Translations under genes and position numbers: made by a program | In this document: positions 1-64,000 of the stretch, one piece after another | How the letters are laid out: every line of letters starts with the position of its first letter | Numbering within the stretch: the stretch's first letter is position 1 | Source of the DNA: an uncultured Ruminococcus sp. | GTDB taxonomy: Bacteria; Bacillota; Clostridia; Oscillospirales; CAG-272 | Length of the DNA: 64,000 nucleotides | Direction: 5' to 3' | Assembly: GCA_964644445.1 (NCBI GenBank) | Contig: CAZXVF010000001.1 | Coordinates: 40,493 to 104,492 of the forward strand | Notes under the pieces: generated by a model | What the model was told of the DNA's origin: nothing | Databases searched by the model: none | The model's input: the letters and a program-made list of their open reading frames with translations, nothing else

Positions 1-927
1 ATCTACTATGATTTCATAATGGACTCCCTTAAACGTAACCGAGGTGACCTTTCCCGTCAGCATTCCGCTGTCTACGGATACGACGTCTACGTCCTCCGGA
101 CGAACCACCACGTCGACAGGCTCATTCTTGTCAAATCCTCCGTCCACGCAGTCGAAGGTATGAGCAGAGAAGCGTACCTTCTTGTCCTCAAGCATAACGC
201 CGTCGATAATATTACTTTCTCCGATAAAATCGGCAACGAATGCGTTTTTGGGCTCGTTATATATATCTGTCGGAGTTCCGATCTGCTGTATCTCTCCGTC
301 TGCAATAACCACGATCGTGTCGGACATGGAGAGTGCCTCCTCTTGATCGTGAGTTACGTAAATGAAGGTAATGCCTACGGCTTGCTGGATTGTTTTAAGC
401 TCGTTTTGCATATCCTTCCTCAGCTTGAGGTCAAGCGCTCCCAGCGGCTCATCCAAAAGCAAGACTCTCGGGTGAGATACGAGTGCTCTCGCGATAGCGA
501 CTCTTTGCTGCTGCCCGCCCGAAAGTGTGCTGACACTTTTATTTTCAAATCCGCTGAGAGCAACCATTTTCAGCATTTCGGATACTCTCGTTTTAATTTC
601 TTCTTCTGTTTTCTTCTTTAATCTAAGAGGAAAAGCTATGTTTTCGTAAACATTAAGATGAGGGAACAGGGCATATTTTTGGAATACCGTGTTTATATGC
701 CTCTTATGAGCGGGGACGTCACTGATTTCTACCCCGTCAAAATAAAGCTGACCTTCGTCAGCAGTCTCAAAGCCTCCGATTATCCTGAGAGTCGTCGTTT
801 TTCCGCAACCGGAAGGGCCGAGAAGAGTAATGAATTCACCGTCTCTTATGTAGAGATCCATAGAATCGATAACCTTTTCGCCGTCGTACGACTTCGAGAT
901 TCCTTTCAACTCAATGAGCTTTGCCAT
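1..927 (-). CDS. potA: Spermidine/putrescine-type ABC transporter ATP-binding protein (PotA family). The 3' end runs off the window.
   Basis: Absent from the ORF track because it is open at the window edge. Minus-strand translation from the ATG at 927 gives [59 protein letters not shown]... It has Walker [12 protein letters not shown] signature [15 protein letters not shown] and Walker B LLLDEP. The frame is open for all 309 codons to position 1. The + ORFs 19..621 and 658..975 are antisense shadows. Confidence 0.85.
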
Positions 928-1022
928 TTTATTAAAATCTCAAATCCTTTCTTACCGAGCGCACGCTCTTATTAATCAGGCGCATAATAAATGCAAAAGA
1001 CCTGATAGCGTCTATTATAACA

Positions 1023-1051
1023 AAAAGTAAATAGTTTTGCAATAGTTTTTT
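1023..1051 (-). promoter_or_regulatory. Sigma-A type promoter for potA
   Basis: On the minus strand: TTGCAA, 17 nt (aactatttactttttgt), TATAAT. It lies about 95 nt upstream of the potA ATG. Confidence 0.5.
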
Positions 1052-1138
1052 ATGATATTTTTTCGAAAAAAATAAGGAATAATCGTAATTAATCGGATTT
1101 TGTTTTGATTTTTCCGGAAAAAGCTCCGAATAACTCGT

Positions 1139-1175
1139 AAAATCTCGCAAAATCTCTTAAAATCTTAAAAAATCT
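1139..1175. repeat. Four phased direct repeats of AAAATCT at exact 10-bp spacing (phased A-tracts)
   Basis: AAAATCT occurs at 1139, 1149, 1159 and 1169. The repeats span the stop codon of the M50 gene and lie upstream of the potA promoter. Confidence 0.7.
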
Positions 1176-1803
1176 TCTCATTTGAGTATTTTAACCATTT
1201 TTTCAATTTTCCGATTACCGCAAACAAAAAAACGCCGAGTATCCAATACCCGTTGCCGAAGGTGTAAACCGTAAAAAGTGCGATGAGACACATCAAAAAA
1301 ACTATAACGAACGAAATGCCTTCGAGAATTCCGTACGCCCATTTTCCCGCATTAAAGTAAGATAGCAAGGCGTCTATTATTCTGTGACCGTCGTACCCCT
1401 CTATAGGCAGCATGTTCGATATCGCCGTTGCTAGATTCACCGTTATGAAAACCGTTTTGAAATCGCTCTGCGGCAATCGCATGATAAGTACGGCAAGGGT
1501 AGCAAGCAGATTAAACGCTATCCCCGCAGAGTAGATCAAAATATCCTGCCTGTAATTGCGGAGCTCGTTTTTTTCTATTCTGAGTCCTGATATATCTCCG
1601 CGTGGCAGATGGAGCTCGCCGCTGATGGCAAAATAGCATAAAACGTGTCCCGATTCGTGGATTATCATAGCAAGCACGGTGGCGTTAGCTCCCATTATAC
1701 CGTCGAAGCTGTATATCAGGCAGAGCCAAAAAATAACGGGTAATATATTTACCGCCTTGACCGAGATCCGCTTGATAATTTTTTTCATTGATTTTGCTCT
1801 CAT
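1165..1803 (-). CDS. Site-2 protease (peptidase M50) family membrane metalloprotease
   Basis: 212 aa and polytopic. It has an HExxH motif (IIHESGHVL) in a TM segment and a second M50 motif NxxPxxxxDG (ISNMLPIEGYDGHRI). The start is uncertain; there is an alternative Met at codon 6. Confidence 0.7.
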   Translation of the reverse strand: MRAKSMKKIIKRISVKAVNILPVIFWLCLIYSFDGIMGANATVLAMIIHESGHVLCYFAISGELHLPRGDISGLRIEKNELRNYRQDILIYSAGIAFNLLATLAVLIMRLPQSDFKTVFITVNLATAISNMLPIEGYDGHRIIDALLSYFNAGKWAYGILEGISFVIVFLMCLIALFTVYTFGNGYWILGVFLFAVIGKLKKWLKYSNEKIF

Positions 1804-1886
1804 AAACGATTAGCTTCACCTTTGATAAAAAACAAGATTTTCGTGTAGTAAAGTATATTACCCGTTATTTAGTTTAATTCTGCCTA

Positions 1887-2708
1887 TTATCCGCCTCCGG
1901 CGGCAGATTTAGGCTTTATCTTAATTCTTTTCGGAATAAATACGTCGGAGGTCTTCGTTATTTCAACCGTTTTGCTTCTGGATACTCTGACCGTAAGAGC
2001 GTTTGTCTCCGGATTCAGACCTGCGACTCTGCCAGGTAGCCTTCTGCCGTTAGAGATGCATCTGACCTTAGCACCGTTCAGTACGAATTTGCGTTTATAA
2101 TATTCCATCGATTTTTCCGGAGATCTGATATTTAAGTATGCATTGAAGAAATTTTCGAGCACTGCCTTCGCCATCATCACTCCGACCGACGGATTTCCTT
2201 CTTCGAATACCTTTTTGATCATATCGCAAAGTCGGGGAGGAAAATTCTTCTCGTCCATTCGCACCGCGAAGCTTATTATCATATATTCGTACGAGAACTG
2301 ATCGCGGAGCTTTCCTTCGATTTGCGTACCTCCGATCTTAACACCGTCACAGTATAAATCTGTTGCCCATGAAATACCGATACTTTTCTCGGTGAAGCTT
2401 TCTACTGCCTGTGCAAGTGCCGCAATGGATATAGGACCTATCGCGCTTAACTGCGAGGTGAAAAACGAGGGCCTTAAAATTACGGAAAGGAAAATCCCGT
2501 TTTCAAACCGCCCCTCACGTGTTCGCGTACCTATCAGCCGTCCGTCCGACTGCCTCTCCGTAAATATCGCATATCGATCGGGATATCCCTGCGCTGCGTA
2601 CTCCTTTGCCAAGAGCGCGGTGGAGGGAAGAGCATCTCTGTATTCTATTTTAACCGACGTTCCGTTTCCGACCTTAATGGTCGAATAGCTTTTTCCGTCT
2701 ATTGCCAT
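1887..2708 (-). CDS. Biotin/lipoate protein ligase family protein (BirA-like, no N-terminal HTH)
   Basis: 273 aa. The block SWATDLYCDGVKIGGTQIEG resembles the BirA KWPNDL...K.GGIL.E region. The glycine-rich biotin-binding motif looks degenerate (GTRTREGRF where GRGRxGRxW is expected). A GGAGGGG RBS lies upstream. Confidence 0.5.
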   Translation of the reverse strand: MAIDGKSYSTIKVGNGTSVKIEYRDALPSTALLAKEYAAQGYPDRYAIFTERQSDGRLIGTRTREGRFENGIFLSVILRPSFFTSQLSAIGPISIAALAQAVESFTEKSIGISWATDLYCDGVKIGGTQIEGKLRDQFSYEYMIISFAVRMDEKNFPPRLCDMIKKVFEEGNPSVGVMMAKAVLENFFNAYLNIRSPEKSMEYYKRKFVLNGAKVRCISNGRRLPGRVAGLNPETNALTVRVSRSKTVEITKTSDVFIPKRIKIKPKSAAGGG

Positions 2709-2808
2709 GTGCCCCTCCTTCCGGTTGATTCGATTTTGCGTTCGTTTGAACGATTTAACGCCACGCTAGCATGCGCTACGCCGTTACACGTGAACGATTA
2801 CGCGATTA

Positions 2809-4251
2809 TCAGTAAGCCTTACCCCAGTAAACGAGCTTTTTGGCGGCTCTTCCGCAGCATACGCATTTATCCGAGCATGCCTCACCGTCAAACGGCATAC
2901 ATCTTGAAGTAACGTCGGCAACCTCCTTCAGCTTAAGCTCGCATTCCAAGTCGCCGCACCACATAGCCTTGATGTAACCGCTCTTCGTGCCTGCAATCTC
3001 GCACAGCTCCTCAAGTGACGTTGCCGTGTACGTTCTGTTTTCTCTGTTTTCAAGTGCCTTGTTATACAGAGCGACGCGCAGATCCTCAAGTCCTTTTCTT
3101 ACCGCATCTACCACGTTATTGATATTTACGAAGGCTTTTTCTCTGTTATCTCGTCTGACTATTACGCACTTGTTTTCGGCAATATCGCGAGGACCGATTT
3201 CCACTCTGAGCGGAACGCCCTTCATTTCATATTCCGAGAGCTTCCAGCCGATTGAGTGATCCGAGTCATCCATTTTTACTCGTAATCCGGCGTTACGCAG
3301 AGTTTCTGTAAGCTTGGATGCCGCCTCAAGCACACCTTCCTTATGCTGCTGTGCGGGAATGACTACCACTTGTATGGGAGCAACTGCGGGAGGAAGCACC
3401 AGACCTGAATCGTCGCCGTGAGTCATGATGATACCGCCGATAATTCTCGTGGAAACGCCCCAAGACGTCTGATGAGGATATTTTAAGGTGTTGTCACTGT
3501 CTAAGTATTGAATATCGAAGGCCTTTGCGAATCCGTCGCCGAAGTTGTGCGAGGTTCCTCCCTGAAGAGCCTTTCCGTCGTGCATGAGTGCTTCAACTGT
3601 GTACGTCGCAAGAGCGCCTGCGAATTTTTCTTTATCGGTTTTTTGTCCCTTGATAACCGGCATACCGAGGTCGTTTTCAAAGAAATCCGCATAAACGTTC
3701 AGCATCTGTACGGTTCTTGCTTCAGCCTCCTCGGCAGTTCTGTGCATGGTATGTCCCTCCTGCCAAAGGAATTCTCTGGATCTCAAGAAGGGACGCGTGG
3801 TCTTTTCCCATCTGACTACGGAGCACCACTGATTATATACCTTCGGAAGGTCTCTGTAAGATTTGATTATGTTAGCGTAATGCTCGCAGAAAAGCGTTTC
3901 CGACGTCGGTCTTACGCAAAGCCGCTCGGAGAGCCTTTCCTCACCACCCATAGTTACCCAAGCGACCTCGGGAGCAAAGCCCTCTACGTGATCCTTTTCT
4001 TTTTTGAGTAAGGATTCGGGGATGAACATAGGCATATAAACGTTTTCAACGCCCGTTGCCTTGAATCTTGAGTCCAAAATTTTCTGTATATTTTCCCAGA
4101 TTGCATATCCGTAAGGACGTATTATCATACACCCCTTTACGCTCGAATAGTCAATCAAGTCGGCTTTTTTTACGATATCGGTATACCATTTAGCAAAATC
4201 TTCATCCATAGAAGTTATTTCGGTAACCAGTTTTTTGTCATTCTTTGCCAT
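2809..4251 (-). CDS. proS: Prolyl-tRNA synthetase, archaeal/eukaryote-like class II type
   Basis: Full-length match to my recollection of ProRS, including [15 protein letters not shown] and HGDDSGL blocks. The C-terminal Cys-rich domain ends in ...YWGKAY. I prefer the ATG at 4251 (MAKNDKK), which follows an AAAGGA RBS, over the track start at 4272. Confidence 0.9.
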
Positions 4252-4378
4252 ATAAGTTTCCTTTCGATGCAACGTAATTTATGCGCACGGTCAAATTCGG
4301 TATATTAAAGTTAAAAGCTTCCGCACCAGACTGTAAGGATCGTGCGCAACTGTATCACGCATGTTAATTAACGCAATA

Positions 4379-4407
4379 ATTATATACCAACTTTTGATGT
4401 TTGTCAA
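4379..4407 (-). promoter_or_regulatory. Consensus sigma-A promoter for proS
   Basis: On the minus strand: TTGACA (4407..4402), 17 nt, TATAAT (4384..4379). Confidence 0.55.
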
Positions 4408-4606
4408 GTATTCCGTAAAAAATGAATCAACTCACGAAAGAAGCAAAAAACGCAAATCAAAGAACGCCGAATTTCAATAGAGAAATGTATTGGGGCGTCC
4501 CTAAAACAAAACCAAACAGAAGCAGAAAAAGTAATGCAAAATTCCGCGGATAATGTACCGAGAATTTATTAAATCACATTTTTTGCGACAAATTTCGTAA
4601 AGGCTA

Positions 4607-4636
4607 TTGAAAAATCCTCGGCAAGTACGCTATAAT
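4607..4636 (+). promoter_or_regulatory. Sigma-A type promoter for the aminotransferase gene
   Basis: TTGAAA (4607..4612), 18 nt, TATAAT (4631..4636). It lies about 150 nt upstream of the ATG at 4786. Confidence 0.45.
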
Positions 4637-4785
4637 GTCTGTACGTAAGGATACGCAGTTGAAAATTTTATCCTAGTTTATCCAAAAAACGTTTAAGGCA
4701 CATTGAAAATATACTGTAATTAAGGAACCGTTAAACGTAAAACGAAATTCGATTCGTATAAAAATCAATTAAAGGCAAATGAAAA

Positions 4786-6093
4786 ATGAAAATCACAAAA
4801 AAATATGAGGATATGTCCCTGTCTGACTTACGGAACGAATACGCCGAGGTCGAGAGGGAATATAAAAAATACAAGTGCATGAATCTATCGCTTGATCTGT
4901 CAAGGGGAAAGCCCAATTCGGATCAGCTGGATATAAGCCTCCCGCTTCTTTCGGAGGCGCGCCCGAGAGAGAAGTGCTTTTCCTCAAACGGCGTCGATTG
5001 CCGTAATTACGGTGTTCTTGACGGAATACCTGAGATGAAGCGTCTTTTTGCTGACATTCTCGGAATTAATGAAAAATACGTGACAGTCGGCGGAAATTCG
5101 TCACTGCAGCTTATGTACGACACGTTGGCTCGTGCTATGCTTTTCGGTGTGGTCGGATCAAGTGAGCCGTGGTGCAAGCAGAATAATTTGAAATGGATTT
5201 GTGTAGTTCCGGGGTATGACAGACATTTCAAGATGACTGAGTATTTAGGATTTCAACTGTTATCGGTTAATATGACGAGCGACGGGCCGGATATGAATGC
5301 TGTTGAGGAGCTTGTAAAGGATCCTACCGTGAAGGGAATTTGGTGCGTTCCGAAGTATTCGAATCCTACCGGAAATACTTATTCCGATGAAGTAGTCCGC
5401 CGCTTGGCAAAAATGAAGTGTGCCGCTCCGGATTTCAGAATAATGTGGGATAATGCATACGCGGTACACGATCTTGATGAAAACGGTGACAGACTTCTCG
5501 ATATATTTACGGAAGCGGAAAAATACGGAAACGAGGATAGAATATTCTATTACGCATCAACTTCAAAGATAACCTTCCCGGGCGGCGGTGTGGCAATGAT
5601 GGCGGCATCGGAACGCAACCTTAAGCAGATCGAACCTTATCTTGGAGTTCAAACGATAGGTTACGACAAATTGAATCAGCTTCGTCATACGGCGTATTTC
5701 AAGGATAAAGAAGCCGTTCACCGACATATGATGTTGCTTGCTGATTTCATAGGTAAAAAGTTTAGAATAGCACTTAACGCATTGGAGTCCCTGAGAGGAT
5801 TGGGTATTGCGGAATGGACGAATCCCAAGGGCGGATACTTTATTTCGCTCAACGTGATGGCAGGAACTGCAAAGAGGGTATACGAGCTTGCTAAAGACGC
5901 GGGCGTTACTCTCACGACTGTGGGGGCAACGTATCCGTACGGAATAGATCCGGAAGATAAGAACCTTAGAATAGCCCCAACGTATCCTTCTGACGAAGAA
6001 GTAGACGAGGCGTCAAAAATACTCGTTCTATCGGTGAAAATGGCAGCTGCAGAAAAATTGATAAATGAAAAGCTAAATGATGAAATAGTCTGA
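4786..6093 (+). CDS. PLP-dependent aminotransferase, fold type I (aspartate-aminotransferase-like family)
   Basis: 435 aa. It has class I/II aminotransferase features: NPTGN, DNAY, and YASTSKITFPGGG with the candidate PLP lysine. Confidence 0.75.
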   Translation: MKITKKYEDMSLSDLRNEYAEVEREYKKYKCMNLSLDLSRGKPNSDQLDISLPLLSEARPREKCFSSNGVDCRNYGVLDGIPEMKRLFADILGINEKYVTVGGNSSLQLMYDTLARAMLFGVVGSSEPWCKQNNLKWICVVPGYDRHFKMTEYLGFQLLSVNMTSDGPDMNAVEELVKDPTVKGIWCVPKYSNPTGNTYSDEVVRRLAKMKCAAPDFRIMWDNAYAVHDLDENGDRLLDIFTEAEKYGNEDRIFYYASTSKITFPGGGVAMMAASERNLKQIEPYLGVQTIGYDKLNQLRHTAYFKDKEAVHRHMMLLADFIGKKFRIALNALESLRGLGIAEWTNPKGGYFISLNVMAGTAKRVYELAKDAGVTLTTVGATYPYGIDPEDKNLRIAPTYPSDEEVDEASKILVLSVKMAAAEKLINEKLNDEIV

Positions 6094-6109
6094 ATGCCGA
6101 ATATAAAAT

Positions 6110-6134
6110 CAGGCAGTATGAGTTTGCCTGTTTT
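6110..6134 (+). terminator. Rho-independent terminator after the aminotransferase gene
   Basis: Stem CAGGCA (6110..6115) pairs with TGCCTG (6125..6130), followed by TTTT. Confidence 0.6.
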
Positions 6135-6148
6135 GAAAAATCATATGG

Positions 6149-6186
6149 AAAAAGGTCTGTGCGCTATGAACAGACCTTTTCTTTTA
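6149..6186. terminator. Bidirectional hairpin terminator
   Basis: AAAGGTCTG ... CAGACCTTT stem, flanked by an A-run upstream and a T-rich run downstream. On the minus strand it could end the transcript of the 66-aa gene. Confidence 0.55.
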
Positions 6187-6486
6187 CTATAGTAGCTTTT
6201 ATATCCGATGCATAAGAATATTAGCTGCTTCGGTTAATAGATTGCAAAGTAATTATCGATGCGAACTGCGACTTTGATCGGTTGAATACCGTGAAAATGG
6301 ATGAATGCTAATTTGTTAGAAAAATAGTATTGTAAAAAAACGATATATAGGCAAAAAATGTTTAAGTGCTACATTCCTAATTTATGCTATAAAAGTAAAA
6401 AAGTTATTTAATAGTTGTTTAATTTGTCAACGATTTTACTAATGAGCTTGTGTAAAGTTCTAATGGTCTTATCACTTTGTAAATAC

Positions 6487-6687
6487 CTATTTTTTATTCC
6501 TATTGATAATTTCCCAAATCATATCCGCTGTATCGGCCATTATTTCCCATTTTGTTACCGTGCTGTCATGTAAGTAATTACCGTTAAAAATCGGTGAGCG
6601 TTGATATTCGTTTTTGCTTGCAATTCCAGTGATATTGTAGTCTGAACTTTCGGAAATTTTATTTTTATCCTTTGCTTTGCTTCTCAT
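6487..6687 (-). CDS. Hypothetical small protein (66 aa), orphan
   Basis: A strong RBS (AAAGGAGG, 6-nt spacer) precedes the ATG, and a plausible promoter (TTGTGT, 18 nt, TATAAT) lies upstream. I recognise no family. It is divergent from the TetR gene. Confidence 0.45.
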   Translation of the reverse strand: MRSKAKDKNKISESSDYNITGIASKNEYQRSPIFNGNYLHDSTVTKWEIMADTADMIWEIINRNKK

Positions 6688-6806
6688 ATTTACCTCCTTT
6701 CTTTCAGATTATATCTTACTTATTTAGGACAACACAACGACTTATATTGAACTTTTGAATAATTTTGTACGGTGTGTAGTATTTTGACCAAATTGTAGTG
6801 AATTTC

Positions 6807-6835
6807 TTGACGTGAAGTAGCTTTTGATTTATAAT
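6807..6835 (+). promoter_or_regulatory. Sigma-A type promoter for the TetR gene
   Basis: TTGACG (6807..6812), 17 nt, TATAAT (6830..6835). Confidence 0.5.
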
Positions 6836-6858
6836 GATCTAAGAATGGAGGAAAATAA

Positions 6859-7416
6859 ATGAAAAAAGAGTATAGATGCGTCGCGCGAACAAAAAGAATG
6901 ATTCGATTGGCTTTTACAGAGCTTCTTGATGAAAAAAAGAATATCGAGAGTATTACAGTTAGCGCTATTGTAAAACGTGCAGATATTGCAAAAAGCACCT
7001 TTTATAATCACTATAGTGATGTATATTCAGTAGCCGAGGAATTTGAAAACGAATTGATAAATGAACTATCAGTCACTTTAGATGAAATAGCGGTTGTTGA
7101 TTCAACAGAATATGAGAAATATATTAAGAAATTAATAGAATTTTTAGAAGAAAATGAGGATATTTACAGTCGTGTCATAATGTCATCTAACGTTCGCTTT
7201 TTCATTGATAAGCTTAAACTTATAGTATCCAAAAAGATGTTTGAGGAAAGCACTGTTTTTTCTTTATCTCAAAACAAATCTGAAAGATATGCACAGATTC
7301 GTTTCTTGACTAATGCATCTGTTGATACGATGGTGGATTATTTCAAAGGAACATTGGATGTGTCGCTTAACAAAGTGGGAGATATCATCATTTCTCTTTT
7401 AAATAGATTGAGATAG
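6859..7416 (+). CDS. TetR/AcrR family transcriptional regulator
   Basis: 185 aa. The N-terminal TetR HTH signature is ITVSAIVKRADIAKSTFYNHYSDVYSV. A GGAGG RBS is present. Confidence 0.8.
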   Translation: MKKEYRCVARTKRMIRLAFTELLDEKKNIESITVSAIVKRADIAKSTFYNHYSDVYSVAEEFENELINELSVTLDEIAVVDSTEYEKYIKKLIEFLEENEDIYSRVIMSSNVRFFIDKLKLIVSKKMFEESTVFSLSQNKSERYAQIRFLTNASVDTMVDYFKGTLDVSLNKVGDIIISLLNRLR

Positions 7417-7683
7417 ATTTATACGAACGTGGAACTGTTACTACATAAAATCAGTGATATTTACGAGTGTGAACAATAAAGTAAAATCTTAATTTATGAA
7501 AATTGTTTCATAGCAGTACTGGGATTTTCATAAAAAATGAACGAAGTATCAATTGGATCAGCATTTATTTGCCATCGATTATGATATTTCGTTCATTCTT
7601 ATTATTACGTTTTAAAATCTAAATCAAGTTGTCTTACATCTGTATTTAGATATATTCAGTCTTCATAGTTTGTTTTGTTTGCA

Positions 7684-8721
7684 TTAGTTTACGTTGTTCC
7701 TAAATCCGCGTCCCATGATTTCACTGGTCTTGGTTATGATCATAAACGCTCCAGGATCTATCTTGTTTACTTCTTTACGAAGTCGGATAGCCTCGGATCT
7801 TTTGCACACGGTCATGACTACGGTTTTCCCTTGATGAGTATATGCGCCTTCTGCGTGATATACCGTTGCGCTGTGAGCAAGCTTCTTTGTTATGAACTCA
7901 TTGATTTCTTCGGGCTTCGTCGTAATTATCGTGAATGATTTACAAAGATTAATGGAATCTATTATATCGTCGATTATGAATATTTTTGCAAACAGTCCGA
8001 GAAGTGAGAAAAGTCCGGTTTGAGTATCAAAGAAGAAAACGCCGTCTTTGCATCCGATGAATGTGGTAAGTGCGATGAGTAAATCTGTGAAGAGCAATGC
8101 CGTTCCGATGTTTAGATCCGTATGCTTCTTGAATATCAAAGCGATTATATCCGTTCCTCCCGAGGAAGCCTTGCACTTAAACAATATTGCAGATCCTATT
8201 CCGGTGAGTAGAACCGCATAAACCAATTCCAACAGCGGTTCGGACGTCATTTTTCCGTCAAAGGGGAATATAAGTATGTTCGATGTAGGGAATACCGCCT
8301 CAAAAAGTATGTTTTCAAGCGATATCATCATAGAGCAATAGCAAGTCAAAATGCCGCACTCGCGTCCGAGAAAAACAAAGCCTATTATCAATAACAATAT
8401 ATTGATCGCGAGCATATACGTGCCTTGTGATATCTTAAACGGAAGTAAATTTGCCAGCACGACGGAAAGACCACTCACGCCTCCCGTTGCAAATCCGTTA
8501 GGCGTTTTGAAAAAATAAATTCCGATTGTGGTAAGAAGTATGCCGAGATTCACGTAAAGAAAGTATTTTACGTTCTTGGGATTGAAAAAGCTTCCGTTGC
8601 CGATGTGGTTAAATCCTACCTCGGGTTCGTCTTGGTTAATAGTTACCTTTTGTTCGGTTTTCTCGTCTTTCATATAAGCCCTCATCGCGGTGTAATATGC
8701 AGATAAATTAACGTAGATCAC
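7684..8721 (-). CDS. YitT family membrane protein with C-terminal DUF2179-like domain
   Basis: 345 aa. It has a polytopic N-terminal part (GFATGGVSGLSVVL) and a soluble C-terminal domain (TIITTKPEEINEFI...VMTVCKRSEAIRLRKEVNKIDPGAFMII). The track start is GTG; in-frame ATGs at codons 13 and 17 are alternatives. Confidence 0.75.
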   Translation of the reverse strand: MIYVNLSAYYTAMRAYMKDEKTEQKVTINQDEPEVGFNHIGNGSFFNPKNVKYFLYVNLGILLTTIGIYFFKTPNGFATGGVSGLSVVLANLLPFKISQGTYMLAINILLLIIGFVFLGRECGILTCYCSMMISLENILFEAVFPTSNILIFPFDGKMTSEPLLELVYAVLLTGIGSAILFKCKASSGGTDIIALIFKKHTDLNIGTALLFTDLLIALTTFIGCKDGVFFFDTQTGLFSLLGLFAKIFIIDDIIDSINLCKSFTIITTKPEEINEFITKKLAHSATVYHAEGAYTHQGKTVVMTVCKRSEAIRLRKEVNKIDPGAFMIITKTSEIMGRGFRNNVN

Positions 8722-8858
8722 TGCACATAATAATTATACACTTATTTTGTCGAAAGTCAATACATTTTGCAAAATAAAGCCTTTGTCAGCTGTAAAATCG
8801 AAATCGCAAAAATGTAAAAATAGTATTTTTCACAGCCAAAATGTCAAGCCCGAAAATA

Positions 8859-8887
8859 TTGACAAATAAAGAAATATATGATATAAT
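8859..8887 (+). promoter_or_regulatory. Consensus sigma-A promoter ahead of the TerB/ATPase/helicase operon
   Basis: TTGACA (8859..8864), 17 nt, TATAAT (8882..8887). A GGAGG RBS sits 8 nt before the GTG start at 8922. Confidence 0.55.
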
Positions 8888-8921
8888 TTATATTTGATAA
8901 AAAAGTTGCGGAGGTGATGGT

Positions 8922-10595
8922 GTGGATAAAAGCAATGATGCTCGTGATGATTTCTGGGATCTTGGTAAAATAGTACCTAAAAAGAAGAGCAGACCTACTG
9001 CTTTTAATACCTCTACCTACGTAACCAATCACGAGATTTCCGGCCGTTCGTCCGATGTGAATAGCGGTGATAAAAACCGCATAACGCTACTCGATACCTT
9101 GAAGCCGTCGGCCGTCTCGTCCGAAGAATCCTACGTTCCCGAGAACAGCAGATTGATAAAGCGCGTAACCGTTAAAAATTTTGCGGACCGATATGATTTT
9201 TACGGTAATTTTCGCAAAGCCGCGGTAGTGTACTACGATTACAAAACCGAAAAATGTGATTTTGCCCCGTTTTATTCGTATATGCCACAGTATTCTCAGC
9301 TGACCTCTGAGCAAAAGCAATACTATTTTTATTTTAGAGATATGGTCAGACACGGCAAATATATAAAGAGCGATTATTCGTATCTTTATCTTTTGGTCTA
9401 TGAGATACTGAATATGCCGGATTATCTTCCGCCGAATGAAGGAGTGATTTTGCTCTGTAAGCTATGGAGAGAATACAGAACGTCGCTTCCGCGCATCGAT
9501 TCGTATTTTTCGGTATGGATACAGGACTATTGCTTGGTGCACCGCCTTGCATGCCCCATGGAATATATATCGGAATTTATATTTGACGTAATTTATGCCT
9601 CGGATTTTAAGGAGTTCTATTTATCCGAAATGAATATTGGTGCGGATTCGGCTACGGATGCCATGATTGCGTATCTTTCGGATTACGATTGGAGAAAATG
9701 CAGGTATAGAACGTCTGAAAACAAGGAAATGTACTATCGACACATGATAGGCGCAATGACGCGTGTGTTTGCTACAATGTTCGGCGCAGACGGAATGTAC
9801 GAAAATCAAGGTTCTCCGTCTAAAATAGAACGAGACGCATTTCCTCACTCGCTTTGTACGCATGCAGTAAAGTGCAAGCTCTCAATCGAATACGTTCAGC
9901 TTTCACGGGAATTGAACGCAAGACGTGACGTTACCATGTGTGTAAGATATTGCGAAAATAAGCTGCGCGCTTTGATCGGAATTAAAAGCCGACTCGCAAT
10001 CAAGGATCTTTCAAACGTGTATAAAAGCGTTATTGACGGCTATTTTGATGATATCTTGAAAAGGGAAGCGACCAAAAAACGTATTGAAAATCTTCCGGAA
10101 TATGAAAAACTTTACGATGCCCCCAGCTTCGAGATATCATTCGTCGGGGCAGATGAGATAGAACGTGCTTCTTGGTCGACCACGGCACGACTTATATCAG
10201 AGGATTCCGAGGAATATATTGGAAGCATTTCCAATACGGAAAACGTCACAAAGAATGAAAACGATACGAAAGCAATCGTTGATTGCGTTGAAAAATCCGC
10301 CCCATTCTTAGACACCGGAGCCGTGACATGTCAAAATAATGTAAACGAAAATGAAGATAATGAAGAAAAAAGCGTTGGCACCCTTTCAAAAGAAGATATT
10401 GATGTGCTGCGCACTGTGCTGAATTTCGGATTAGATGAAAACGATATGTCTTTAATCGATACGGTAACACGATTGAACGAGTATTTTTCCGATATGTTGG
10501 GAGATATAGCGATAGAATCCGACGGGGAAAAATTCAAAATTATAGATGATTACAGAGAGGACGTTGAGGAATGGCTTTTGAAGCAAGGGAAGTAA
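8922..10595 (+). CDS. sngA: TerB_N / TerB_C domain protein (Shango SngA-like)
   Basis: 557 aa. The TerB_N-type block is DFAPFYSYMPQYSQLTSEQKQYYFYFRDMVRHGKYIKSDYSYLYLLVYEILN...SVWIQDYCLVH. An acidic Asn/Glu-rich linker follows, then a C-terminal block LSKEDIDVLRTVL...RLNEYFSDMLGDIAIESDGEKFKIIDDY that resembles TerB_C. Assignment is from recalled family signatures, not a search. Confidence 0.65.
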   Translation: MDKSNDARDDFWDLGKIVPKKKSRPTAFNTSTYVTNHEISGRSSDVNSGDKNRITLLDTLKPSAVSSEESYVPENSRLIKRVTVKNFADRYDFYGNFRKAAVVYYDYKTEKCDFAPFYSYMPQYSQLTSEQKQYYFYFRDMVRHGKYIKSDYSYLYLLVYEILNMPDYLPPNEGVILLCKLWREYRTSLPRIDSYFSVWIQDYCLVHRLACPMEYISEFIFDVIYASDFKEFYLSEMNIGADSATDAMIAYLSDYDWRKCRYRTSENKEMYYRHMIGAMTRVFATMFGADGMYENQGSPSKIERDAFPHSLCTHAVKCKLSIEYVQLSRELNARRDVTMCVRYCENKLRALIGIKSRLAIKDLSNVYKSVIDGYFDDILKREATKKRIENLPEYEKLYDAPSFEISFVGADEIERASWSTTARLISEDSEEYIGSISNTENVTKNENDTKAIVDCVEKSAPFLDTGAVTCQNNVNENEDNEEKSVGTLSKEDIDVLRTVLNFGLDENDMSLIDTVTRLNEYFSDMLGDIAIESDGEKFKIIDDYREDVEEWLLKQGK

Positions 10596-11941
10596 AAGTA
10601 CCGAAAAGAATATTAAATACGCTAATTACGTCGCTTTCTTCGGGCGTGGTTCCGAGAAGCGGAGCGCCTTATATAGCAATTGGCAGGACCGATGAGATAA
10701 ACTCATTGCTGAATAACCTCGATGACGTCGCTGACGGCGGCTCAATGTGCCGTTTTCTTATAGGAAGATACGGAAGCGGAAAAAGCTTTTTGATCCAGTT
10801 GATACGCGGATATGCGCTTGACAGAGGATTTATAACCGCAGATGTAGATCTCTCGCCGGAAAAGAGATTGTCCGGTGGAAGCGGGGCGGCTTTGGCAACC
10901 TATCGTGAGTTGCTGACGAATTTGGCAACGAAAGCAAATCCGGACGGAAGCGCATTACAGGGTATACTTTCCAGATACTACGTTGGTATTAAGAACGACT
11001 TGGTATCCGAGGGGTACGATCCCGACAGCGAGCCGTTCGTGCTTGAATTGAAAAAAAGGATATATTCAACAATGTCAAGCCTCGAGGGAGACGTAGGCGG
11101 ATTTGATTTTGCCAGAGTTCTGTCTGAATACTATATCGCTACCATCAATGACGATGATATCAAGCGAACCGCATGTCTCAGATGGATCAGGGGAGAGTTT
11201 TCGACTAAGACGGAGGCAAAAGCGGCACTGGGATTCAGCGTAAGCTGTGTTATTGACGATTCGAATTGGTACGTTTTTATCAAGCTTATCGCTTCAATGT
11301 CGAGAAATTTAGGATATAAGGGCTTGGTTCTTTTCATTGACGAGTGCGTAAACCTTTATAAAATTCCGAACAGAGTTTCGCGCGAATCGAATTATGAAAA
11401 AATACTTGCAATATTCAATGACACGTTACAGGGGAAAGCCCCGTGGTTAGGCATCGTATTCGGAGGAACACCTAAATTCTTGGAGGACACTCGCAGGGGA
11501 CTTTTCAGTTACGAAGCGTTAAAGTCACGTCTGGAGGATTCAAAATACGGCGCGCTTGGGTATCATAACCTTTCTTCTCCCGTAATAAGGCTTCGCGCTC
11601 TTTCGGCTAACGAATTATTGGCGCTTATAAAACGCTTGACTCGTTTGTATATGGACAAAGAGGGACTTGAAGCATCGCCGCTCACCGACGAAGAAATAGC
11701 GTCGTTTCTTACCAATGCAATCTCCAGGACGGGGGCCGAGGAGATGATAACACCGCGTGAGATTATAAGAGATTACCTTACTATGCTGAATATACTAAGG
11801 GATAATCCCGGTGCTAAGGTAAGTGATTTTTTAACGAGTGCTTGCGATGATACACCTCGCGCAACCGAAGAAAACGTTACCGTGCAAGGTACAGAAATTA
11901 ATGCACTAAAGAAAATAGATTTATTTGATATAGATATATAA
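10571..11941 (+). CDS. sngB: P-loop ATPase, DUF2791/BrxC-BrxD-like (Shango SngB-like)
   Basis: 456 aa. Walker A is LIGRYGSGKSFL and Walker B is LVLFIDECVNL. It overlaps the upstream gene by 25 nt. Confidence 0.65.
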   Translation: MAFEAREVKVPKRILNTLITSLSSGVVPRSGAPYIAIGRTDEINSLLNNLDDVADGGSMCRFLIGRYGSGKSFLIQLIRGYALDRGFITADVDLSPEKRLSGGSGAALATYRELLTNLATKANPDGSALQGILSRYYVGIKNDLVSEGYDPDSEPFVLELKKRIYSTMSSLEGDVGGFDFARVLSEYYIATINDDDIKRTACLRWIRGEFSTKTEAKAALGFSVSCVIDDSNWYVFIKLIASMSRNLGYKGLVLFIDECVNLYKIPNRVSRESNYEKILAIFNDTLQGKAPWLGIVFGGTPKFLEDTRRGLFSYEALKSRLEDSKYGALGYHNLSSPVIRLRALSANELLALIKRLTRLYMDKEGLEASPLTDEEIASFLTNAISRTGAEEMITPREIIRDYLTMLNILRDNPGAKVSDFLTSACDDTPRATEENVTVQGTEINALKKIDLFDIDI

Positions 11942-11974
11942 AAACAGGCAGAATTTACAGAAGGAGGACGCAAA

Positions 11975-14212
11975 ATGACGGAAGCAGACAGAATTTTTAT
12001 GAAATTTCCGGATTTCATCAAGGAATACGTGTATTCGCACTCTTGGACGGAGCTCCGCGACGTTCAAATAGAAGCTGCAAGAGTAATATTTGAAACGGAT
12101 AATAATCTTTTAATATCATCCTCCACAGCGTCCGGAAAAACCGAGGCAGCATTTTTCCCCATAATATCCGACGTGTACGACGATCCGGCGGCATCAAAAT
12201 CGGTTTCCGTCTTGTATATAGCCCCTCTTAAGTCTCTTATTAACGATCAGTTTTCGAGACTTCAAGAAATATTGGATATGTCGGGTATTAACGTCACGCA
12301 TTGGCACGGAGACGTAGGTCAATCACATAAGGCGGCGCTTTTGAAAAATCCTTCGGGAATACTGCAAATAACTCCGGAGTCTCTCGAATCAATGTTAATG
12401 CGCAGATCAAACGATATACCGCGCATTTTCAGTAGCCTTCGTTACGTTGTGATAGATGAGGTGCATTCTCTTATCGGCACCGATCGCGGCAATCAGGTGA
12501 TATGTCTGCTTTCCAGAATATCCGACTTGATCGGACATCATCCGCGAAGGATTGGATTAAGCGCAACCGTGGGAGATATTGAACTTACCGCCGCTTGGCT
12601 CGGTGAGGGAACCGAACGAAGGACTGATGCTCCCGTTCCGCCGCGCCTGCCGTTGAAGTGGCGTTTGGCAATGGAGCATTTCTATATACAGAATGCAGAT
12701 GAAATTCAAACTCCGGAAGGTTCATCCGACGGTTCTGCCTACCGAGGCGGGAAAGCGATCTTGGATCCCGGATATGAATTTCTCTATGATGCGGTATATA
12801 ACAGAAAAGCTCTCGTATTTTCCAATTCTAGAGAGGAGACCGAATACGTGACTGCAACTATGCGTCAGATTGCGGCACATAGAGGCGAGGACGACGTTTT
12901 TCTTATCCATCACGGAAATCTTTCCGCTTCGCTTAGAGAAGACGCCGAGATACGAATGAAGGATGAAGAAATATCGCGTGCCGTCACCTGCGCCACAGTC
13001 ACCCTTGAACTAGGTATAGATATAGGTAAATTAGATCGCGTTGCTCAAGTAGGCGCACCGACGACTGTTTCGGGATTTCTTCAAAGACTCGGACGTTCCG
13101 GCAGGCGAGGCAATCCTCCGGAAATGGTTATGGTTTACAGAGAAGATACTCTCTTGCCGAACGCCCCGTTGCCTCAGCTTATTCCTTGGGAATTGCTTCG
13201 CGGTATTGCAATAATAGATTTATATTCCGAGGAGAGGTTTATAGAGCCACCGCGGATCAAAAAAATGCCTTTAAGCTTAGCGTTCCACCAAACACTCAGC
13301 GTATTAGCCTCACGAGGTGAGCAGACACCGAAGCAGCTTGCATCGATTATTCTGTCGCTTCCTCCTCTTAAATGCCTCGGCAAGGAGGCGTATCGCGCTC
13401 TTTTAGTTTCAATGATCAATCAAGAGTATATCGAAATGACAGAGTGCGGCGGTCTTATCGTAGGATTAGCAGGGGAGAGAATAATTAATTCATATAAGTT
13501 TTATGCTGTCTTTAAAGATAGTGAGGATTATACCGTTCGATCCGGAAGCGAGGAGATAGGCACGATAACGACGCCGCCTCCGAACGGAGACAGATTTGCC
13601 CTCGCAGGCAGAGTTTGGGAGGTGCTTGAAACCGATATAGGCAGAAAGCTAATATTCGTAAAGCCCGTCGAAGGAAAAATGGAAATATCATGGCCGGGCG
13701 ATAGCGGAGAGATACATACTAAGCTTCTTCTAAAAATGCGCGAGATACTGTTCAATGACAAGGAATACAAATTCTTGGGCTCAAACGCGAATCTGCGTTT
13801 GCAAAAAGCCAGACGTCTCGCCAAAAATGCAAAAATGGACGATAAGCTTTTAGTTTTTATCGGCGGACAGAGCTTTTGTCTTTTCCCGTGGCTCGGAACC
13901 AGATCGTTCAGAACGGCTAAACGCTTCTTGAAAAAGTATGCATCTGAGCTTGGAATTTCGGATATACAGAGCGAATCGTGCTGCTATATCACCTTTAAGG
14001 CAAAAGATAGCTCCGAAGGCGATATAATGTCACATATATCAAGCATTATTGAACGTGACGGAATTGATACGTTTGATTTGGTTTCCGAAGGAGAACTACC
14101 GGTGTTTGACAAATATGATGAATACGTTCCGGCAGAGCTTTTGCGCGATGCCTTTGCAACCGATAGACTCTTCGCCGATGAGGTTGTTGAAAGATTTGGA
14201 GGTGGCGTATGA
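11975..14212 (+). CDS. sngC: Superfamily-2 DEAD/DEAH (DEVH) helicase, Lhr-core-like (Shango SngC-like)
   Basis: 745 aa. Motif I is SSTASGKTEA, motif II VVIDEVHSL, motif III GLSATVG and motif VI FLQRLGRSGRRG. An extension of about 350 aa follows the helicase core, as in Lhr-type helicases. A GGAGG RBS lies 7 nt upstream. Confidence 0.8.
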   Translation: MTEADRIFMKFPDFIKEYVYSHSWTELRDVQIEAARVIFETDNNLLISSSTASGKTEAAFFPIISDVYDDPAASKSVSVLYIAPLKSLINDQFSRLQEILDMSGINVTHWHGDVGQSHKAALLKNPSGILQITPESLESMLMRRSNDIPRIFSSLRYVVIDEVHSLIGTDRGNQVICLLSRISDLIGHHPRRIGLSATVGDIELTAAWLGEGTERRTDAPVPPRLPLKWRLAMEHFYIQNADEIQTPEGSSDGSAYRGGKAILDPGYEFLYDAVYNRKALVFSNSREETEYVTATMRQIAAHRGEDDVFLIHHGNLSASLREDAEIRMKDEEISRAVTCATVTLELGIDIGKLDRVAQVGAPTTVSGFLQRLGRSGRRGNPPEMVMVYREDTLLPNAPLPQLIPWELLRGIAIIDLYSEERFIEPPRIKKMPLSLAFHQTLSVLASRGEQTPKQLASIILSLPPLKCLGKEAYRALLVSMINQEYIEMTECGGLIVGLAGERIINSYKFYAVFKDSEDYTVRSGSEEIGTITTPPPNGDRFALAGRVWEVLETDIGRKLIFVKPVEGKMEISWPGDSGEIHTKLLLKMREILFNDKEYKFLGSNANLRLQKARRLAKNAKMDDKLLVFIGGQSFCLFPWLGTRSFRTAKRFLKKYASELGISDIQSESCCYITFKAKDSSEGDIMSHISSIIERDGIDTFDLVSEGELPVFDKYDEYVPAELLRDAFATDRLFADEVVERFGGGV

Positions 14213-14961
14213 TATACGATCTCTTAGCACCGGTGTACGATGCTATTAACAGCGATATTGACTACAAGACATGGGCGGATTTCATAGAAAAAGCAGTAAA
14301 AAAATACGGTCCGAACGATCCGTCGCTGTGGCTCGATCTCGGATGCGGAACCGGTAAAATGACGCTGGAGTTGGCAAAACGAGGCAGAGATATGATAGGG
14401 ATAGATTATTCTGCAGAAATGCTTGATATAGCGAGATCTGAAGCGGAGCGCGAGGGGCTTGACGGAATACTATGGCTCTGTCAGGATATGCGTGAATTTG
14501 AATTATACGGTACGGTTGACGTCGTTACGTCATGCCTAGATTCGATAAATCACATAACCGAGACCGGAGATCTTGACAAATGTTTTTCATTGGTACACAA
14601 TTATCTGTCTCCGAACGGGCTTTTCATTTTCGATATCAACGGAAAAGCAAAATTTGAAACCGTATATGCAGACCATGCATATGTTATGGAGGAAAAAGAA
14701 AGCGTATGTATATGGCAAAATTCATATAATCCAAAAAGCCGTGCATGTGACTTTTTCATAACTCTCTTTAAGGAAAATCAAAACGGAACGTACGAGCGAT
14801 ACGATGAATGCCAAAGGGAACGTATGTACACTATAAGAACTATGAGATCACGTCTTGAAAAGAATTCAATGGAATTTATAGGTGCGTTCTCCGATTTTAA
14901 TTTTACGGTGGCAGACGATTCCGCAGAGCGCATATATATCGTGGCAAAATGCAAAAAGTGA
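14209..14961 (+). CDS. Class I SAM-dependent methyltransferase (small-molecule-type Rossmann MTase)
   Basis: 250 aa. SAM-binding motif I is WLDLGCGTGKMTLELAKRG, followed by an acidic-residue motif IGIDYS. The start ATG overlaps the helicase stop as ATGA. The GGAGG RBS lies within the helicase 3' end. Confidence 0.8.
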   Translation: MIYDLLAPVYDAINSDIDYKTWADFIEKAVKKYGPNDPSLWLDLGCGTGKMTLELAKRGRDMIGIDYSAEMLDIARSEAEREGLDGILWLCQDMREFELYGTVDVVTSCLDSINHITETGDLDKCFSLVHNYLSPNGLFIFDINGKAKFETVYADHAYVMEEKESVCIWQNSYNPKSRACDFFITLFKENQNGTYERYDECQRERMYTIRTMRSRLEKNSMEFIGAFSDFNFTVADDSAERIYIVAKCKK

Positions 14962-14970
14962 GGAAATATA

Positions 14971-15870
14971 ATGAGCGTAAATAATAAAAAAACGAACTCA
15001 ACAATTTTAAGGGGAATGACAAGAGACGGCTCTGCCCGCATTTTAGTTATCAATTCCACTAAAATAGTCGACGATATGGTTAAATATCATAAAACCACGC
15101 CTACAGCGACCGCGGCTCTCGGAAGAACGGTAACAGCGGCTTCAATGGTCGGAACCATGCTTCCGGAAAAAGGCAACACGGTGACCTTTAATATTTCGGG
15201 TGACGGAGATGCCGGTAGTATTATCGCTGTCGGAGATTATTTCGGAAACGTGAAGGGATATATACAAAATCCAATGGTAAATCCGCCGAAGAAGTCAAAC
15301 GGAAAGCTTGACGTCGGTGCTGCGGTGGGAGCGGGAACTATTTCCGTCATAAAGGACGTCGGACAGGCAGATCCGCAAATCGGAACGAGTAATTTGGTGA
15401 GCGGAGAAATCGCCGAAGATATTGCTGCTTATTTTGCGTTAAGCGAGCAGATACCTACAGTACTTTCATTGGGAGTTCTGGTTGACAAGGATTATTCATG
15501 TCTTGCCGCAGGAGGTGTTCTGATTCAGCTTATGCCGTATCCGGATGAAGAAACGGTAAATCTCATAGAAAGAAATGCAGCTGATCTTGTAAATATTTCG
15601 AGATATTTCGAACAAGGAAAAACCAACGAGGAAATTGCAATGATCGCCATGCGCGATATTCCTTTTGACGTCTTTGATACGCTTGACGTATCGTATAAAT
15701 GCGACTGCTCAAGGAGCCGAATGGAGAAAAAAATTAAAAGTCTCGGTAAAAATGAAATAGTATCAATGTTAAACGAGCAGGAAGCGGAAGGAAAACTGCG
15801 CGAGCTGACTGCGGTTTGCAGATTTTGCAGTACGGAGTATACGTTTACCGAGTCTCAATTATTGAACTGA
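14971..15870 (+). CDS. hslO: Redox-regulated chaperone Hsp33
   Basis: 299 aa. The C-terminal zinc centre is CDCSRSRMEKK...CRFCSTEY (CxC...CxxC). Confidence 0.9.
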   Translation: MSVNNKKTNSTILRGMTRDGSARILVINSTKIVDDMVKYHKTTPTATAALGRTVTAASMVGTMLPEKGNTVTFNISGDGDAGSIIAVGDYFGNVKGYIQNPMVNPPKKSNGKLDVGAAVGAGTISVIKDVGQADPQIGTSNLVSGEIAEDIAAYFALSEQIPTVLSLGVLVDKDYSCLAAGGVLIQLMPYPDEETVNLIERNAADLVNISRYFEQGKTNEEIAMIAMRDIPFDVFDTLDVSYKCDCSRSRMEKKIKSLGKNEIVSMLNEQEAEGKLRELTAVCRFCSTEYTFTESQLLN

Positions 15871-16005
15871 TACAATATAGCTACTGTACTGTTTTAAGCT
15901 TTGGGCTTGAAGCTTTTCCGACTTGACGTCGCCGATAAATGAGCATTGGATATTTTCTTCCTTTATCATATACTTTAAGTAAACGTGATTCAGGAGGAAA
16001 ATATT

Positions 16006-16533
16006 ATGGATCCCATGAGAACCTTTTTGACGGAGGAAAATATAGCGCTGCACCGAGAATATATGCGAAGCCTGCGTCTCAAACATTCGGTAATGGAAAA
16101 AAGTATTTCCGTGATTAAGAACGCTTCATTGTCGGAAATATCAAAGGCAGCTATTAAAAAACGTGATAAAGATGACGTTCTGGCTAATTTGTCGGAATAT
16201 CTTATGCACGATTTGTATTTTAAGTCTTTTTCGGAAATGCCTTCGGGCAACAGGCTTATAAAAAAGTATTATTCATCAGACGAGGCGTTTTTGTATGAGA
16301 TATTTTGTAAGTGCCGTGAAACGCCGGCGGGATTTGTACTGATATACTTGGACGACAGAGGACGTCCGCAAGTGAAGGAATTCAATTCATGGCGAGATTT
16401 GATCCATCCGACGCGTCTTGCAATAGACGTGTCAGAGCATTCATATTTTTTGGATTACGGCTTTGAACGCGAAAAATATCTTAAAAACGCATTATCACAC
16501 TTGGATTTAGCAAAGCTGAAAAGCGGATCATAA
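16006..16533 (+). CDS. Fe/Mn superoxide dismutase-like protein (short, divergent)
   Basis: The C-terminal AIDVSEHSYFLDYGFEREKYL aligns with the SOD signature DVWEHAYYLDYxNxRxxY. His residues in ALHREY and LMHDLYF sit where metal ligands His26 and His73 (E. coli FeSOD numbering) would fall. I prefer the ATG at 16006, which follows GGAGG plus 8 nt, over the track GTG at 15985. Confidence 0.5.
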   Translation: MDPMRTFLTEENIALHREYMRSLRLKHSVMEKSISVIKNASLSEISKAAIKKRDKDDVLANLSEYLMHDLYFKSFSEMPSGNRLIKKYYSSDEAFLYEIFCKCRETPAGFVLIYLDDRGRPQVKEFNSWRDLIHPTRLAIDVSEHSYFLDYGFEREKYLKNALSHLDLAKLKSGS

Positions 16534-16554
16534 AAATATCAAAGGAGAACTATT

Positions 16555-17781
16555 ATGAGTTTATTGAAGGGGAATGCGATCGTTGGACAGTCCGGCGGTC
16601 CTACGGCGGCAATAAATGCAACTTTGTCAGGAGTCATCAGAGGAGCAAATGAAAATTCTGAAATAATTGAAAAAATATACGGAATGAGAAACGGAATAGA
16701 AGGATTTCTTGATGAGCGAATCGTAGATCTTTCGGCAATTTTTTCGGATGATTCCAAACTCCGTGCATTGGAGCTTACTCCGGCCGCCGCACTCGGATCC
16801 TGTAGAAAAAAGCTGGGTGATCATGATACCGATAAGAAAACGTACGAGCGGCTGCTTGAATTATTTAAAAAATACGATATAAGATATTTCTTTTACATAG
16901 GCGGAAACGATTCGATGGACACGGTACTCAAGCTTTCACGTTTTATGCAGGAGAGGGCATATGAGATGCGTATTATCGGAGTGCCGAAAACCGTTGATAA
17001 CGATCTTTCCGTAACCGATCACACGCCTGGATTCGGTTCGGCGGCAAAATTCGTTGCAACTACCGTCAAAGAAATAATTCGCGACGTTTCGGTATATACG
17101 AAGAAGGCGGTAACGATAGTCGAAATTATGGGAAGAGACGCAGGTTGGCTTACAGCCTCATCTGCACTTCCGATACTTTCCGGCGGAATCGGTCCAGATC
17201 TTATTTATCTACCCGAGGTTGACTTCGATAATGAAAAATTTATTTCCGACGTTCTCTCTTGCCTTGAGAGGCATCCCGCGGTTCTCGTAACGGTTTCCGA
17301 GGGAATCAGATTTGCCGACGGGGAATACGTCGGTGCATCAGGAAACGCCGTAGATGCATTTGGACATAAAGCTCTTTCCGGCGCAGGTAAGGTGCTTGAA
17401 GAATTGGTTAGAAACAGATTGGGATGCAAGGTCAGATCTATTGAATTGAATCTTCCTCAGCGTTGTGCCGCGCATATCTCTTCGTTGACGGATATAAGAG
17501 AATCCGTGGAAACCGGACGAGCAGCAGTAAACGCGGCAATTTCAGGAAAAACCGCTCAAATGATGATAGTCAAGAGGAACGATACGGCAGAATATTCGGT
17601 ATCTTATGATACATCGGATATTGGCGGAATAGCGAATGCAGTAAAAACCGTTCCCCGTGAATATATAAACGACACGGAAAACGGAGTTACCGATGAATGC
17701 TTGCGGTATCTTGCTCCGCTTATCATAGGTGAAGTTGCTCCGGAATATGAAGCGGGAATGCCCATACACATAGTGATATAA
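16555..17781 (+). CDS. pfp: 6-phosphofructokinase, long PfkA family, probably PPi-dependent
   Basis: 408 aa. It has GQSGGPTAAINA, IGGNDSMDT, GVPKTVDNDL (Lys in the PKT position, typical of PPi-PFK rather than the PGT of ATP-PFK) and MGRDAGWL. Confidence 0.75.
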   Translation: MSLLKGNAIVGQSGGPTAAINATLSGVIRGANENSEIIEKIYGMRNGIEGFLDERIVDLSAIFSDDSKLRALELTPAAALGSCRKKLGDHDTDKKTYERLLELFKKYDIRYFFYIGGNDSMDTVLKLSRFMQERAYEMRIIGVPKTVDNDLSVTDHTPGFGSAAKFVATTVKEIIRDVSVYTKKAVTIVEIMGRDAGWLTASSALPILSGGIGPDLIYLPEVDFDNEKFISDVLSCLERHPAVLVTVSEGIRFADGEYVGASGNAVDAFGHKALSGAGKVLEELVRNRLGCKVRSIELNLPQRCAAHISSLTDIRESVETGRAAVNAAISGKTAQMMIVKRNDTAEYSVSYDTSDIGGIANAVKTVPREYINDTENGVTDECLRYLAPLIIGEVAPEYEAGMPIHIVI

Positions 17782-17980
17782 TCTCGAGTGCTATACCGTT
17801 TATCAGTCCTTACTTTTCCACGGCGATGCATAAGGATAGATCGTGATTTCATTTGATCTGTATTAATACAAATAAGTAACGACCGAGTCGAAGGCTTATA
17901 CGCATTTTCTTGTTTTGCGTTGCTTCGCCTCGGCCGTTTTATATTATTTGTCAAAAAAACAGAAAATGTTGCGAAAGTAC

Positions 17981-18009
17981 TTGATTTTTGATGTGAGTTA
18001 TGATATAAT
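17981..18009 (+). promoter_or_regulatory. Sigma-A promoter for the SAM riboswitch and metK
   Basis: TTGATT (17981..17986), 17 nt, TATAAT (18004..18009). Confidence 0.55.
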
Positions 18010-18029
18010 GCAGTTGCAATTAAATATTA

Positions 18030-18150
18030 CTTATCAAGAGCGGCGGAGGGACTGGCCCTGTGAAGCCCGGCAACCTGTTTTATTATAAGGTGCTAATTCC
18101 TGAGAGATGAGGTTTCGATCGGGGGTTTGCGCTTGCAGCCCTTTTTTCTT
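18030..18150 (+). promoter_or_regulatory. SAM-I (S-box) riboswitch leader
   Basis: The conserved core is CTTATCAAGAGCGGCGGAGGGACTGGCCCTGTGAAGCCCGGCAACC...AAGGTGCTAATTCCTGAGAG. A GC-rich segment ending in CCCTTTTTTCTT (expression platform) follows. It sits directly upstream of metK. Confidence 0.85.
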
Positions 18151-18179
18151 GCTCTTATAATTCGAAAGGAAGTTAAAAT

Positions 18180-19361
18180 ATGAAGAAAATTCTGTTTACG
18201 TCGGAATCCGTTACGGAAGGACATCCTGACAAAATATGCGATAAAATATCCGATGCGATTTTGGATGAAATGATTGCTCAGGATCCGGAGAGCCGAGTTG
18301 CCTGTGAAACCTTTGCGACTACCGGTATTATAACGGTAATGGGCGAAATTACCACGAAAGCAAAGGTGGATATTCAAAAGATCGTCAGAGAGACGGTTTC
18401 GGAAATAGGATACGATAGAGCAAAGTACGGATTTGATGCACATACGTGTGCCGTGCTCAGCTCGATTCACGAGCAAAGTGCCGATATAGCACTTGGCGTT
18501 GATAAATGCCTTGAAGCTAAGGATGATGAAAAATACGATGAACTTAATACCGGCGCGGGAGATCAGGGACTCATGTTCGGATATGCTTGCGATGAAACGC
18601 CAGAGCTTATGCCTCTTCCGATTTCTCTTGCTCATAAGCTTGCATTAAAGCTTACCGAGGTTCGTAAAAACGGCAAGCTTTCCTACCTACGTCCGGACGG
18701 AAAAACTCAGGTAACCGTCGAATATGTTGATGGAAAGCCTAAAAGAGTCGATACTATAGTGGTTTCTTCACAGCATTCTGCGGAGGTGAATCTCGCAACC
18801 ATACGCCGTGATATAATCGATAAGGTTATTTTGCCTGTAATTCCGACTGAACTTATGGATGGCAAGGTTAATATTTACGTTAATCCTACCGGTAGATTCG
18901 TTATCGGCGGACCGCAAGGCGACACGGGACTCACCGGCAGAAAGATAATAGTCGATACCTACGGCGGTTATTCTCGCCACGGTGGCGGTGCATTTTCAGG
19001 CAAAGATCCCACGAAGGTTGACAGAAGCGCATCCTATGCCGCAAGATACGTTGCCAAAAATATTGTAAAGGCCGGGCTCGCAAGCAAATGTGAGGTTCAG
19101 CTTGCTTATGCAATCGGAGTTGCACGTCCCGTTTCCGTAATGATCGATACCTTCGGAACTGCAACGGTTGCCGAGGAGAAGATATCCGAAGCGGTAAATA
19201 AATTAGTGGATCTTCGTCCCGCCGCAATTATCAAGAAATTCGATCTTCGTAAGCCAATATATAAGCAGCTTGCAGCCTACGGCCATATGGGTAGAGAAGA
19301 CCTCGGTGTAAAATGGGAACTATGCGATATCGCAGATAAGCTTCGCGAAATGTGCATTTAA
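18180..19361 (+). CDS. metK: S-adenosylmethionine synthetase
   Basis: 393 aa. Canonical blocks are present: [28 protein letters not shown] and [17 protein letters not shown]. Confidence 0.95.
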
Positions 19362-19450
19362 TTTTATAATGACGTATCATATAAACATGTTACATCAATG
19401 AACAACGTATAAATTAGCGTACTGATTAATAAACTTGTATATTACGCAGT

Positions 19451-19486
19451 GAGGCAGATGTTTTTCACATCTGCCTCATATTTTTG
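19451..19486 (+). terminator. Rho-independent terminator after metK
   Basis: GAGGCAGATGT pairs with ACATCTGCCTC in a perfect 11-bp stem, followed by ATATTTTTG. Confidence 0.8.
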
Positions 19487-19540
19487 CCTTGAATTTGATT
19501 TTTATCATGATGGAAGCACTGCATAAGAGCTAGCTGCCTA

Positions 19541-19568
19541 AAACAAAAAGCCTCACAAAAGTGAGGCT
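19541..19568 (-). terminator. Rho-independent terminator after the ispH-S1 gene
   Basis: On the minus strand: AGCCTCAC, TTTT loop, GTGAGGCT, followed by TTTTGTTT. Confidence 0.75.
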
Positions 19569-19585
19569 TAAAGCATAATAACCAA

Positions 19586-21637
19586 TTAAATCGATCCTAC
19601 GATATAGGGAGCCATATCAGCTCTTTCATGTGCGATTCTTTCAGCCTCGGCTGCCGCTTCTGCTTCTGCCGCTGCCTTTTCTGCAGCAGCCTTTTCAGCA
19701 GCTGCAGCCTTTTCAGCTGCTTCGGTGATCGCTCTGATAGAAAGTGAAAGCTTTCTGTTTTCATCATCGATTTCTACGATTTTTACGTCAACAACCTGTC
19801 CTACGGAGAGAACCTCTGCGGGGGAGTTGATTCTTTGAGTGGATATTCTGGAAATGTGAATAAGACCGTCAACGTCCTCGTACACCTCGGCAAATGCACC
19901 GAAAGGCATAATGGAAACAATCTTTGCGGGAACTATATCTCCGACGTTGAATTTCTGTGTGAATTGATACCAAGTATCCATTTCCTGAGTTTTATATCCG
20001 AGGGAAATGCGTCTGTTTTCTTCATCAAGCTCTTTGATGAATACGTCAATCTGCTGTCCTACGGAGAGGATCTGAGAAGGATGCTTGATTCTCTTCCAGG
20101 AAAGCTCCGTGTTGTGTACCATTCCGTCTACGCCGCCGATATCAACGAAAGCGCCGTAGGGAGCAAGGTTCTTTACGGTACCCATATAATGCTTGCCTAC
20201 CTCAAGTGTTGCCCAAATAGCATCTTCCTTGGCTTTCTTTTCCTCATTGAGAATAACCTTGATAGAACCAAGTGCTTTCTTTCTTGAAACGTCAAACTCG
20301 ATAAGTCTGACTCTCTGGGTTGTACCTACGAGAGCGGAAAGATCCGCGCCTCTTGCAAGGCCGGTTTGGGAAGCCGGTACGAATACCGTGTTAGCGCCTG
20401 TAGAAAGTATAACGCCACCCTTTACTGCCGAAACTATTTTACCCTCGAGAATTTCACCGTTTTCGTAGGCGTCTCTGAGTACTGTCCAGCTATTGTCCGC
20501 ATCTACTCTTTTTTTGGATACGGTTGCGAGGCCCTTACCGTCCTCGACTCTGATTACGAAGACGTCAACCTCATCACCGATCTTAAACATATCGGAGAGC
20601 TTAACAGCGGGATCGTCTGTGATCTGTTCTCTTGTAAGAACGCCGGTGAATTTAGCGCCAAGGTCAAGCTTGATTTCGTTTTCACTGATTGTGAATACGG
20701 TACCGGTAACTGTTTCTCCTGTATGTAAAGTTTTGAGTGAGCCTTCCAGCATTTGACTAAAGTTTTCCATAGTCTTTAAAACCTCCAATATTATACCGTC
20801 AGGTGTGGAAGCACCAGCGGTTATTCCTACGCTTTTCGCGTTGTCAGGAAAATCAGTTGTTAATCCTGCCGTTGATTCGATAAATTGTGAATTAGGACAT
20901 ATCGAGCTGCATATTTCATACAGTCTGTTCGAGTTCGCACTGTGCCGATCTCCTACAATTATCATCACATCGGACTTTTGTGCAATTTCAATTGCTTCGG
21001 TCTGACGATTTTCAGTGACATTACATATTGTATCAAAAAAAAACGCATTTGTACAGAGTTTTTTGAAATTTTTTTTAATTTTTTTAAATTCTGCTGAGTT
21101 TTGAGTGGTCTGCGAGCAAAAAACAACCCTTTTATGATTGAGATCGATCTTTGTCAATTCTTCAATTGATGAGATAACTACACAATCTCCGTTAGCATAC
21201 GATATATCAGCCTTGGTTTCCGCGTGGCTTATATCGCCGTAAATTACGAAAAGCGTATCCTCATCCGTTTCCGAGTTTGCGATTTCGTGTATTCGTTTGA
21301 CCGAGGGACAAGTGAGATCAACTATTCTTATATTTCCGTCGTTGCGTGAGTAAAGCGAAAGAGTGTCGTATTCGTCACGGGATATGCCGTGCGTTCGGAT
21401 AACGAAGGTTTTTCGCTTGTGATACGGATCGCCGACTATTCGACGTACATCGTCAAACGATATGATATCAGCCCCGAGATTTTCGAGTTCACGATTATAC
21501 GTACCGTTATGAATAAGCTTGCCAATTATATAGATTTTTTCGTCCTCGGCACGTGTGGACAGCAGCTTTCGCACGGCTGCATCCGCACGCTTAACTCCGG
21601 GGCAAAATCCTCCGTATTTAGAAAGGTTAATATCCAA
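19586..21637 (-). CDS. ispH: Bifunctional 4-hydroxy-3-methylbut-2-enyl diphosphate reductase (IspH/LytB) and ribosomal protein S1 fusion
   Basis: 683 aa. The N-terminal IspH part includes GFCPGVKRA. Four S1 (OB-fold) repeats follow (GTVxxIxxxGAFVDIGG-type), then an Ala/Glu/Lys-rich tail. This fusion architecture is common in Clostridia. Confidence 0.85.
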   Translation of the reverse strand: MDINLSKYGGFCPGVKRADAAVRKLLSTRAEDEKIYIIGKLIHNGTYNRELENLGADIISFDDVRRIVGDPYHKRKTFVIRTHGISRDEYDTLSLYSRNDGNIRIVDLTCPSVKRIHEIANSETDEDTLFVIYGDISHAETKADISYANGDCVVISSIEELTKIDLNHKRVVFCSQTTQNSAEFKKIKKNFKKLCTNAFFFDTICNVTENRQTEAIEIAQKSDVMIIVGDRHSANSNRLYEICSSICPNSQFIESTAGLTTDFPDNAKSVGITAGASTPDGIILEVLKTMENFSQMLEGSLKTLHTGETVTGTVFTISENEIKLDLGAKFTGVLTREQITDDPAVKLSDMFKIGDEVDVFVIRVEDGKGLATVSKKRVDADNSWTVLRDAYENGEILEGKIVSAVKGGVILSTGANTVFVPASQTGLARGADLSALVGTTQRVRLIEFDVSRKKALGSIKVILNEEKKAKEDAIWATLEVGKHYMGTVKNLAPYGAFVDIGGVDGMVHNTELSWKRIKHPSQILSVGQQIDVFIKELDEENRRISLGYKTQEMDTWYQFTQKFNVGDIVPAKIVSIMPFGAFAEVYEDVDGLIHISRISTQRINSPAEVLSVGQVVDVKIVEIDDENRKLSLSIRAITEAAEKAAAAEKAAAEKAAAEAEAAAEAERIAHERADMAPYIVGSI
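19640..19730 (-). repeat. Imperfect tandem repeat encoding the Ala/Glu/Lys-rich C-terminal tail of the IspH-S1 protein
   Basis: GCAGC(A/T)GCCTTTTC-type units recur. Translated, they give AAEKAAAAEKAAAEKAAAEAEAAAEAE. Confidence 0.6.
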
Positions 21638-21643
21638 GTTTTG

Positions 21644-22981
21644 TTACCTCTTATTGCGGTAATATTCGCTATGCTTGTCCTTTTTTGGATCATAGGAGGG
21701 AAGTGTTGAATAATTCGAAAGCTTGACAACCTCACCGAACATCATATTAGCAGCACGTTCATATTCCTCACGTCCGCCGGAAGTGAAATTGAATTCTTGA
21801 TTTTTTATTGCCTTGCCGAAAACGACAGTGATTTTTTTAAATAAACCGTACTTTCCGTGATTGACCTGTATGCATACGGGAATTACGTCGCAACCTGAGC
21901 GGTATGCAATGAGTCCCGCGCCGTGCTTAACCGGCGTTGTAGCGGGATTGATTCCAGGATATCTATGACCTTGAGGAAATATTGCGGCAGAGCCTCCGTC
22001 CGACGTTACCTTGATTGCAGCCTTAATAGCTCCTACGTCATTTCCTCCTCGGTCTATCTTAATGGCTCCGAGTGCGGTTATAATTTTGTTTAGTAGCGGT
22101 ATGGAGAAGAGCTCCTTTTTGGCAATAAACGATATTTGACGCTTGGTGCATGCTGCTATTGAAATGAAATCAAGAGCACTGATGTGATTTGAGCAAAACA
22201 GAACTCCGCCGTTTTCGGGTATGTTTTCAACGCCTACTGCGTTTATTCTCATAAGAAATTTTAACACGGGAGACAGGATCTTGTAGGCATTAGCGTAGAA
22301 TTTGTTTTCCCGAGGTTTAGTTTGAATGCTCTTAATAATTTTAACTACTGCAGCAGCTGTTTCTTCCGGCTCAAAATTAGAATTGTCAAGTATGATAGCA
22401 TCCTTCGCCGGAACGCACGGAGAAATGTTCCTCGTTGAATCGTTATTATCTCTTTCAACCAACTCACGGTATACCTGCTCGTATTCGACGGTCGCTCCTC
22501 GCGATATCAATTCCTCGTATCTTCTTTTAGCTCTTGCTTCCGGGGATGCCGTGAGAAAGACCTTTACTTCGGCGTCGGGAAGAATTACCGTGCCTATGTC
22601 TCTTCCGTCCATAATAACGCTATTGTTTTTTGCTATGCTTCTTTGAGTATCGAGAAGATATTCTCTGACTGCGGGTATTGCGCTGACGAGGGATGCCGCC
22701 ATTGACACTTCGGGGGTTCTTATGCTGTCTCCAACGTCATTTCCGTTAAGTAAAATTACTTGCTTTCCGTCCTTGAATTCGAGATTTAATGTGAAGTCTC
22801 CAAGGTGGTTTGCAACGTCCTCATGGTTTTTTAAGTCCACACCGCTTTCTATCATAAACATTCCGATGGTACGGTATAATGCACCAGTGTCGACATAGAT
22901 GATCTTCAGTTCTGAGGCCACTGCCTTCGCTACGCTGGATTTACCCGCTCCGCTTGGGCCGTCTATTGCTATTCTAATCAT
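21644..22981 (-). CDS. cmk: Fusion of cytidylate kinase (Cmk) and 1-acyl-sn-glycerol-3-phosphate acyltransferase (PlsC-like)
   Basis: 445 aa. The N-terminal half is IAIDGPSGAGKSSVAKAVA...DGRDIGTVILPDA (Cmk). The C-terminal half carries the LPLAT motif I NHISALD and FPQGHR. It is one uninterrupted ORF. Confidence 0.8.
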   Translation of the reverse strand: MIRIAIDGPSGAGKSSVAKAVASELKIIYVDTGALYRTIGMFMIESGVDLKNHEDVANHLGDFTLNLEFKDGKQVILLNGNDVGDSIRTPEVSMAASLVSAIPAVREYLLDTQRSIAKNNSVIMDGRDIGTVILPDAEVKVFLTASPEARAKRRYEELISRGATVEYEQVYRELVERDNNDSTRNISPCVPAKDAIILDNSNFEPEETAAAVVKIIKSIQTKPRENKFYANAYKILSPVLKFLMRINAVGVENIPENGGVLFCSNHISALDFISIAACTKRQISFIAKKELFSIPLLNKIITALGAIKIDRGGNDVGAIKAAIKVTSDGGSAAIFPQGHRYPGINPATTPVKHGAGLIAYRSGCDVIPVCIQVNHGKYGLFKKITVVFGKAIKNQEFNFTSGGREEYERAANMMFGEVVKLSNYSTLPSYDPKKDKHSEYYRNKR

Positions 22982-22996
22982 ATTTATCTCCGTTAT

Positions 22997-24235
22997 TTAA
23001 TTTTCTGCTGCGCTTTTTCCTGCCAAATATCCGGTAGAGAAGGCAATCTGGAGATTGAATCCTCCCGTATATGCGTCGACGTCGATTATCTCTCCGGCGA
23101 AATACAATCCCGGCACAAGCTTTGATTCCATGGTTTTTGGATTAATTTCCTTGGTTTCTATTCCGCCGGACGTAACAATGGCTTCTTCAATTGGTCGAAA
23201 GCGCAAGAGTCCGATTCTGAAATCCTTGAGCCAAGTAAGTATCTTAAAACGCTCCTCTTTAGTTATCGAATTAATCTTTTTCCGTTCGTCTATGCCGGTG
23301 CAATCAATGAACGGTTTTATCATTTTTGAAGGAAGAAGGCTCGATAAGGCGTTGACGAGATCCTTGTTGCTGTTTTCCTTGAAGTCGGATATCAGCCTTT
23401 GATCGAGAGTTTTTTCGTCGAGTGCCGGTTTCAAATCGATGGAAAGAGTCAGCTCCGAAATATCAAACGTGCGCAGATGAGCCGATGCCGATAATATAAT
23501 CGGTCCCGTAACGCCGAAATGAGTGAACATCATTTCTCCGAAATCCGTATAAACCGTTTTTTCGTTTTTATCCAATATCTTGACGGATACGTTTTTGAGA
23601 GACAGTCCTTGCATTCTTTCGCATAAATCCGAACGCGATTCCAGCGGTATTAGCGAAGGTGTGATAGTCGTTATTTCGTGTCCGAGCTTTGATGCCAACT
23701 TATATCCCGATCCGTCCGATCCGGTCAGTGGATACGACATTCCCCCCGTAGCGATAATAACCTTGTCGAAATCGTATATGTCGTTTTTGCAAATTACCGT
23801 AAAACGTCCGTCGTCAATTTTTATTTCGTTGACTTTCCGGTGTATTACCTTTGCATTTGCAGAATAGCGACGCATTGCATCGACGACGTCTTTTGCACGG
23901 TCGGTTTCGGGATAAACTCTTTTTCCGCGTTCGGTTTTCAGCTTGACTCCCAAGGACTCAAAGTGATTAACGGTATCCTCCGGCGTAAAAGAATTTATCG
24001 CTCCGTAAAGGAATCGCGGATTTTTCGTCACGTTTTCCAGAAATTCGTTACAGCTGCAAGCATTTGTTACGTTACATCGCCCTTTTCCGGTGATTCCCAG
24101 CTTTTTGCCTAAATACGGCATGCTTTCGAATATCGTTACGTCTGCGCCGTATAACGAAGCGGTTCCCGCGGCCATCATTCCGGCGGCACCGCCTCCGATT
24201 ACGCAAATTTTATTAGTTTCCATTTTTTGTTCCAA
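22997..24235 (-). CDS. HI0933/BaiN-family NAD(P)/FAD-dependent flavoprotein
   Basis: 412 aa. The N-terminal dinucleotide fold is ICVIGGGAAGMMAAG. The C-terminal AGEIIDVDAYTGGFNLQIAFSTG is typical of this family. Confidence 0.75.
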   Translation of the reverse strand: MEQKMETNKICVIGGGAAGMMAAGTASLYGADVTIFESMPYLGKKLGITGKGRCNVTNACSCNEFLENVTKNPRFLYGAINSFTPEDTVNHFESLGVKLKTERGKRVYPETDRAKDVVDAMRRYSANAKVIHRKVNEIKIDDGRFTVICKNDIYDFDKVIIATGGMSYPLTGSDGSGYKLASKLGHEITTITPSLIPLESRSDLCERMQGLSLKNVSVKILDKNEKTVYTDFGEMMFTHFGVTGPIILSASAHLRTFDISELTLSIDLKPALDEKTLDQRLISDFKENSNKDLVNALSSLLPSKMIKPFIDCTGIDERKKINSITKEERFKILTWLKDFRIGLLRFRPIEEAIVTSGGIETKEINPKTMESKLVPGLYFAGEIIDVDAYTGGFNLQIAFSTGYLAGKSAAEN

Positions 24236-24238
24236 ATC

Positions 24239-25099
24239 TTATTTTGTCGTTGGATATGCACCGTATTCACGCCAGATTTTTTCGATATCCGTGAACTTGG
24301 ATAATAATTGCTTTTCTCTTTCGAAAGATACTTGCACAACTATCGCGTTAATTATGCTAAGTGACGCTACCATAGAATCGGTGAATTGTCCCATATCGGT
24401 TTCCGTAATGATCGTGTTATCGGCGTATTCTATTAGCGGTGAGCTTGCAGAATCGGTAATTGCCAGAATATTCGTTTGCTTTTTCTTGCAATATTTTGCT
24501 CCCGTCAGAATCTCGTTTGAGTATTTCGGGAAGTAAATGGCTATAAAAACGTCCTTGCTTCCGATAGAATAGATATCCTTGAGCAACTCTGCGGAGGATG
24601 AAAGCTTTAAGGGAACGACGTTGTCGAGCAGCAGTGAAAGATTGTAGGTAAGTATTTGAGCAATACCCTCGGCGCTTTTGGATCCGATTACGAACACTCT
24701 CTTTGCCGTGAGTATAGAGTAGACGAAGCTTTTAAAGTCGTTTCGGCTTAATCTCTTTTCAACGTTTTGCAGCTTTTTGATATCCGATTCAAGCACGTTT
24801 TTCAGTATATCACCTCTTGCAAATTGCTTTTTTGCCAGATCAATATGCTGCTTAAACCTTATATCGACCTTCACCATATCCCTTATTGCAGTTTGAAATT
24901 CCGAATACTTATCATAGCCCAACACTGCGACGAATCGCATGACCGTCGATGAGGAAACTCCCGCCTCACGTGCCAAAGCAAGCGCGGATACGTTGAACAA
25001 TCTGTCGTGATCACGCAATATCAGTGCCGCGATTCTTTTGTGACCTTTTGAAAGCTTGGGATACAAATGCTTTATCCTCTGTGTGATATCTTTTGCCAT
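24239..25099 (-). CDS. MurR/RpiR family transcriptional regulator (HTH plus SIS domain)
   Basis: 286 aa. The N-terminal HTH_6-like part is LSKGHKRIAALILRDHD...ALAREAGVSSSTVMRFV. A SIS-like C-terminal half follows. Confidence 0.8.
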   Translation of the reverse strand: MAKDITQRIKHLYPKLSKGHKRIAALILRDHDRLFNVSALALAREAGVSSSTVMRFVAVLGYDKYSEFQTAIRDMVKVDIRFKQHIDLAKKQFARGDILKNVLESDIKKLQNVEKRLSRNDFKSFVYSILTAKRVFVIGSKSAEGIAQILTYNLSLLLDNVVPLKLSSSAELLKDIYSIGSKDVFIAIYFPKYSNEILTGAKYCKKKQTNILAITDSASSPLIEYADNTIITETDMGQFTDSMVASLSIINAIVVQVSFEREKQLLSKFTDIEKIWREYGAYPTTK

Positions 25100-25219
25100 A
25101 AAAAAGCTCCGTTGATATTTTTAAAACACGCTAATTTATCATAACATAAATCGGGATGTATTTCAAGACCTTTTCGGTAAAATAACGAATAATTTTGACA
25201 AAAAAACTCTAATTGACCA

Positions 25220-25248
25220 TTGCAATTTAAGAAAATATATGTTATACT
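25220..25248 (+). promoter_or_regulatory. Sigma-A type promoter for cdaA
   Basis: TTGCAA (25220..25225), 17 nt, TATACT (25243..25248). Confidence 0.45.
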
Positions 25249-25302
25249 ATAATAGTTAAAATATTTGTTCACAAACGGCCCGTAGGTCAGTGAGGTATAT
25301 AT

Positions 25303-26160
25303 ATGAACTGGATGTTGAACGTTGCAAAGGATAATATAGCCGCGATCTTAGATGATTTTGTCAATGTCGCAAAGGCTGCATTCTCTGATTTTTCTTTATA
25401 CGATGCAATCGATATTTTATTGCTTACCGCATTTTTCTTTTTCGTTTTCAAGTTTATGAAGGGAAAAAAACTCGGCTCTCTTATAGTCGGAGTGCTTATA
25501 TGCTTTATTGCTTACGCCGTAGCCTCCGTTTTCTCTCTTTCGGGTATTAAGTTTATCCTGTCGGGAATCTTTCAGATAGGAATGCTTGCATTTATTATAT
25601 TGTTCCAGCCGGAGATCCGCGACGTATTGGAAAGACTGGGATCCAAGTCAATAGTCAGATTGTTCAGTATAGGCGATTCCGGCAAACGGGAAAATCTGAA
25701 TTATCAGGTTATCGATAATATCTGCTCTGCGGTAAGAGAGCTTTCCTCTACGAAGACCGGAGCGCTGATCGTTATAGAGAGAACCACGCAGCTTGACGAG
25801 GTTACGAGGACGGGCGTTGCGATTAACGCCGACGTTAATTCCTATTTGCTTCGTAATCTGTTTTACGATAAAGCACCGCTTCACGACGGCGCGGTAGTTA
25901 TTGACGAGGGGAAAATTTCATCTGCCGGATGCATCCTTCCTCTTACCCGCAGGAGCGATTTTGAGGGGGATTTGGGAACACGGCATAAAGCGGCAATAGG
26001 TCTCAGTGAGATTTGCGATGCCATAATCATAGTAGTTTCCGAAGAAACGGGAATTATCTCAGTGGCTATGGATTATACCCTGACACGAAATTACACGGCA
26101 GATACACTTCGCAAATTTTTGCTCAAGAACATGATGCATGATTCGGAAGCGGAAAATTGA
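25303..26160 (+). CDS. cdaA: Diadenylate cyclase CdaA (membrane-anchored DAC domain)
   Basis: 285 aa. Three N-terminal TM helices precede DAC motifs TGALIVIER, LHDGAVVI and GTRHKAAIGLSE. Confidence 0.85.
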   Translation: MNWMLNVAKDNIAAILDDFVNVAKAAFSDFSLYDAIDILLLTAFFFFVFKFMKGKKLGSLIVGVLICFIAYAVASVFSLSGIKFILSGIFQIGMLAFIILFQPEIRDVLERLGSKSIVRLFSIGDSGKRENLNYQVIDNICSAVRELSSTKTGALIVIERTTQLDEVTRTGVAINADVNSYLLRNLFYDKAPLHDGAVVIDEGKISSAGCILPLTRRSDFEGDLGTRHKAAIGLSEICDAIIIVVSEETGIISVAMDYTLTRNYTADTLRKFLLKNMMHDSEAEN

Positions 26161-26177
26161 ATGTGACGGAGGAGTCT

Positions 26178-26336
26178 ATGAACAAAAAAATATTCGGAAT
26201 AAGAATTGGTACGATAATTTCGGTATTTGCGTCATTTATTGTAGCGATCGTATTTTGGCTTTTTGTCAAGTACGCAGAGTCCGATGCCGACTTGGCGCTC
26301 AGCGCATTTAGAGCGGCAGATTGGTTGAGCGTATGA
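26178..26336 (+). CDS. 52-aa single-pass membrane mini-protein in the cdaR (ybbR) position
   Basis: Below the ORF-track size cutoff. The ATG at 26178 follows a GGAGG RBS. The product is MNKKIFGIRIGTIISVFASFIVAIVFWLFVKYAESDADLALSAFRAADWLSV. It resembles only the N-terminal TM anchor of YbbR/CdaR proteins. The stop overlaps the next ATG as ATGA. Confidence 0.4.
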   Translation: MNKKIFGIRIGTIISVFASFIVAIVFWLFVKYAESDADLALSAFRAADWLSV

Positions 26337-27958
26337 AACAAGCGGATTGTACTATCGTTTTCAATAATATAAAATTACCGTTTGACGCCTCTTCGGAAGA
26401 GGCGTTTTCGGTTGCAAGGCAAAGGCTTGCCAAAATCCTTGCGCCGGTTAAGCAGTGCGAAGCGTTTATTTATAAGCGGAGCATCGATGCACGCAATAAG
26501 GATAATATATTCTTCGTTTATTCAATAGGCGTCCGTTGCTACGATTTCGTTCCAGATGAAAAGCGAATGGCTGCGGCGGGAGGCTCGATGATTGTAAAGC
26601 AAACTCCGTCGTTTGAGTACGGTACGAACCGTTTGGATGCACCTCCGGTCGTAATAGGCTCGGGGCCTGCCGGTATGTTTGCCGCGCTTCTTCTTGCAGA
26701 GCACGGATATAATCCAGTCGTGATCGAGCGCGGAGAAAGCGTAACGGCAAGAAAAGCGTCCGTGGATCGTTTTAATGAGCTTCACGAATTAAACGTCAAT
26801 TCAAACATACAGTTCGGTGCAGGCGGAGCCGGAACCTTTTCGGACGGCAAGCTGGTTACCAGAACGAATGACCCTTTGTGCTCTTACGTGCTTGACAGAT
26901 TGGTTGAGTTCGGCGCCGAGGAGAATATTAAATATATCGCAAGGCCGCATATCGGCACAGACGTTTTGTCGGTGGTGGTCGATAATATTCTATCGCGAAT
27001 ATGTCAGCTCGGCGGCAAGATCCTTTATAATACGACTTTTTTGAATTACGAGTGCAGCGGAGGGAATATTTCCGCAGTAGTTACCGATAAGGGCGTGATT
27101 CAGGCAGGTGCCGTAATTATGGCAATCGGGCACAGTGCGAGAGATACTTATCGTACGTTAATAAGCAACGGAATGAGTATTGAACCCAAGGATTTTTCCG
27201 TAGGAATGCGAATCGAGCATTTAGCCGACCGTATAGACGAGTCAATGTATGGAAAATATGCAGGTCATCCGCTTCTCGGTCATGCAGAGTATAACCTTTC
27301 ATATAACACAAAGCAGCGTGGTGTGTATACGTTTTGTATGTGCCCCGGCGGAGAAGTGGTCGCCGCTACGAGCGAAAAAAACGGAACCGTAGTTAACGGA
27401 ATGAGCTACAGCAAACGCGACGGTAAAAATTCAAACTGTGCCGTTGCATGCAGCGTTTTTAAGAGCGATTATGGAAACACAGCAGAGCGCGCAATAGATT
27501 TCCAAAGACGGATAGAATTGAGCGCGTACAGAGCCGCTGGCGGCGATTATAAAGCACCTATAATTACCGTGGGAGACTTTTTGGCGGGAAAATGTCAGGC
27601 AGAACCGACTGACGTGATTCCGACGTATATGAACGGAAATAATATTTCTTTAGTGTCTCCCGAATCTTATTTGCCGAGAGTAATATCGGAATCGATAAAA
27701 AACGCACTTTTGGATTTTGATAGGAAAATAGCAGGATTTGCCTGTAAAAGCGCGGTTTTGACCGGAGCGGAAACACGAACGAGTTCTCCGGTAAGAATAT
27801 TAAGAAACAATGATACGAAGCTTGCCATCGGATACAAAAATCTTTATCCGTCAGGCGAAGGAGCCGGTTATGCCGGCGGAATTACGAGCGCCGCAATAGA
27901 CGGATTAAAATGCGCCGCGGCTCTCATGTCAAATTACAGTAACAAAATTCGCAGGTGA
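26333..27958 (+). CDS. FAD-dependent oxidoreductase (uncharacterised COG2509-like dehydrogenase family)
   Basis: About 541 aa. The dinucleotide-binding motif is VVIGSGPAGMFAALLLAEHG, and the C-terminal part has YPSGEGAGYAGGITSAA. I prefer the ATG at 26333 (MKQADCTIVF), which overlaps the upstream stop, over the track start at 26321. Confidence 0.7.
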   Translation: MKQADCTIVFNNIKLPFDASSEEAFSVARQRLAKILAPVKQCEAFIYKRSIDARNKDNIFFVYSIGVRCYDFVPDEKRMAAAGGSMIVKQTPSFEYGTNRLDAPPVVIGSGPAGMFAALLLAEHGYNPVVIERGESVTARKASVDRFNELHELNVNSNIQFGAGGAGTFSDGKLVTRTNDPLCSYVLDRLVEFGAEENIKYIARPHIGTDVLSVVVDNILSRICQLGGKILYNTTFLNYECSGGNISAVVTDKGVIQAGAVIMAIGHSARDTYRTLISNGMSIEPKDFSVGMRIEHLADRIDESMYGKYAGHPLLGHAEYNLSYNTKQRGVYTFCMCPGGEVVAATSEKNGTVVNGMSYSKRDGKNSNCAVACSVFKSDYGNTAERAIDFQRRIELSAYRAAGGDYKAPIITVGDFLAGKCQAEPTDVIPTYMNGNNISLVSPESYLPRVISESIKNALLDFDRKIAGFACKSAVLTGAETRTSSPVRILRNNDTKLAIGYKNLYPSGEGAGYAGGITSAAIDGLKCAAALMSNYSNKIRR

Positions 27959-28030
27959 AATTCAGACTGCGCCTAAGGTCGTATATTAAAATGGAAGGGG
28001 GACGCGTGTCCCGCTACGGTTTATTAAATA

Positions 28031-30220
28031 ATGAAAAGTCAACAAGAAACAAAGGAGAAGAATTGGATACTTAAATCAAATGATGTCGAGGAAAACACCG
28101 CTGCGATAAGCGAGATATCAAAAGATCTTGGTATAAACCCGATCATTGCCAAACTTCTTTACAACCGCGGATATACAGACGTTTTATCCGCTAAATCATT
28201 CATCTATATGGAGAGCGAAATGCTTGCCAGCCCGTTTGATATGAAGGATATGACGCTCGGAATTAAAAGAGTTGAATCCGCAATTTCTAACGGAGAAAAA
28301 ATTACCGTGTACGGAGACTATGACGTTGACGGAGTTACTTCGGTCTGCACGCTGTATCTGTACCTTCGCTCAAAGGGAGCCGATATCGATTACTATATTC
28401 CGAACAGATCCGGCGAAGGTTACGGAGTATCATGCACTGCCATTGACGGCATAAAGGAACGAGGCACCGGACTTATCATTACCGTCGATACCGGAATTAC
28501 GGCAATCGAGGAGATTGAATATGCCAAAAGCATCGGCATAGACGTCGTTGTAACGGATCATCACGAATGCAGAGCGGATCTTCCCACAGCTGCCGCCGTC
28601 ATTAATCCTCACCGTCCTGATTGCACTTATCCGTTTAAGGAACTTGCAGGCGTAGGCGTCGTATTTAAGTTCATATGCGGATATGAGGAGCTTTCATCCG
28701 GAGATTCGAGAGGCAGAGTTGCGGCAAGGATATTTTCTCAATACGCCGATTTGGTTGCGATAGGAACTATAGCGGACGTAATGCCCATAAAAGGCGAAAA
28801 CAGAATAATAGTCGGATACGGTCTAAAAATGATAGAGAACACCGACCGTATAGGCTTGCGTGCCCTTATTGATGCGTCGAGCGCAAAGGGAGATGCACAA
28901 AGAAACGATAGAAAAAAGAAAAAGCCGAAGATTACGTCCGGCTACGTCGGCTATACTCTCGCACCGCGTATAAACGCTGCAGGCAGAATTAAAACCGCGT
29001 CTATGGCTGTAGAGCTATTCTTGTCCGAAGATCGTAACGAAGCGATGAAAATAGCCGAAGAGCTTTGTAAAACGAACAAGGAACGGCAAAATGAAGAAAA
29101 TTCCATAATGCAAGAAGCCTACGGCATGATCGAAAAATACGACATAGATAAGAATCCCGTTATCGTGCTTGATGCTGACAATTGGCATCACGGAGTTATC
29201 GGTATCGTCTCCTCGAGAATAACCGAAAGGTATTGCAGACCGTCTATTTTGGTTTCCTTTGACGGAAATGAAGACGACGTACCCTTTGAGGAAAACATCG
29301 GCAAGGGCTCCGGAAGAAGCGTAAAGGGAATGAATCTTGTAGACGCTTTGTGTTATTGCAGTGACCACCTCGTCAAATTCGGCGGGCACGAGCTTGCCGC
29401 GGGACTCTCGGTTAAGCGTTGTGAGCTTGATAATTTCAGAAGATTGATCAATGAATACGCTATAAAAAATCTTTCGGAAGCAGATATGGTTCCTACGCTT
29501 GAGATCGATTCGGAAATCGGGTTCTCCGACGTTACGTTGTCACTGGCAGAGGAACTTCAGATACTTGAGCCTTACGGCGTCGGAAATCCGGTGCCCGTGT
29601 TTATGATGAAGGGCGTTCAAGTAAACGAAATTTCAGGCGTCGGCGACGGTAAGCATACCAAACTTACGTTCGGTAACGGAAATCATACTCTGTCCGCAAT
29701 GTATTTTTCAAATTCGCCGGATTCAATCGACGTATACATCGGTGACAGTGTTGATATAATCTTTAATGTAGATATTAACGAGTGGGGCGGAAGAAAAAAC
29801 GTTCAGCTGATAGTCAGAGATATAAAAGCGTCCGCACATCAAAAGCAGTTGCACGCATGTGAAAAAGAGAGATTTGAGCAGATTAAGTCAGGAGACACAA
29901 TCAAGCGAGATGAAGACGTTATTCCCACGCGTGAGGATTTCGCCGTCGTTTACAGATTCCTGTTGGCAAATTTCCGCGCAGGTATAAGCAGACTGTCGCA
30001 TCGTGATATTATGTCCGGCTTATCTGCGAGCGAGCAGAGAAGGATAGGTTATGTAAAACTCAAATTCGTAATTATGGTTATGAAGGAGCTTAATATAGTC
30101 GCCCTTAACGAGCCGGAAAACGAAGTTTATACTTACAGCATTCATTATTCATCAACAAAAACCGACTTGGACAAATCAAATATTCTGCGCAAATTAAGAT
30201 CTCAGGTAGAGAAATTTTAG
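28031..30220 (+). CDS. recJ: Single-stranded-DNA-specific exonuclease RecJ
   Basis: 729 aa. DHH family motifs are present: GDYDVDGVTS, VDTGI, VVVTDHHE, and the DHHA1 motif GGHELAAG. Confidence 0.85.
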   Translation: MKSQQETKEKNWILKSNDVEENTAAISEISKDLGINPIIAKLLYNRGYTDVLSAKSFIYMESEMLASPFDMKDMTLGIKRVESAISNGEKITVYGDYDVDGVTSVCTLYLYLRSKGADIDYYIPNRSGEGYGVSCTAIDGIKERGTGLIITVDTGITAIEEIEYAKSIGIDVVVTDHHECRADLPTAAAVINPHRPDCTYPFKELAGVGVVFKFICGYEELSSGDSRGRVAARIFSQYADLVAIGTIADVMPIKGENRIIVGYGLKMIENTDRIGLRALIDASSAKGDAQRNDRKKKKPKITSGYVGYTLAPRINAAGRIKTASMAVELFLSEDRNEAMKIAEELCKTNKERQNEENSIMQEAYGMIEKYDIDKNPVIVLDADNWHHGVIGIVSSRITERYCRPSILVSFDGNEDDVPFEENIGKGSGRSVKGMNLVDALCYCSDHLVKFGGHELAAGLSVKRCELDNFRRLINEYAIKNLSEADMVPTLEIDSEIGFSDVTLSLAEELQILEPYGVGNPVPVFMMKGVQVNEISGVGDGKHTKLTFGNGNHTLSAMYFSNSPDSIDVYIGDSVDIIFNVDINEWGGRKNVQLIVRDIKASAHQKQLHACEKERFEQIKSGDTIKRDEDVIPTREDFAVVYRFLLANFRAGISRLSHRDIMSGLSASEQRRIGYVKLKFVIMVMKELNIVALNEPENEVYTYSIHYSSTKTDLDKSNILRKLRSQVEKF

Positions 30221-30239
30221 TCAATTTACGGTAAAATAT

Positions 30240-32453
30240 ATGTACGAAGAATTACAGCCTCTTCTCGGTGTGATTGAAAAAAACGAGAAGAATTACGATA
30301 TAGAAAAAATTAAGCGAGCATTTCTGTATGCGGCAAAGCTGCACGAAGGACAGTTTAGACTTAGCGGCGAACCGTATATAAGTCATCCGGTAGAGGTAGC
30401 AAAAATCGTCGCAGAATTAGGACTTGATACGGATTCTATATGCGCCGCCCTGCTTCACGATACCGTAGAAGATTGCTCCGATAAAACCAACCTCGATACG
30501 ATTTCGAAAATGTTCGGGGGCGAGGTATCGATGCTCGTTGACGGTTTGACGAAGATTATTCAGGTTCAGGTCGCAGATAAGGAAGAAGCTCATATAGAGA
30601 ATATCCGCAAAATGCTTTTGGCTATGAACCGCGATATCCGTGTTATCTTCATAAAACTTTGCGACCGACTTCACAACATGAGAACTCTTTCGGCAAAAAA
30701 AGAAGATCGCCAAAGAGCAATCGCGTTGGAAACTATGTATATATACGCTCCTTTGGCTCACCGCCTCGGTATCCAAAAGATCAAGCAGGAGCTTGAAAAT
30801 ATAAGTCTCTATTATCTTGATAACGTCGGATACGAGGAGGTTCACGAGGCGATAGATAAAAAGTACGGTCAAAGCAGAGAATTTATAGAAGATGCAAAGC
30901 GTACCATTTCAGATAAGCTGCATGAAAACGGAATAAATTTCAGACTTGAGGGAAGAGTAAAGTCCGTTTACAGTTTGTACAGAAAAATGTACACCTTCAA
31001 TAAATCCTTTGATGAAATTTATGATTTTTATGCCGTAAGGATTATAGTGGAAACGGAACTGGAGTGCTATACGGCTCTCGGACTCGTTCACGAAATGTTC
31101 AAGTCTATTCCCGGCAGATTCAAGGATTACATTTCTACTCCGAAGCCCAACCTCTATCGCTCTTTGCACACGACTGTCATAGGAAACTCAGGTATACCCT
31201 TTGAGGTGCAAATAAGAACCAGAGAGATGCATGAGGAGGCAGAATACGGTATTGCGGCGCACTGGAAATATAAATCCGGCGAGCGCTCGTCGCGTAGCTT
31301 TGACGATAAACTCAGATGGATATCACAGCTTTTGGAATCCGATGAAAGCACCAGAGATCCTGATGAATTTATCCACTCGTTCAAGACCGATATTTTCCAC
31401 GACGAAACCTTCGTTTTCACTCCGAAAGGTGACGTTATTTCACTCCCGCAGGGATCTACTACGATAGATTTCGCATATGCGATACATTCCGCCGTCGGAA
31501 ACAAAATGATGGGGGCAAAAATAAACGGTGTGATCGTTCCGATTGACAGAGTTCCTCATAACGGCGATATAATCGAAGTAATAACGTCCCAGTCCTCAAA
31601 AGGTCCAAGCCGCGATTGGCTGAAGATCGTTAAAACGGGACAGGCAAGAAGCAAGATCCGTCAATGGTTTAAAAAAGAGAAGCGTTCTGAGAATATCGAG
31701 GTAGGTCGTGCCGAGGTAGAGCGTGAATTCAAGCGTATAAATAAAAATTGCACAGATGCGGAAATAAACGAGATTATCACTCTTATTGCCAAGCGCATAG
31801 GCATAAATAACGCAGACGATTTTTATAATACGCTGGGATTCGGCGGAATAACGCTTCAAAGATTCATTCCGAAAATAAAAGAGGAGATAGAAAAGCTTCA
31901 CGCTGAGGACGATCCAATATCGCTCACTGCCGAGGACGAACTTTCAAGGGTAAAAATTAATACCGCAAAGCGAACGAAATCGTCCAACGGAATTATCATC
32001 GACGGTGAGCCCGGCTGTCAGGTGAAGTTTGCACGATGCTGTAATCCGCTTCCCGGTGACAGAATAGTCGGATTTATCACGAGAGGCTTCGGCGTTTCCA
32101 TTCACAAATCCGATTGTCCAAACGTTATACAGTCAAGGCATAACGAAGAAAATTTGGCGCGTTGGGTTAAGGCAGAATGGGAAAAATCCGCTGCGGAATC
32201 GAGAAATGATATATACGAAGCGTCAATTCAGGTCGTTGCGGAGGATGGAATCGGTGTAATTGCCGGTATTTCCGCAGTATTGGCAGATATGAAGGTCTCA
32301 ATTTCACAGATTAACACAGTTCCGTTGAAGAGCGGTGATATGGCAATCAATATCGTGGTTGGATGCAGAAATATATCCCATTACGATTTGATAGTTTCAA
32401 GGTTGAAGAACGTAAATAAGGTCATCTCTGTAAGCAGAGGATTTTCCAACTGA
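30240..32453 (+). CDS. relA: Bifunctional (p)ppGpp synthetase/hydrolase (RelA/SpoT homologue, Rel)
   Basis: 737 aa. It has an HD hydrolase domain (HPVEVA...LHDTVED), a synthetase block (YRSLHTTV) and TGS and ACT-like C-terminal domains. Confidence 0.9.
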   Translation: MYEELQPLLGVIEKNEKNYDIEKIKRAFLYAAKLHEGQFRLSGEPYISHPVEVAKIVAELGLDTDSICAALLHDTVEDCSDKTNLDTISKMFGGEVSMLVDGLTKIIQVQVADKEEAHIENIRKMLLAMNRDIRVIFIKLCDRLHNMRTLSAKKEDRQRAIALETMYIYAPLAHRLGIQKIKQELENISLYYLDNVGYEEVHEAIDKKYGQSREFIEDAKRTISDKLHENGINFRLEGRVKSVYSLYRKMYTFNKSFDEIYDFYAVRIIVETELECYTALGLVHEMFKSIPGRFKDYISTPKPNLYRSLHTTVIGNSGIPFEVQIRTREMHEEAEYGIAAHWKYKSGERSSRSFDDKLRWISQLLESDESTRDPDEFIHSFKTDIFHDETFVFTPKGDVISLPQGSTTIDFAYAIHSAVGNKMMGAKINGVIVPIDRVPHNGDIIEVITSQSSKGPSRDWLKIVKTGQARSKIRQWFKKEKRSENIEVGRAEVEREFKRINKNCTDAEINEIITLIAKRIGINNADDFYNTLGFGGITLQRFIPKIKEEIEKLHAEDDPISLTAEDELSRVKINTAKRTKSSNGIIIDGEPGCQVKFARCCNPLPGDRIVGFITRGFGVSIHKSDCPNVIQSRHNEENLARWVKAEWEKSAAESRNDIYEASIQVVAEDGIGVIAGISAVLADMKVSISQINTVPLKSGDMAINIVVGCRNISHYDLIVSRLKNVNKVISVSRGFSN

Positions 32454-32473
32454 GTTCTCGGAGGTATAGATAG

Positions 32474-32941
32474 TTGATAGCAGTTATTCAAAGAGTAAAG
32501 GAAGCCGCAGTCGTTGCCGACGGTATATTATCCGGCAAGATAGGAATCGGTTTGTATATACTTTTAGGCGTCGAAAAAAACGACACGGAAAGTGATTCTG
32601 TTGCACTGGCTGAAAAGATATCAAAGCTCAGAATATTTTCGGACGAAGCAGGAAAAATGAATTTATCGGTTCGCGATGTCGGAGGTGAAGTCCTTTCGGT
32701 ATCGAATTTCACCCTTAACGCCAATTACGCACACGGAAACAGACCGGACTATTTTAATTCGGCAAATCCTGATATTGCGAAAGAATTATACCATCGTTTT
32801 AATTCTGAAATTTCAAAATTACTCGGAAAATGCGAGGCAGGAGTATTCGGTGCCGATATGCAAACGGAAATGATAACGGACGGCCCCGTTACCATAGTTA
32901 TGGATTCCCGTATTCTGTTAAAAAGGGGTGACGTGATATGA
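32474..32941 (+). CDS. dtd: D-aminoacyl-tRNA deacylase
   Basis: 155 aa. It uses a TTG start after a GGAGG RBS. The sequence runs MIAVIQRVKEAAV...SNFTL...GPVTI. Confidence 0.85.
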   Translation: MIAVIQRVKEAAVVADGILSGKIGIGLYILLGVEKNDTESDSVALAEKISKLRIFSDEAGKMNLSVRDVGGEVLSVSNFTLNANYAHGNRPDYFNSANPDIAKELYHRFNSEISKLLGKCEAGVFGADMQTEMITDGPVTIVMDSRILLKRGDVI

Positions 32942-34452
32942 TTCTAAAAATAAACGGCGATATTAATCGTTACTACGTCCAAACTCTATGCATGATATTC
33001 TTCCCGGGTGCCACCTTTGGTGAAAACGAGCAGCCCGGTGACGGAGTTCCCGAGGTCACCGTTAATATTTTCCCCTCGGACGAAGCGGTGCGCGCAAGCG
33101 TTATAATCAAACTGAACGATACTATGTCATCGGCATCGAGTACCGTGTGGCTGACCGAGGAAATAACTATTGCCACCCATGCATCTCTCGCCGTAGGCAG
33201 AGCACTGTTTGCGGCAGGCAAGGAGCTTTTAGGTCACATTCCGCCTTGGGGTATATTAACAGGTGTTCGTCCCGCCAAGGTAGCAGGCTCGTTGATTGCT
33301 TCCGGTAGAGGTATATTGAAAACGAAAAAGATATTACGCGATGAGTATCTCTTAAATCCGCAAAAAGCAGCTTTAGCAACCGCTGTTGCAAATACGGAAA
33401 GAAAAATTACGAAAAAAATGCCTCCTAATACGTGCTCGCTCTATGTTTCCATTCCGTTTTGTCCTACGAGATGTGCATACTGCAGCTTCGTTTCGTATAC
33501 TACACCGAGATTGTTGTCTATGATAGGAGACTATTTAGATGCGTTGCTGATAGATCTCGAGGATACGTTCGATACGATAGAAAAACTCGGTATGGAGATA
33601 AATACCGTTTACATAGGTGGTGGAACACCGACTACTCTTACTCCGGAACAGTTAGAGCGCCTTTTCGCAAAAATATCCGAGCATGTAAACGTTGAATCGC
33701 TTCAGGAATTTACTCTCGAAGCGGGACGCCCCGATACCATTACTCAAGAAAAAATCGACGTTGCTATCAAATACGGCGTAACTCGCATCAGTGTAAATCC
33801 TCAGACGCTTAACGACGATATTCTTCGCGATATAGGAAGAAAGCACACAACCGCGGATTTTTATAAAGCGTACGAGCTGGTGAAAAGGAGCGGTATAAGA
33901 GATATCAACGTTGACTTGATAGCGGGACTTCCCGGAGACGATTTTAAGAATTTCTCCGAAACGATAGATTCCGTTATCGAGCTTGCACCAACGAATATAA
34001 CCGTACATACCTTCTGCGTCAAAAAAGCATCTGATGCACTCAGAAACAATTCCGAGGTCTATTCTCTGAGCGGCGGTGATGCCGCAAAAAGCGTGTCTTA
34101 TTCTCAGCTGAAGACGAAATTTGCCGGATACAGACCGTACTATATGTACAGACAAAAAAACACGGTCGGAAATTTGGAAAACGTCGGTTTTTCATTAGAA
34201 GGGCACGAGGGCTTATATAATATATATATGATGGAAGAGATACAGACGATTTTTGCCGTAGGAGCAGGTGCGGTAACTAAGCTCGTTAAGCGCAAGGACG
34301 GTAAAAACGGTGAAGCCGAAACTATCATAAAGAGACTTTTCAAACCGAAGTATCCGTACGAATATCTGAGAAATTCGGCTTCAGATACCGAAGGACTTGA
34401 CGATAAGAACGAAAAGAGAAAATCGGAAATATTTGATTTCTTTTCGAATTAA
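32938..34452 (+). CDS. hemZ: Radical SAM coproporphyrinogen-III-oxidase-like protein (HemZ/HemN family)
   Basis: 504 aa. The radical SAM cluster motif is CPTRCAYCSF, followed by GGGTPT. The start overlaps the dtd stop (ATGA). Confidence 0.7.
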   Translation: MILKINGDINRYYVQTLCMIFFPGATFGENEQPGDGVPEVTVNIFPSDEAVRASVIIKLNDTMSSASSTVWLTEEITIATHASLAVGRALFAAGKELLGHIPPWGILTGVRPAKVAGSLIASGRGILKTKKILRDEYLLNPQKAALATAVANTERKITKKMPPNTCSLYVSIPFCPTRCAYCSFVSYTTPRLLSMIGDYLDALLIDLEDTFDTIEKLGMEINTVYIGGGTPTTLTPEQLERLFAKISEHVNVESLQEFTLEAGRPDTITQEKIDVAIKYGVTRISVNPQTLNDDILRDIGRKHTTADFYKAYELVKRSGIRDINVDLIAGLPGDDFKNFSETIDSVIELAPTNITVHTFCVKKASDALRNNSEVYSLSGGDAAKSVSYSQLKTKFAGYRPYYMYRQKNTVGNLENVGFSLEGHEGLYNIYMMEEIQTIFAVGAGAVTKLVKRKDGKNGEAETIIKRLFKPKYPYEYLRNSASDTEGLDDKNEKRKSEIFDFFSN

Positions 34453-34474
34453 CTCCCCTTAGATAATAATTTTA

Positions 34475-34510
34475 AAGACTCGCTAATAAAATACAGTGAG
34501 TCTTTTTTAT
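34475..34510 (+). terminator. Rho-independent terminator after the hemZ-like gene
   Basis: AAGACTCGC ... GTGAGTCTT stem with one G-U pair, followed by TTTTTAT. Confidence 0.7.
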
Positions 34511-34521
34511 TTGGAGGAAAA

Positions 34522-36087
34522 ATGCGGGAAAAAACGAAATTCGGCAATCGGATATTGGAAGGGGCGGTCTCGCTTACCGTTGCTACGGTTATAGTCAAGC
34601 TTTTGGGGGCAGTGTATAAAATACCATTAGCTCATATTCTAGGCGAGGAGGGAATGGGATACTTTAATTCGGCGTATACCGTATACTCCTTCTTTTATCT
34701 GCTTTGTACAGCGGGTGTTCCGAAGGCGATAATGATTCTGGTCGGTAATGCACGAAATGAAAATGATGCCGACGCGGTGAACTCAATAGTAAAAACCGCA
34801 TTTTGCTTTTTCGCAGTAAGCGGAGCGGTTATTACACTTATATTTACGCTCGGCTCTGCGCATCTGTCCGAAATCATCGGAAGCAAAAATTCGTATAAAT
34901 CGATGCTAGCAATAGCACCGTCCATACTTTTAGTATCCGTCAGTGGTGTACTACGCGGATATTTAAGTGCAGACGAAAAATTCATACATATTGCCGTATC
35001 TCAAATTGTAGACGGAGCGGGCAGGCTGGTGCTGGGACTTCTCTTTGCAGATATCGCAGATAAAATGTGCATGCCGTTGAACACGGTTTCCGCATTTACG
35101 ATATTCGGAGCGACTTGCGGCTCGCTACTAGGGCTAATTTATCTTTTGATAAGCTCTAATAAGTTGGAATTACATAATAAAACGCGGCAGATTTTGCGAA
35201 AGAGCGCATCAAATGTGATAAAAAGAGTGCTGAAAATATCATTTCCCATTACTGTCAGCGCTGCAGTAATGAGTATCACCAATATGATAGATCTGAGCTT
35301 GATAATGCGCAGATTGCTTTCTCTCGGGTATTCCGAATCCGAAGCAACGGCTTTATACGGAAACTACACCACGTATGCGACTCCGATCTTTAATATGCTC
35401 CTTTCGCTCATTACGTCAATTACGATCGTATTCTTTCCCCAACTGATCAAGGAAAAAAGAGTACGTCTGAATTTTTCAAAAGTGCTGGAGCAAGAGCTTT
35501 CCTTGATATTTTTCTTTGCTGTTCCGGCAACTCTCGGTACGTGCCTGTATTCACGGCAAATATTATACTTGCTTTTCGGTAGCGACGGGATAGAAGTCGG
35601 CGCCGTGCTTTTGAGTTATTTGTCCGTTTCTTTGATTTTTGCCGTTCCGTTGATAGTGATTAATTCCGCATTGGAGGCAAAGGGAAAAATAAAAGCGCCA
35701 ATGATATCTATGCTGGTCGGCAGTGCGGTTAAAGTGTTGGTAAGTTATTTCCTAATAGGCAACTCAAGGTTCGGTATCATCGGTGCGCCTCTCGGAACCG
35801 CATGCTCCTACGCGGTGGCTCTGATTATATCATTTGCTGTTTTGCAGAAGTGCGCGCGCCCGTGCGTCTCCCTTTATAAATCCCTTATTTTACCGAGCAT
35901 TAACTCAATTATAGCCGTAGGAGGAATTTACGTCATTTATCTGCGTTTTTGCAACGATGAGAGTAATATTGCCTTTATTTTTACCGTTATCGTAACGGTA
36001 ACTGCATATTTTCTCGTAAGCAACGCCGTAAAGGTTGAAGGAAGAACGTGGTACGTAAAAAAGCAAAATGCACAAAGAAACGCCTGA
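34522..36087 (+). CDS. MOP-superfamily flippase (MurJ/SpoVB/YabM-like polysaccharide biosynthesis protein)
   Basis: 521 aa and polytopic (about 14 TM). The N-terminal VKLLGAVYKIPLAHILGEEGMGYFNSAY is typical of the family. Its position upstream of yabO/yabP/yabQ mirrors Bacillus yabM. Confidence 0.7.
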   Translation: MREKTKFGNRILEGAVSLTVATVIVKLLGAVYKIPLAHILGEEGMGYFNSAYTVYSFFYLLCTAGVPKAIMILVGNARNENDADAVNSIVKTAFCFFAVSGAVITLIFTLGSAHLSEIIGSKNSYKSMLAIAPSILLVSVSGVLRGYLSADEKFIHIAVSQIVDGAGRLVLGLLFADIADKMCMPLNTVSAFTIFGATCGSLLGLIYLLISSNKLELHNKTRQILRKSASNVIKRVLKISFPITVSAAVMSITNMIDLSLIMRRLLSLGYSESEATALYGNYTTYATPIFNMLLSLITSITIVFFPQLIKEKRVRLNFSKVLEQELSLIFFFAVPATLGTCLYSRQILYLLFGSDGIEVGAVLLSYLSVSLIFAVPLIVINSALEAKGKIKAPMISMLVGSAVKVLVSYFLIGNSRFGIIGAPLGTACSYAVALIISFAVLQKCARPCVSLYKSLILPSINSIIAVGGIYVIYLRFCNDESNIAFIFTVIVTVTAYFLVSNAVKVEGRTWYVKKQNAQRNA

Positions 36088-36144
36088 ATATATATTAATT
36101 TTTGCTAAAACTTATTCCGTTCATAAAAAATAATTGGCCGCTTC

Positions 36145-36173
36145 TTGAATTTGCATCCGAAAGATGGTATAAT
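36145..36173 (+). promoter_or_regulatory. Sigma-A promoter for hup
   Basis: TTGAAT (36145..36150), 17 nt, TATAAT (36168..36173). Confidence 0.55.
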
Positions 36174-36205
36174 AAATATGCAATTTTTTTGAAAGGATGT
36201 ATAAT

Positions 36206-36481
36206 ATGAATAAGACAGATCTTATTAACGTTGTAGTAGCCGAGGCTAACGTCAGTGAAAAGGATGCGAAGAGCGTTGTCAATGCTACCTTATCTGCAAT
36301 CGCGAATGCCCTCAAGGAAGGAGATAAGATTCAGCTTTTGGGCTTCGGTACGTTTGAAGTTAAGGGCGTAAAGGAAAAGGACGGAAGAAACCCAAAAACA
36401 GGCGATACCATTAAAATCGAAGCACATAACAAGGTTCATTTCACTCCCGCGCAAGCGCTTAAGGATCATATCAACGGCTAA
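36206..36481 (+). CDS. hup: Nucleoid protein HU
   Basis: MNKTDLINVVA...GFGTFEVKGVKEKDGRNPKTGDTIKIEAHNKVHFTPAQALKD is a canonical HU/IHF fold sequence. I prefer the ATG at 36206 over 36197. Confidence 0.9.
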   Translation: MNKTDLINVVVAEANVSEKDAKSVVNATLSAIANALKEGDKIQLLGFGTFEVKGVKEKDGRNPKTGDTIKIEAHNKVHFTPAQALKDHING

Positions 36482-36484
36482 AAT

Positions 36485-36739
36485 ATGCGACTTGATAAAT
36501 TCTTAAAGGTCTCTCGCCTCATTAAAAGACGCACCGTAGCGAATGAAGCGTGTGACGGTGAGCGTATAACCGTAAACGGAAAAGTCCAAAAAGCGTCGTA
36601 CAACGTAAAAGTGGGAGATGAAATAACGGTCGCCTTCGGTTCAAAATCCGTAACCGTTAGAGTACTTGAAATAAAGGAGACTACGAAAAAAGCCGAAGCG
36701 GTCGGTATGTATGAGGTTATCTCCGAGAGCAATTCATAA
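36485..36739 (+). CDS. yabO: S4-domain RNA-binding protein (YabO-like)
   Basis: 84 aa. MRLDKFLKVSRLIKRRTVANEACDGERITVNGKVQKASYNVKVGDEI is an S4 domain. It is syntenic with yabP/yabQ. Confidence 0.75.
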   Translation: MRLDKFLKVSRLIKRRTVANEACDGERITVNGKVQKASYNVKVGDEITVAFGSKSVTVRVLEIKETTKKAEAVGMYEVISESNS

Positions 36740-36798
36740 AAAAATATTTTTTCGCATACTTTCTTAGTAGGGAGTATGCGTTTTTTATTGGAGGAAAT

Positions 36799-37050
36799 AT
36801 GAGTTCTTTAATTACGATAACCGATATGAGCCGAATAACGTTGAACGGAGTTGAATACATCATCGGGTTCGATGGGACGTGCGTTGCGCTTGCTACGAGC
36901 ATGGGCAGAATAATGATTGAAGGTAAGGATCTGAAGATTGAAAGCCTTGAAAAAAAGGAAGGCCTGATAACTGTAACGGGAAGTATACGCGGCACCTTTA
37001 TATCCGAAAAAAATGCTGAAGCCGGATTCTTAAAAAGGATATTTAAATGA
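36799..37050 (+). CDS. yabP: Sporulation protein YabP
   Basis: 83 aa. ITLNGVEYIIGFDGTCVALATSMGRIMIEGKDLKIESLEKKEGLITVTGSI is YabP-like. Confidence 0.7.
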   Translation: MSSLITITDMSRITLNGVEYIIGFDGTCVALATSMGRIMIEGKDLKIESLEKKEGLITVTGSIRGTFISEKNAEAGFLKRIFK

Positions 37051-37442
37051 TTCCTTTTACCGTTAAAGAAATACTAATATCGATTTTATCTGCCACGGTA
37101 TATGGACTGTTTTTCGCATTTTCAACACTTTTTATTGATCTGATAAAGTGTTGCATCGCCAGGCTTTTATACTTAGTGATGCGTTGGCTGAAGCTTGAAA
37201 AAAGAACTCCAGCCGATATAAAAGGATCTTTGAAATTCGGCAAATGCGGCGGCGTCGCGGTTTTTATCCGCGTTTTGCTGTTTTTTATAGGCTTTACCGT
37301 GATATCATACGCGTTTTTAGATGGGTGCATACGACTTTATATGATTGTGTTTTCTGTTCTGGGTGCATCACTTGGCAGGCGCGCAATAAAATTTATCGTG
37401 AAGCTGTTTACAAGTGCTGACCGCCGTTTCCGAAAGCAATAA
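37047..37442 (+). CDS. yabQ: Spore cortex biosynthesis membrane protein YabQ-like
   Basis: 131 aa membrane protein. Its start overlaps the yabP stop (ATGA). The call is positional and topological only. Confidence 0.5.
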   Translation: MIPFTVKEILISILSATVYGLFFAFSTLFIDLIKCCIARLLYLVMRWLKLEKRTPADIKGSLKFGKCGGVAVFIRVLLFFIGFTVISYAFLDGCIRLYMIVFSVLGASLGRRAIKFIVKLFTSADRRFRKQ

Positions 37443-37529
37443 CCGAATATCTTGCATCTGCGTAGCCGAACGGCAGTAAAAGTTCTTTGTGCAAAAAATC
37501 GAAATGAAAACTATTGCGTTCGGAATGTC

Positions 37530-37558
37530 TTGACAAAATAAATATTTAGTATTATAAT
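37530..37558 (+). promoter_or_regulatory. Consensus sigma-A promoter for the glg operon
   Basis: TTGACA (37530..37535), 17 nt, TATAAT (37553..37558). Confidence 0.6.
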
Positions 37559-37606
37559 TACTATAGTCACTATATGGCACTCACTTATCATTTTCATGGA
37601 GGTATT

Positions 37607-39472
37607 ATGAAAGATACGAGCTTTCCGGCTTTTTTGTTTCATCAGGGCACGAATTTTCATTCGTACGACTATTTAGGAGTTTCCTTGGAAATTGTCGATA
37701 ATAAATATGAATACACCTTTAGAGTGTGGGCACCCAATGCGGAAAATGTAGGGCTGGTTTCCGATTTTACCGGCTGGAATGATCCGGTATTTATGCAGAA
37801 GGATGATAATAACGGCGTTTTTCAGTTGTTATACGTATCCGACCGTTCCTTGGAGCGCGAGCCGTATAAATTCCGAATATTCGCAAACGGACGTGTGTTT
37901 GATAAGGGCGATCCGTACGCCGCATTTTCGCGCGGCAGCTCGGACGGAGCTTCTCTTATCTTTACCGAGAAGAAATTCAAGTGGTACGATTCTGAGTGGT
38001 TGAGTAAGCGTAAAGAAACCGTCGTGACCTCCGACGGCATATATCTTCCCGCACCGATCAATATTTATGAAATACATCTCGGAAGCTTTATGCGGCATGA
38101 TGATAATAAGTACTATTCCTACAGGGATATCGCCGAATTTTTGCCTTCGTATTTGAAAAAGCTCGGATATACTCACGTAGAATTTCTTCCGCTTCAGGAA
38201 TATCCGTACGACGGATCGTGGGGGTATCAGGTTTGCGGATTTTACGCACCGACGTCCAGATTTGGTGATCCCGACGATTTCAGGTATTTGATCGATCGTC
38301 TTCACGTTAACGGTATAGGCGTTATTATGGACTGGGTTCCTGCGCACTTCCCGAAGGATGCATGGGGGTTATACGAGTTTGACGGTAGCCTTCTTTACGA
38401 ATACAGCGATCCGCTGAAGATGGAGGCACCGAATTGGGGAACCAGATTTTTCGATCTAGCAAAGCCCGAGGTTCATTCTTTCCTGATTTCCAATGCGCTG
38501 TATTTTTTGCGAGAGTTCCATGTTGACGGACTTCGTGTAGACGCAGTATCCTCTATGCTTTATCTCGATAGTGACAGGGCACCGGGAATGTGGCGTCCGA
38601 ACGTATTCGGAGGCAGAGAAAATCTTGAAGCGATAGAGTTCTTCAAGAAGCTTAACGGCGCAATATCCAAAGAATTTCCCGACGTATTGACGATAGCCGA
38701 GGAATCTACCGCATACGGCAAGATCACGCTTCCTATCTCAAAGGGCGGTCTCGGCTTCAGCCTGAAATGGAATATGGGATGGGCAAACGATTTTTACGAT
38801 TACGTATCCACGGATCCTCTCTACAGAGGGAAAAAGCACAAGGCCTTGAATTTCCCGCTTATGTATGCGTTTACCGAAAATTACTGTATGCCGATCTCGC
38901 ACGACGAGGTCGTTCACGGTAAAAAATCGTTTGTGGACAAGATGTTCGGCAGCACGGAGGACAAGTTCCTCCAAGCAAGAGTTGCACTTATGCTTATGAT
39001 GACCTATCCCGGAAAAAAGCTGCTGTTTATGGGAACAGAATTTGCACAGTTCAGAGAGTGGGATTACGACCATGCACTTGAATGGTTTATGCTTGAATAT
39101 GAAAATCACAGCAATTTCAGAGATTACGTCACGTCGTTAAATCATTTTTATTTGCAAACTCCCGAGCTTTGGGAAATAGATTTCGATCAAAAAGGATTTG
39201 AATGGATTTATCCGGACGAGAATGATAAAAATTCCGTAGCCTTCAGAAGGATCGCGAAAAACGGTGAAGAAATCGTCGTCGTTATGAATTTTTCGGGTAT
39301 GGAGCAAACGCTTAAGATACCCGCTACGACCGAGGAAGGTAAATTCGATATACTTTTCGGGACGGGTAATATAGACGTAAATTCTGATATTGAGGCAAAA
39401 GAAGAGAATGACGGAATATACGCCGACGTAGTACTTCCGAAATTCAGCGGAATGGTTTTAAGAGAAAAATAA
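37607..39472 (+). CDS. glgB: 1,4-alpha-glucan branching enzyme
   Basis: GH13 blocks are present: DWVPAHF, GLRVDAV, AEEST and SHDEVVHGK. I prefer the ATG at 37607 (MKDTSF), which follows a GGAGG RBS, over the track start at 37574. Confidence 0.9.
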   Translation: MKDTSFPAFLFHQGTNFHSYDYLGVSLEIVDNKYEYTFRVWAPNAENVGLVSDFTGWNDPVFMQKDDNNGVFQLLYVSDRSLEREPYKFRIFANGRVFDKGDPYAAFSRGSSDGASLIFTEKKFKWYDSEWLSKRKETVVTSDGIYLPAPINIYEIHLGSFMRHDDNKYYSYRDIAEFLPSYLKKLGYTHVEFLPLQEYPYDGSWGYQVCGFYAPTSRFGDPDDFRYLIDRLHVNGIGVIMDWVPAHFPKDAWGLYEFDGSLLYEYSDPLKMEAPNWGTRFFDLAKPEVHSFLISNALYFLREFHVDGLRVDAVSSMLYLDSDRAPGMWRPNVFGGRENLEAIEFFKKLNGAISKEFPDVLTIAEESTAYGKITLPISKGGLGFSLKWNMGWANDFYDYVSTDPLYRGKKHKALNFPLMYAFTENYCMPISHDEVVHGKKSFVDKMFGSTEDKFLQARVALMLMMTYPGKKLLFMGTEFAQFREWDYDHALEWFMLEYENHSNFRDYVTSLNHFYLQTPELWEIDFDQKGFEWIYPDENDKNSVAFRRIAKNGEEIVVVMNFSGMEQTLKIPATTEEGKFDILFGTGNIDVNSDIEAKEENDGIYADVVLPKFSGMVLREK

Positions 39473-39498
39473 ATATTTTACATTAAGGAGAGATTGGC

Positions 39499-40650
39499 AT
39501 GTATTGTAAAAAAGAATGTATAGCTATGCTTCTTGCCGGAGGTCAAGGCTCACGTCTTTACGACCTGACGAAGAAGATAGCAAAGCCCGCAGTTTCATTT
39601 GGCGGAAAATACAAAATTATCGACTTTCCCCTTTCGAACTGCATTAATTCCGGTATTGATACGGTAGGAGTCCTTACTCAATACCAGCCACTGGCTTTAA
39701 ACGAGTACGTATGTAACGGTGCTCCGTGGGATCTTGACCGTATGAGAGGCGGATTATCGGTTTTGCCTCCGTATCAGGGGAGCAAGCGCTCGGATTGGTA
39801 CAAGGGCACGGCAAATGCGATTTATCAGAATATCAACTTTATAAAGCAATATGATCCGGATTACGTCCTCGTGCTCTCGGGCGACCATATATATCGTATG
39901 GATTACCGTAAAATGCTCGATGCTCATAAGGCCACAGGCGCGGCTTGCACGGTTGCAACCATAACGGTGCCTATGGAAGAGGCGAGCCGATTCGGAATAT
40001 GTAATACTAATCCCGATGGATCTATATACGAATTTGAAGAGAAACCCAAGAAGCCCAAGAACAATCAGGCGTCAATGGGAATATACATATTCAATACCAA
40101 GCTCCTCATCAAGTATCTCGAGGAGGACGAGGCAGATCCTAATTCGTCAAATGACTTCGGTAAAAACATAATTCCGAGCTACCTTAAAAACGGCGAAAAG
40201 CTCTATTCCTACCGATTTGAAGGATATTGGAAGGACGTAGGAACCATATCGTCTCTTTGGGAAGCTAATATGGATCTTATAGGTGACGATCCCATACTCA
40301 GTACCACGGATAAGAACTTTAAGATATATTCCAAAAACAATGCCAGAGCACCTCAATATCTCGGTGTAAACAGTAACGTTTCGAATTCTCTCGTATCCGA
40401 GGGATCCAGAATATACGGTACGGTTGAAAACTCCGTGCTTTCCGGAGGTGTCGTCGTAGAAGAAGGCGCGATAGTAAAGGATTCGGTTATTATGGAGGAC
40501 GTGCGTATATGCAAAAACGCAAGAGTCTATACGTCAATAATCGATTCGGATTCGGTCATCGAGGATGGAGTTACCGTCGGAAAAGAAAATGGCGGAAAAG
40601 ACGAGATCACCGTTATAGCTAACGGAAGCGTCGTTTCGGAATCAAGATAA
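39499..40650 (+). CDS. glgC: Glucose-1-phosphate adenylyltransferase catalytic subunit
   Basis: 383 aa. It has [37 protein letters not shown] and YWKDVGT. Confidence 0.9.
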
Positions 40651-40666
40651 GCTGGAGGTAATTAAA

Positions 40667-41800
40667 ATGGCTATCAATGCAGCAGGAATCATTTTTTCAA
40701 GTCTTAACACAAATACGTTATCGAGGCTTACCGGTGACAGAACGGTTGCGGCAATCCCGTTTGCCTGCAGATATCGTCTTATCGATTTTTGCCTCTCCAA
40801 TATGGTCAACGCAAACATCTCTAACATAAGTATTATCGCTAATTACAATTACCGTTCGCTTCTCGAGCATATAGGAAGCGGAAAAGACTGGGATCTCGCC
40901 AGAAGAGAAAGCGGCGTTAATTTTATCTCCCCCTTCCTTACGGCTACGAATCAAAACGAGGCTAAAATGTATTCCACTCACATGGAAGCTCTCAAAAGCA
41001 TGAGAGAATACATAAGAGAGTTCAAGGAAGACTACGTAGTAATGATGGATTCCGATACCGCTCTGACTATCGATATAGCAGACGTGATCAGAACTCACGA
41101 GGAATCCGGAGCTTCGGTAACGATAGTTACGAGAACTATAGACGAAGGCTTCACCTCGAAGCATCCTAAGCTAATGCTTGCCTCCGACGGCGGTAGAGTT
41201 ACGGATATGGCTATGTCGGCTAAATACAACGGAAATAATCCGGAGCTTTCTTTAGGAATATTCGTAATGAAAACCGAGCATTTAAAAACGATTATAGAGG
41301 AGGCTGTCGCGTATAATTCGAACAGCTTTATAGGCACCCTTCTTAAGAATTGCAAGACTTCTCATTACAGAGCCTATAATTTCACAGGATTTGCGGCATC
41401 GGTTTCCAGCTTCTTGGATTATTATAAATATTCCATCGAGCTTGCCAAAAACGAAGAAGCAAGAGAATCTTTGCTTTGGAAGCGCGAAGCTCCGATATTT
41501 ACCCGTGTTCATAACTCGTCGCCCACGGCTCATAAGAGCAGTGCAAGGGTAGAAAATTCTTTAATAGCCGACGAGTGTGTAATCGAAGGCACGGTTATAA
41601 ACTCCATTATCTTCCGTGACGTCAAGATAGGTAAGGGAGCGGTAGTTAAGGATTCCGTTCTCTTCCACGGAACAAGCGTAGGTAAAAACGCTACGCTTAA
41701 CTGTATCGTTACCGATAAGGACGTTCAGATTACGGACGGAGTAAATCTTTCGGGTAACGAGAATATGCCTTTTTACGTTCAGAAGGGCAGAAAAATATAA
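40667..41800 (+). CDS. glgD: Glucose-1-phosphate adenylyltransferase regulatory subunit GlgD
   Basis: 377 aa paralogue of GlgC that lacks the GGxGxRL motif (RLTGDRTVAAIPF). Its position between glgC and glgA is as in Firmicutes. Confidence 0.8.
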   Translation: MAINAAGIIFSSLNTNTLSRLTGDRTVAAIPFACRYRLIDFCLSNMVNANISNISIIANYNYRSLLEHIGSGKDWDLARRESGVNFISPFLTATNQNEAKMYSTHMEALKSMREYIREFKEDYVVMMDSDTALTIDIADVIRTHEESGASVTIVTRTIDEGFTSKHPKLMLASDGGRVTDMAMSAKYNGNNPELSLGIFVMKTEHLKTIIEEAVAYNSNSFIGTLLKNCKTSHYRAYNFTGFAASVSSFLDYYKYSIELAKNEEARESLLWKREAPIFTRVHNSSPTAHKSSARVENSLIADECVIEGTVINSIIFRDVKIGKGAVVKDSVLFHGTSVGKNATLNCIVTDKDVQITDGVNLSGNENMPFYVQKGRKI

Positions 41801-41820
41801 TTGTCGGGGGGAGTCGAGCT

Positions 41821-43239
41821 ATGAAAATTCTTTATGTTACCAGTGAAGCCAATCCCTTTGCTGCCAGCGGCGGCTTGGGCGACGTAATGGGAGCACTCCC
41901 TACAGCCGTAAGACAAGAGGGATGCGACGTCGGCGTTATTATGCCACTTTACGATACTATGAAGGAAGAGCACAGATGCAAGCTTGAAAAGGTAGCGGAT
42001 ATTTTCTTCAAGCTTGCATGGCGTGACAGCGGTGCTACAGTGTTTAAGATCTGCCAAGGCGGCGTAAGCTATTATTTCGTCGAAAATCATCGCTATTTTG
42101 ACAGAGGCAGACTTTACGGTGAATATGACGATGCAGAGCGCTTTGCCGCATTTTCAAAGGCCGTAGTTGAATTTATGATACAGACCGATACCGTTCCCGA
42201 CGTTCTGCACGCTAACGATTGGCAAACCGCGCTTACAGTCATATACTTGAAAACGGAGTTTGCAAATCATCCGATGCTTCGCGGAATAAAAACCGTATAT
42301 ACGATCCATAATATCGAATATCAAGGAAAGTACGGCTTTGACGTTCTCGGTGACGTATTCGGTATAAACGGTAATTTTGCGGGTGTTCTGGAATACGACG
42401 GATGCGTTAATCTTATGAAAGGTGCTCTCGTATGCGCGGACTACGTTACTACCGTAAGTCCGAATTATGCAAATGAGCTGGAATATAATTTCTTTGCCTT
42501 CGGTCTTTCCGATATCGTGAGAAGTATAAAATACAAAATGAGCGGAGTCATAAACGGTATAGATTACGACTATTTCTCGCCCGAGCGCGGAGGAGACATA
42601 TATAAGAGCTATACCTCAAGAACCGTAAAAAGCGGAAAAGCAGCCAACAAAAAAGCACTTCAGGCAGAGCTCGGTCTCGAACAGCGCCCCGACGTTCCTT
42701 TGGTCGTTATGATAACCAGGCTGACGGCAGGAAAGGGAATAGATCTCGTCCTTCACATTCTGGAGGAGCTGCTATGCGAGGACGTGCAGATCGTAGTTCT
42801 CGGAACGGGTGACAGAGAATATGAAGAAAGATTTTCATATATTGCAAAGAATCATTTAAACCTCGTTTCTCTCATTAAGTTTGATCGAGCTTTGTCAAAG
42901 AAAATGTATGCGGCTGCGGATATATTCGTAATGCCGTCCAAGAGCGAGCCATGCGGTCTTGCCCAGATGATAGCTTGCTCCTACGGAACCGTACCGGTAG
43001 TCAGATCGGTCGGCGGTCTTTACGATTCCATTAAGCCTTGGGGAAGCGACGGCGGAAACGGATTTAGATTTGACAATTACAACGCGCACGAGCTTCTGTT
43101 TTCAATAAAGGATGCGATAAGCGTATATCGCGATAAAAAGGAATGGGCTAAGATCGTAGCCTCTGCAAAGAGATCTGATTTCTCTTGGAAAAATTCTGCT
43201 TTGAAATATATTCAAATTTATAATAAAATAACTCAATAA
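41821..43239 (+). CDS. glgA: Glycogen synthase (ADP-glucose type, GT5)
   Basis: 472 aa. The N-terminal part is MKILYVTSEANPFAASGGLGDV, and PSKSEPCGLAQM is also present. Confidence 0.9.
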   Translation: MKILYVTSEANPFAASGGLGDVMGALPTAVRQEGCDVGVIMPLYDTMKEEHRCKLEKVADIFFKLAWRDSGATVFKICQGGVSYYFVENHRYFDRGRLYGEYDDAERFAAFSKAVVEFMIQTDTVPDVLHANDWQTALTVIYLKTEFANHPMLRGIKTVYTIHNIEYQGKYGFDVLGDVFGINGNFAGVLEYDGCVNLMKGALVCADYVTTVSPNYANELEYNFFAFGLSDIVRSIKYKMSGVINGIDYDYFSPERGGDIYKSYTSRTVKSGKAANKKALQAELGLEQRPDVPLVVMITRLTAGKGIDLVLHILEELLCEDVQIVVLGTGDREYEERFSYIAKNHLNLVSLIKFDRALSKKMYAAADIFVMPSKSEPCGLAQMIACSYGTVPVVRSVGGLYDSIKPWGSDGGNGFRFDNYNAHELLFSIKDAISVYRDKKEWAKIVASAKRSDFSWKNSALKYIQIYNKITQ

Positions 43240-43261
43240 AAATCAACAGGATAGCATATCA

Positions 43262-45730
43262 ATGGTAAACAACAGTCATAACCCTTCGGGTATTAAAATT
43301 AAAATCAGCAAGGAAGAATTAAACGAAAGGATCGAGTCGAAGCTTCTTACCAGAGGCATATCGAATCCGATTGCCGCTACGGACGATCAAATATATCAGG
43401 CTACAGTCTCTATCATCAAGGAGCTGATGCTTGAATATAGGTCAAATTTCAAGAAGAGAATAAAGGCAGCAAACGAAAAAAAGGTATGCTATCTTTGTAT
43501 GGAATTTTTAGTGGGACGCTCGTTGAAAAACGACACTAAGAATCTCGGTATATACGACGAGCTGTGTGAGATATTCAAAAATTACGGAACGTCGTTTGAA
43601 AAGATCTATGAATGCGAGGTAGATCCGGGACTCGGAAACGGAGGACTCGGAAGACTTGCCGCGTGCTTTATGGACTCTCTTACCGCTAAGGATTATTATG
43701 CAAGCGGATATTCTTTGCTCTATGAGAACGGATTGTTCAAGCAAAAAATAGTAGACGGTGAGCAGGTAGAGCTGACCGACGAATGGCTTGCAAGCGGCGG
43801 CGTATGGCTGGTTCCCCGCAACGATAAGAGCATAAATATCCGTTTTGGCGGAAGAATAGAGGAAAAGTGGGAGAACGGAAGATATACCGTAGCGAACTAC
43901 GATTACGACGAGGTAAACGCAGTTCCGTACGATCTTCTGATTCCGGGTACCGAAACCGATGCCGTAAACTATATCAGACTATGGAGAGCAAGAGAGACCT
44001 CTCCCTCCATATCTAGCTTTACCACGCAGAGCAATTACGTGAAAAAGCTTTCCGACAGTACGAAGGCGGAATCTATTACTAAGCAGCTTTATCCTCCGGA
44101 TAATTATGACGAGGGCAAACTTCTGAGATTGACTCAGCAGTATTTTTTGGTTTCGGCCTCTCTGCAAAGCATCATTAACGATTACTTGTCAGAGCACGGA
44201 TCATTGAGAGGATTTGAGGATAAGGTAGCAATCCATATAAACGATACGCATCCTGCGCTGTGTATTCCGGAATTAATGAGAATATTAATGGACGTATACT
44301 CGTATTCGTGGGACGATGCGTGGGCAGTAGTATGCAAAACCGTCTCGTATACGAACCATACGGTTCTCCCCGAGGCACTCGAATGCTGGAGAGTCGATTT
44401 GTTCAGTATGAAGCTTCCCAGGATATATATGATAGTCAACGAGATTAACCGCCGCTTTACCGCAGACCTATGGCAGCTCTATCCCGGCGATTGGGACAGG
44501 ATATCGCGTATGTCTATAGTTGCGTACAATCAGGTAAGAATGGCAAATCTTTCAATCGTCGGTTCTCATACGGTAAACGGAGTTTCGGAGCTGCACAGCG
44601 ATATTCTCAAAAAGACGATATTCAAGGATTTCTATAAAATGACTCCGTGGAAGTTCACAAACGTTACTAACGGGGTTGTACATCGCAGATGGCTTAATAA
44701 TTCGAATCCCGCGCTCTCAAGTTTTCTCGACGACCTTATCGGGCCCGAATTCCGAGAGGATGCCTTGAATCTGATAAAGCTCGCAGACTACCGTGACGAT
44801 GCGGACGTTTTAGAGAAGATCAAAAGTATAAAGCACTATAATAAGGAGCATTTTGCGTACTATGCTTATAACAGAACAGGCAAGCGTATCGACTCCTCAT
44901 CGGTGTTTGACGTTCAGATAAAGAGAATGCACGAGTATAAGCGTCAGCTATTGAACGTTTTGAAGATCATAGCTCTGTATAACGAGATAATAGACGATCC
45001 TAATTGTGATATTCCGCCGCAGACCTTCATATTCGGCTGTAAAGCGGCACCCGGATATGCAATGGCGAAAAAAATAATTAAGCTTATTTGGTTCTTGGCA
45101 AAAGAGCTAGAATCGAATCCTCTTACCAGAGATAGGCTCAAAATCGTATTTATGGAAGAATATAATGTTTCCGTCGCAGAAATTCTTATACCATCCGCCG
45201 ATATTTCAGAGCAGATTTCTCTTGCGGGAAAGGAAGCCAGCGGTACGGGTTGCATGAAGCTTATGATGAACGGTGCCATAACCATGGGAACTCTTGACGG
45301 TGCGAACGTGGAGATCATGGAGGCGTGCGGTAAGGATAACATTTATATATTCGGCATGAACACTAACGAGGCTGAGGAGCTTTGGAGAAACGGATATATA
45401 GCAAGAGATTTTTGCCATCGCTCGGAACGATTAAGACGAGTTATCGACAGATTTTATTCTCCCATTGGCGGCCAGAATTTCTCGCACATAGCCGACTATC
45501 TTATCGGCGGAGGCTATGGTATCGCAGATCCGTATATGTGTCTGGCTGATTTTGACGCTTACTATAATACGTACAGACGTGCTCTGTCAGATTATGCCGA
45601 TACACAAAAATGGTCGAAGATGTCGCTTATAAATACTGCCACCAGCGGTGTATTTTCATCGGATAACAGCATTCGTAAATATGCGAATGACATCTGGCAC
45701 ACAAATCCCATAAATAAATCCGGCAAATAA
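43262..45730 (+). CDS. glgP: Glycogen/maltodextrin phosphorylase (GT35)
   Basis: 822 aa. It has GLGNGGLGRLAACF, NDTHPAL and the PLP site EASGTGCMKLMMNGA. Confidence 0.9.
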   Translation: MVNNSHNPSGIKIKISKEELNERIESKLLTRGISNPIAATDDQIYQATVSIIKELMLEYRSNFKKRIKAANEKKVCYLCMEFLVGRSLKNDTKNLGIYDELCEIFKNYGTSFEKIYECEVDPGLGNGGLGRLAACFMDSLTAKDYYASGYSLLYENGLFKQKIVDGEQVELTDEWLASGGVWLVPRNDKSINIRFGGRIEEKWENGRYTVANYDYDEVNAVPYDLLIPGTETDAVNYIRLWRARETSPSISSFTTQSNYVKKLSDSTKAESITKQLYPPDNYDEGKLLRLTQQYFLVSASLQSIINDYLSEHGSLRGFEDKVAIHINDTHPALCIPELMRILMDVYSYSWDDAWAVVCKTVSYTNHTVLPEALECWRVDLFSMKLPRIYMIVNEINRRFTADLWQLYPGDWDRISRMSIVAYNQVRMANLSIVGSHTVNGVSELHSDILKKTIFKDFYKMTPWKFTNVTNGVVHRRWLNNSNPALSSFLDDLIGPEFREDALNLIKLADYRDDADVLEKIKSIKHYNKEHFAYYAYNRTGKRIDSSSVFDVQIKRMHEYKRQLLNVLKIIALYNEIIDDPNCDIPPQTFIFGCKAAPGYAMAKKIIKLIWFLAKELESNPLTRDRLKIVFMEEYNVSVAEILIPSADISEQISLAGKEASGTGCMKLMMNGAITMGTLDGANVEIMEACGKDNIYIFGMNTNEAEELWRNGYIARDFCHRSERLRRVIDRFYSPIGGQNFSHIADYLIGGGYGIADPYMCLADFDAYYNTYRRALSDYADTQKWSKMSLINTATSGVFSSDNSIRKYANDIWHTNPINKSGK

Positions 45731-46040
45731 TATTCGTTATTCTATTATTGAGAATGACTCGTCGCGGCGGTTTTAATAGTGCCATGCGCTCATCTAATGA
45801 CGATAAGCTACGTTTGTATGCGATTAAATGCAACTAGCAAAGCTCTCACGTTTACCACGTATAATCAGCATGTTAAATTACCGACGTTATTCACGTTAAA
45901 AATCGCAACGAACGCAGAAAAATTTCGTTTCCGGGGCACATTATCCGCATCTGCCCTCGGGAACGGCGGCGTTCGTAAAATTTTAATAACGCCTTCGTTT
46001 CGTTTTATCGGACGTATCGCGTATGACAAAGGAGTACGAT

Positions 46041-46553
46041 ATGACTGTCACTCTCATCGGAATGCCCGGAGTCGGAAAAAGCTGTATGGGCAAGATCATT
46101 GCCAAAAAACTACATATGAAGCATATTGACGGAGATAAGCTTATTGAGCGTAAAGCCGGAAAACGCTTGCATGAGATTTTATCGGACTGCGGCCCTGAAG
46201 CCCTTGCCGATCTCGAACGCGAGATATTAATGAGCATCGATGAAGATAATGCCGTAATAACTCCTGGAGGGAGTGCAATTTATTACGATGACGTAATGGC
46301 GCACTTCAAGAGTATAGGAAAGGTAATATATCTCTATGCGGGAATTCCCGTTATTACGGAACGCTTGGGAGATTTTTCAAAACGTGGAGTTATTCTCAGG
46401 CAGGGAAGCACGGTCAAAGATATGTTTGACGAGAGAATTCCGCTTTTGGAAAAATACGCCGATATAAAAATCAATTGCAACGGGAAAAAATTTATGAAAT
46501 ATCAATCGGATGTGCTTTCGAAGGTCACAGAGTTGATGAATGCCGAAAAATGA
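46041..46553 (+). CDS. aroK: Shikimate kinase
   Basis: MTVTLIGMPGVGKSCMGK (P-loop), then DGDKLIE and ITPGGSAIY. I prefer the ATG at 46041, which follows an AAAGGAG RBS, over the track start at 46023. Confidence 0.8.
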   Translation: MTVTLIGMPGVGKSCMGKIIAKKLHMKHIDGDKLIERKAGKRLHEILSDCGPEALADLEREILMSIDEDNAVITPGGSAIYYDDVMAHFKSIGKVIYLYAGIPVITERLGDFSKRGVILRQGSTVKDMFDERIPLLEKYADIKINCNGKKFMKYQSDVLSKVTELMNAEK

Positions 46554-47352
46554 GATAAATACCTTTCGATCAAAAATTATGATGACAAATAAAGAAATAC
46601 TTGAAATTGCTATGTCTCAGTCTGCAATCGATCTTTGCGCTTCTACTGACGACTTTAAAAAGAAAGAAAACGTGATAGTTACTTCGGGTATAAGTGAAAG
46701 GGCAAGACGGTATTTGAATCTGCCATTTTCTTGTCAACTCGTTTCTTACGGAAATAATGTGGTCGCATCGGTGTCTCCAGAGTTCCGCGAGATAACCGAA
46801 AATTACATAAACGGGTATCCTCTTGAGCATATTTTCGAAACGCCGAATATGCATGCTCTCGATGCTGCATTAATGAAAAACGGTGAAAAAATATGCTTTA
46901 TGGCGGAATATTTTTTACCCGACGTAAATTCCTTATTTGCATGCGATTGCTCTTATGAGCTTCATACGTTGACTCAAAAGAATTTTTCAGATTTGTATTT
47001 GCCGGAATGGAGCAATGCTTTATGTAAAGAGCGCAGTAACCTTGACGTCCTCGGTATCGGTGCATACGACGGCGATAGACTTATCGGGCTTGCGGCGTGC
47101 TCTGCCGATTGCGACACTATGTGGCAGATCGGAGTTGATGTTTTGCCTGAATATCGCAGGCACGGAATAGCATCTGCGTTGACTGCAAATCTTGCTATTG
47201 AAATTCTAAATCGCGGAAAAGTCCCCTTCTATTGCGCCGCATGGTGTAATATCGGATCCGTTCGTAACGCAATCAAGAGCGGATTCCGTCCGGCATGGGT
47301 TGAAATGACTGCAAGACCGTGTGACGTCGTTAACGAAATGAATAATAAATAA
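46540..47352 (+). CDS. GNAT family N-acetyltransferase
   Basis: The C-terminal acetyl-CoA-binding region is WQIGVDVLPEYRRHGIASALTANLA. The start is uncertain: 46540, or ATG ATG at 46579/46582. Confidence 0.6.
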   Translation: MPKNEINTFRSKIMMTNKEILEIAMSQSAIDLCASTDDFKKKENVIVTSGISERARRYLNLPFSCQLVSYGNNVVASVSPEFREITENYINGYPLEHIFETPNMHALDAALMKNGEKICFMAEYFLPDVNSLFACDCSYELHTLTQKNFSDLYLPEWSNALCKERSNLDVLGIGAYDGDRLIGLAACSADCDTMWQIGVDVLPEYRRHGIASALTANLAIEILNRGKVPFYCAAWCNIGSVRNAIKSGFRPAWVEMTARPCDVVNEMNNK

Positions 47353-47431
47353 TGCAAAAATGCAGCTTTCCGCGTTATTCGAACGGCGCAGGTTGGCTGC
47401 TTTTTTATTTACGTAATTTTTGATATCGCTA

Positions 47432-47460
47432 TTGCAAAAGAGCAGAAATAATGATATAAT
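47432..47460 (+). promoter_or_regulatory. Sigma-A promoter for recD2
   Basis: TTGCAA (47432..47437), 17 nt, TATAAT (47455..47460). Confidence 0.55.
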
Positions 47461-47492
47461 GCTCTTGTGAAAAAAGGGGAGGAGGTAGTTAT

Positions 47493-49709
47493 ATGAGTAT
47501 TGATAGCTCAAAGCATAATGAGCAATTGAAGGGAAGAATCGAAAACGTCGTATATCGCAATGAATCGAATGACTACACCGTCCTGGAGATTTCCGATGAA
47601 AACGAATTGCTGATTACCGCGGTAGGAGCTATGCCGATGGCATTCGAAGGAGAAGACGTTATCCTCAACGGTCATTGGACGTATCACAAGGATTTCGGAA
47701 AGCAATTCGTATTTTCCTCATTCGAGAAAACGCTGCCAAAGGAAGTGGATGGAATTTTACAGTATCTGTCCTCAAGAACCGTAAAAGGCATAGGGCCGGT
47801 CACGGCACTTAAAATAGTAAACCGTTACGGTATCGATACGTTTGATGTAATCGAAAACCATCCGGAATGGCTTGTCGACGTACCGGGAATAACTATGAAA
47901 AAAGCCGCAGAAATATCAAATTCGTTCAGAGAACAAACGGAATTTCGCGGCGTTATGATGCTTTGCAGTGATTTTGTAAGCAATGCAGAGGTAACGAGGA
48001 TATATAAAAAACTCGGCGGTGGTGCAGTAGGTGTAATACGGGAGAATCCGTATATTTTGTGCGATTCCGAGCTAGGCATTCCGTTTGATAAGGCAGATGA
48101 GATGGCGAGAAGCCTTGGAGTACCGCTTGATTCCGATAATCGCATTTTGAGTGGTATTAATCACGTCCTGAGCTATAATTCTACAGTGAACGGTCATACC
48201 TGTCTCCCAACGGAAAAGCTCGTCGATGCGACAGCAGAATTGCTGGAACTCGATAAGGAAAAAATATCCGAATCGATAGACGTATTCCTTCACAATGGCG
48301 AGCTTGGGCGTTATCGTATGGGAAATAAAGAATATTTGATGACTGCCAGAACCTCGGAAGCTGAAGATTTCGTTGCAAAATCGCTTTACCGACTTTCCGA
48401 GGGAATAGTAAAATACGGTGCGGGCGATATAGCCTCCTTGATTAATCAGGTCGAAGATAAGCTTTCGATAACGTTTGCACCCCAGCAGAAGAAGGCGTTG
48501 TATTTATCCTTGGATAGCGGAGTAATGGTATTGACCGGAGGCCCGGGAACGGGAAAAACTACCGTTATTAAAGCGCTGATTTCGATTTTCAATAACGTGG
48601 GATTAAAGGTCGTTCTGTCGGCGCCGACCGGCAGAGCCGCAAAAAGAATGAGCGAGGCGACGGGGCACGAGGCCAAAACGGTTCATCGAATGTTGGAGAT
48701 GGACAGAGGCATCGGGGGAGAGAATAAATTCTTCCGTAACGCAAAAAATCCATTGGACGAAAACGTTATAATCATCGACGAGGCATCAATGCTTGATCTT
48801 TTCCTGACCGAAGCTCTGATGCGCGCAATAAGAAGGGGTTCAAGGCTTATCCTAATAGGAGATTCGGATCAGCTTCCCAGCGTCGGAGCGGGTAATGTGC
48901 TTTACGATATTATAGCGTCTGAGCGAATAAGCACGGTTAAGCTTACGCATATATTCCGTCAATCGGAGAAAAGCTTAATAATTACGAATGCCCACAGAAT
49001 TAACGAAGGAAAGGCACCCGTACTCAACGTTACGGATAACGATTTCTTTTTTGTGCGTCGCGAGCGAGAGAGTGAAATACCGCAAACGATTGCAGACCTT
49101 ATAGTATCTAGGCTTCCGAAAACCTACGGTGAGCGCATAAAGGAAGGCATACAGGTCATCACACCGTCAAAAAAAGGAAGCGGTGGAGTAGAAACTCTGA
49201 ATTTAGCACTTCAGGAACGAATGAACCCCAGAAAAGAGCTCAAAAAAGAAAAGAACGCCCACGGAGTAATCTTCCGCGAGGGTGACCGCGTAATGCAGGT
49301 TACTAATAATTATGAGATCGAGTGGGAGAAAAGCGGAATCGGCGGAGTTGGCTTGTTTAACGGCGATATAGGAATAATAGTAAGGATAGATAAAAATCGC
49401 GAAATCATAAAAATAAACTTCGAGGATCGAATAGTTAATTATCCCTTTGATCAGCTTGACGATCTTGAGCTAGCGTACGCAATAACGGTACATAAAAGTC
49501 AGGGAAGCGAATATCCGGTGGTAATAATTCCGATGTATTCATGCCCTCCTATGCTTATGTCGCGAAATCTCTTGTATACCGCGGTTACCAGAGCAAGAAA
49601 AATGGTTATATTGGTAGGTCGCTCCGATATTCCGCTAAAAATGGCGCAAAATAGCAGGGAAGTACTGAGATATACCGCCTTAAGATCCAGAATTTGCGAT
49701 TATTATTAA
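47493..49709 (+). CDS. recD2: RecD2-type SF1 ATP-dependent DNA helicase (RecD/TraA family)
   Basis: 738 aa. It has Walker A LTGGPGTGKTT, Walker B IIIDEASML, a HhH N-terminal region and C-terminal AITVHKSQGSEY. Confidence 0.85.
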   Translation: MSIDSSKHNEQLKGRIENVVYRNESNDYTVLEISDENELLITAVGAMPMAFEGEDVILNGHWTYHKDFGKQFVFSSFEKTLPKEVDGILQYLSSRTVKGIGPVTALKIVNRYGIDTFDVIENHPEWLVDVPGITMKKAAEISNSFREQTEFRGVMMLCSDFVSNAEVTRIYKKLGGGAVGVIRENPYILCDSELGIPFDKADEMARSLGVPLDSDNRILSGINHVLSYNSTVNGHTCLPTEKLVDATAELLELDKEKISESIDVFLHNGELGRYRMGNKEYLMTARTSEAEDFVAKSLYRLSEGIVKYGAGDIASLINQVEDKLSITFAPQQKKALYLSLDSGVMVLTGGPGTGKTTVIKALISIFNNVGLKVVLSAPTGRAAKRMSEATGHEAKTVHRMLEMDRGIGGENKFFRNAKNPLDENVIIIDEASMLDLFLTEALMRAIRRGSRLILIGDSDQLPSVGAGNVLYDIIASERISTVKLTHIFRQSEKSLIITNAHRINEGKAPVLNVTDNDFFFVRRERESEIPQTIADLIVSRLPKTYGERIKEGIQVITPSKKGSGGVETLNLALQERMNPRKELKKEKNAHGVIFREGDRVMQVTNNYEIEWEKSGIGGVGLFNGDIGIIVRIDKNREIIKINFEDRIVNYPFDQLDDLELAYAITVHKSQGSEYPVVIIPMYSCPPMLMSRNLLYTAVTRARKMVILVGRSDIPLKMAQNSREVLRYTALRSRICDYY

Positions 49710-49727
49710 CTTTTATCTAAAATGCTC

Positions 49728-49756
49728 TTGAAATTTACAATTTCTTGTAGTATAAT
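49728..49756 (+). promoter_or_regulatory. Sigma-A promoter for the mreB-like gene
   Basis: TTGAAA (49728..49733), 17 nt, TATAAT (49751..49756). Confidence 0.55.
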
Positions 49757-49792
49757 ATTAAATGTGAAAAAATGTGAAAGGATTGCGGTGGC

Positions 49793-50821
49793 ATGGTTAC
49801 TAAAATAGGCTTGGATCTCGGTTATGCGAATATTACTATCAGCGACGTTACCACCGGTATCTATAGAGAACCGTCTATAGCCTTGGTTAACAAGGATACC
49901 CGCCGTATCATTTCCGTAGGCAATAAAGCAGTAACGGCATCAGAGGAGGCACGAGGCGACGACGGAGTGCTTTTGAGACCGTTTAAAAACGGGCTTCTCT
50001 TTGACAGACAAATAACCGAAGGAATTCTCGAAAATGCGGTTAGTGCAATTCTTCCTGCCGAGCGCGTAAGATGCGTTATCGGCGTTCCGTCCGACATTCT
50101 TCCAAAGCAGGAGCGTGAGCTCTTTAAAATGATGCACGACGCCGGAGTATCTGATTGCTATTCCGTTAATCGCGCGCTTGCCGCCTTGATAGGAGCCGGA
50201 TATTCTCCCATGATGAGCGTTATTTCCGTGAACGTAGGCGCATCATCTACCGAGATTATTATATTGAATAAAGGTCAGATCATTTATTCCGCAAGAGAAG
50301 ATATCGGCGGAGAAGATTTTGATAAGGCAGTAAGACAATACATATTAGATCAAGGTGACGTTAACATATCTCTATCGATTGCCAGAGCGATTAAGGAGCG
50401 TTTAGGTTCCGTATGGCAGGGCAGAGAATCGGAGAGCATTGAAATAGAAGGAACGCTGTCTCTTACCGGCAATAAGGTAAGAATGAACGTTACGACTGAG
50501 GATATAGTCGGAATATTCGAGAAGCCGGTTCACCGCTTGCTGATGGCAATCGCCGACGGTATTAAAAAGATTCCGCTTGATATGGTTGAGGACGTTTTTG
50601 AAAACGGCATAGTTCTCACCGGCGGCGGCTCCCTCATTTACGGTCTCGATATTATGACGGCGAAGGTTTTAGGCGTTCCGGTAACTCAACCGGATGATCC
50701 GCTGGATTCAGTGGCTAAGGGACTTTCGAGAATCAATACGTATATACCTCTTAGGATAAGATCCAATAACAAGAATATTACCGCGCAGGTTTCTAAGTAT
50801 TATGAAAGCCGTAAGGCGTGA
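49793..50821 (+). CDS. Divergent MreB/Mbl-family actin-like protein
   Basis: 342 aa and collinear with MreB. GLDLGYANI corresponds to GIDLGTANT, RPFKNGLLFD to RPMKDGVIAD, VNVGASSTEI to VDIGGGTTEV, and IVLTGGGSLIYGLD to IVLTGGGALLRGLD. Confidence 0.7.
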   Translation: MVTKIGLDLGYANITISDVTTGIYREPSIALVNKDTRRIISVGNKAVTASEEARGDDGVLLRPFKNGLLFDRQITEGILENAVSAILPAERVRCVIGVPSDILPKQERELFKMMHDAGVSDCYSVNRALAALIGAGYSPMMSVISVNVGASSTEIIILNKGQIIYSAREDIGGEDFDKAVRQYILDQGDVNISLSIARAIKERLGSVWQGRESESIEIEGTLSLTGNKVRMNVTTEDIVGIFEKPVHRLLMAIADGIKKIPLDMVEDVFENGIVLTGGGSLIYGLDIMTAKVLGVPVTQPDDPLDSVAKGLSRINTYIPLRIRSNNKNITAQVSKYYESRKA

Positions 50822-50846
50822 CGGAAATAAACGAGGAGATATAGAA

Positions 50847-50945
50847 ATGAAGAACAAAAACAGCGTAAAGATAATTGCGGGAGTAATGGCAGGACTTATG
50901 ATCGTAAGTGCGCTTGCAACGGCAATAATAATGATCTTGCAGTAA
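50847..50945 (+). CDS. Possible 32-aa single-TM peptide
   Basis: An ATG follows AGGAG plus 8 nt. The product is MKNKNSVKIIAGVMAGLMIVSALATAIIMILQ. It lies between the mreB-like stop and a strong terminator. It is short, so the call is uncertain. Confidence 0.35.
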   Translation: MKNKNSVKIIAGVMAGLMIVSALATAIIMILQ

Positions 50946-50997
50946 CGGAGCTTCTGCTGAATCCTTTGACCTGAAAATCGTATAGTCAAATAATAAA

Positions 50998-51040
50998 GAT
51001 CCATCGAGCGATAAGTAAGCGCACTCGATGGATTTTTTTA
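50998..51040 (+). terminator. Rho-independent terminator of the mreB-like transcription unit
   Basis: GATCCATCGAG ... CTCGATGGAT stem followed by TTTTTTTATTT. Confidence 0.8.
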
Positions 51041-51241
51041 TTTGAAAAGCAAGGTAAGCGTAACAAAACTCTTGTAACGTAAGCAAAGCTTCTCTGTGAG
51101 TATATGAGCAAATCCGTTATGCTCATTCAATCGGCAATCTAGTAAAAATATACGATTCCGATCAATCGTTTTTTGATGTTGAAAGATGTGGACAAGCCAA
51201 CGAAAAAATAAAAGGATGTTGATAATTGATCCTGCAAAAGC

Positions 51242-51360
51242 TATACTTTTCCGTTATTTTCTCTGTTTTTCAGATAAAAATGATTAAAAATGCCCAAAAA
51301 TGTAGGACGGAAAAGTATAATTGACGTAAAAGAGACTACAACGGAAAAGTATATAATTGA
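51242..51360. repeat. Three copies of a 13-nt motif ACGGAAAAGTATA (one inverted, two direct)
   Basis: TATACTTTTCCGT lies at 51242..51254 (inverted). ACGGAAAAGTATAATTGA lies at 51307..51324. ACGGAAAAGTATATAATTGA lies at 51341..51360. All sit in the 545-bp noncoding region downstream of ftsZ. Confidence 0.7.
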
Positions 51361-51433
51361 ATTTTCGAGCCGAAATAATCATCTTATTTATTTCACCCAA
51401 GTATTTACAAAAGAGCCAGCCTTATTAATAAAG

Positions 51434-51477
51434 AAAAACGGTACCTATTTGATGCTGGATTGCTAGATACCGTTTTA
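51434..51477. terminator. Bidirectional hairpin terminator downstream of ftsZ
   Basis: ACGGTACCTA (51438..51447) pairs with TAGATACCGT (51464..51473) at 9 of 10 positions. It is preceded by AAAAA and followed by TTTT. Confidence 0.55.
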
Positions 51478-51585
51478 TATATAATTTCGTAATGTAAACG
51501 ACTTGGACGAAAATCGAAACTCCGTGTTCACGCACTAACGTACAGGTGACGTTGACTCGAATTTTCGTAGTGTGGGTGCTGAAAA

Positions 51586-52827
51586 TTACTTAAGCTTTTT
51601 CGCCTTTACGAATGTTGACCAAATATCCTCGTAGCTTGTGTCGTAGTCCTTAGCAACGTTAGACGTCTTTACCTCGGTCTTTGGCTGTTCCTGAACCTTA
51701 GCGGGAGCAGGCTCGTCCACGGGGAAGCTCTTAATAATTTCTTCTATGTCGCTGGTGCTTACTGCAGGAGTAACGGGCTCTTCGACTACGGGAGCGGGAG
51801 CAACGTAAGTGGGAGCGGGTCTGCTTACCGTGTGTGTGGTAACCGTAGAAACACTCTCTTGCTCGTCCTCGGGCTTAATAAATCCTGTTGCGATAATGGT
51901 TATGCGCATCTCGTCGACAAGGTTGGAATCGAATGTTGCGCCCCAAATGATGTTAGCATCGGGATGTGCTTCGGCGTGAATCATATGTGATGCCGTATCG
52001 ATCTCGTCGAGCTGGATATCTTCGGAAGCGGTAATGCTGATAAGTACGCCTGTTGCACCTGCAATGCTTGTCTCGAGAAGAGGAGAGGATATTGCTGTCA
52101 TAGCGGCAAGCTGTGCCTTATCTGCGCCCTTAGCCGAGCCTACGCCCATGTGTGCATATCCGGCATTCTTCATGATAGAAGTAACGTCGGCAAAGTCAAG
52201 GTTTATGAATCCGGGAACGTTAATAAGCTCCGATACGGACTGAACACCGCGGCGAAGAACGTCATCTGCGATTTCGAATGCATTTGCAAGCGTGATATGA
52301 GTATCCTCAACCTGCTTAAGTCTTTCGTTAGGAATGACGATAAGAGAGTCTACGTGCTTAGAAAGCTCTGCAATACCTGCCTCGGCCTGTGCGTATCTTC
52401 TTTTTCCTTCGAAGGAGAAGGGCTTGGTAACGATACCGACAGTCAGGATTCCCATTTCCTTTGCTGCTTTTGCGATAACGGGTGCCGCACCTGTTCCGGT
52501 TCCGCCGCCCATACCTGCGGTAATGAATACCATATCCGTACCCTTAAGGGTTTCCTTAACGGCGTCGATGGATTCCTCGGCACTGCGCTTTCCGACGTCC
52601 GGATCTGCACCTGCGCCCTTGCCTCTGGTGATCTTATCACCGATAACGAGCTTCTTAGCTGCGCAAGATGTGTCAAGCGCCATGCTGTCCGTGTTTACGG
52701 CAATAAATTCCACTCCGCGTATATTGGTGGATATCATACGGTTGACTGCGTTATTTCCGCCGCCGCCTACGCCTATTACCTTTATTTTAACACCGCTGTC
52801 ATGTATCTGTTCGAAATCAAATTCCAT
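51586..52827 (-). CDS. ftsZ: Cell division GTPase FtsZ
   Basis: 413 aa. It has [13 protein letters not shown] and the tubulin signature [14 protein letters not shown] Pro/Val-rich linker precedes a C-terminal peptide ...[15 protein letters not shown]. Confidence 0.95.
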
Positions 52828-53170
52828 TTTAAAATCCTCCGTATAAATTTGTTGGGGCTAATATATTCAAAGTGCATAAAGCTCTATGCACCCACTTTCA
52901 GTGATTTACGCTCTTTATTATACATTATTTTAAAAATATTTTCAACCCTTTTGCCGACATTTTATAAAGTTTACAAAATACGCCAAAAACAAAGATTAAA
53001 TCTGCGGCAGAAGTGTAAAATCCTGTGATATTTTGAAGAATTTTATTCATAAAACGTCGATAAAAATCTAAAAATGAAAAAAACGGTGCTTTTTGTATCA
53101 AAATCGATGGTAAAATCAACCATTTTGTTTACAAAATACACCGCTTTACATTGATAAAAGTCGGGCAGAA

Positions 53171-54262
53171 CTATAAACTCCTGTTAAGTAAGATCGTGCA
53201 TATTTTTTCGGTTGCGTCAGTAATAATCGTTTCCGATATGCGACGTGAAAGCTTTTGCCTTTTTTCCTTACTTTTCTCTAATTCCGAAAGCTCGGCAATA
53301 ATCTTTTCTGCGTTCAGTGCCTCTTCATCTATAACGATTGCCGCTGATTTTTCTTTCAGGCGTTCGGCGTTTTTTCTCTGGTGATCATCGGCTACGTTCG
53401 GCGATGGGATCAATATTGCCGCACATCCGCTTGCCGCCGCTTCCGTGAGTGTGAGCGCACCGGCTCTGCAAACCGCTATATCTGCGGCACGAAGCTTATC
53501 GGGCATATCATCTATATAGGGAACTACCATACATCCGAATGCGCCCCCGTTAAATTTTTCAGCTTGATTTTCAAGCTCGTTGAAATAAGATCTTCCGGTG
53601 GCGTGAATATGCTTTATCGATGCTGATTTTGCACTGTGCTGTTTCATAACCTCGAGCATTATTTCGTTGATCTTTTTTGCACCCCCGCTTCCTCCGAATG
53701 AGACTATCAGAATGTCGCTGTCGTTTAATTTCATTTTTCTGCGTGCCGCCGCTTTTGAAATATTAAAGCCGTCGAGGAGCGGCGTACCTACGACGAGTGA
53801 CTTTTTATTCTTCGGGAGATATTTAATCGTCTCTTCACAGCTGAGAAGCACGAAAGCTCCTAATTTGGACATTATTTTCGTTACCAACCCGGGGATGACG
53901 TTGGATTCGTGAATAAAAACCGGAATTCCAAGCAGTATTCCCGATAAGGCAGGTGCAAAGCTGACGTACCCACCGGTGCCGAAGATGACGTCGGGCTTAT
54001 ATTTTTTAATAAAAGCAATGGCCTTTCTCACGGATTTTAGTGTAACGGTACAAAATGATATAGGTTCGCGTCGACTGAATCCCTTCGTCGGGAATGTCGT
54101 CACTTCAAAGCCGTGCTTTTTAACCGATTCATTTTCAATCCCGCCCTCTCGCATCATAAATACTATTTCGGCATCCGTGTCTTTTTTTCTTATTGCTTCG
54201 GCAACGGCGATTGCAGGATTTGTATGGCCGAGTGTACCGCCGCCCGTAAATACGTATTTAAT
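53171..54262 (-). CDS. murG: UDP-N-acetylglucosamine--N-acetylmuramyl-(pentapeptide) pyrophosphoryl-undecaprenol N-acetylglucosamine transferase MurG, with an inferred ATT start
   Basis: The track ORF starts at ATG 54157 (MMREGG...). The same frame stays open 35 codons further upstream and encodes IKYVFTGGGTLGHTNPAIAVAEAIRKKDTDAEIVF, which contains the essential MurG N-terminal G-loop. The first codon after the in-frame TAA is ATT (54262..54260), preceded by GGAGG (54275..54271) with an 8-nt spacer. No ATG, GTG or TTG is available upstream of the G-loop. Confidence 0.8.
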   Translation of the reverse strand: MKYVFTGGGTLGHTNPAIAVAEAIRKKDTDAEIVFMMREGGIENESVKKHGFEVTTFPTKGFSRREPISFCTVTLKSVRKAIAFIKKYKPDVIFGTGGYVSFAPALSGILLGIPVFIHESNVIPGLVTKIMSKLGAFVLLSCEETIKYLPKNKKSLVVGTPLLDGFNISKAAARRKMKLNDSDILIVSFGGSGGAKKINEIMLEVMKQHSAKSASIKHIHATGRSYFNELENQAEKFNGGAFGCMVVPYIDDMPDKLRAADIAVCRAGALTLTEAAASGCAAILIPSPNVADDHQRKNAERLKEKSAAIVIDEEALNAEKIIAELSELEKSKEKRQKLSRRISETIITDATEKICTILLNRSL

Positions 54263-55390
54263 TTAATCGTCCTCCTTTTTTGATATTGATAGCATTATTC
54301 CCATTTCAAAGAAAATCATTACCAAAGAAGAGCCTCCGTAACTGAAAAAGGGCAAGGATATTCCGGTATTGGGGATAGTATTTGTTACGACCGCTATGTT
54401 TAAGAGAACTTGGATTGCCATTTTTATCATAATTCCCGCCGCAACCAGCCTTGAATAAGTATTACGCTGTTCGGTTGCGATTTTGCATCCTCGATATATT
54501 AAAAGAGCAAAAAGCAGTAAGGCCGCAAAGGCACCTACGAGACCTAACTCTTCACACAGTATCGCGAAAATCATATCGTTTGCCGGCTCTGAGACGTATG
54601 AATGCTTTAAAACGCTTTTTCCGAGCCCGAGTCCGAATAAGCCTCCTGATCCTATAGCCATAAGCCCTTGTAGAGTTTGCCATCCGCCCGTAAGCTTATA
54701 TTTTTCGGGATCCTGCCATACCGTTATGCGCTCTTTGGTATAGTCGGTAAAAAGTGCGAGAAAGGTAACCCCGATAATTGCCAACAAAAGGAAAGCGTAT
54801 ATGTACTTCGGATTCACCCCTGCAATAAAAATCATACATATCCCTATGCATCCCAGTATTATTATACACGACAGATGCTTTTGCAGCATAACCAAAATGA
54901 TGGGTATAAGCATGATAATACACGGGACGAGAGTTCCCCATAAGAACGTATTTTTATTGCTCTTTAAGTCACAGGCCTGCGCAGCTCTCTCGTCAAAATA
55001 CCGGCTCATCATAAGTATTATAGTCAATTTTGCAATTTCCGACGGCTGTATGGTAAGCGGACCTATCGATATCCATCTTTTTGCTCCGTTGCCCACAAAT
55101 CCTATTATCAATACGAGTAACAGTAATACGATCGTTGCGGCGTAGGCGTGCGGAGTGTATTTCTTATAAGTGCTTATTTTTATGTTGGACGAAATCAGCA
55201 TTACTGCCAATCCGAGCAAAATCCATATTGCTTGCTTTTTCACGAAATACAATGAGTCGTCATATCTTTTTTCGGCGTATGCCGTTCCCGCGCTGAACAC
55301 CATCACCGTGCCGAACATCGCTAACGCGACGACTATTAATAAAAATACTATATCGTGCTTAAATTTTTGCTTTTTAGTTGTTTTTATCAT
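54263..55390 (-). CDS. ftsW: SEDS-family peptidoglycan glycosyltransferase FtsW/SpoVE
   Basis: 375 aa with about 10 TM helices. It has RWISIGPLTIQPSEIAK and PNTGISLPFFSYGGSS. Confidence 0.85.
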   Translation of the reverse strand: MIKTTKKQKFKHDIVFLLIVVALAMFGTVMVFSAGTAYAEKRYDDSLYFVKKQAIWILLGLAVMLISSNIKISTYKKYTPHAYAATIVLLLLVLIIGFVGNGAKRWISIGPLTIQPSEIAKLTIILMMSRYFDERAAQACDLKSNKNTFLWGTLVPCIIMLIPIILVMLQKHLSCIIILGCIGICMIFIAGVNPKYIYAFLLLAIIGVTFLALFTDYTKERITVWQDPEKYKLTGGWQTLQGLMAIGSGGLFGLGLGKSVLKHSYVSEPANDMIFAILCEELGLVGAFAALLLFALLIYRGCKIATEQRNTYSRLVAAGIMIKMAIQVLLNIAVVTNTIPNTGISLPFFSYGGSSLVMIFFEMGIMLSISKKEDD

Positions 55391-55560
55391 ATATTCATCT
55401 TGCTGTTATGTGCACACTTTTTGTACTTAATTTCATATAAATAATGTTGATTGTAATGAACGCATGTTACAAATTTTATTTGAATTCTAATGTTGTGTAA
55501 GTTGTTTAGAATATAATATATTTCAGAGCCTTATTATGAACTAGTTTATTCGGGCATTTT

Positions 55561-56565
55561 TCAAATAGGTAATAGTGAGTATCCCAGTAGGGCGCACACG
55601 CACGAAACGAGGATTGCTATTACGCATATAGTTCCCTCGTCGAGTCCGCTTTTTTCAAAATGATGATGTATAGGCGCCATTTTGAAAATCCTTTTTCTTG
55701 TAAGCTTGTAACACGCGACCTGCATTATTACCGATATCCCTTCGATAACGTATAGTCCCGATGTGACTACCGTTGTCGGAAGTGCCACCATATCAAATCC
55801 TATGGCGACCACTAAAGCTCCCAAGAAAAGAGAGCCGGTATCTCCCATAAATATTCGCGCCGGGTGTATATTTTGCGTTAGAAAACCAAGCACGGCACCC
55901 GCCGCGATAATCGATAATAGGGTGGAAGCGTTTCCGCTTGTTAATGAAAAGCAAAACATAGCTATTAGGATAACAAAAGCCGTTGAACCGCCCAATCCGT
56001 CAAGGCCGTCCGTGAGATTAGCGCAATTAATAATGCCAAGTATCAGTATAAATGCCAGCGGATAATACATCACGCCTAAGTTAACGGTATGTGTCCCTAG
56101 ATTTATGCTTTTGTTATCGTCAAATAAAAAACTCCGTCCTGCTAAGAACAAAACCGCAAACAAAGATTGTAGTATTATTTTTTGCTTAGGAGAAAGACCG
56201 GCGTTTTTGTGATGCTTCAATTTCGTTACATCATCAATAATTCCTATTAACGCATTACATAAAGCAAATGCGATAGAAAACGGTATTGAAATTCGAGAAA
56301 TATCGTTCTTTTGAAAAAGCAGAGTTGCACTAATTAAAGAAGTGGCCGTAGTGGCAAAAATAAAGGCTATCCCTCCCATAGTAGGAGTTCCGTATTTGAC
56401 CGAATGCCATGTTGGGCCTTCTTCGTATATAGGCTGCTTAGCACTTTTACTAAGTATCGGTATTAGAACTTTTATAATTGTATAACTCAATATGAAGGAC
56501 AACCAAAAAAGTATGATTGAACAATTGTATTTGATCATTTTTGCATTCCTATCCTTAATCGGCAA
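55561..56565 (-). CDS. mraY: Phospho-N-acetylmuramoyl-pentapeptide transferase
   Basis: 334 aa. It has KYGTPTMGG, NLTDGLDGL, MGDTGSL and APIHHHFE. Confidence 0.9.
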   Translation of the reverse strand: MPIKDRNAKMIKYNCSIILFWLSFILSYTIIKVLIPILSKSAKQPIYEEGPTWHSVKYGTPTMGGIAFIFATTATSLISATLLFQKNDISRISIPFSIAFALCNALIGIIDDVTKLKHHKNAGLSPKQKIILQSLFAVLFLAGRSFLFDDNKSINLGTHTVNLGVMYYPLAFILILGIINCANLTDGLDGLGGSTAFVILIAMFCFSLTSGNASTLLSIIAAGAVLGFLTQNIHPARIFMGDTGSLFLGALVVAIGFDMVALPTTVVTSGLYVIEGISVIMQVACYKLTRKRIFKMAPIHHHFEKSGLDEGTICVIAILVSCVCALLGYSLLPI

Positions 56566-56576
56566 ACGTGCCGATT

Positions 56577-57944
56577 TTATCTTTTGTCGATCAGCATGTT
56601 GATAATGCGATCTAAGTTTATCTTTCGTGATGCTTTGGCCAAGAGCAGTTCACGCGGTTGCATTGCTTTCAATATGTGAGCGGCGGTAATCTCTGGAAGA
56701 CTCAAATTTTCGTTTGTAAAAATTCTTTTGGCAGGGAAGCCGGCGGATATTGCACTTATACGTATATCGTTTGCGTAACTTCCTATCAAGAATAAATTAT
56801 CAAATCCGTAATCTGCAATTTCGATACCGATTTTTGTGTGTATTTCTTTGCTTTTATTTCCAAGCTCCAGCATATCGCCCAGCAAAATACTTTTTCCGGA
56901 GTATCCGTTTAAATCATGCAAATAGTTCATAGAAGCAATGACGGATTCCGCTGAAGCATTATATGCATCGTCAAGTATATCAAATCCGTACGGAGTAGAT
57001 TTTATTCTATGCCTGTAGGTGCTATCATTGATTTTTCTAACACCTGTAACTATATGTTTCATCGGTATGCTTAATTCCAAGGCAACAGAAACGGCAGCGC
57101 TCAAGCATTCATATAAGTGATATCCGGGGAAATTAATATCGATTATAGTAATAAGCTCGTGAGATTTGTATATTTCCAGTAAGCCAAAGCGGTTTTTAGA
57201 GACCGTAAAATCACTTATTGATGAATATGCGGAAAATGTTTTTGTATTAGCGTATCCGGAGAGAATAGCTTCTTGTTCTCGCGGAACCAGCAATGTACCT
57301 GTGAGCCCGGTAACGATTTCAAGTTTTGCTGAGGCTATTTTTTTTATGCTTCCCAGATTACCTATATGAGCTGTCCCGATTTTTGTTATAACTGCAATAT
57401 CAGGTTCAACGGCATATGATAGTTCACGTATTTCATCGAGGTGGTTCATACCTAATTCGCATATCAAGATTTCGGTATCTCTAGGAGCAGACAATACTGT
57501 GAGAGGGACGCCTATCTCATTATTAAAATTTCCCCTATTAGCATGAATTTTATAACGCTCGCTCAACAATATTCTTAAAAATTCTTTCGTCGTTGTTTTT
57601 CCCACGCTTCCGGTTATTCCTACAGTGTGTGCCAATACGGGAAGACGACTTTTGTAAAATTTAGCAAAATCAAGCAAAGCTTTTTTTCCGCTGACTACCT
57701 TTATTCCGAATATATTAACCCCTTCGCCGATAGGTATTGCCCCTCTTGAAGTAGCATCGTTTATATAGTCGTTTCCGTCATACCGTGTTCCTTTTATTGC
57801 GAAAAAAGCATCTCCTATCACACATTCGCGGCTGTCCGTACATATAGCATTAATAATTGCGTGATTTATCTTCCCGTAAAATACACCGCCGACTGCCGAA
57901 AGCACGTCTAAAAAATCTTGAGGAACAGAGAGCAGAATGCGCAT
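56577..57944 (-). CDS. murF: UDP-N-acetylmuramoyl-tripeptide--D-alanyl-D-alanine ligase
   Basis: 455 aa. The Mur ligase P-loop is GITGSVGKTTTKE, and DDAYNAS is present. Confidence 0.9.
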   Translation of the reverse strand: MRILLSVPQDFLDVLSAVGGVFYGKINHAIINAICTDSRECVIGDAFFAIKGTRYDGNDYINDATSRGAIPIGEGVNIFGIKVVSGKKALLDFAKFYKSRLPVLAHTVGITGSVGKTTTKEFLRILLSERYKIHANRGNFNNEIGVPLTVLSAPRDTEILICELGMNHLDEIRELSYAVEPDIAVITKIGTAHIGNLGSIKKIASAKLEIVTGLTGTLLVPREQEAILSGYANTKTFSAYSSISDFTVSKNRFGLLEIYKSHELITIIDINFPGYHLYECLSAAVSVALELSIPMKHIVTGVRKINDSTYRHRIKSTPYGFDILDDAYNASAESVIASMNYLHDLNGYSGKSILLGDMLELGNKSKEIHTKIGIEIADYGFDNLFLIGSYANDIRISAISAGFPAKRIFTNENLSLPEITAAHILKAMQPRELLLAKASRKINLDRIINMLIDKR

Positions 57945-57945
57945 G

Positions 57946-59385
57946 TTAAGAGATATCGTATTTTTTGGCTTTTAATGCAGCGTATACTATTTGCTCTTCA
58001 TTAAAATCTATATATTTTCCGTTTTCTATCAAGTATTTTTCCGGTCCTTTTCCCACTATCGCGACTATATCTCCCACATTTGCTTCGTTTATGGCGTATT
58101 TTATTGCTTCATCACGTTGCGGAATTATTGTAGGGGGACGGTGCATACACGAAGCTATATCTCTGATTATTTTTATCGGATTTTCTCCTCTCGGATTATC
58201 TGATGTTAATATAGTCTTGTTTGCAAAGTTTTCTGCATATGCTCCCATAAAGTATCTTTTGTATTTATCGCGCTCTCCGCCGCAGCCAAATACTAAAATA
58301 ATATTCTGCTCTGGTTTTTTACTTAAAAACAAACTTTTCAAAAAAGACTTAAATGCAAATTCGGTGTGAGCATAATCTATTATAACGGTGATTCTATCTT
58401 TAATTACATTGTATCTGCCGTCAATGCTTTTAATGCTTTCTACGAATTTCTTTGCCTCTCTCACGCTAACGCCAAGCTTTTCGGCGGCACGAATGGCCAA
58501 TGCGGTATTATATACGTTGTAAATTCCCGGGAACTGTAAAAATATCTTTTCTTTGTTTTTCTCAGTTAGATAAGTGAAATTTTCTCCTTCAAATCCCAGA
58601 TCGCTTATATCCTTAATCTGTACTGTGTTATAGCTTTTTGTCCCTACTGTGTCTGTGTTACAAAATTCGGAAGCCAGGATCGAACCGTATTCATCATCGG
58701 AATTCACAATGCTAAATTTAGTTTTATAAAAAAGTCTTTTCTTTGCATTAAAGTACTCGCTCATGGTTTTGTGGTAATCAAGGTGTTCGCGTGACATATT
58801 CGTAAATACGCATAATTCAAATTCGATAGGTGATACCCTTTCTTGCACCAGAGCGTGACTGGATATTTCCATAATTATAACCTTGATACCCGCCTTCTGC
58901 ATTTTTGCTATATATGGATATAATATATCCGGAGTAGGAGTAGTCATAGAATAGTTTTTGGGAGCAATATTAACGCCTCCCATATATATTGTCCCAGTTC
59001 CGAAGAGTCCTACTTGGAGATTTTCGCCCTCAAGTATCGTTTTCAAAATCAAAGATGTCGTGCTTTTTCCGTTAGTTCCGGTTACACCTATAAATTTGAC
59101 GTCGGATAAATTATCGCAATAGAATTTTTTGTATGCGACTGACAGTGATCTTCGAACGTTTTTTACTTTGATTTTTATAATATTTGCTTTTTCTTGGATA
59201 TTTCCTTCGTAAATAATTGCTGCCGCATTAACAGCATTATTAGTAAATTCTTGTTCGGCGCGCACATTTACCAAGAAAAGCAGGGAATTTTCGTTTGATT
59301 CACTAATGCTACACGTTATGTTTTCAATTTCGGTATCCGTTAAATTTTGTGGAAAATCGGTGTCGAGAAGATATGATAATTTCAA
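57946..59385 (-). CDS. murE: UDP-N-acetylmuramoyl-L-alanyl-D-glutamate--2,6-diaminopimelate ligase
   Basis: 479 aa. It has GVTGTNGKSTT and a DNPR motif (TSDNPRGENP), which indicates meso-DAP specificity. Confidence 0.9.
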   Translation of the reverse strand: MKLSYLLDTDFPQNLTDTEIENITCSISESNENSLLFLVNVRAEQEFTNNAVNAAAIIYEGNIQEKANIIKIKVKNVRRSLSVAYKKFYCDNLSDVKFIGVTGTNGKSTTSLILKTILEGENLQVGLFGTGTIYMGGVNIAPKNYSMTTPTPDILYPYIAKMQKAGIKVIIMEISSHALVQERVSPIEFELCVFTNMSREHLDYHKTMSEYFNAKKRLFYKTKFSIVNSDDEYGSILASEFCNTDTVGTKSYNTVQIKDISDLGFEGENFTYLTEKNKEKIFLQFPGIYNVYNTALAIRAAEKLGVSVREAKKFVESIKSIDGRYNVIKDRITVIIDYAHTEFAFKSFLKSLFLSKKPEQNIILVFGCGGERDKYKRYFMGAYAENFANKTILTSDNPRGENPIKIIRDIASCMHRPPTIIPQRDEAIKYAINEANVGDIVAIVGKGPEKYLIENGKYIDFNEEQIVYAALKAKKYDIS

Positions 59386-61628
59386 TCTTCGAAATCCTCC
59401 TTTATCGCTCGTATGGAAACTGTTTCACCTATATCGACAAGAATTCCCGTTGGAAGAGATTGTTCCACGACTTTATAACCCAATCCGTTTATTTTTGTTA
59501 CATTTCCCATAATCCTTACGGTTAATCCGGCATTCGTAAGAGATGATATTGCATCCTTGAGTGTCAGTCCGGTTACCGAAGGAACTCGCGTCGATTTTAC
59601 CGAATCTTCGGTGTATAGCACTATTTCGTTTAATTTGTATTGTATGGTTTCATTTGCTGCAGGGATTTGTCTGATAACTCTTTCTCCCTCGCCGACAATT
59701 TCATATTTAATTTTAGATTTGTTTAGTGCATGGGTAGCTTCTTCTACGGTCATTCCTACGTAGTTTTCAACTTGATACGAAATTTCCGTACCGTTAAACT
59801 TAAACTCCATGTAAGGTAGTATTTTTTCATAAAGCTTTGATACGTACGGAGCGGCTATGACACTGCCGTATTTTACTTGACTGGTTGGTTCGTCAACCAC
59901 TATGATCATAGAAATTCCCGCGTCTTCGTTCAAAGCGAAAGCTACGGTTGAACCTATTCTTAGGTAAGATCTTCCGTTTTCATCAAGAATGTCGAATTTT
60001 TCGGACGTGCCGGTTTTTGCAGCAATATCGTATCCGAATACTCCGGCGTTTTTTGCGCCGCCATCACCGTTTACACCGTCAATCAGCATTTGTGATACCG
60101 TATTTGCGACTTCTTCGGACACTACCTGATTTTTTATTACCGTCGTGTGCTTGGAGACCAAGTTGCCGTTGCTATCTAAGATTTTATCAACGACGTAAGG
60201 TGTGACTAGTTTTCCTCCGTTTGCTATGGCGGAAATCGCAGTAAGATGATTAATTACCGAAACCTTAAATCTTTGCCCAAATGATGCCGTTGCCAGCTCT
60301 GTCGATCCTATATTTTCCTTTTGATGGAATATAGTCCCTGCTTCTCCTGGAAGATCGATTCCCGTTTTTTCAAAATATCCGAATTTTTCTACATATGAAT
60401 AGAAATCGTTAGCCCCCAATCTTTCGGAAACCGATATCATACATGGATTACAAGACATTTGAAGTCCATAGGCCAATGAGAATCCGCTTCCGTGCCCCGT
60501 GGTTTTGTGGCACTTGATTTTATATCCTCCGACTTCTTTATATCCGGAGCAGCTAAACGTATCGTTTGCGCTTACCGCTCCTGCATCTAAAGCGGAGCTG
60601 ACAGTAATTATTTTAAAAGTCGATCCGGGCTCGTATGTTTCGCTGATTGTCTTGTTGGACCACATGATCTGCAGCAATTCGTTTTTGTATTCGGTGTATT
60701 CTTTGCTTCCTTTGATAAAACCGCTTTCATCCAATTTGTTTTGCGAGACGGTATCCAATTCAAACGGGGAATTGGGGTTAAACGGAGTAGACGTTGCCAT
60801 GCCTAGGATAGCTCCGTTTTTTGTATTCATGACGATTCCGCAAACGCGATTCTCAACTCCGTGATTCACTCTTATCGTTTCTATTACAGATTCCAATTCG
60901 GCTTGAATATATGAGTCTATAGTAGTAACTAAACTGTATCCGTCTTCCGCGGGGAAGTATGATGAATATTCATCGTCTAAGGTATTTCCTCCGGCATCTT
61001 TAGCATAAGCATAATATCCGTCTTCTCCACTTAAAATATCATCGTAATAGTATTCAAGACCGAAGAGTCCTTGATTATCGCTTCCAACAAATCCAAGTGT
61101 GTGAGCAAGTAAAGTTTCTTCCGGATAATATCTGGTCGTCTGTGCCTCGCAAAATATCATTTTTTCAAGAGAGTTGTTTTGTATAAGCTGTAATACTTCT
61201 TTATATTCGTGTTCGTTCGCAGCAGCTTTTATAGTTATATCAAGAACCTTTGTATTGGTAATTTTATTGTAAAGCGTCGTAGAATCGTATCCGAATACTG
61301 ATGACAATCCTTCTGCTATTATCAATCCGTAATTTTTGGAATCTGTTTTTTCGTAAAATTTTATGTCACGAGGTGAAACGAAAATACGGTAATTCGTTAT
61401 GTTCGTTGCCAATACGTTCATGTTAGAATCGTATATTTCGCCGCGTTTCGCCTTAAGCAGAGAAGTCGTGGTTACCTGATCATACGATTTGTTTTTATAA
61501 TAATCGTGCTTTAGTACGCTTAAATTAAATATGTTGTATAGTAGATAAACGGAAAAAGACGTGAAAATAAGTAAGAGCGCGATTATTCTTTGCCTCGTTG
61601 TTTCTCTGATTCTTTCTTTGCTGTGCAT
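59382..61628 (-). CDS. ftsI: Class B penicillin-binding protein (FtsI/PBP2B/SpoVD type) with two C-terminal PASTA domains
   Basis: 748 aa. It has an N-terminal TM anchor and transpeptidase motifs STFK, SCN (SxN) and KTGT. Two PASTA-like repeats sit at the C-terminus. The stop overlaps the murE start. Confidence 0.85.
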   Translation of the reverse strand: MHSKERIRETTRQRIIALLLIFTSFSVYLLYNIFNLSVLKHDYYKNKSYDQVTTTSLLKAKRGEIYDSNMNVLATNITNYRIFVSPRDIKFYEKTDSKNYGLIIAEGLSSVFGYDSTTLYNKITNTKVLDITIKAAANEHEYKEVLQLIQNNSLEKMIFCEAQTTRYYPEETLLAHTLGFVGSDNQGLFGLEYYYDDILSGEDGYYAYAKDAGGNTLDDEYSSYFPAEDGYSLVTTIDSYIQAELESVIETIRVNHGVENRVCGIVMNTKNGAILGMATSTPFNPNSPFELDTVSQNKLDESGFIKGSKEYTEYKNELLQIMWSNKTISETYEPGSTFKIITVSSALDAGAVSANDTFSCSGYKEVGGYKIKCHKTTGHGSGFSLAYGLQMSCNPCMISVSERLGANDFYSYVEKFGYFEKTGIDLPGEAGTIFHQKENIGSTELATASFGQRFKVSVINHLTAISAIANGGKLVTPYVVDKILDSNGNLVSKHTTVIKNQVVSEEVANTVSQMLIDGVNGDGGAKNAGVFGYDIAAKTGTSEKFDILDENGRSYLRIGSTVAFALNEDAGISMIIVVDEPTSQVKYGSVIAAPYVSKLYEKILPYMEFKFNGTEISYQVENYVGMTVEEATHALNKSKIKYEIVGEGERVIRQIPAANETIQYKLNEIVLYTEDSVKSTRVPSVTGLTLKDAISSLTNAGLTVRIMGNVTKINGLGYKVVEQSLPTGILVDIGETVSIRAIKEDFED

Positions 61629-61640
61629 TTGACGTCTCCG

Positions 61641-61673
61641 AAAATAAAAAATAGTGATAGCCTACGCTACCAC
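61641..61673 (-). terminator. Intrinsic terminator or attenuator hairpin immediately upstream of the PBP gene RBS
   Basis: On the minus strand: GTGGTAGC, GTAG loop, GCTATCAC (8 bp with one G-U), followed by TATTTTTTATTTT. GGAG, 7 nt and the ATG of the PBP gene come next. Confidence 0.6.
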
Positions 61674-61817
61674 TACAATAATATTATTATGTTTCGAATT
61701 TTATGAAAAAATGCTAAATAAAGCTTTGCAAAAACCGTGTAGTACCGGTCAAAATCTCAAAAAGGCATAACTATGGCACTACATGGTTTTTGAAAAAGAG
61801 GGTTAATATGATGAAAA

Positions 61818-62249
61818 TCAGAAAATATCGTTATGATATTCAACTGCGTTTTCGATATAATAATCGGTCATGCTCACGTTTTCGAGCATTTCGTTATTAT
61901 GCTTCTGTGATCCCATTCCGACTACGGCAATTGAAAAAACAAGTGCGCAGCATGCGACCGCCGAAAGAAGAGCGGAAGCCGATGCTCTAAAAGGGAAAGC
62001 GCGTATAGTCTTGTCTTTTACGGGCGGTTCTTTCACCGTAAGCTTATCACTTACATACGAAGCCATAAGTGCAAGCGCTCTTTCGCCCGCACCTGCGTAC
62101 GTCCTTGCTTCTATGGGAAGAGACGCTTCGTTTTTTTCTTTTTTGGCTTGCATTAGCATATACTCGCCCAAATTGAATTCGTGACCGTTATCGACAACTG
62201 TAAGACGCTCTTTTATATTGTTATATAACTTTTCATATGTGTTATTCAT
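61818..62249 (-). CDS. Hypothetical membrane-anchored protein in the ftsL position of the dcw cluster
   Basis: 143 aa with a GGAG RBS. A single predicted TM helix lies near the C-terminus (ASALLSAVACCALVFSIAVVG), with only about 24 residues beyond it. The topology is unlike canonical FtsL. Confidence 0.5.
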   Translation of the reverse strand: MNNTYEKLYNNIKERLTVVDNGHEFNLGEYMLMQAKKEKNEASLPIEARTYAGAGERALALMASYVSDKLTVKEPPVKDKTIRAFPFRASASALLSAVACCALVFSIAVVGMGSQKHNNEMLENVSMTDYYIENAVEYHNDIF

Positions 62250-62261
62250 AAATAATCTCCT

Positions 62262-63206
62262 TTAAATTTTTTCGGCAACCCTCAGCTTGGCGCTCCTGGA
62301 ACGCGGATTACTGTCAAGCTCTTCCTGTGAGGGTAGTATAGGCTTTTTGAAAACCTCTTTAATCGTTGGTTTATTGCCGCAAATGCATACGGGGAAATCC
62401 TTAGGGCAGGTGCATCCTTTTGCAAGCGATCTGTACGTTTGTTTGACTATTCTGTCTTCCAGTGAATGGAAAGAAATGATTGCTATTCTTCCGGACGGCA
62501 GTAGAGAAGAGGATGCTTCTCTAATAAGCGGTTCGATCGCATCCAGCTCAGAATTAACTTCGATTCTTATTGCCTGAAACGTTCTTTTTGCCGGGTGCGG
62601 TCCGTCCTGCCTTGCCGACGCAGGTATAGCTGATTTGATTATATCCGATAACTCGTGAGTTGTTTTTATGTGAGATTCCCTCCGTTCGCGGCAAATTGCC
62701 GATGCGATTCGAGAGGCAAATCTTTCTTCACCGTAGTTGTATATTATTTCTTTTAACTCTTCTTCTTCGTAAGTGTTTACGACGTCATAAGCTGAAAGCG
62801 GGGAATCTGTATCCATACGCATGTCCAACGGAGCATCGTGCATATAACTGAATCCTCTTTCTGGAGTATCGAATTGATATGAACTACATCCCAAATCAGC
62901 GAGAACTCCGCCTAAATTTTCAATTTTCATTTCTCTTACGACTCTTCCCAGAGAAGAGAAGTTATCATTTATGAACGTTACTTGCTGAGAGTAATCCTTT
63001 AGGCGCTCATTCGCGGCAGCAATCGCCGTTTTATCTCTGTCAAAGCATATAAGTCTGGAGTTTTTTCCCATTCTCTTGGCAATTTCCAGTGAGTGACCTC
63101 CACCTCCCGCGGTACAGTCGATATATGTAAATCCGTCTCGAATATTAAGCGCCTCTATGCACTCAAAAAGAAGAACTGACGTATGTGAAAAAATTACATT
63201 TGACAT
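62262..63206 (-). CDS. rsmH: 16S rRNA (cytosine1402-N4)-methyltransferase
   Basis: 314 aa. It has [33 protein letters not shown] and [10 protein letters not shown]. Confidence 0.9.
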
Positions 63207-63225
63207 AGCTTGTCCTTTCAGGATT

Positions 63226-63648
63226 TTAGAGTCCGAATTGACGCATAATTTCCTTCATGTTTTCCGGTTTCAGTGAAGCTTCGCGTTCATTCCACTTTTC
63301 TTCAGACCAAATCCTGATTTGATTTCCGGCACCGACGAATACGATATTTTTAATTATTTCAGCATGCTTCAAGAGCCTGTTTTCAAGTACAATTCTTCCA
63401 TTTGCATCCGGTGTGCATCTTTGCGCACCTCCAATCAGAAAATCTTGCAGTGAGGCCGCTTCCGACTCCGGCAAGCTTTCTATTTTTTTTACGTATTCTT
63501 CCCATTCGCGGGCTGTATAAACAGACAGATAAGGATCTGCTTTTCTTGTGATGTAAAATTCGCCACCTAATTCTTCACGAAACTTAGAGGGGATGAATAC
63601 GCGATTTTTACTGTCAATTGAATGATTATAAGTGCCGACAAACTGCAT
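63226..63648 (-). CDS. mraZ: Transcriptional regulator MraZ
   Basis: 140 aa. [24 protein letters not shown] and a second GRIVL-containing SpoVT/AbrB-like repeat are present. Confidence 0.9.
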
Positions 63649-63704
63649 ATAACGCTCCTCCTCACTCGTAAAATAGGTTTTTTGTGTAATATTACAGGGA
63701 TTTT

Positions 63705-63769
63705 GCTACAATTTGCTCCACAAACCCCCACTTCGCATTTATTATAATACACTAAAACAAAAAAATCAA
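63705..63769 (-). promoter_or_regulatory. dcw (mraZ) promoter with downstream MraZ-box-like direct repeats
   Basis: On the minus strand: TTGATT (63769..63764), 17 nt, TATAAT (63746..63741). GTGGG (63731..63727), GTGGA (63721..63717) and GTAGC (63709..63705) follow at 10- and 12-nt spacing, which resembles MraZ operator repeats. Confidence 0.5.
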
Positions 63770-63926
63770 TAGTTTTTTCGAAAAAAATTAAAAATTATTA
63801 AAAAAATCTGATTTTTTTGGAAAACACTTCCCAAAAAGCCGGTTTTATGATACAATATATGTGTATTTTACGAATGAAAATCGATGCATTAGTAAGGAAA
63901 TCCTCTCTTTGGAGAAACGGTGTTTT

Positions 63927-64000
63927 ATGAAGAAGTCGGATAAATTATTTACAACAGCCATTATTTTAGCGGCGGGAGACGGAGAACGGTTCGGTGGCGA
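63927..64000 (+). CDS. Nucleotidyltransferase (IspD/MobA-like NTP-transferase fold). Only the 5' end lies in the window.
   Basis: MKKSDKLFTTAIILAAGDGERFGG... matches the N-terminal (I/L)xAAGxGxR(F/M)G signature of sugar-phosphate cytidylyl/nucleotidyl transferases. Only 24 codons are visible. Confidence 0.45.
   Translation, partial: MKKSDKLFTTAIILAAGDGERFGG

What the first reader, a model, noticed from the sequence alone, without database searches (positions are those of the whole stretch)
14209..15870. SAM methyltransferase translationally coupled (ATGA overlap) to the Shango-like helicase, followed by hslO: possible fourth component or operon capture
Seen in sequence: the 250-aa class I SAM methyltransferase starts at an ATG that overlaps the helicase stop (ATGA at 14209..14212). 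Its GGAGG RBS lies inside the helicase coding end. I found no promoter or terminator between them. hslO follows after 9 nt, and only a weak hairpin follows hslO. Inference: if the three-gene system were a simple horizontally inserted cassette, a 4-bp overlap with a resident gene would be unexpected. Two explanations fit. Either the methyltransferase travels with the system as a four-gene variant not part of the described three-gene Shango, or the defence operon is fused transcriptionally to a stress operon of MTase plus the redox chaperone Hsp33. Either would be unusual for this system type.
Basis: inference. Interest (0 to 1): 0.6.

Follow-up and report, generated by a model that had tools for sequence, protein, structure and literature searches.

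The report
Shango cassette lodged inside housekeeping operon
The methyltransferase overlapping the Shango helicase is a resident housekeeping gene, not a fourth defence component: long ago the three-gene Shango phage-defence cassette, with its own strong promoter and no terminator, landed in front of a methyltransferase–Hsp33 gene pair, and dozens of related gut bacteria have inherited it there.

Summary
sngC (11975-14212) and a 250-aa class I SAM methyltransferase (MT, 14209-14961) share an ATGA overlap. A GGAGG lies inside the end of sngC, hslO follows after 9 nt, and no promoter or terminator sits between them.

The MT is not a Shango component.
- 20 of 80 related species carry MT-hslO with no Shango. 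Where the local gene order is kept, MT then starts 2-15 nt after ispE.
- None of 87 Shango-like loci in other taxa (7 plasmid, 80 metagenomic) has this MT or hslO. 20 sampled downstream genes included no methyltransferase.
- The MT lacks DNA-methyltransferase motifs. Its best structural matches are uncharacterised MTases.

The juxtaposition is not a chance event either.
- 41 of the 80 species have sngABC directly upstream of MT, with a junction of -11 to +29 nt.
- A near-perfect TTGACA-17-TATAAT promoter precedes sngA in 39 of 40 loci.
- The Shango protein tree tracks the flanking genes (Mantel r 0.87-0.89). SngB and SngC are as conserved as Hsp33.

Best reading: an old insertion of a terminator-less cassette into an ispE|MT-hslO operon, inherited vertically and lost several times. 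Co-transcription is inferred, not shown. Interest is moderate to low.

The parts
8859..8887 (+). Consensus sigma-70-type promoter of the cassette (TTGACA, 17 nt with TG, TATAAT; 12 of 12 matches). It is the likely driver of sngABC-MT-hslO.
   Evidence: The same promoter scores at least 11 of 12 upstream of sngA in 39 of 40 related loci.
8922..10595 (+). sngA, a TerB_N-domain protein with a GTG start. It is the fast-evolving member of the trio.
   Evidence: Pfam TerB_N 7e-12. PADLOC SngA 9e-37. Mean pairwise distance 0.527.
10571..11941 (+). sngB, a BrxD-like ATPase. It overlaps sngA by 25 nt.
   Evidence: Pfam BrxC_BrxD 1.5e-143. PADLOC SngB 6e-156.
11975..14212 (+). sngC, a DEAD/DEAH (Lhr/BrxHI-like) helicase.
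   Evidence: PADLOC SngC 1.9e-231 and BrxHI 6e-120. Pfam DEAD and Helicase_C.
14198..14202 (+). GGAGG ribosome-binding site of the MT, inside the 3' end of sngC and 6 nt before the ATG.
   Evidence: Read directly from the sequence. A GGAGG/GGAG-type site is present in most related junctions.
14209..14212 (+). ATGA, where the MT start codon overlaps the sngC stop codon (translational coupling site).
   Evidence: The same 4-nt overlap occurs in 19 of 41 species loci, and 27 of 41 have some overlap.
14209..14961 (+). Class I SAM-dependent methyltransferase of unknown substrate. It is a resident housekeeping gene, not a Shango component.
   Evidence: Pfam Methyltransf_25/11/31. No NCBIfam family reaches its cut-off. 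Full-length PDB matches are 1y8c and 3d2l at about 1e-31. No (D/N/S)PP(Y/F) motif. Found without Shango in 20 species.
14971..15870 (+). hslO (Hsp33 redox-regulated chaperone), 9 nt after the MT. The CDC and CRFC cysteine motifs are present.
   Evidence: Pfam HSP33 8e-80. NCBIfam HslO equivalog 250.9 bits against a 244 cut-off. The cysteines were read.
15891..15917 (+). Weak hairpin (10 bp, 3 G-C pairs) followed by UUUU. At best a leaky terminator after hslO.
   Evidence: region z-score -0.22. Not picked up by the terminator scan.
15985..16533 (+). Small protein with only the Sod_Fe_C domain. It belongs to the conserved downstream block.
   Evidence: Pfam Sod_Fe_C 4.5e-7. Syntenic in most relatives. 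Mean pairwise distance 0.629.
16555..17781 (+). Phosphofructokinase, part of the conserved downstream block.
   Evidence: Pfam PFK 6e-52. Synteny.
18028..18113 (+). SAM-I riboswitch ahead of metK (18180-19361). It marks a separate transcription unit and the right-hand limit of any read-through.
   Evidence: Rfam RF00162, 71.4 bits, 1e-14. Promoter-like site at 17981-18009.

Best explanation
The 250-aa methyltransferase is a resident housekeeping gene. It forms a long-conserved pair with hslO (Hsp33).

In the wider clade of uncultured gut and rumen Clostridia, this pair was the distal part of an ispE-MT-hslO operon, with the MT starting 2-15 nt after ispE.

In an ancestor of the clade, a complete three-gene Shango cassette (sngA TerB_N protein, sngB BrxD-like ATPase, sngC Lhr/BrxHI-like helicase) came to lie exactly in the ispE|MT intercistronic gap. 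The cassette carries its own near-perfect sigma-70 promoter and has no terminator.

Since then the MT and hslO have most likely been transcribed from the Shango promoter. The MT is probably translated by ribosomes that terminate at the sngC stop and restart at the overlapping ATG, helped by the GGAGG inside sngC.

The arrangement was inherited vertically and lost in several lineages. In the window's own lineage it survived a rearrangement that removed ispE from the neighbourhood.

The MT plays no role in Shango defence. It keeps a tight junction with whichever gene lies upstream.

Shown: the gene identities, the junction geometry, the presence/absence pattern, the conserved promoter and the tree congruence. 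Inferred: the direction of the event (insertion, then losses), co-transcription and translational coupling.
For: - **Gene identities.** PADLOC gives SngA 9e-37, SngB 6e-156 and SngC 2e-231. The MT is a generic class I MTase and hslO a true Hsp33.
- **The MT exists without Shango.** Of 80 species-level loci fetched with the MT as bait, 41 have sngABC directly upstream, 20 have MT-hslO with no sngC within at least 900 nt upstream, and 13 have the MT alone.
- **An empty site exists.** In 10 Shango-less loci that keep the rpsF-ssb/ispE block, the distance from the ispE stop to the MT start is 2-15 nt. In Shango-bearing loci the order is ispE, then 126-380 nt containing TTGACA-17-TATAAT, then sngABC, then MT (ispE identified).
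- **The promoter is conserved.** It scores at least 11 of 12 in 39 of 40 loci and 12 of 12 plus TG in the window.
- **No internal promoter signal.** The best promoter score in the last 500 nt of sngC averages 8.49, against 8.23 in background coding windows. No terminator sits at the junction.
- **Inheritance looks vertical.** SngB+SngC distances correlate with Hsp33+PFK (Mantel r = 0.885, 0 of 999 permutations), with ispE (r = 0.867, intercept near 0) and with MetK (r = 0.63). 20 of 35 clades are shared between the two trees. G+C content equals that of the flanks.
- **Losses are nested within Shango-bearing clades.** Fitch parsimony puts Shango at the root, with 7 changes. Two sister pairs of opposite state have 100% bootstrap support.
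- **The converse sampling agrees.** 4 of 4 close SngC homologues chosen without reference to the MT show ispE...sngABC-MT-Hsp33.
- **Outside the clade there is no link.** 0 of 87 Shango-like loci carry the MT or hslO. Their downstream genes are heterogeneous, and none of 20 sampled is a methyltransferase.
- **Published Shango has three genes**.
- **The window lineage lacks ispE.** ispE, S6, SSB and the HD gene are absent from the whole 64-kb window, yet the sngC-MT junction is intact.
Against: - No transcript data exist, so read-through from the sngA promoter and the lack of an internal start site are inferred from sequence patterns only.
- The direction of the event rests on parsimony over a neighbour-joining tree built from three linked genes, not on a genome-wide species tree. 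Several deep nodes have low bootstrap support (28-60%).
- Repeated deletions that each restored a 2-15-nt ispE-MT junction are not easy to explain mechanistically.
- The MT evolves somewhat more slowly, relative to Hsp33+PFK, in Shango-bearing pairs (ratio 1.14) than in Shango-less pairs (1.37). This could hint at extra constraint when it is coupled to sngC, but the pairs are not independent and there are no fixed differences.
- The MT gives a domain-level PADLOC hit to mad2 (1.8e-22).
Confidence: 0.78

Rival explanations
1. Four-gene variant. In this clade the MT has been recruited as a working accessory of Shango, for example to modify a nucleic acid or small molecule for self-marking or regulation. 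On this view the conserved translational coupling reflects a need for matched amounts of the proteins.
For: - The tight junction (-11 to +29 nt) is conserved in 41 species, and 27 of them overlap.
- The MT is relatively more constrained in Shango-bearing lineages (ratio 1.14 against 1.37).
- There is a domain-level PADLOC hit to the MADS methyltransferase mad2 (1.8e-22).
- Relatives of SngB and SngC (BrxD, BrxHI) work in methyltransferase-containing type 2 BREX.
Against: - The MT and hslO stay intact in 20 Shango-less species, with 52 of the 56 residues invariant in Shango-bearing taxa also invariant and identical in Shango-less taxa, and no fixed differences.
- In those species the MT is just as tightly joined to ispE (2-15 nt), so tight coupling is a property of the MT locus, not of Shango.
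- 0 of 87 other Shango loci have the MT.
- The MT has no DNA-methyltransferase motif. Its best full-length relatives are uncharacterised SAM-dependent MTases, 1y8c and 3d2l.
- The mad2 hit covers only the generic SAM-binding fold, profile positions 278-446 of 492.
Confidence: 0.08
2. Neutral neighbours. The adjacency has no consequence for expression. The MT and hslO have their own start site inside sngC, or are expressed well enough some other way, and the overlap is merely what compaction leaves behind.
For: - 4-nt overlaps are common in compact genomes (general knowledge).
- Weak promoter-like sites exist inside sngC (13186-13215 and 13626-13655, 9 of 12 matches).
- The pattern scans used here are crude.
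Against: - Promoter-like sites are not enriched at the 3' end of sngC across 41 loci.
- In the Shango-less state the MT has no promoter of its own either. The best score in the ispE-MT junction region is 6-10 of 12, and the gap is 2-15 nt. It is therefore an internal operon gene that needs upstream transcription.
- In the window lineage ispE is gone, which leaves the sngA promoter as the only strong candidate.
Confidence: 0.1
3. Co-opted trio. In this clade the Shango-like trio is no longer, or not only, an antiphage system. It has become a core cellular DNA-processing module, which is why it sits in a housekeeping operon and is so well conserved.
For: - SngB (0.274) and SngC (0.254) diverge as slowly as Hsp33 (0.269) and more slowly than PFK (0.331) or the MT (0.349).
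- The trio is kept at one site in 41 of the 61 loci that have MT-hslO and a decidable upstream region.
- It has a conserved promoter with near-perfect consensus.
- It does not lie in a defence island.
- Shango-like trios in other gut Firmicutes sit next to repair genes: addB with a 4-nt overlap, a uvrA-like gene, AP endonuclease 2, and a DinG-like helicase.
Against: - SngA diverges quickly (0.527), as expected for a component in an arms race.
- The trio has been lost at least 3 to 7 times without loss of its neighbours, so it is dispensable.
- All three proteins score as full-length Shango components.
- No functional data exist either way.
Confidence: 0.15

Closest known systems
Shango (SngA/SngB/SngC) antiphage system (Millman et al. 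2022, bioRxiv 10.1101/2022.05.11.491447; Johnson et al. 2022, bioRxiv 10.1101/2022.11.11.516204)
   Same: It has the same three genes in the same order: a TerB_N protein, a BrxD-like ATPase and a DEAD/DEAH helicase. All three match the PADLOC Sng profiles over essentially their full length.
   Different: Published Shango is a three-gene unit found in variable defence hotspots and on mobile elements, and the plasmid examples sit among CBASS-like, restriction-modification and toxin-antitoxin genes. Here the cassette sits at one fixed site inside a housekeeping operon, tracks its flanking genes across at least 41 species, and is joined without a terminator to a methyltransferase and hslO.
Core defence hotspots (cDHS1/2) of Pseudomonas aeruginosa (bioRxiv 10.1101/2022.11.11.516204)
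   Same: A defence system sits at a conserved chromosomal position bracketed by core genes, and Shango is one of the occupants there.
   Different: The contents of a cDHS vary from strain to strain and are assembled by mobile elements. Here the same system occupies the site across species, there is no sign of other cargo beyond an occasional EamA or beta-lactamase gene, and the site lies within an operon rather than between operons.
BrxD-BrxHI dyad of type 2 BREX (PMC12839542)
   Same: SngB hits BrxD (3e-46) and SngC hits BrxHI (6e-120). The ATPase-helicase dyad is tightly linked in both systems.
   Different: BREX depends on a large PglX DNA methyltransferase, PglZ and BrxC, and none of these is present here. 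The adjacent MT is a 250-aa MTase of unknown substrate with no DNA-methyltransferase motif.
Uncharacterised class I SAM methyltransferases PDB 1y8c and 3d2l
   Same: They match the MT over its full length (residues 1-247) at about 1e-31 and are of the same size.
   Different: Their function is unknown, so they give no lead on substrate. No NCBIfam family reaches its cut-off.

Membership tests
Shango (SngABC) | SngA: a TerB_N-domain protein | tested here: met
   Pfam TerB_N 7e-12. PADLOC SngA 9e-37 over profile positions 81-527 of 528.
Shango (SngABC) | SngB: a BrxD-like ATPase (PF10923) | tested here: met
   Pfam BrxC_BrxD 1.5e-143. PADLOC SngB 6e-156.
Shango (SngABC) | SngC: a DEAD/DEAH-box helicase | tested here: met
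   PADLOC SngC 1.9e-231 over profile positions 5-713 of 720.
Shango (SngABC) | The three genes are adjacent and co-directional | tested here: met
   8922-10595, 10571-11941 and 11975-14212, all on the + strand.
Shango (SngABC) | Confers protection against phage | not testable with these tools
   Shown only for E. coli and P. aeruginosa homologues in the literature.
Hypothetical four-gene Shango variant that includes the MT | The MT family co-occurs with SngC in independent lineages | tested here: not met
   0 of 7 plasmid loci and 0 of 80 metagenomic SngC loci have the MT or hslO (tblastn at 1e-5). 72 of the 87 have at least 900 nt downstream. 20 sampled neighbours include no methyltransferase.
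Hypothetical four-gene Shango variant that includes the MT | The MT is lost or decays when sngABC is absent | tested here: not met
   20 Shango-less species keep an intact MT-hslO pair. There are no fixed differences between the MTs of Shango-bearing and Shango-less species.
DNA methyltransferase of a restriction-modification, BREX or MADS-type defence | A catalytic (D/N/S)PP(Y/F) or PCQ motif and a target-recognition domain, or a full-length match to PglX or mad2 | tested here: not met
   No such motif in the 250-aa sequence. The mad2 hit covers only profile positions 278-446 of 492. The best full-length relatives are the uncharacterised SAM-dependent methyltransferases 1y8c and 3d2l.
Hsp33 / HslO | A full-length Hsp33 domain above the curated cut-off, plus the C-terminal zinc-binding cysteines (CXC...CXXC) | tested here: met
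   NCBIfam NF001033 scores 250.9 bits against a 244 cut-off. CDC and CRFC were read from the sequence at about 15705 and 15822.
Operon-internal gene (ispE-MT-hslO) | A short intercistronic distance to the upstream gene and no promoter of its own, in relatives without the cassette | tested here: met
   The ispE stop to MT start distance is 2-15 nt in 10 loci, and the best promoter score there is 6-10 of 12.

The most novel reading that the evidence does not exclude
Operon entrapment of a defence system. The Shango cassette replaced the transcriptional input of the downstream MT-hslO genes with its own consensus promoter, so it became hard to lose: only a deletion that restores read-through from upstream is tolerated. 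This would explain why one defence system stays fixed at one site across dozens of species, with SngB and SngC as conserved as Hsp33. It may also have been partly co-opted for a core DNA-processing role.
Probability: 0.2. Interest if true: 0.55.

Novelty: new member of a known kind. Interest (0 to 1): 0.33.

Why it matters
- **For annotation.** A 4-nt overlap and a shared transcript do not make a gene part of a defence system. Here presence/absence among relatives separates the two cleanly.
- **For the evolution of defence systems.** This is a documented case of a normally mobile, sporadic system (Shango) that is fixed inside a housekeeping operon, tracks its flanking genes, has a strikingly conserved consensus promoter, and has been lost cleanly several times. 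It could serve to test whether embedding in an operon stabilises a defence system.
- **What it does not do.** It does not reveal a new mechanism or a new component.

Tried and rejected
- **PADLOC mad2 hit of the MT (1.8e-22).** Rejected as generic similarity of the SAM-binding fold. It covers only part of the profile, and no other MADS genes are nearby.
- **DNA-methyltransferase reading.** Rejected: no catalytic motif was found, and no NCBIfam family reaches its cut-off.
- **Recent horizontal insertion.** Rejected: G+C content equals that of the flanks, and the Shango tree agrees with the flanking genes.
- **Internal promoter at the 3' end of sngC.** No enrichment over background.
- **A conserved fourth gene in other Shango loci.** Clustering the first downstream ORF of 87 loci gave only small, lineage-specific clusters.
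- **Names for the window's organism.** The cluster look-up returned no names. Only the MAG labels Eubacteriales, Clostridia, "uncultured Ruminococcus" and Oscillospiraceae are available.
- **MT rates in Shango-bearing versus Shango-less lineages.** There is a modest difference (1.14 against 1.37), but the pairs are not independent, so this is left as inconclusive.
- **Searches for distant homologues.** The protein searches for the MT and for SngC listed only close relatives, at least 65% and at least 74% identical. Distant Shango loci therefore had to come from plasmids and from the metagenome scan.

Full report
**1. The observation**

- sngC runs 11975-14212 and the methyltransferase (MT) 14209-14961. 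Together they form ATGA at 14209-14212.
- GGAGG lies at 14198-14202, inside sngC and 6 nt before the ATG.
- The MT stop is at 14959-14961, and hslO starts 9 nt later at 14971.

The upstream trio is a complete Shango system.
- By PADLOC: SngA 9e-37, SngB 6e-156, SngC 1.9e-231.
- By Pfam: TerB_N, BrxC_BrxD, and DEAD/Helicase_C.

The MT is a generic class I SAM methyltransferase. hslO is a bona fide Hsp33: Pfam 8e-80 and NCBIfam 250.9 bits against a cut-off of 244.

No credible promoter or terminator lies at the sngC/MT or MT/hslO junctions. After hslO there is only a weak 10-bp hairpin plus UUUU at 15891-15917. A perfect sigma-70-type promoter (TTGACA, 17 nt with TG, TATAAT) lies at 8859-8887, 34 nt before the sngA start.

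**2. Is the MT part of Shango? Sampling from the MT side**

The MT family is large, with 4,826 hits, and the listed ones are all about 250 aa. Contigs carrying MTs 70-80% identical to the window's all showed sngA-sngB-sngC-MT-Hsp33-Sod_Fe_C-PFK. Their genes upstream of sngA differed.

A scan of one genome per species gave 80 loci from uncultured gut and rumen Clostridia, with MT identity of 47-70%. tblastn with the window's proteins sorted them as follows:

| Class of locus | Loci |
|---|---|
| sngABC directly upstream of the MT | 41 |
| MT-Hsp33 with no sngC within at least 900 nt upstream | 20 |
| MT alone, no Shango | 13 |
| Undecidable (contig ends or too little upstream sequence) | 6 |

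In all 41 Shango-bearing loci the sngC-MT junction is -11 to +29 nt. 27 overlap, and 19 have the 4-nt overlap.

**3. Sampling from the Shango side**
- Four close SngC homologues (74-78% identical), picked without reference to the MT, all sit in ispE...sngABC-MT-Hsp33-Sod_Fe_C-PFK.
- Outside the clade the link disappears. Seven plasmid-borne Shango loci are followed by unrelated genes, often defence or mobile ones. They come from Clostridium, Paenibacillus (two), Roseobacter, Burkholderia, Cetobacterium and Natrinema.
- 80 metagenomic loci with SngC 47-65% identical have neither the MT nor hslO. 72 of the 87 loci have at least 900 nt downstream.
- Their first downstream ORFs form only small clusters. 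Pfam scans of 20 of them found no methyltransferase.
- The literature describes Shango as a three-gene system of unknown mechanism, found in variable hotspots.

**4. What the MT is**
- No NCBIfam family reaches its cut-off.
- The only full-length matches to solved structures are two uncharacterised SAM methyltransferases, 1y8c and 3d2l, at about 1e-31.
- The sequence has no (D/N/S)PP(Y/F) motif.
- The PADLOC mad2 hit covers only the SAM-binding fold.
- It is therefore a housekeeping-type methyltransferase of unknown substrate. The pairing with hslO extends to outgroups that never show Shango.

**5. The empty site**

Clustering of upstream ORFs shows a conserved block: an HD-domain gene, rpsR-ssb-rpsF on the minus strand, and a GHMP kinase on the plus strand. 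NCBIfam identifies the kinase as ispE.
- In 10 Shango-less loci that keep this block, the MT starts 2-15 nt after the ispE stop. No good promoter lies there (best score 6-10 of 12).
- In Shango-bearing loci the order is ispE, then 126-380 nt holding a perfect or near-perfect TTGACA-17-TATAAT, then sngABC, then the MT. The spacer is longer where an EamA or beta-lactamase gene intervenes.
- The promoter scores at least 11 of 12 in 39 of 40 loci. That is unusually strong conservation for intergenic DNA among species whose proteins differ by about 30%.

So the cassette, made up of promoter, sngA, sngB and sngC with no terminator, occupies exactly the ispE|MT intercistronic position of an older operon.

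**6. Age and mode of inheritance**
- G+C content of the cassette (0.43-0.47) matches its flanks.
- SngB+SngC distances correlate with distances for three sets of flanking genes:

| Compared with | Mantel r | Note |
|---|---|---|
| Hsp33+PFK | 0.885 | 0 of 999 permutations as high; 20 of 35 clades shared |
| ispE (other flank) | 0.867 | regression intercept near 0 |
| MetK | 0.63 | |

- Mean pairwise distances over 31 taxa are:

| Protein | Mean pairwise distance |
|---|---|
| SngC | 0.254 |
| Hsp33 | 0.269 |
| SngB | 0.274 |
| PFK | 0.331 |
| MT | 0.349 |
| SngA | 0.527 |
| Sod_Fe_C-like protein | 0.629 |

- On a bootstrapped neighbour-joining tree of MT+Hsp33+PFK, the Shango-less species are nested in several places within Shango-bearing clades.
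- Fitch parsimony puts Shango at the root, with 7 changes. Two sister relationships of opposite state have 100% support.
- The most economical account is one old acquisition, vertical descent, and at least 3 to 7 losses.

Two caveats apply. The tree uses linked genes rather than a species tree. How repeated deletions each restored a tight ispE-MT junction is not explained.

**7. The window's own lineage**

ispE, S6, SSB and the HD-domain gene are absent from the whole 64-kb window. Upstream of sngA there is instead a divergently transcribed YitT-family gene, a TetR-family gene and an aspartate aminotransferase. Close relatives have ThrRS or a UPF0122 gene there. The breakpoint therefore lies upstream of the sngA promoter, and the cassette stayed with MT-hslO.

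With ispE gone, and no enrichment of promoter-like sites at the 3' end of sngC (8.49 against 8.23 in background windows), the sngA promoter is the only good candidate to transcribe the MT and hslO. A SAM-I riboswitch at 18028-18113 and a promoter-like site at 17981-18009 mark metK as a separate unit.

**8. Mechanism proposed**

These steps are inferred, not shown.
- Transcription starts just after 8887 and runs through sngA, sngB, sngC, the MT and hslO to a leaky hairpin at about 15891-15917.
- The MT is translated by termination-reinitiation at ATGA, helped by GGAGG.
- hslO is translated from a GAGG that overlaps the MT stop.

The MT's tight junction is a property of its locus. It is coupled just as closely to ispE where Shango is absent.

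**9. Verdict**

The "fourth component" reading is rejected. The "operon fusion or capture" reading is supported, with one correction: the cassette lies inside an older operon and is ancient, not a recent insertion.

The system is an ordinary Shango by composition. What is unusual is its genomic behaviour: a fixed site, inheritance that tracks its flanks, slowly evolving SngB and SngC, and a conserved consensus promoter.

That leaves room for a modestly novel reading, in which the cassette is stabilised by being embedded in the operon or has been partly co-opted for a core function. I put that at about 0.2. Overall interest is moderate to low.

Noticed in passing
window 18028-18113 (+): A SAM-I riboswitch (Rfam RF00162, 71.4 bits) lies ahead of metK (18180-19361), with a promoter-like site at 17981-18009. 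It was the only Rfam family found in the 64-kb window at the gathering threshold.
   Followed up: partly
window 15985-16533 (+); syntenic in L003-L058: A 182-aa protein with only the C-terminal domain of Fe/Mn superoxide dismutase (Sod_Fe_C, 4.5e-7) is conserved between hslO and pfk in most relatives. It evolves very fast (mean pairwise distance 0.63), and no NCBIfam family matches it. Its function is unclear.
   Followed up: no
upstream of sngA in 40 loci (e.g. window 8859-8887; L008 about 4777; L063): Beyond the two hexamers, the promoter spacer carries a recurring pattern (TTGACAA..[AT]ACG......TG.TATAAT). This could be an operator, or simply an extended -10 element plus preferred spacer bases.
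   Followed up: partly
L105 4730-10272 and L106 4320-9853: In two metagenomic contigs a more distant Shango trio (SngC 61% identical) overlaps by 4 nt with an addB-like gene (ADDB_N + PDDEXK_1). This is a second case of Shango coupled translationally to a housekeeping or repair gene.
   Followed up: partly
L090 (C. estertheticum plasmid) 8247-10793; L131 9236-12079; L107, L120; L114: Several Shango-like loci in Firmicutes are followed by DNA-repair-type genes: a UvrA-like ABC ATPase (twice), an AP_endonuc_2 TIM barrel (twice) and a DinG-like helicase. This may reflect a link to DNA processing, or it may be coincidence.
   Followed up: no
L012, L024, L028, L048, L179, L181 (between ispE and sngA): Some species have an extra EamA-family transporter gene, sometimes with a beta-lactamase-family gene, between ispE and the sngA promoter. 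The left edge of the cassette is therefore a small insertion or rearrangement hotspot.
   Followed up: partly
L009 10764-11650: In this relative hslO is split into ORFs of 193 and 112 aa. This is either a frameshift (possible pseudogene) or an assembly error, while the sngC-MT junction is intact.
   Followed up: no
L109-L117, L120, L122-L124 (metagenome loci): Helicases 57-60% identical to SngC occur here with no detectable SngB or SngA upstream. They may be stand-alone SngC/BrxHI-like helicases or belong to another system.
   Followed up: no
window 7684-8887: The YitT/DUF2179 membrane-protein gene on the minus strand has its own strong promoter-like site (8760-8733, 11 of 12), placed back to back with the sngA promoter. 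The 200-bp region is therefore a divergent promoter region created by the lineage-specific rearrangement.
   Followed up: no
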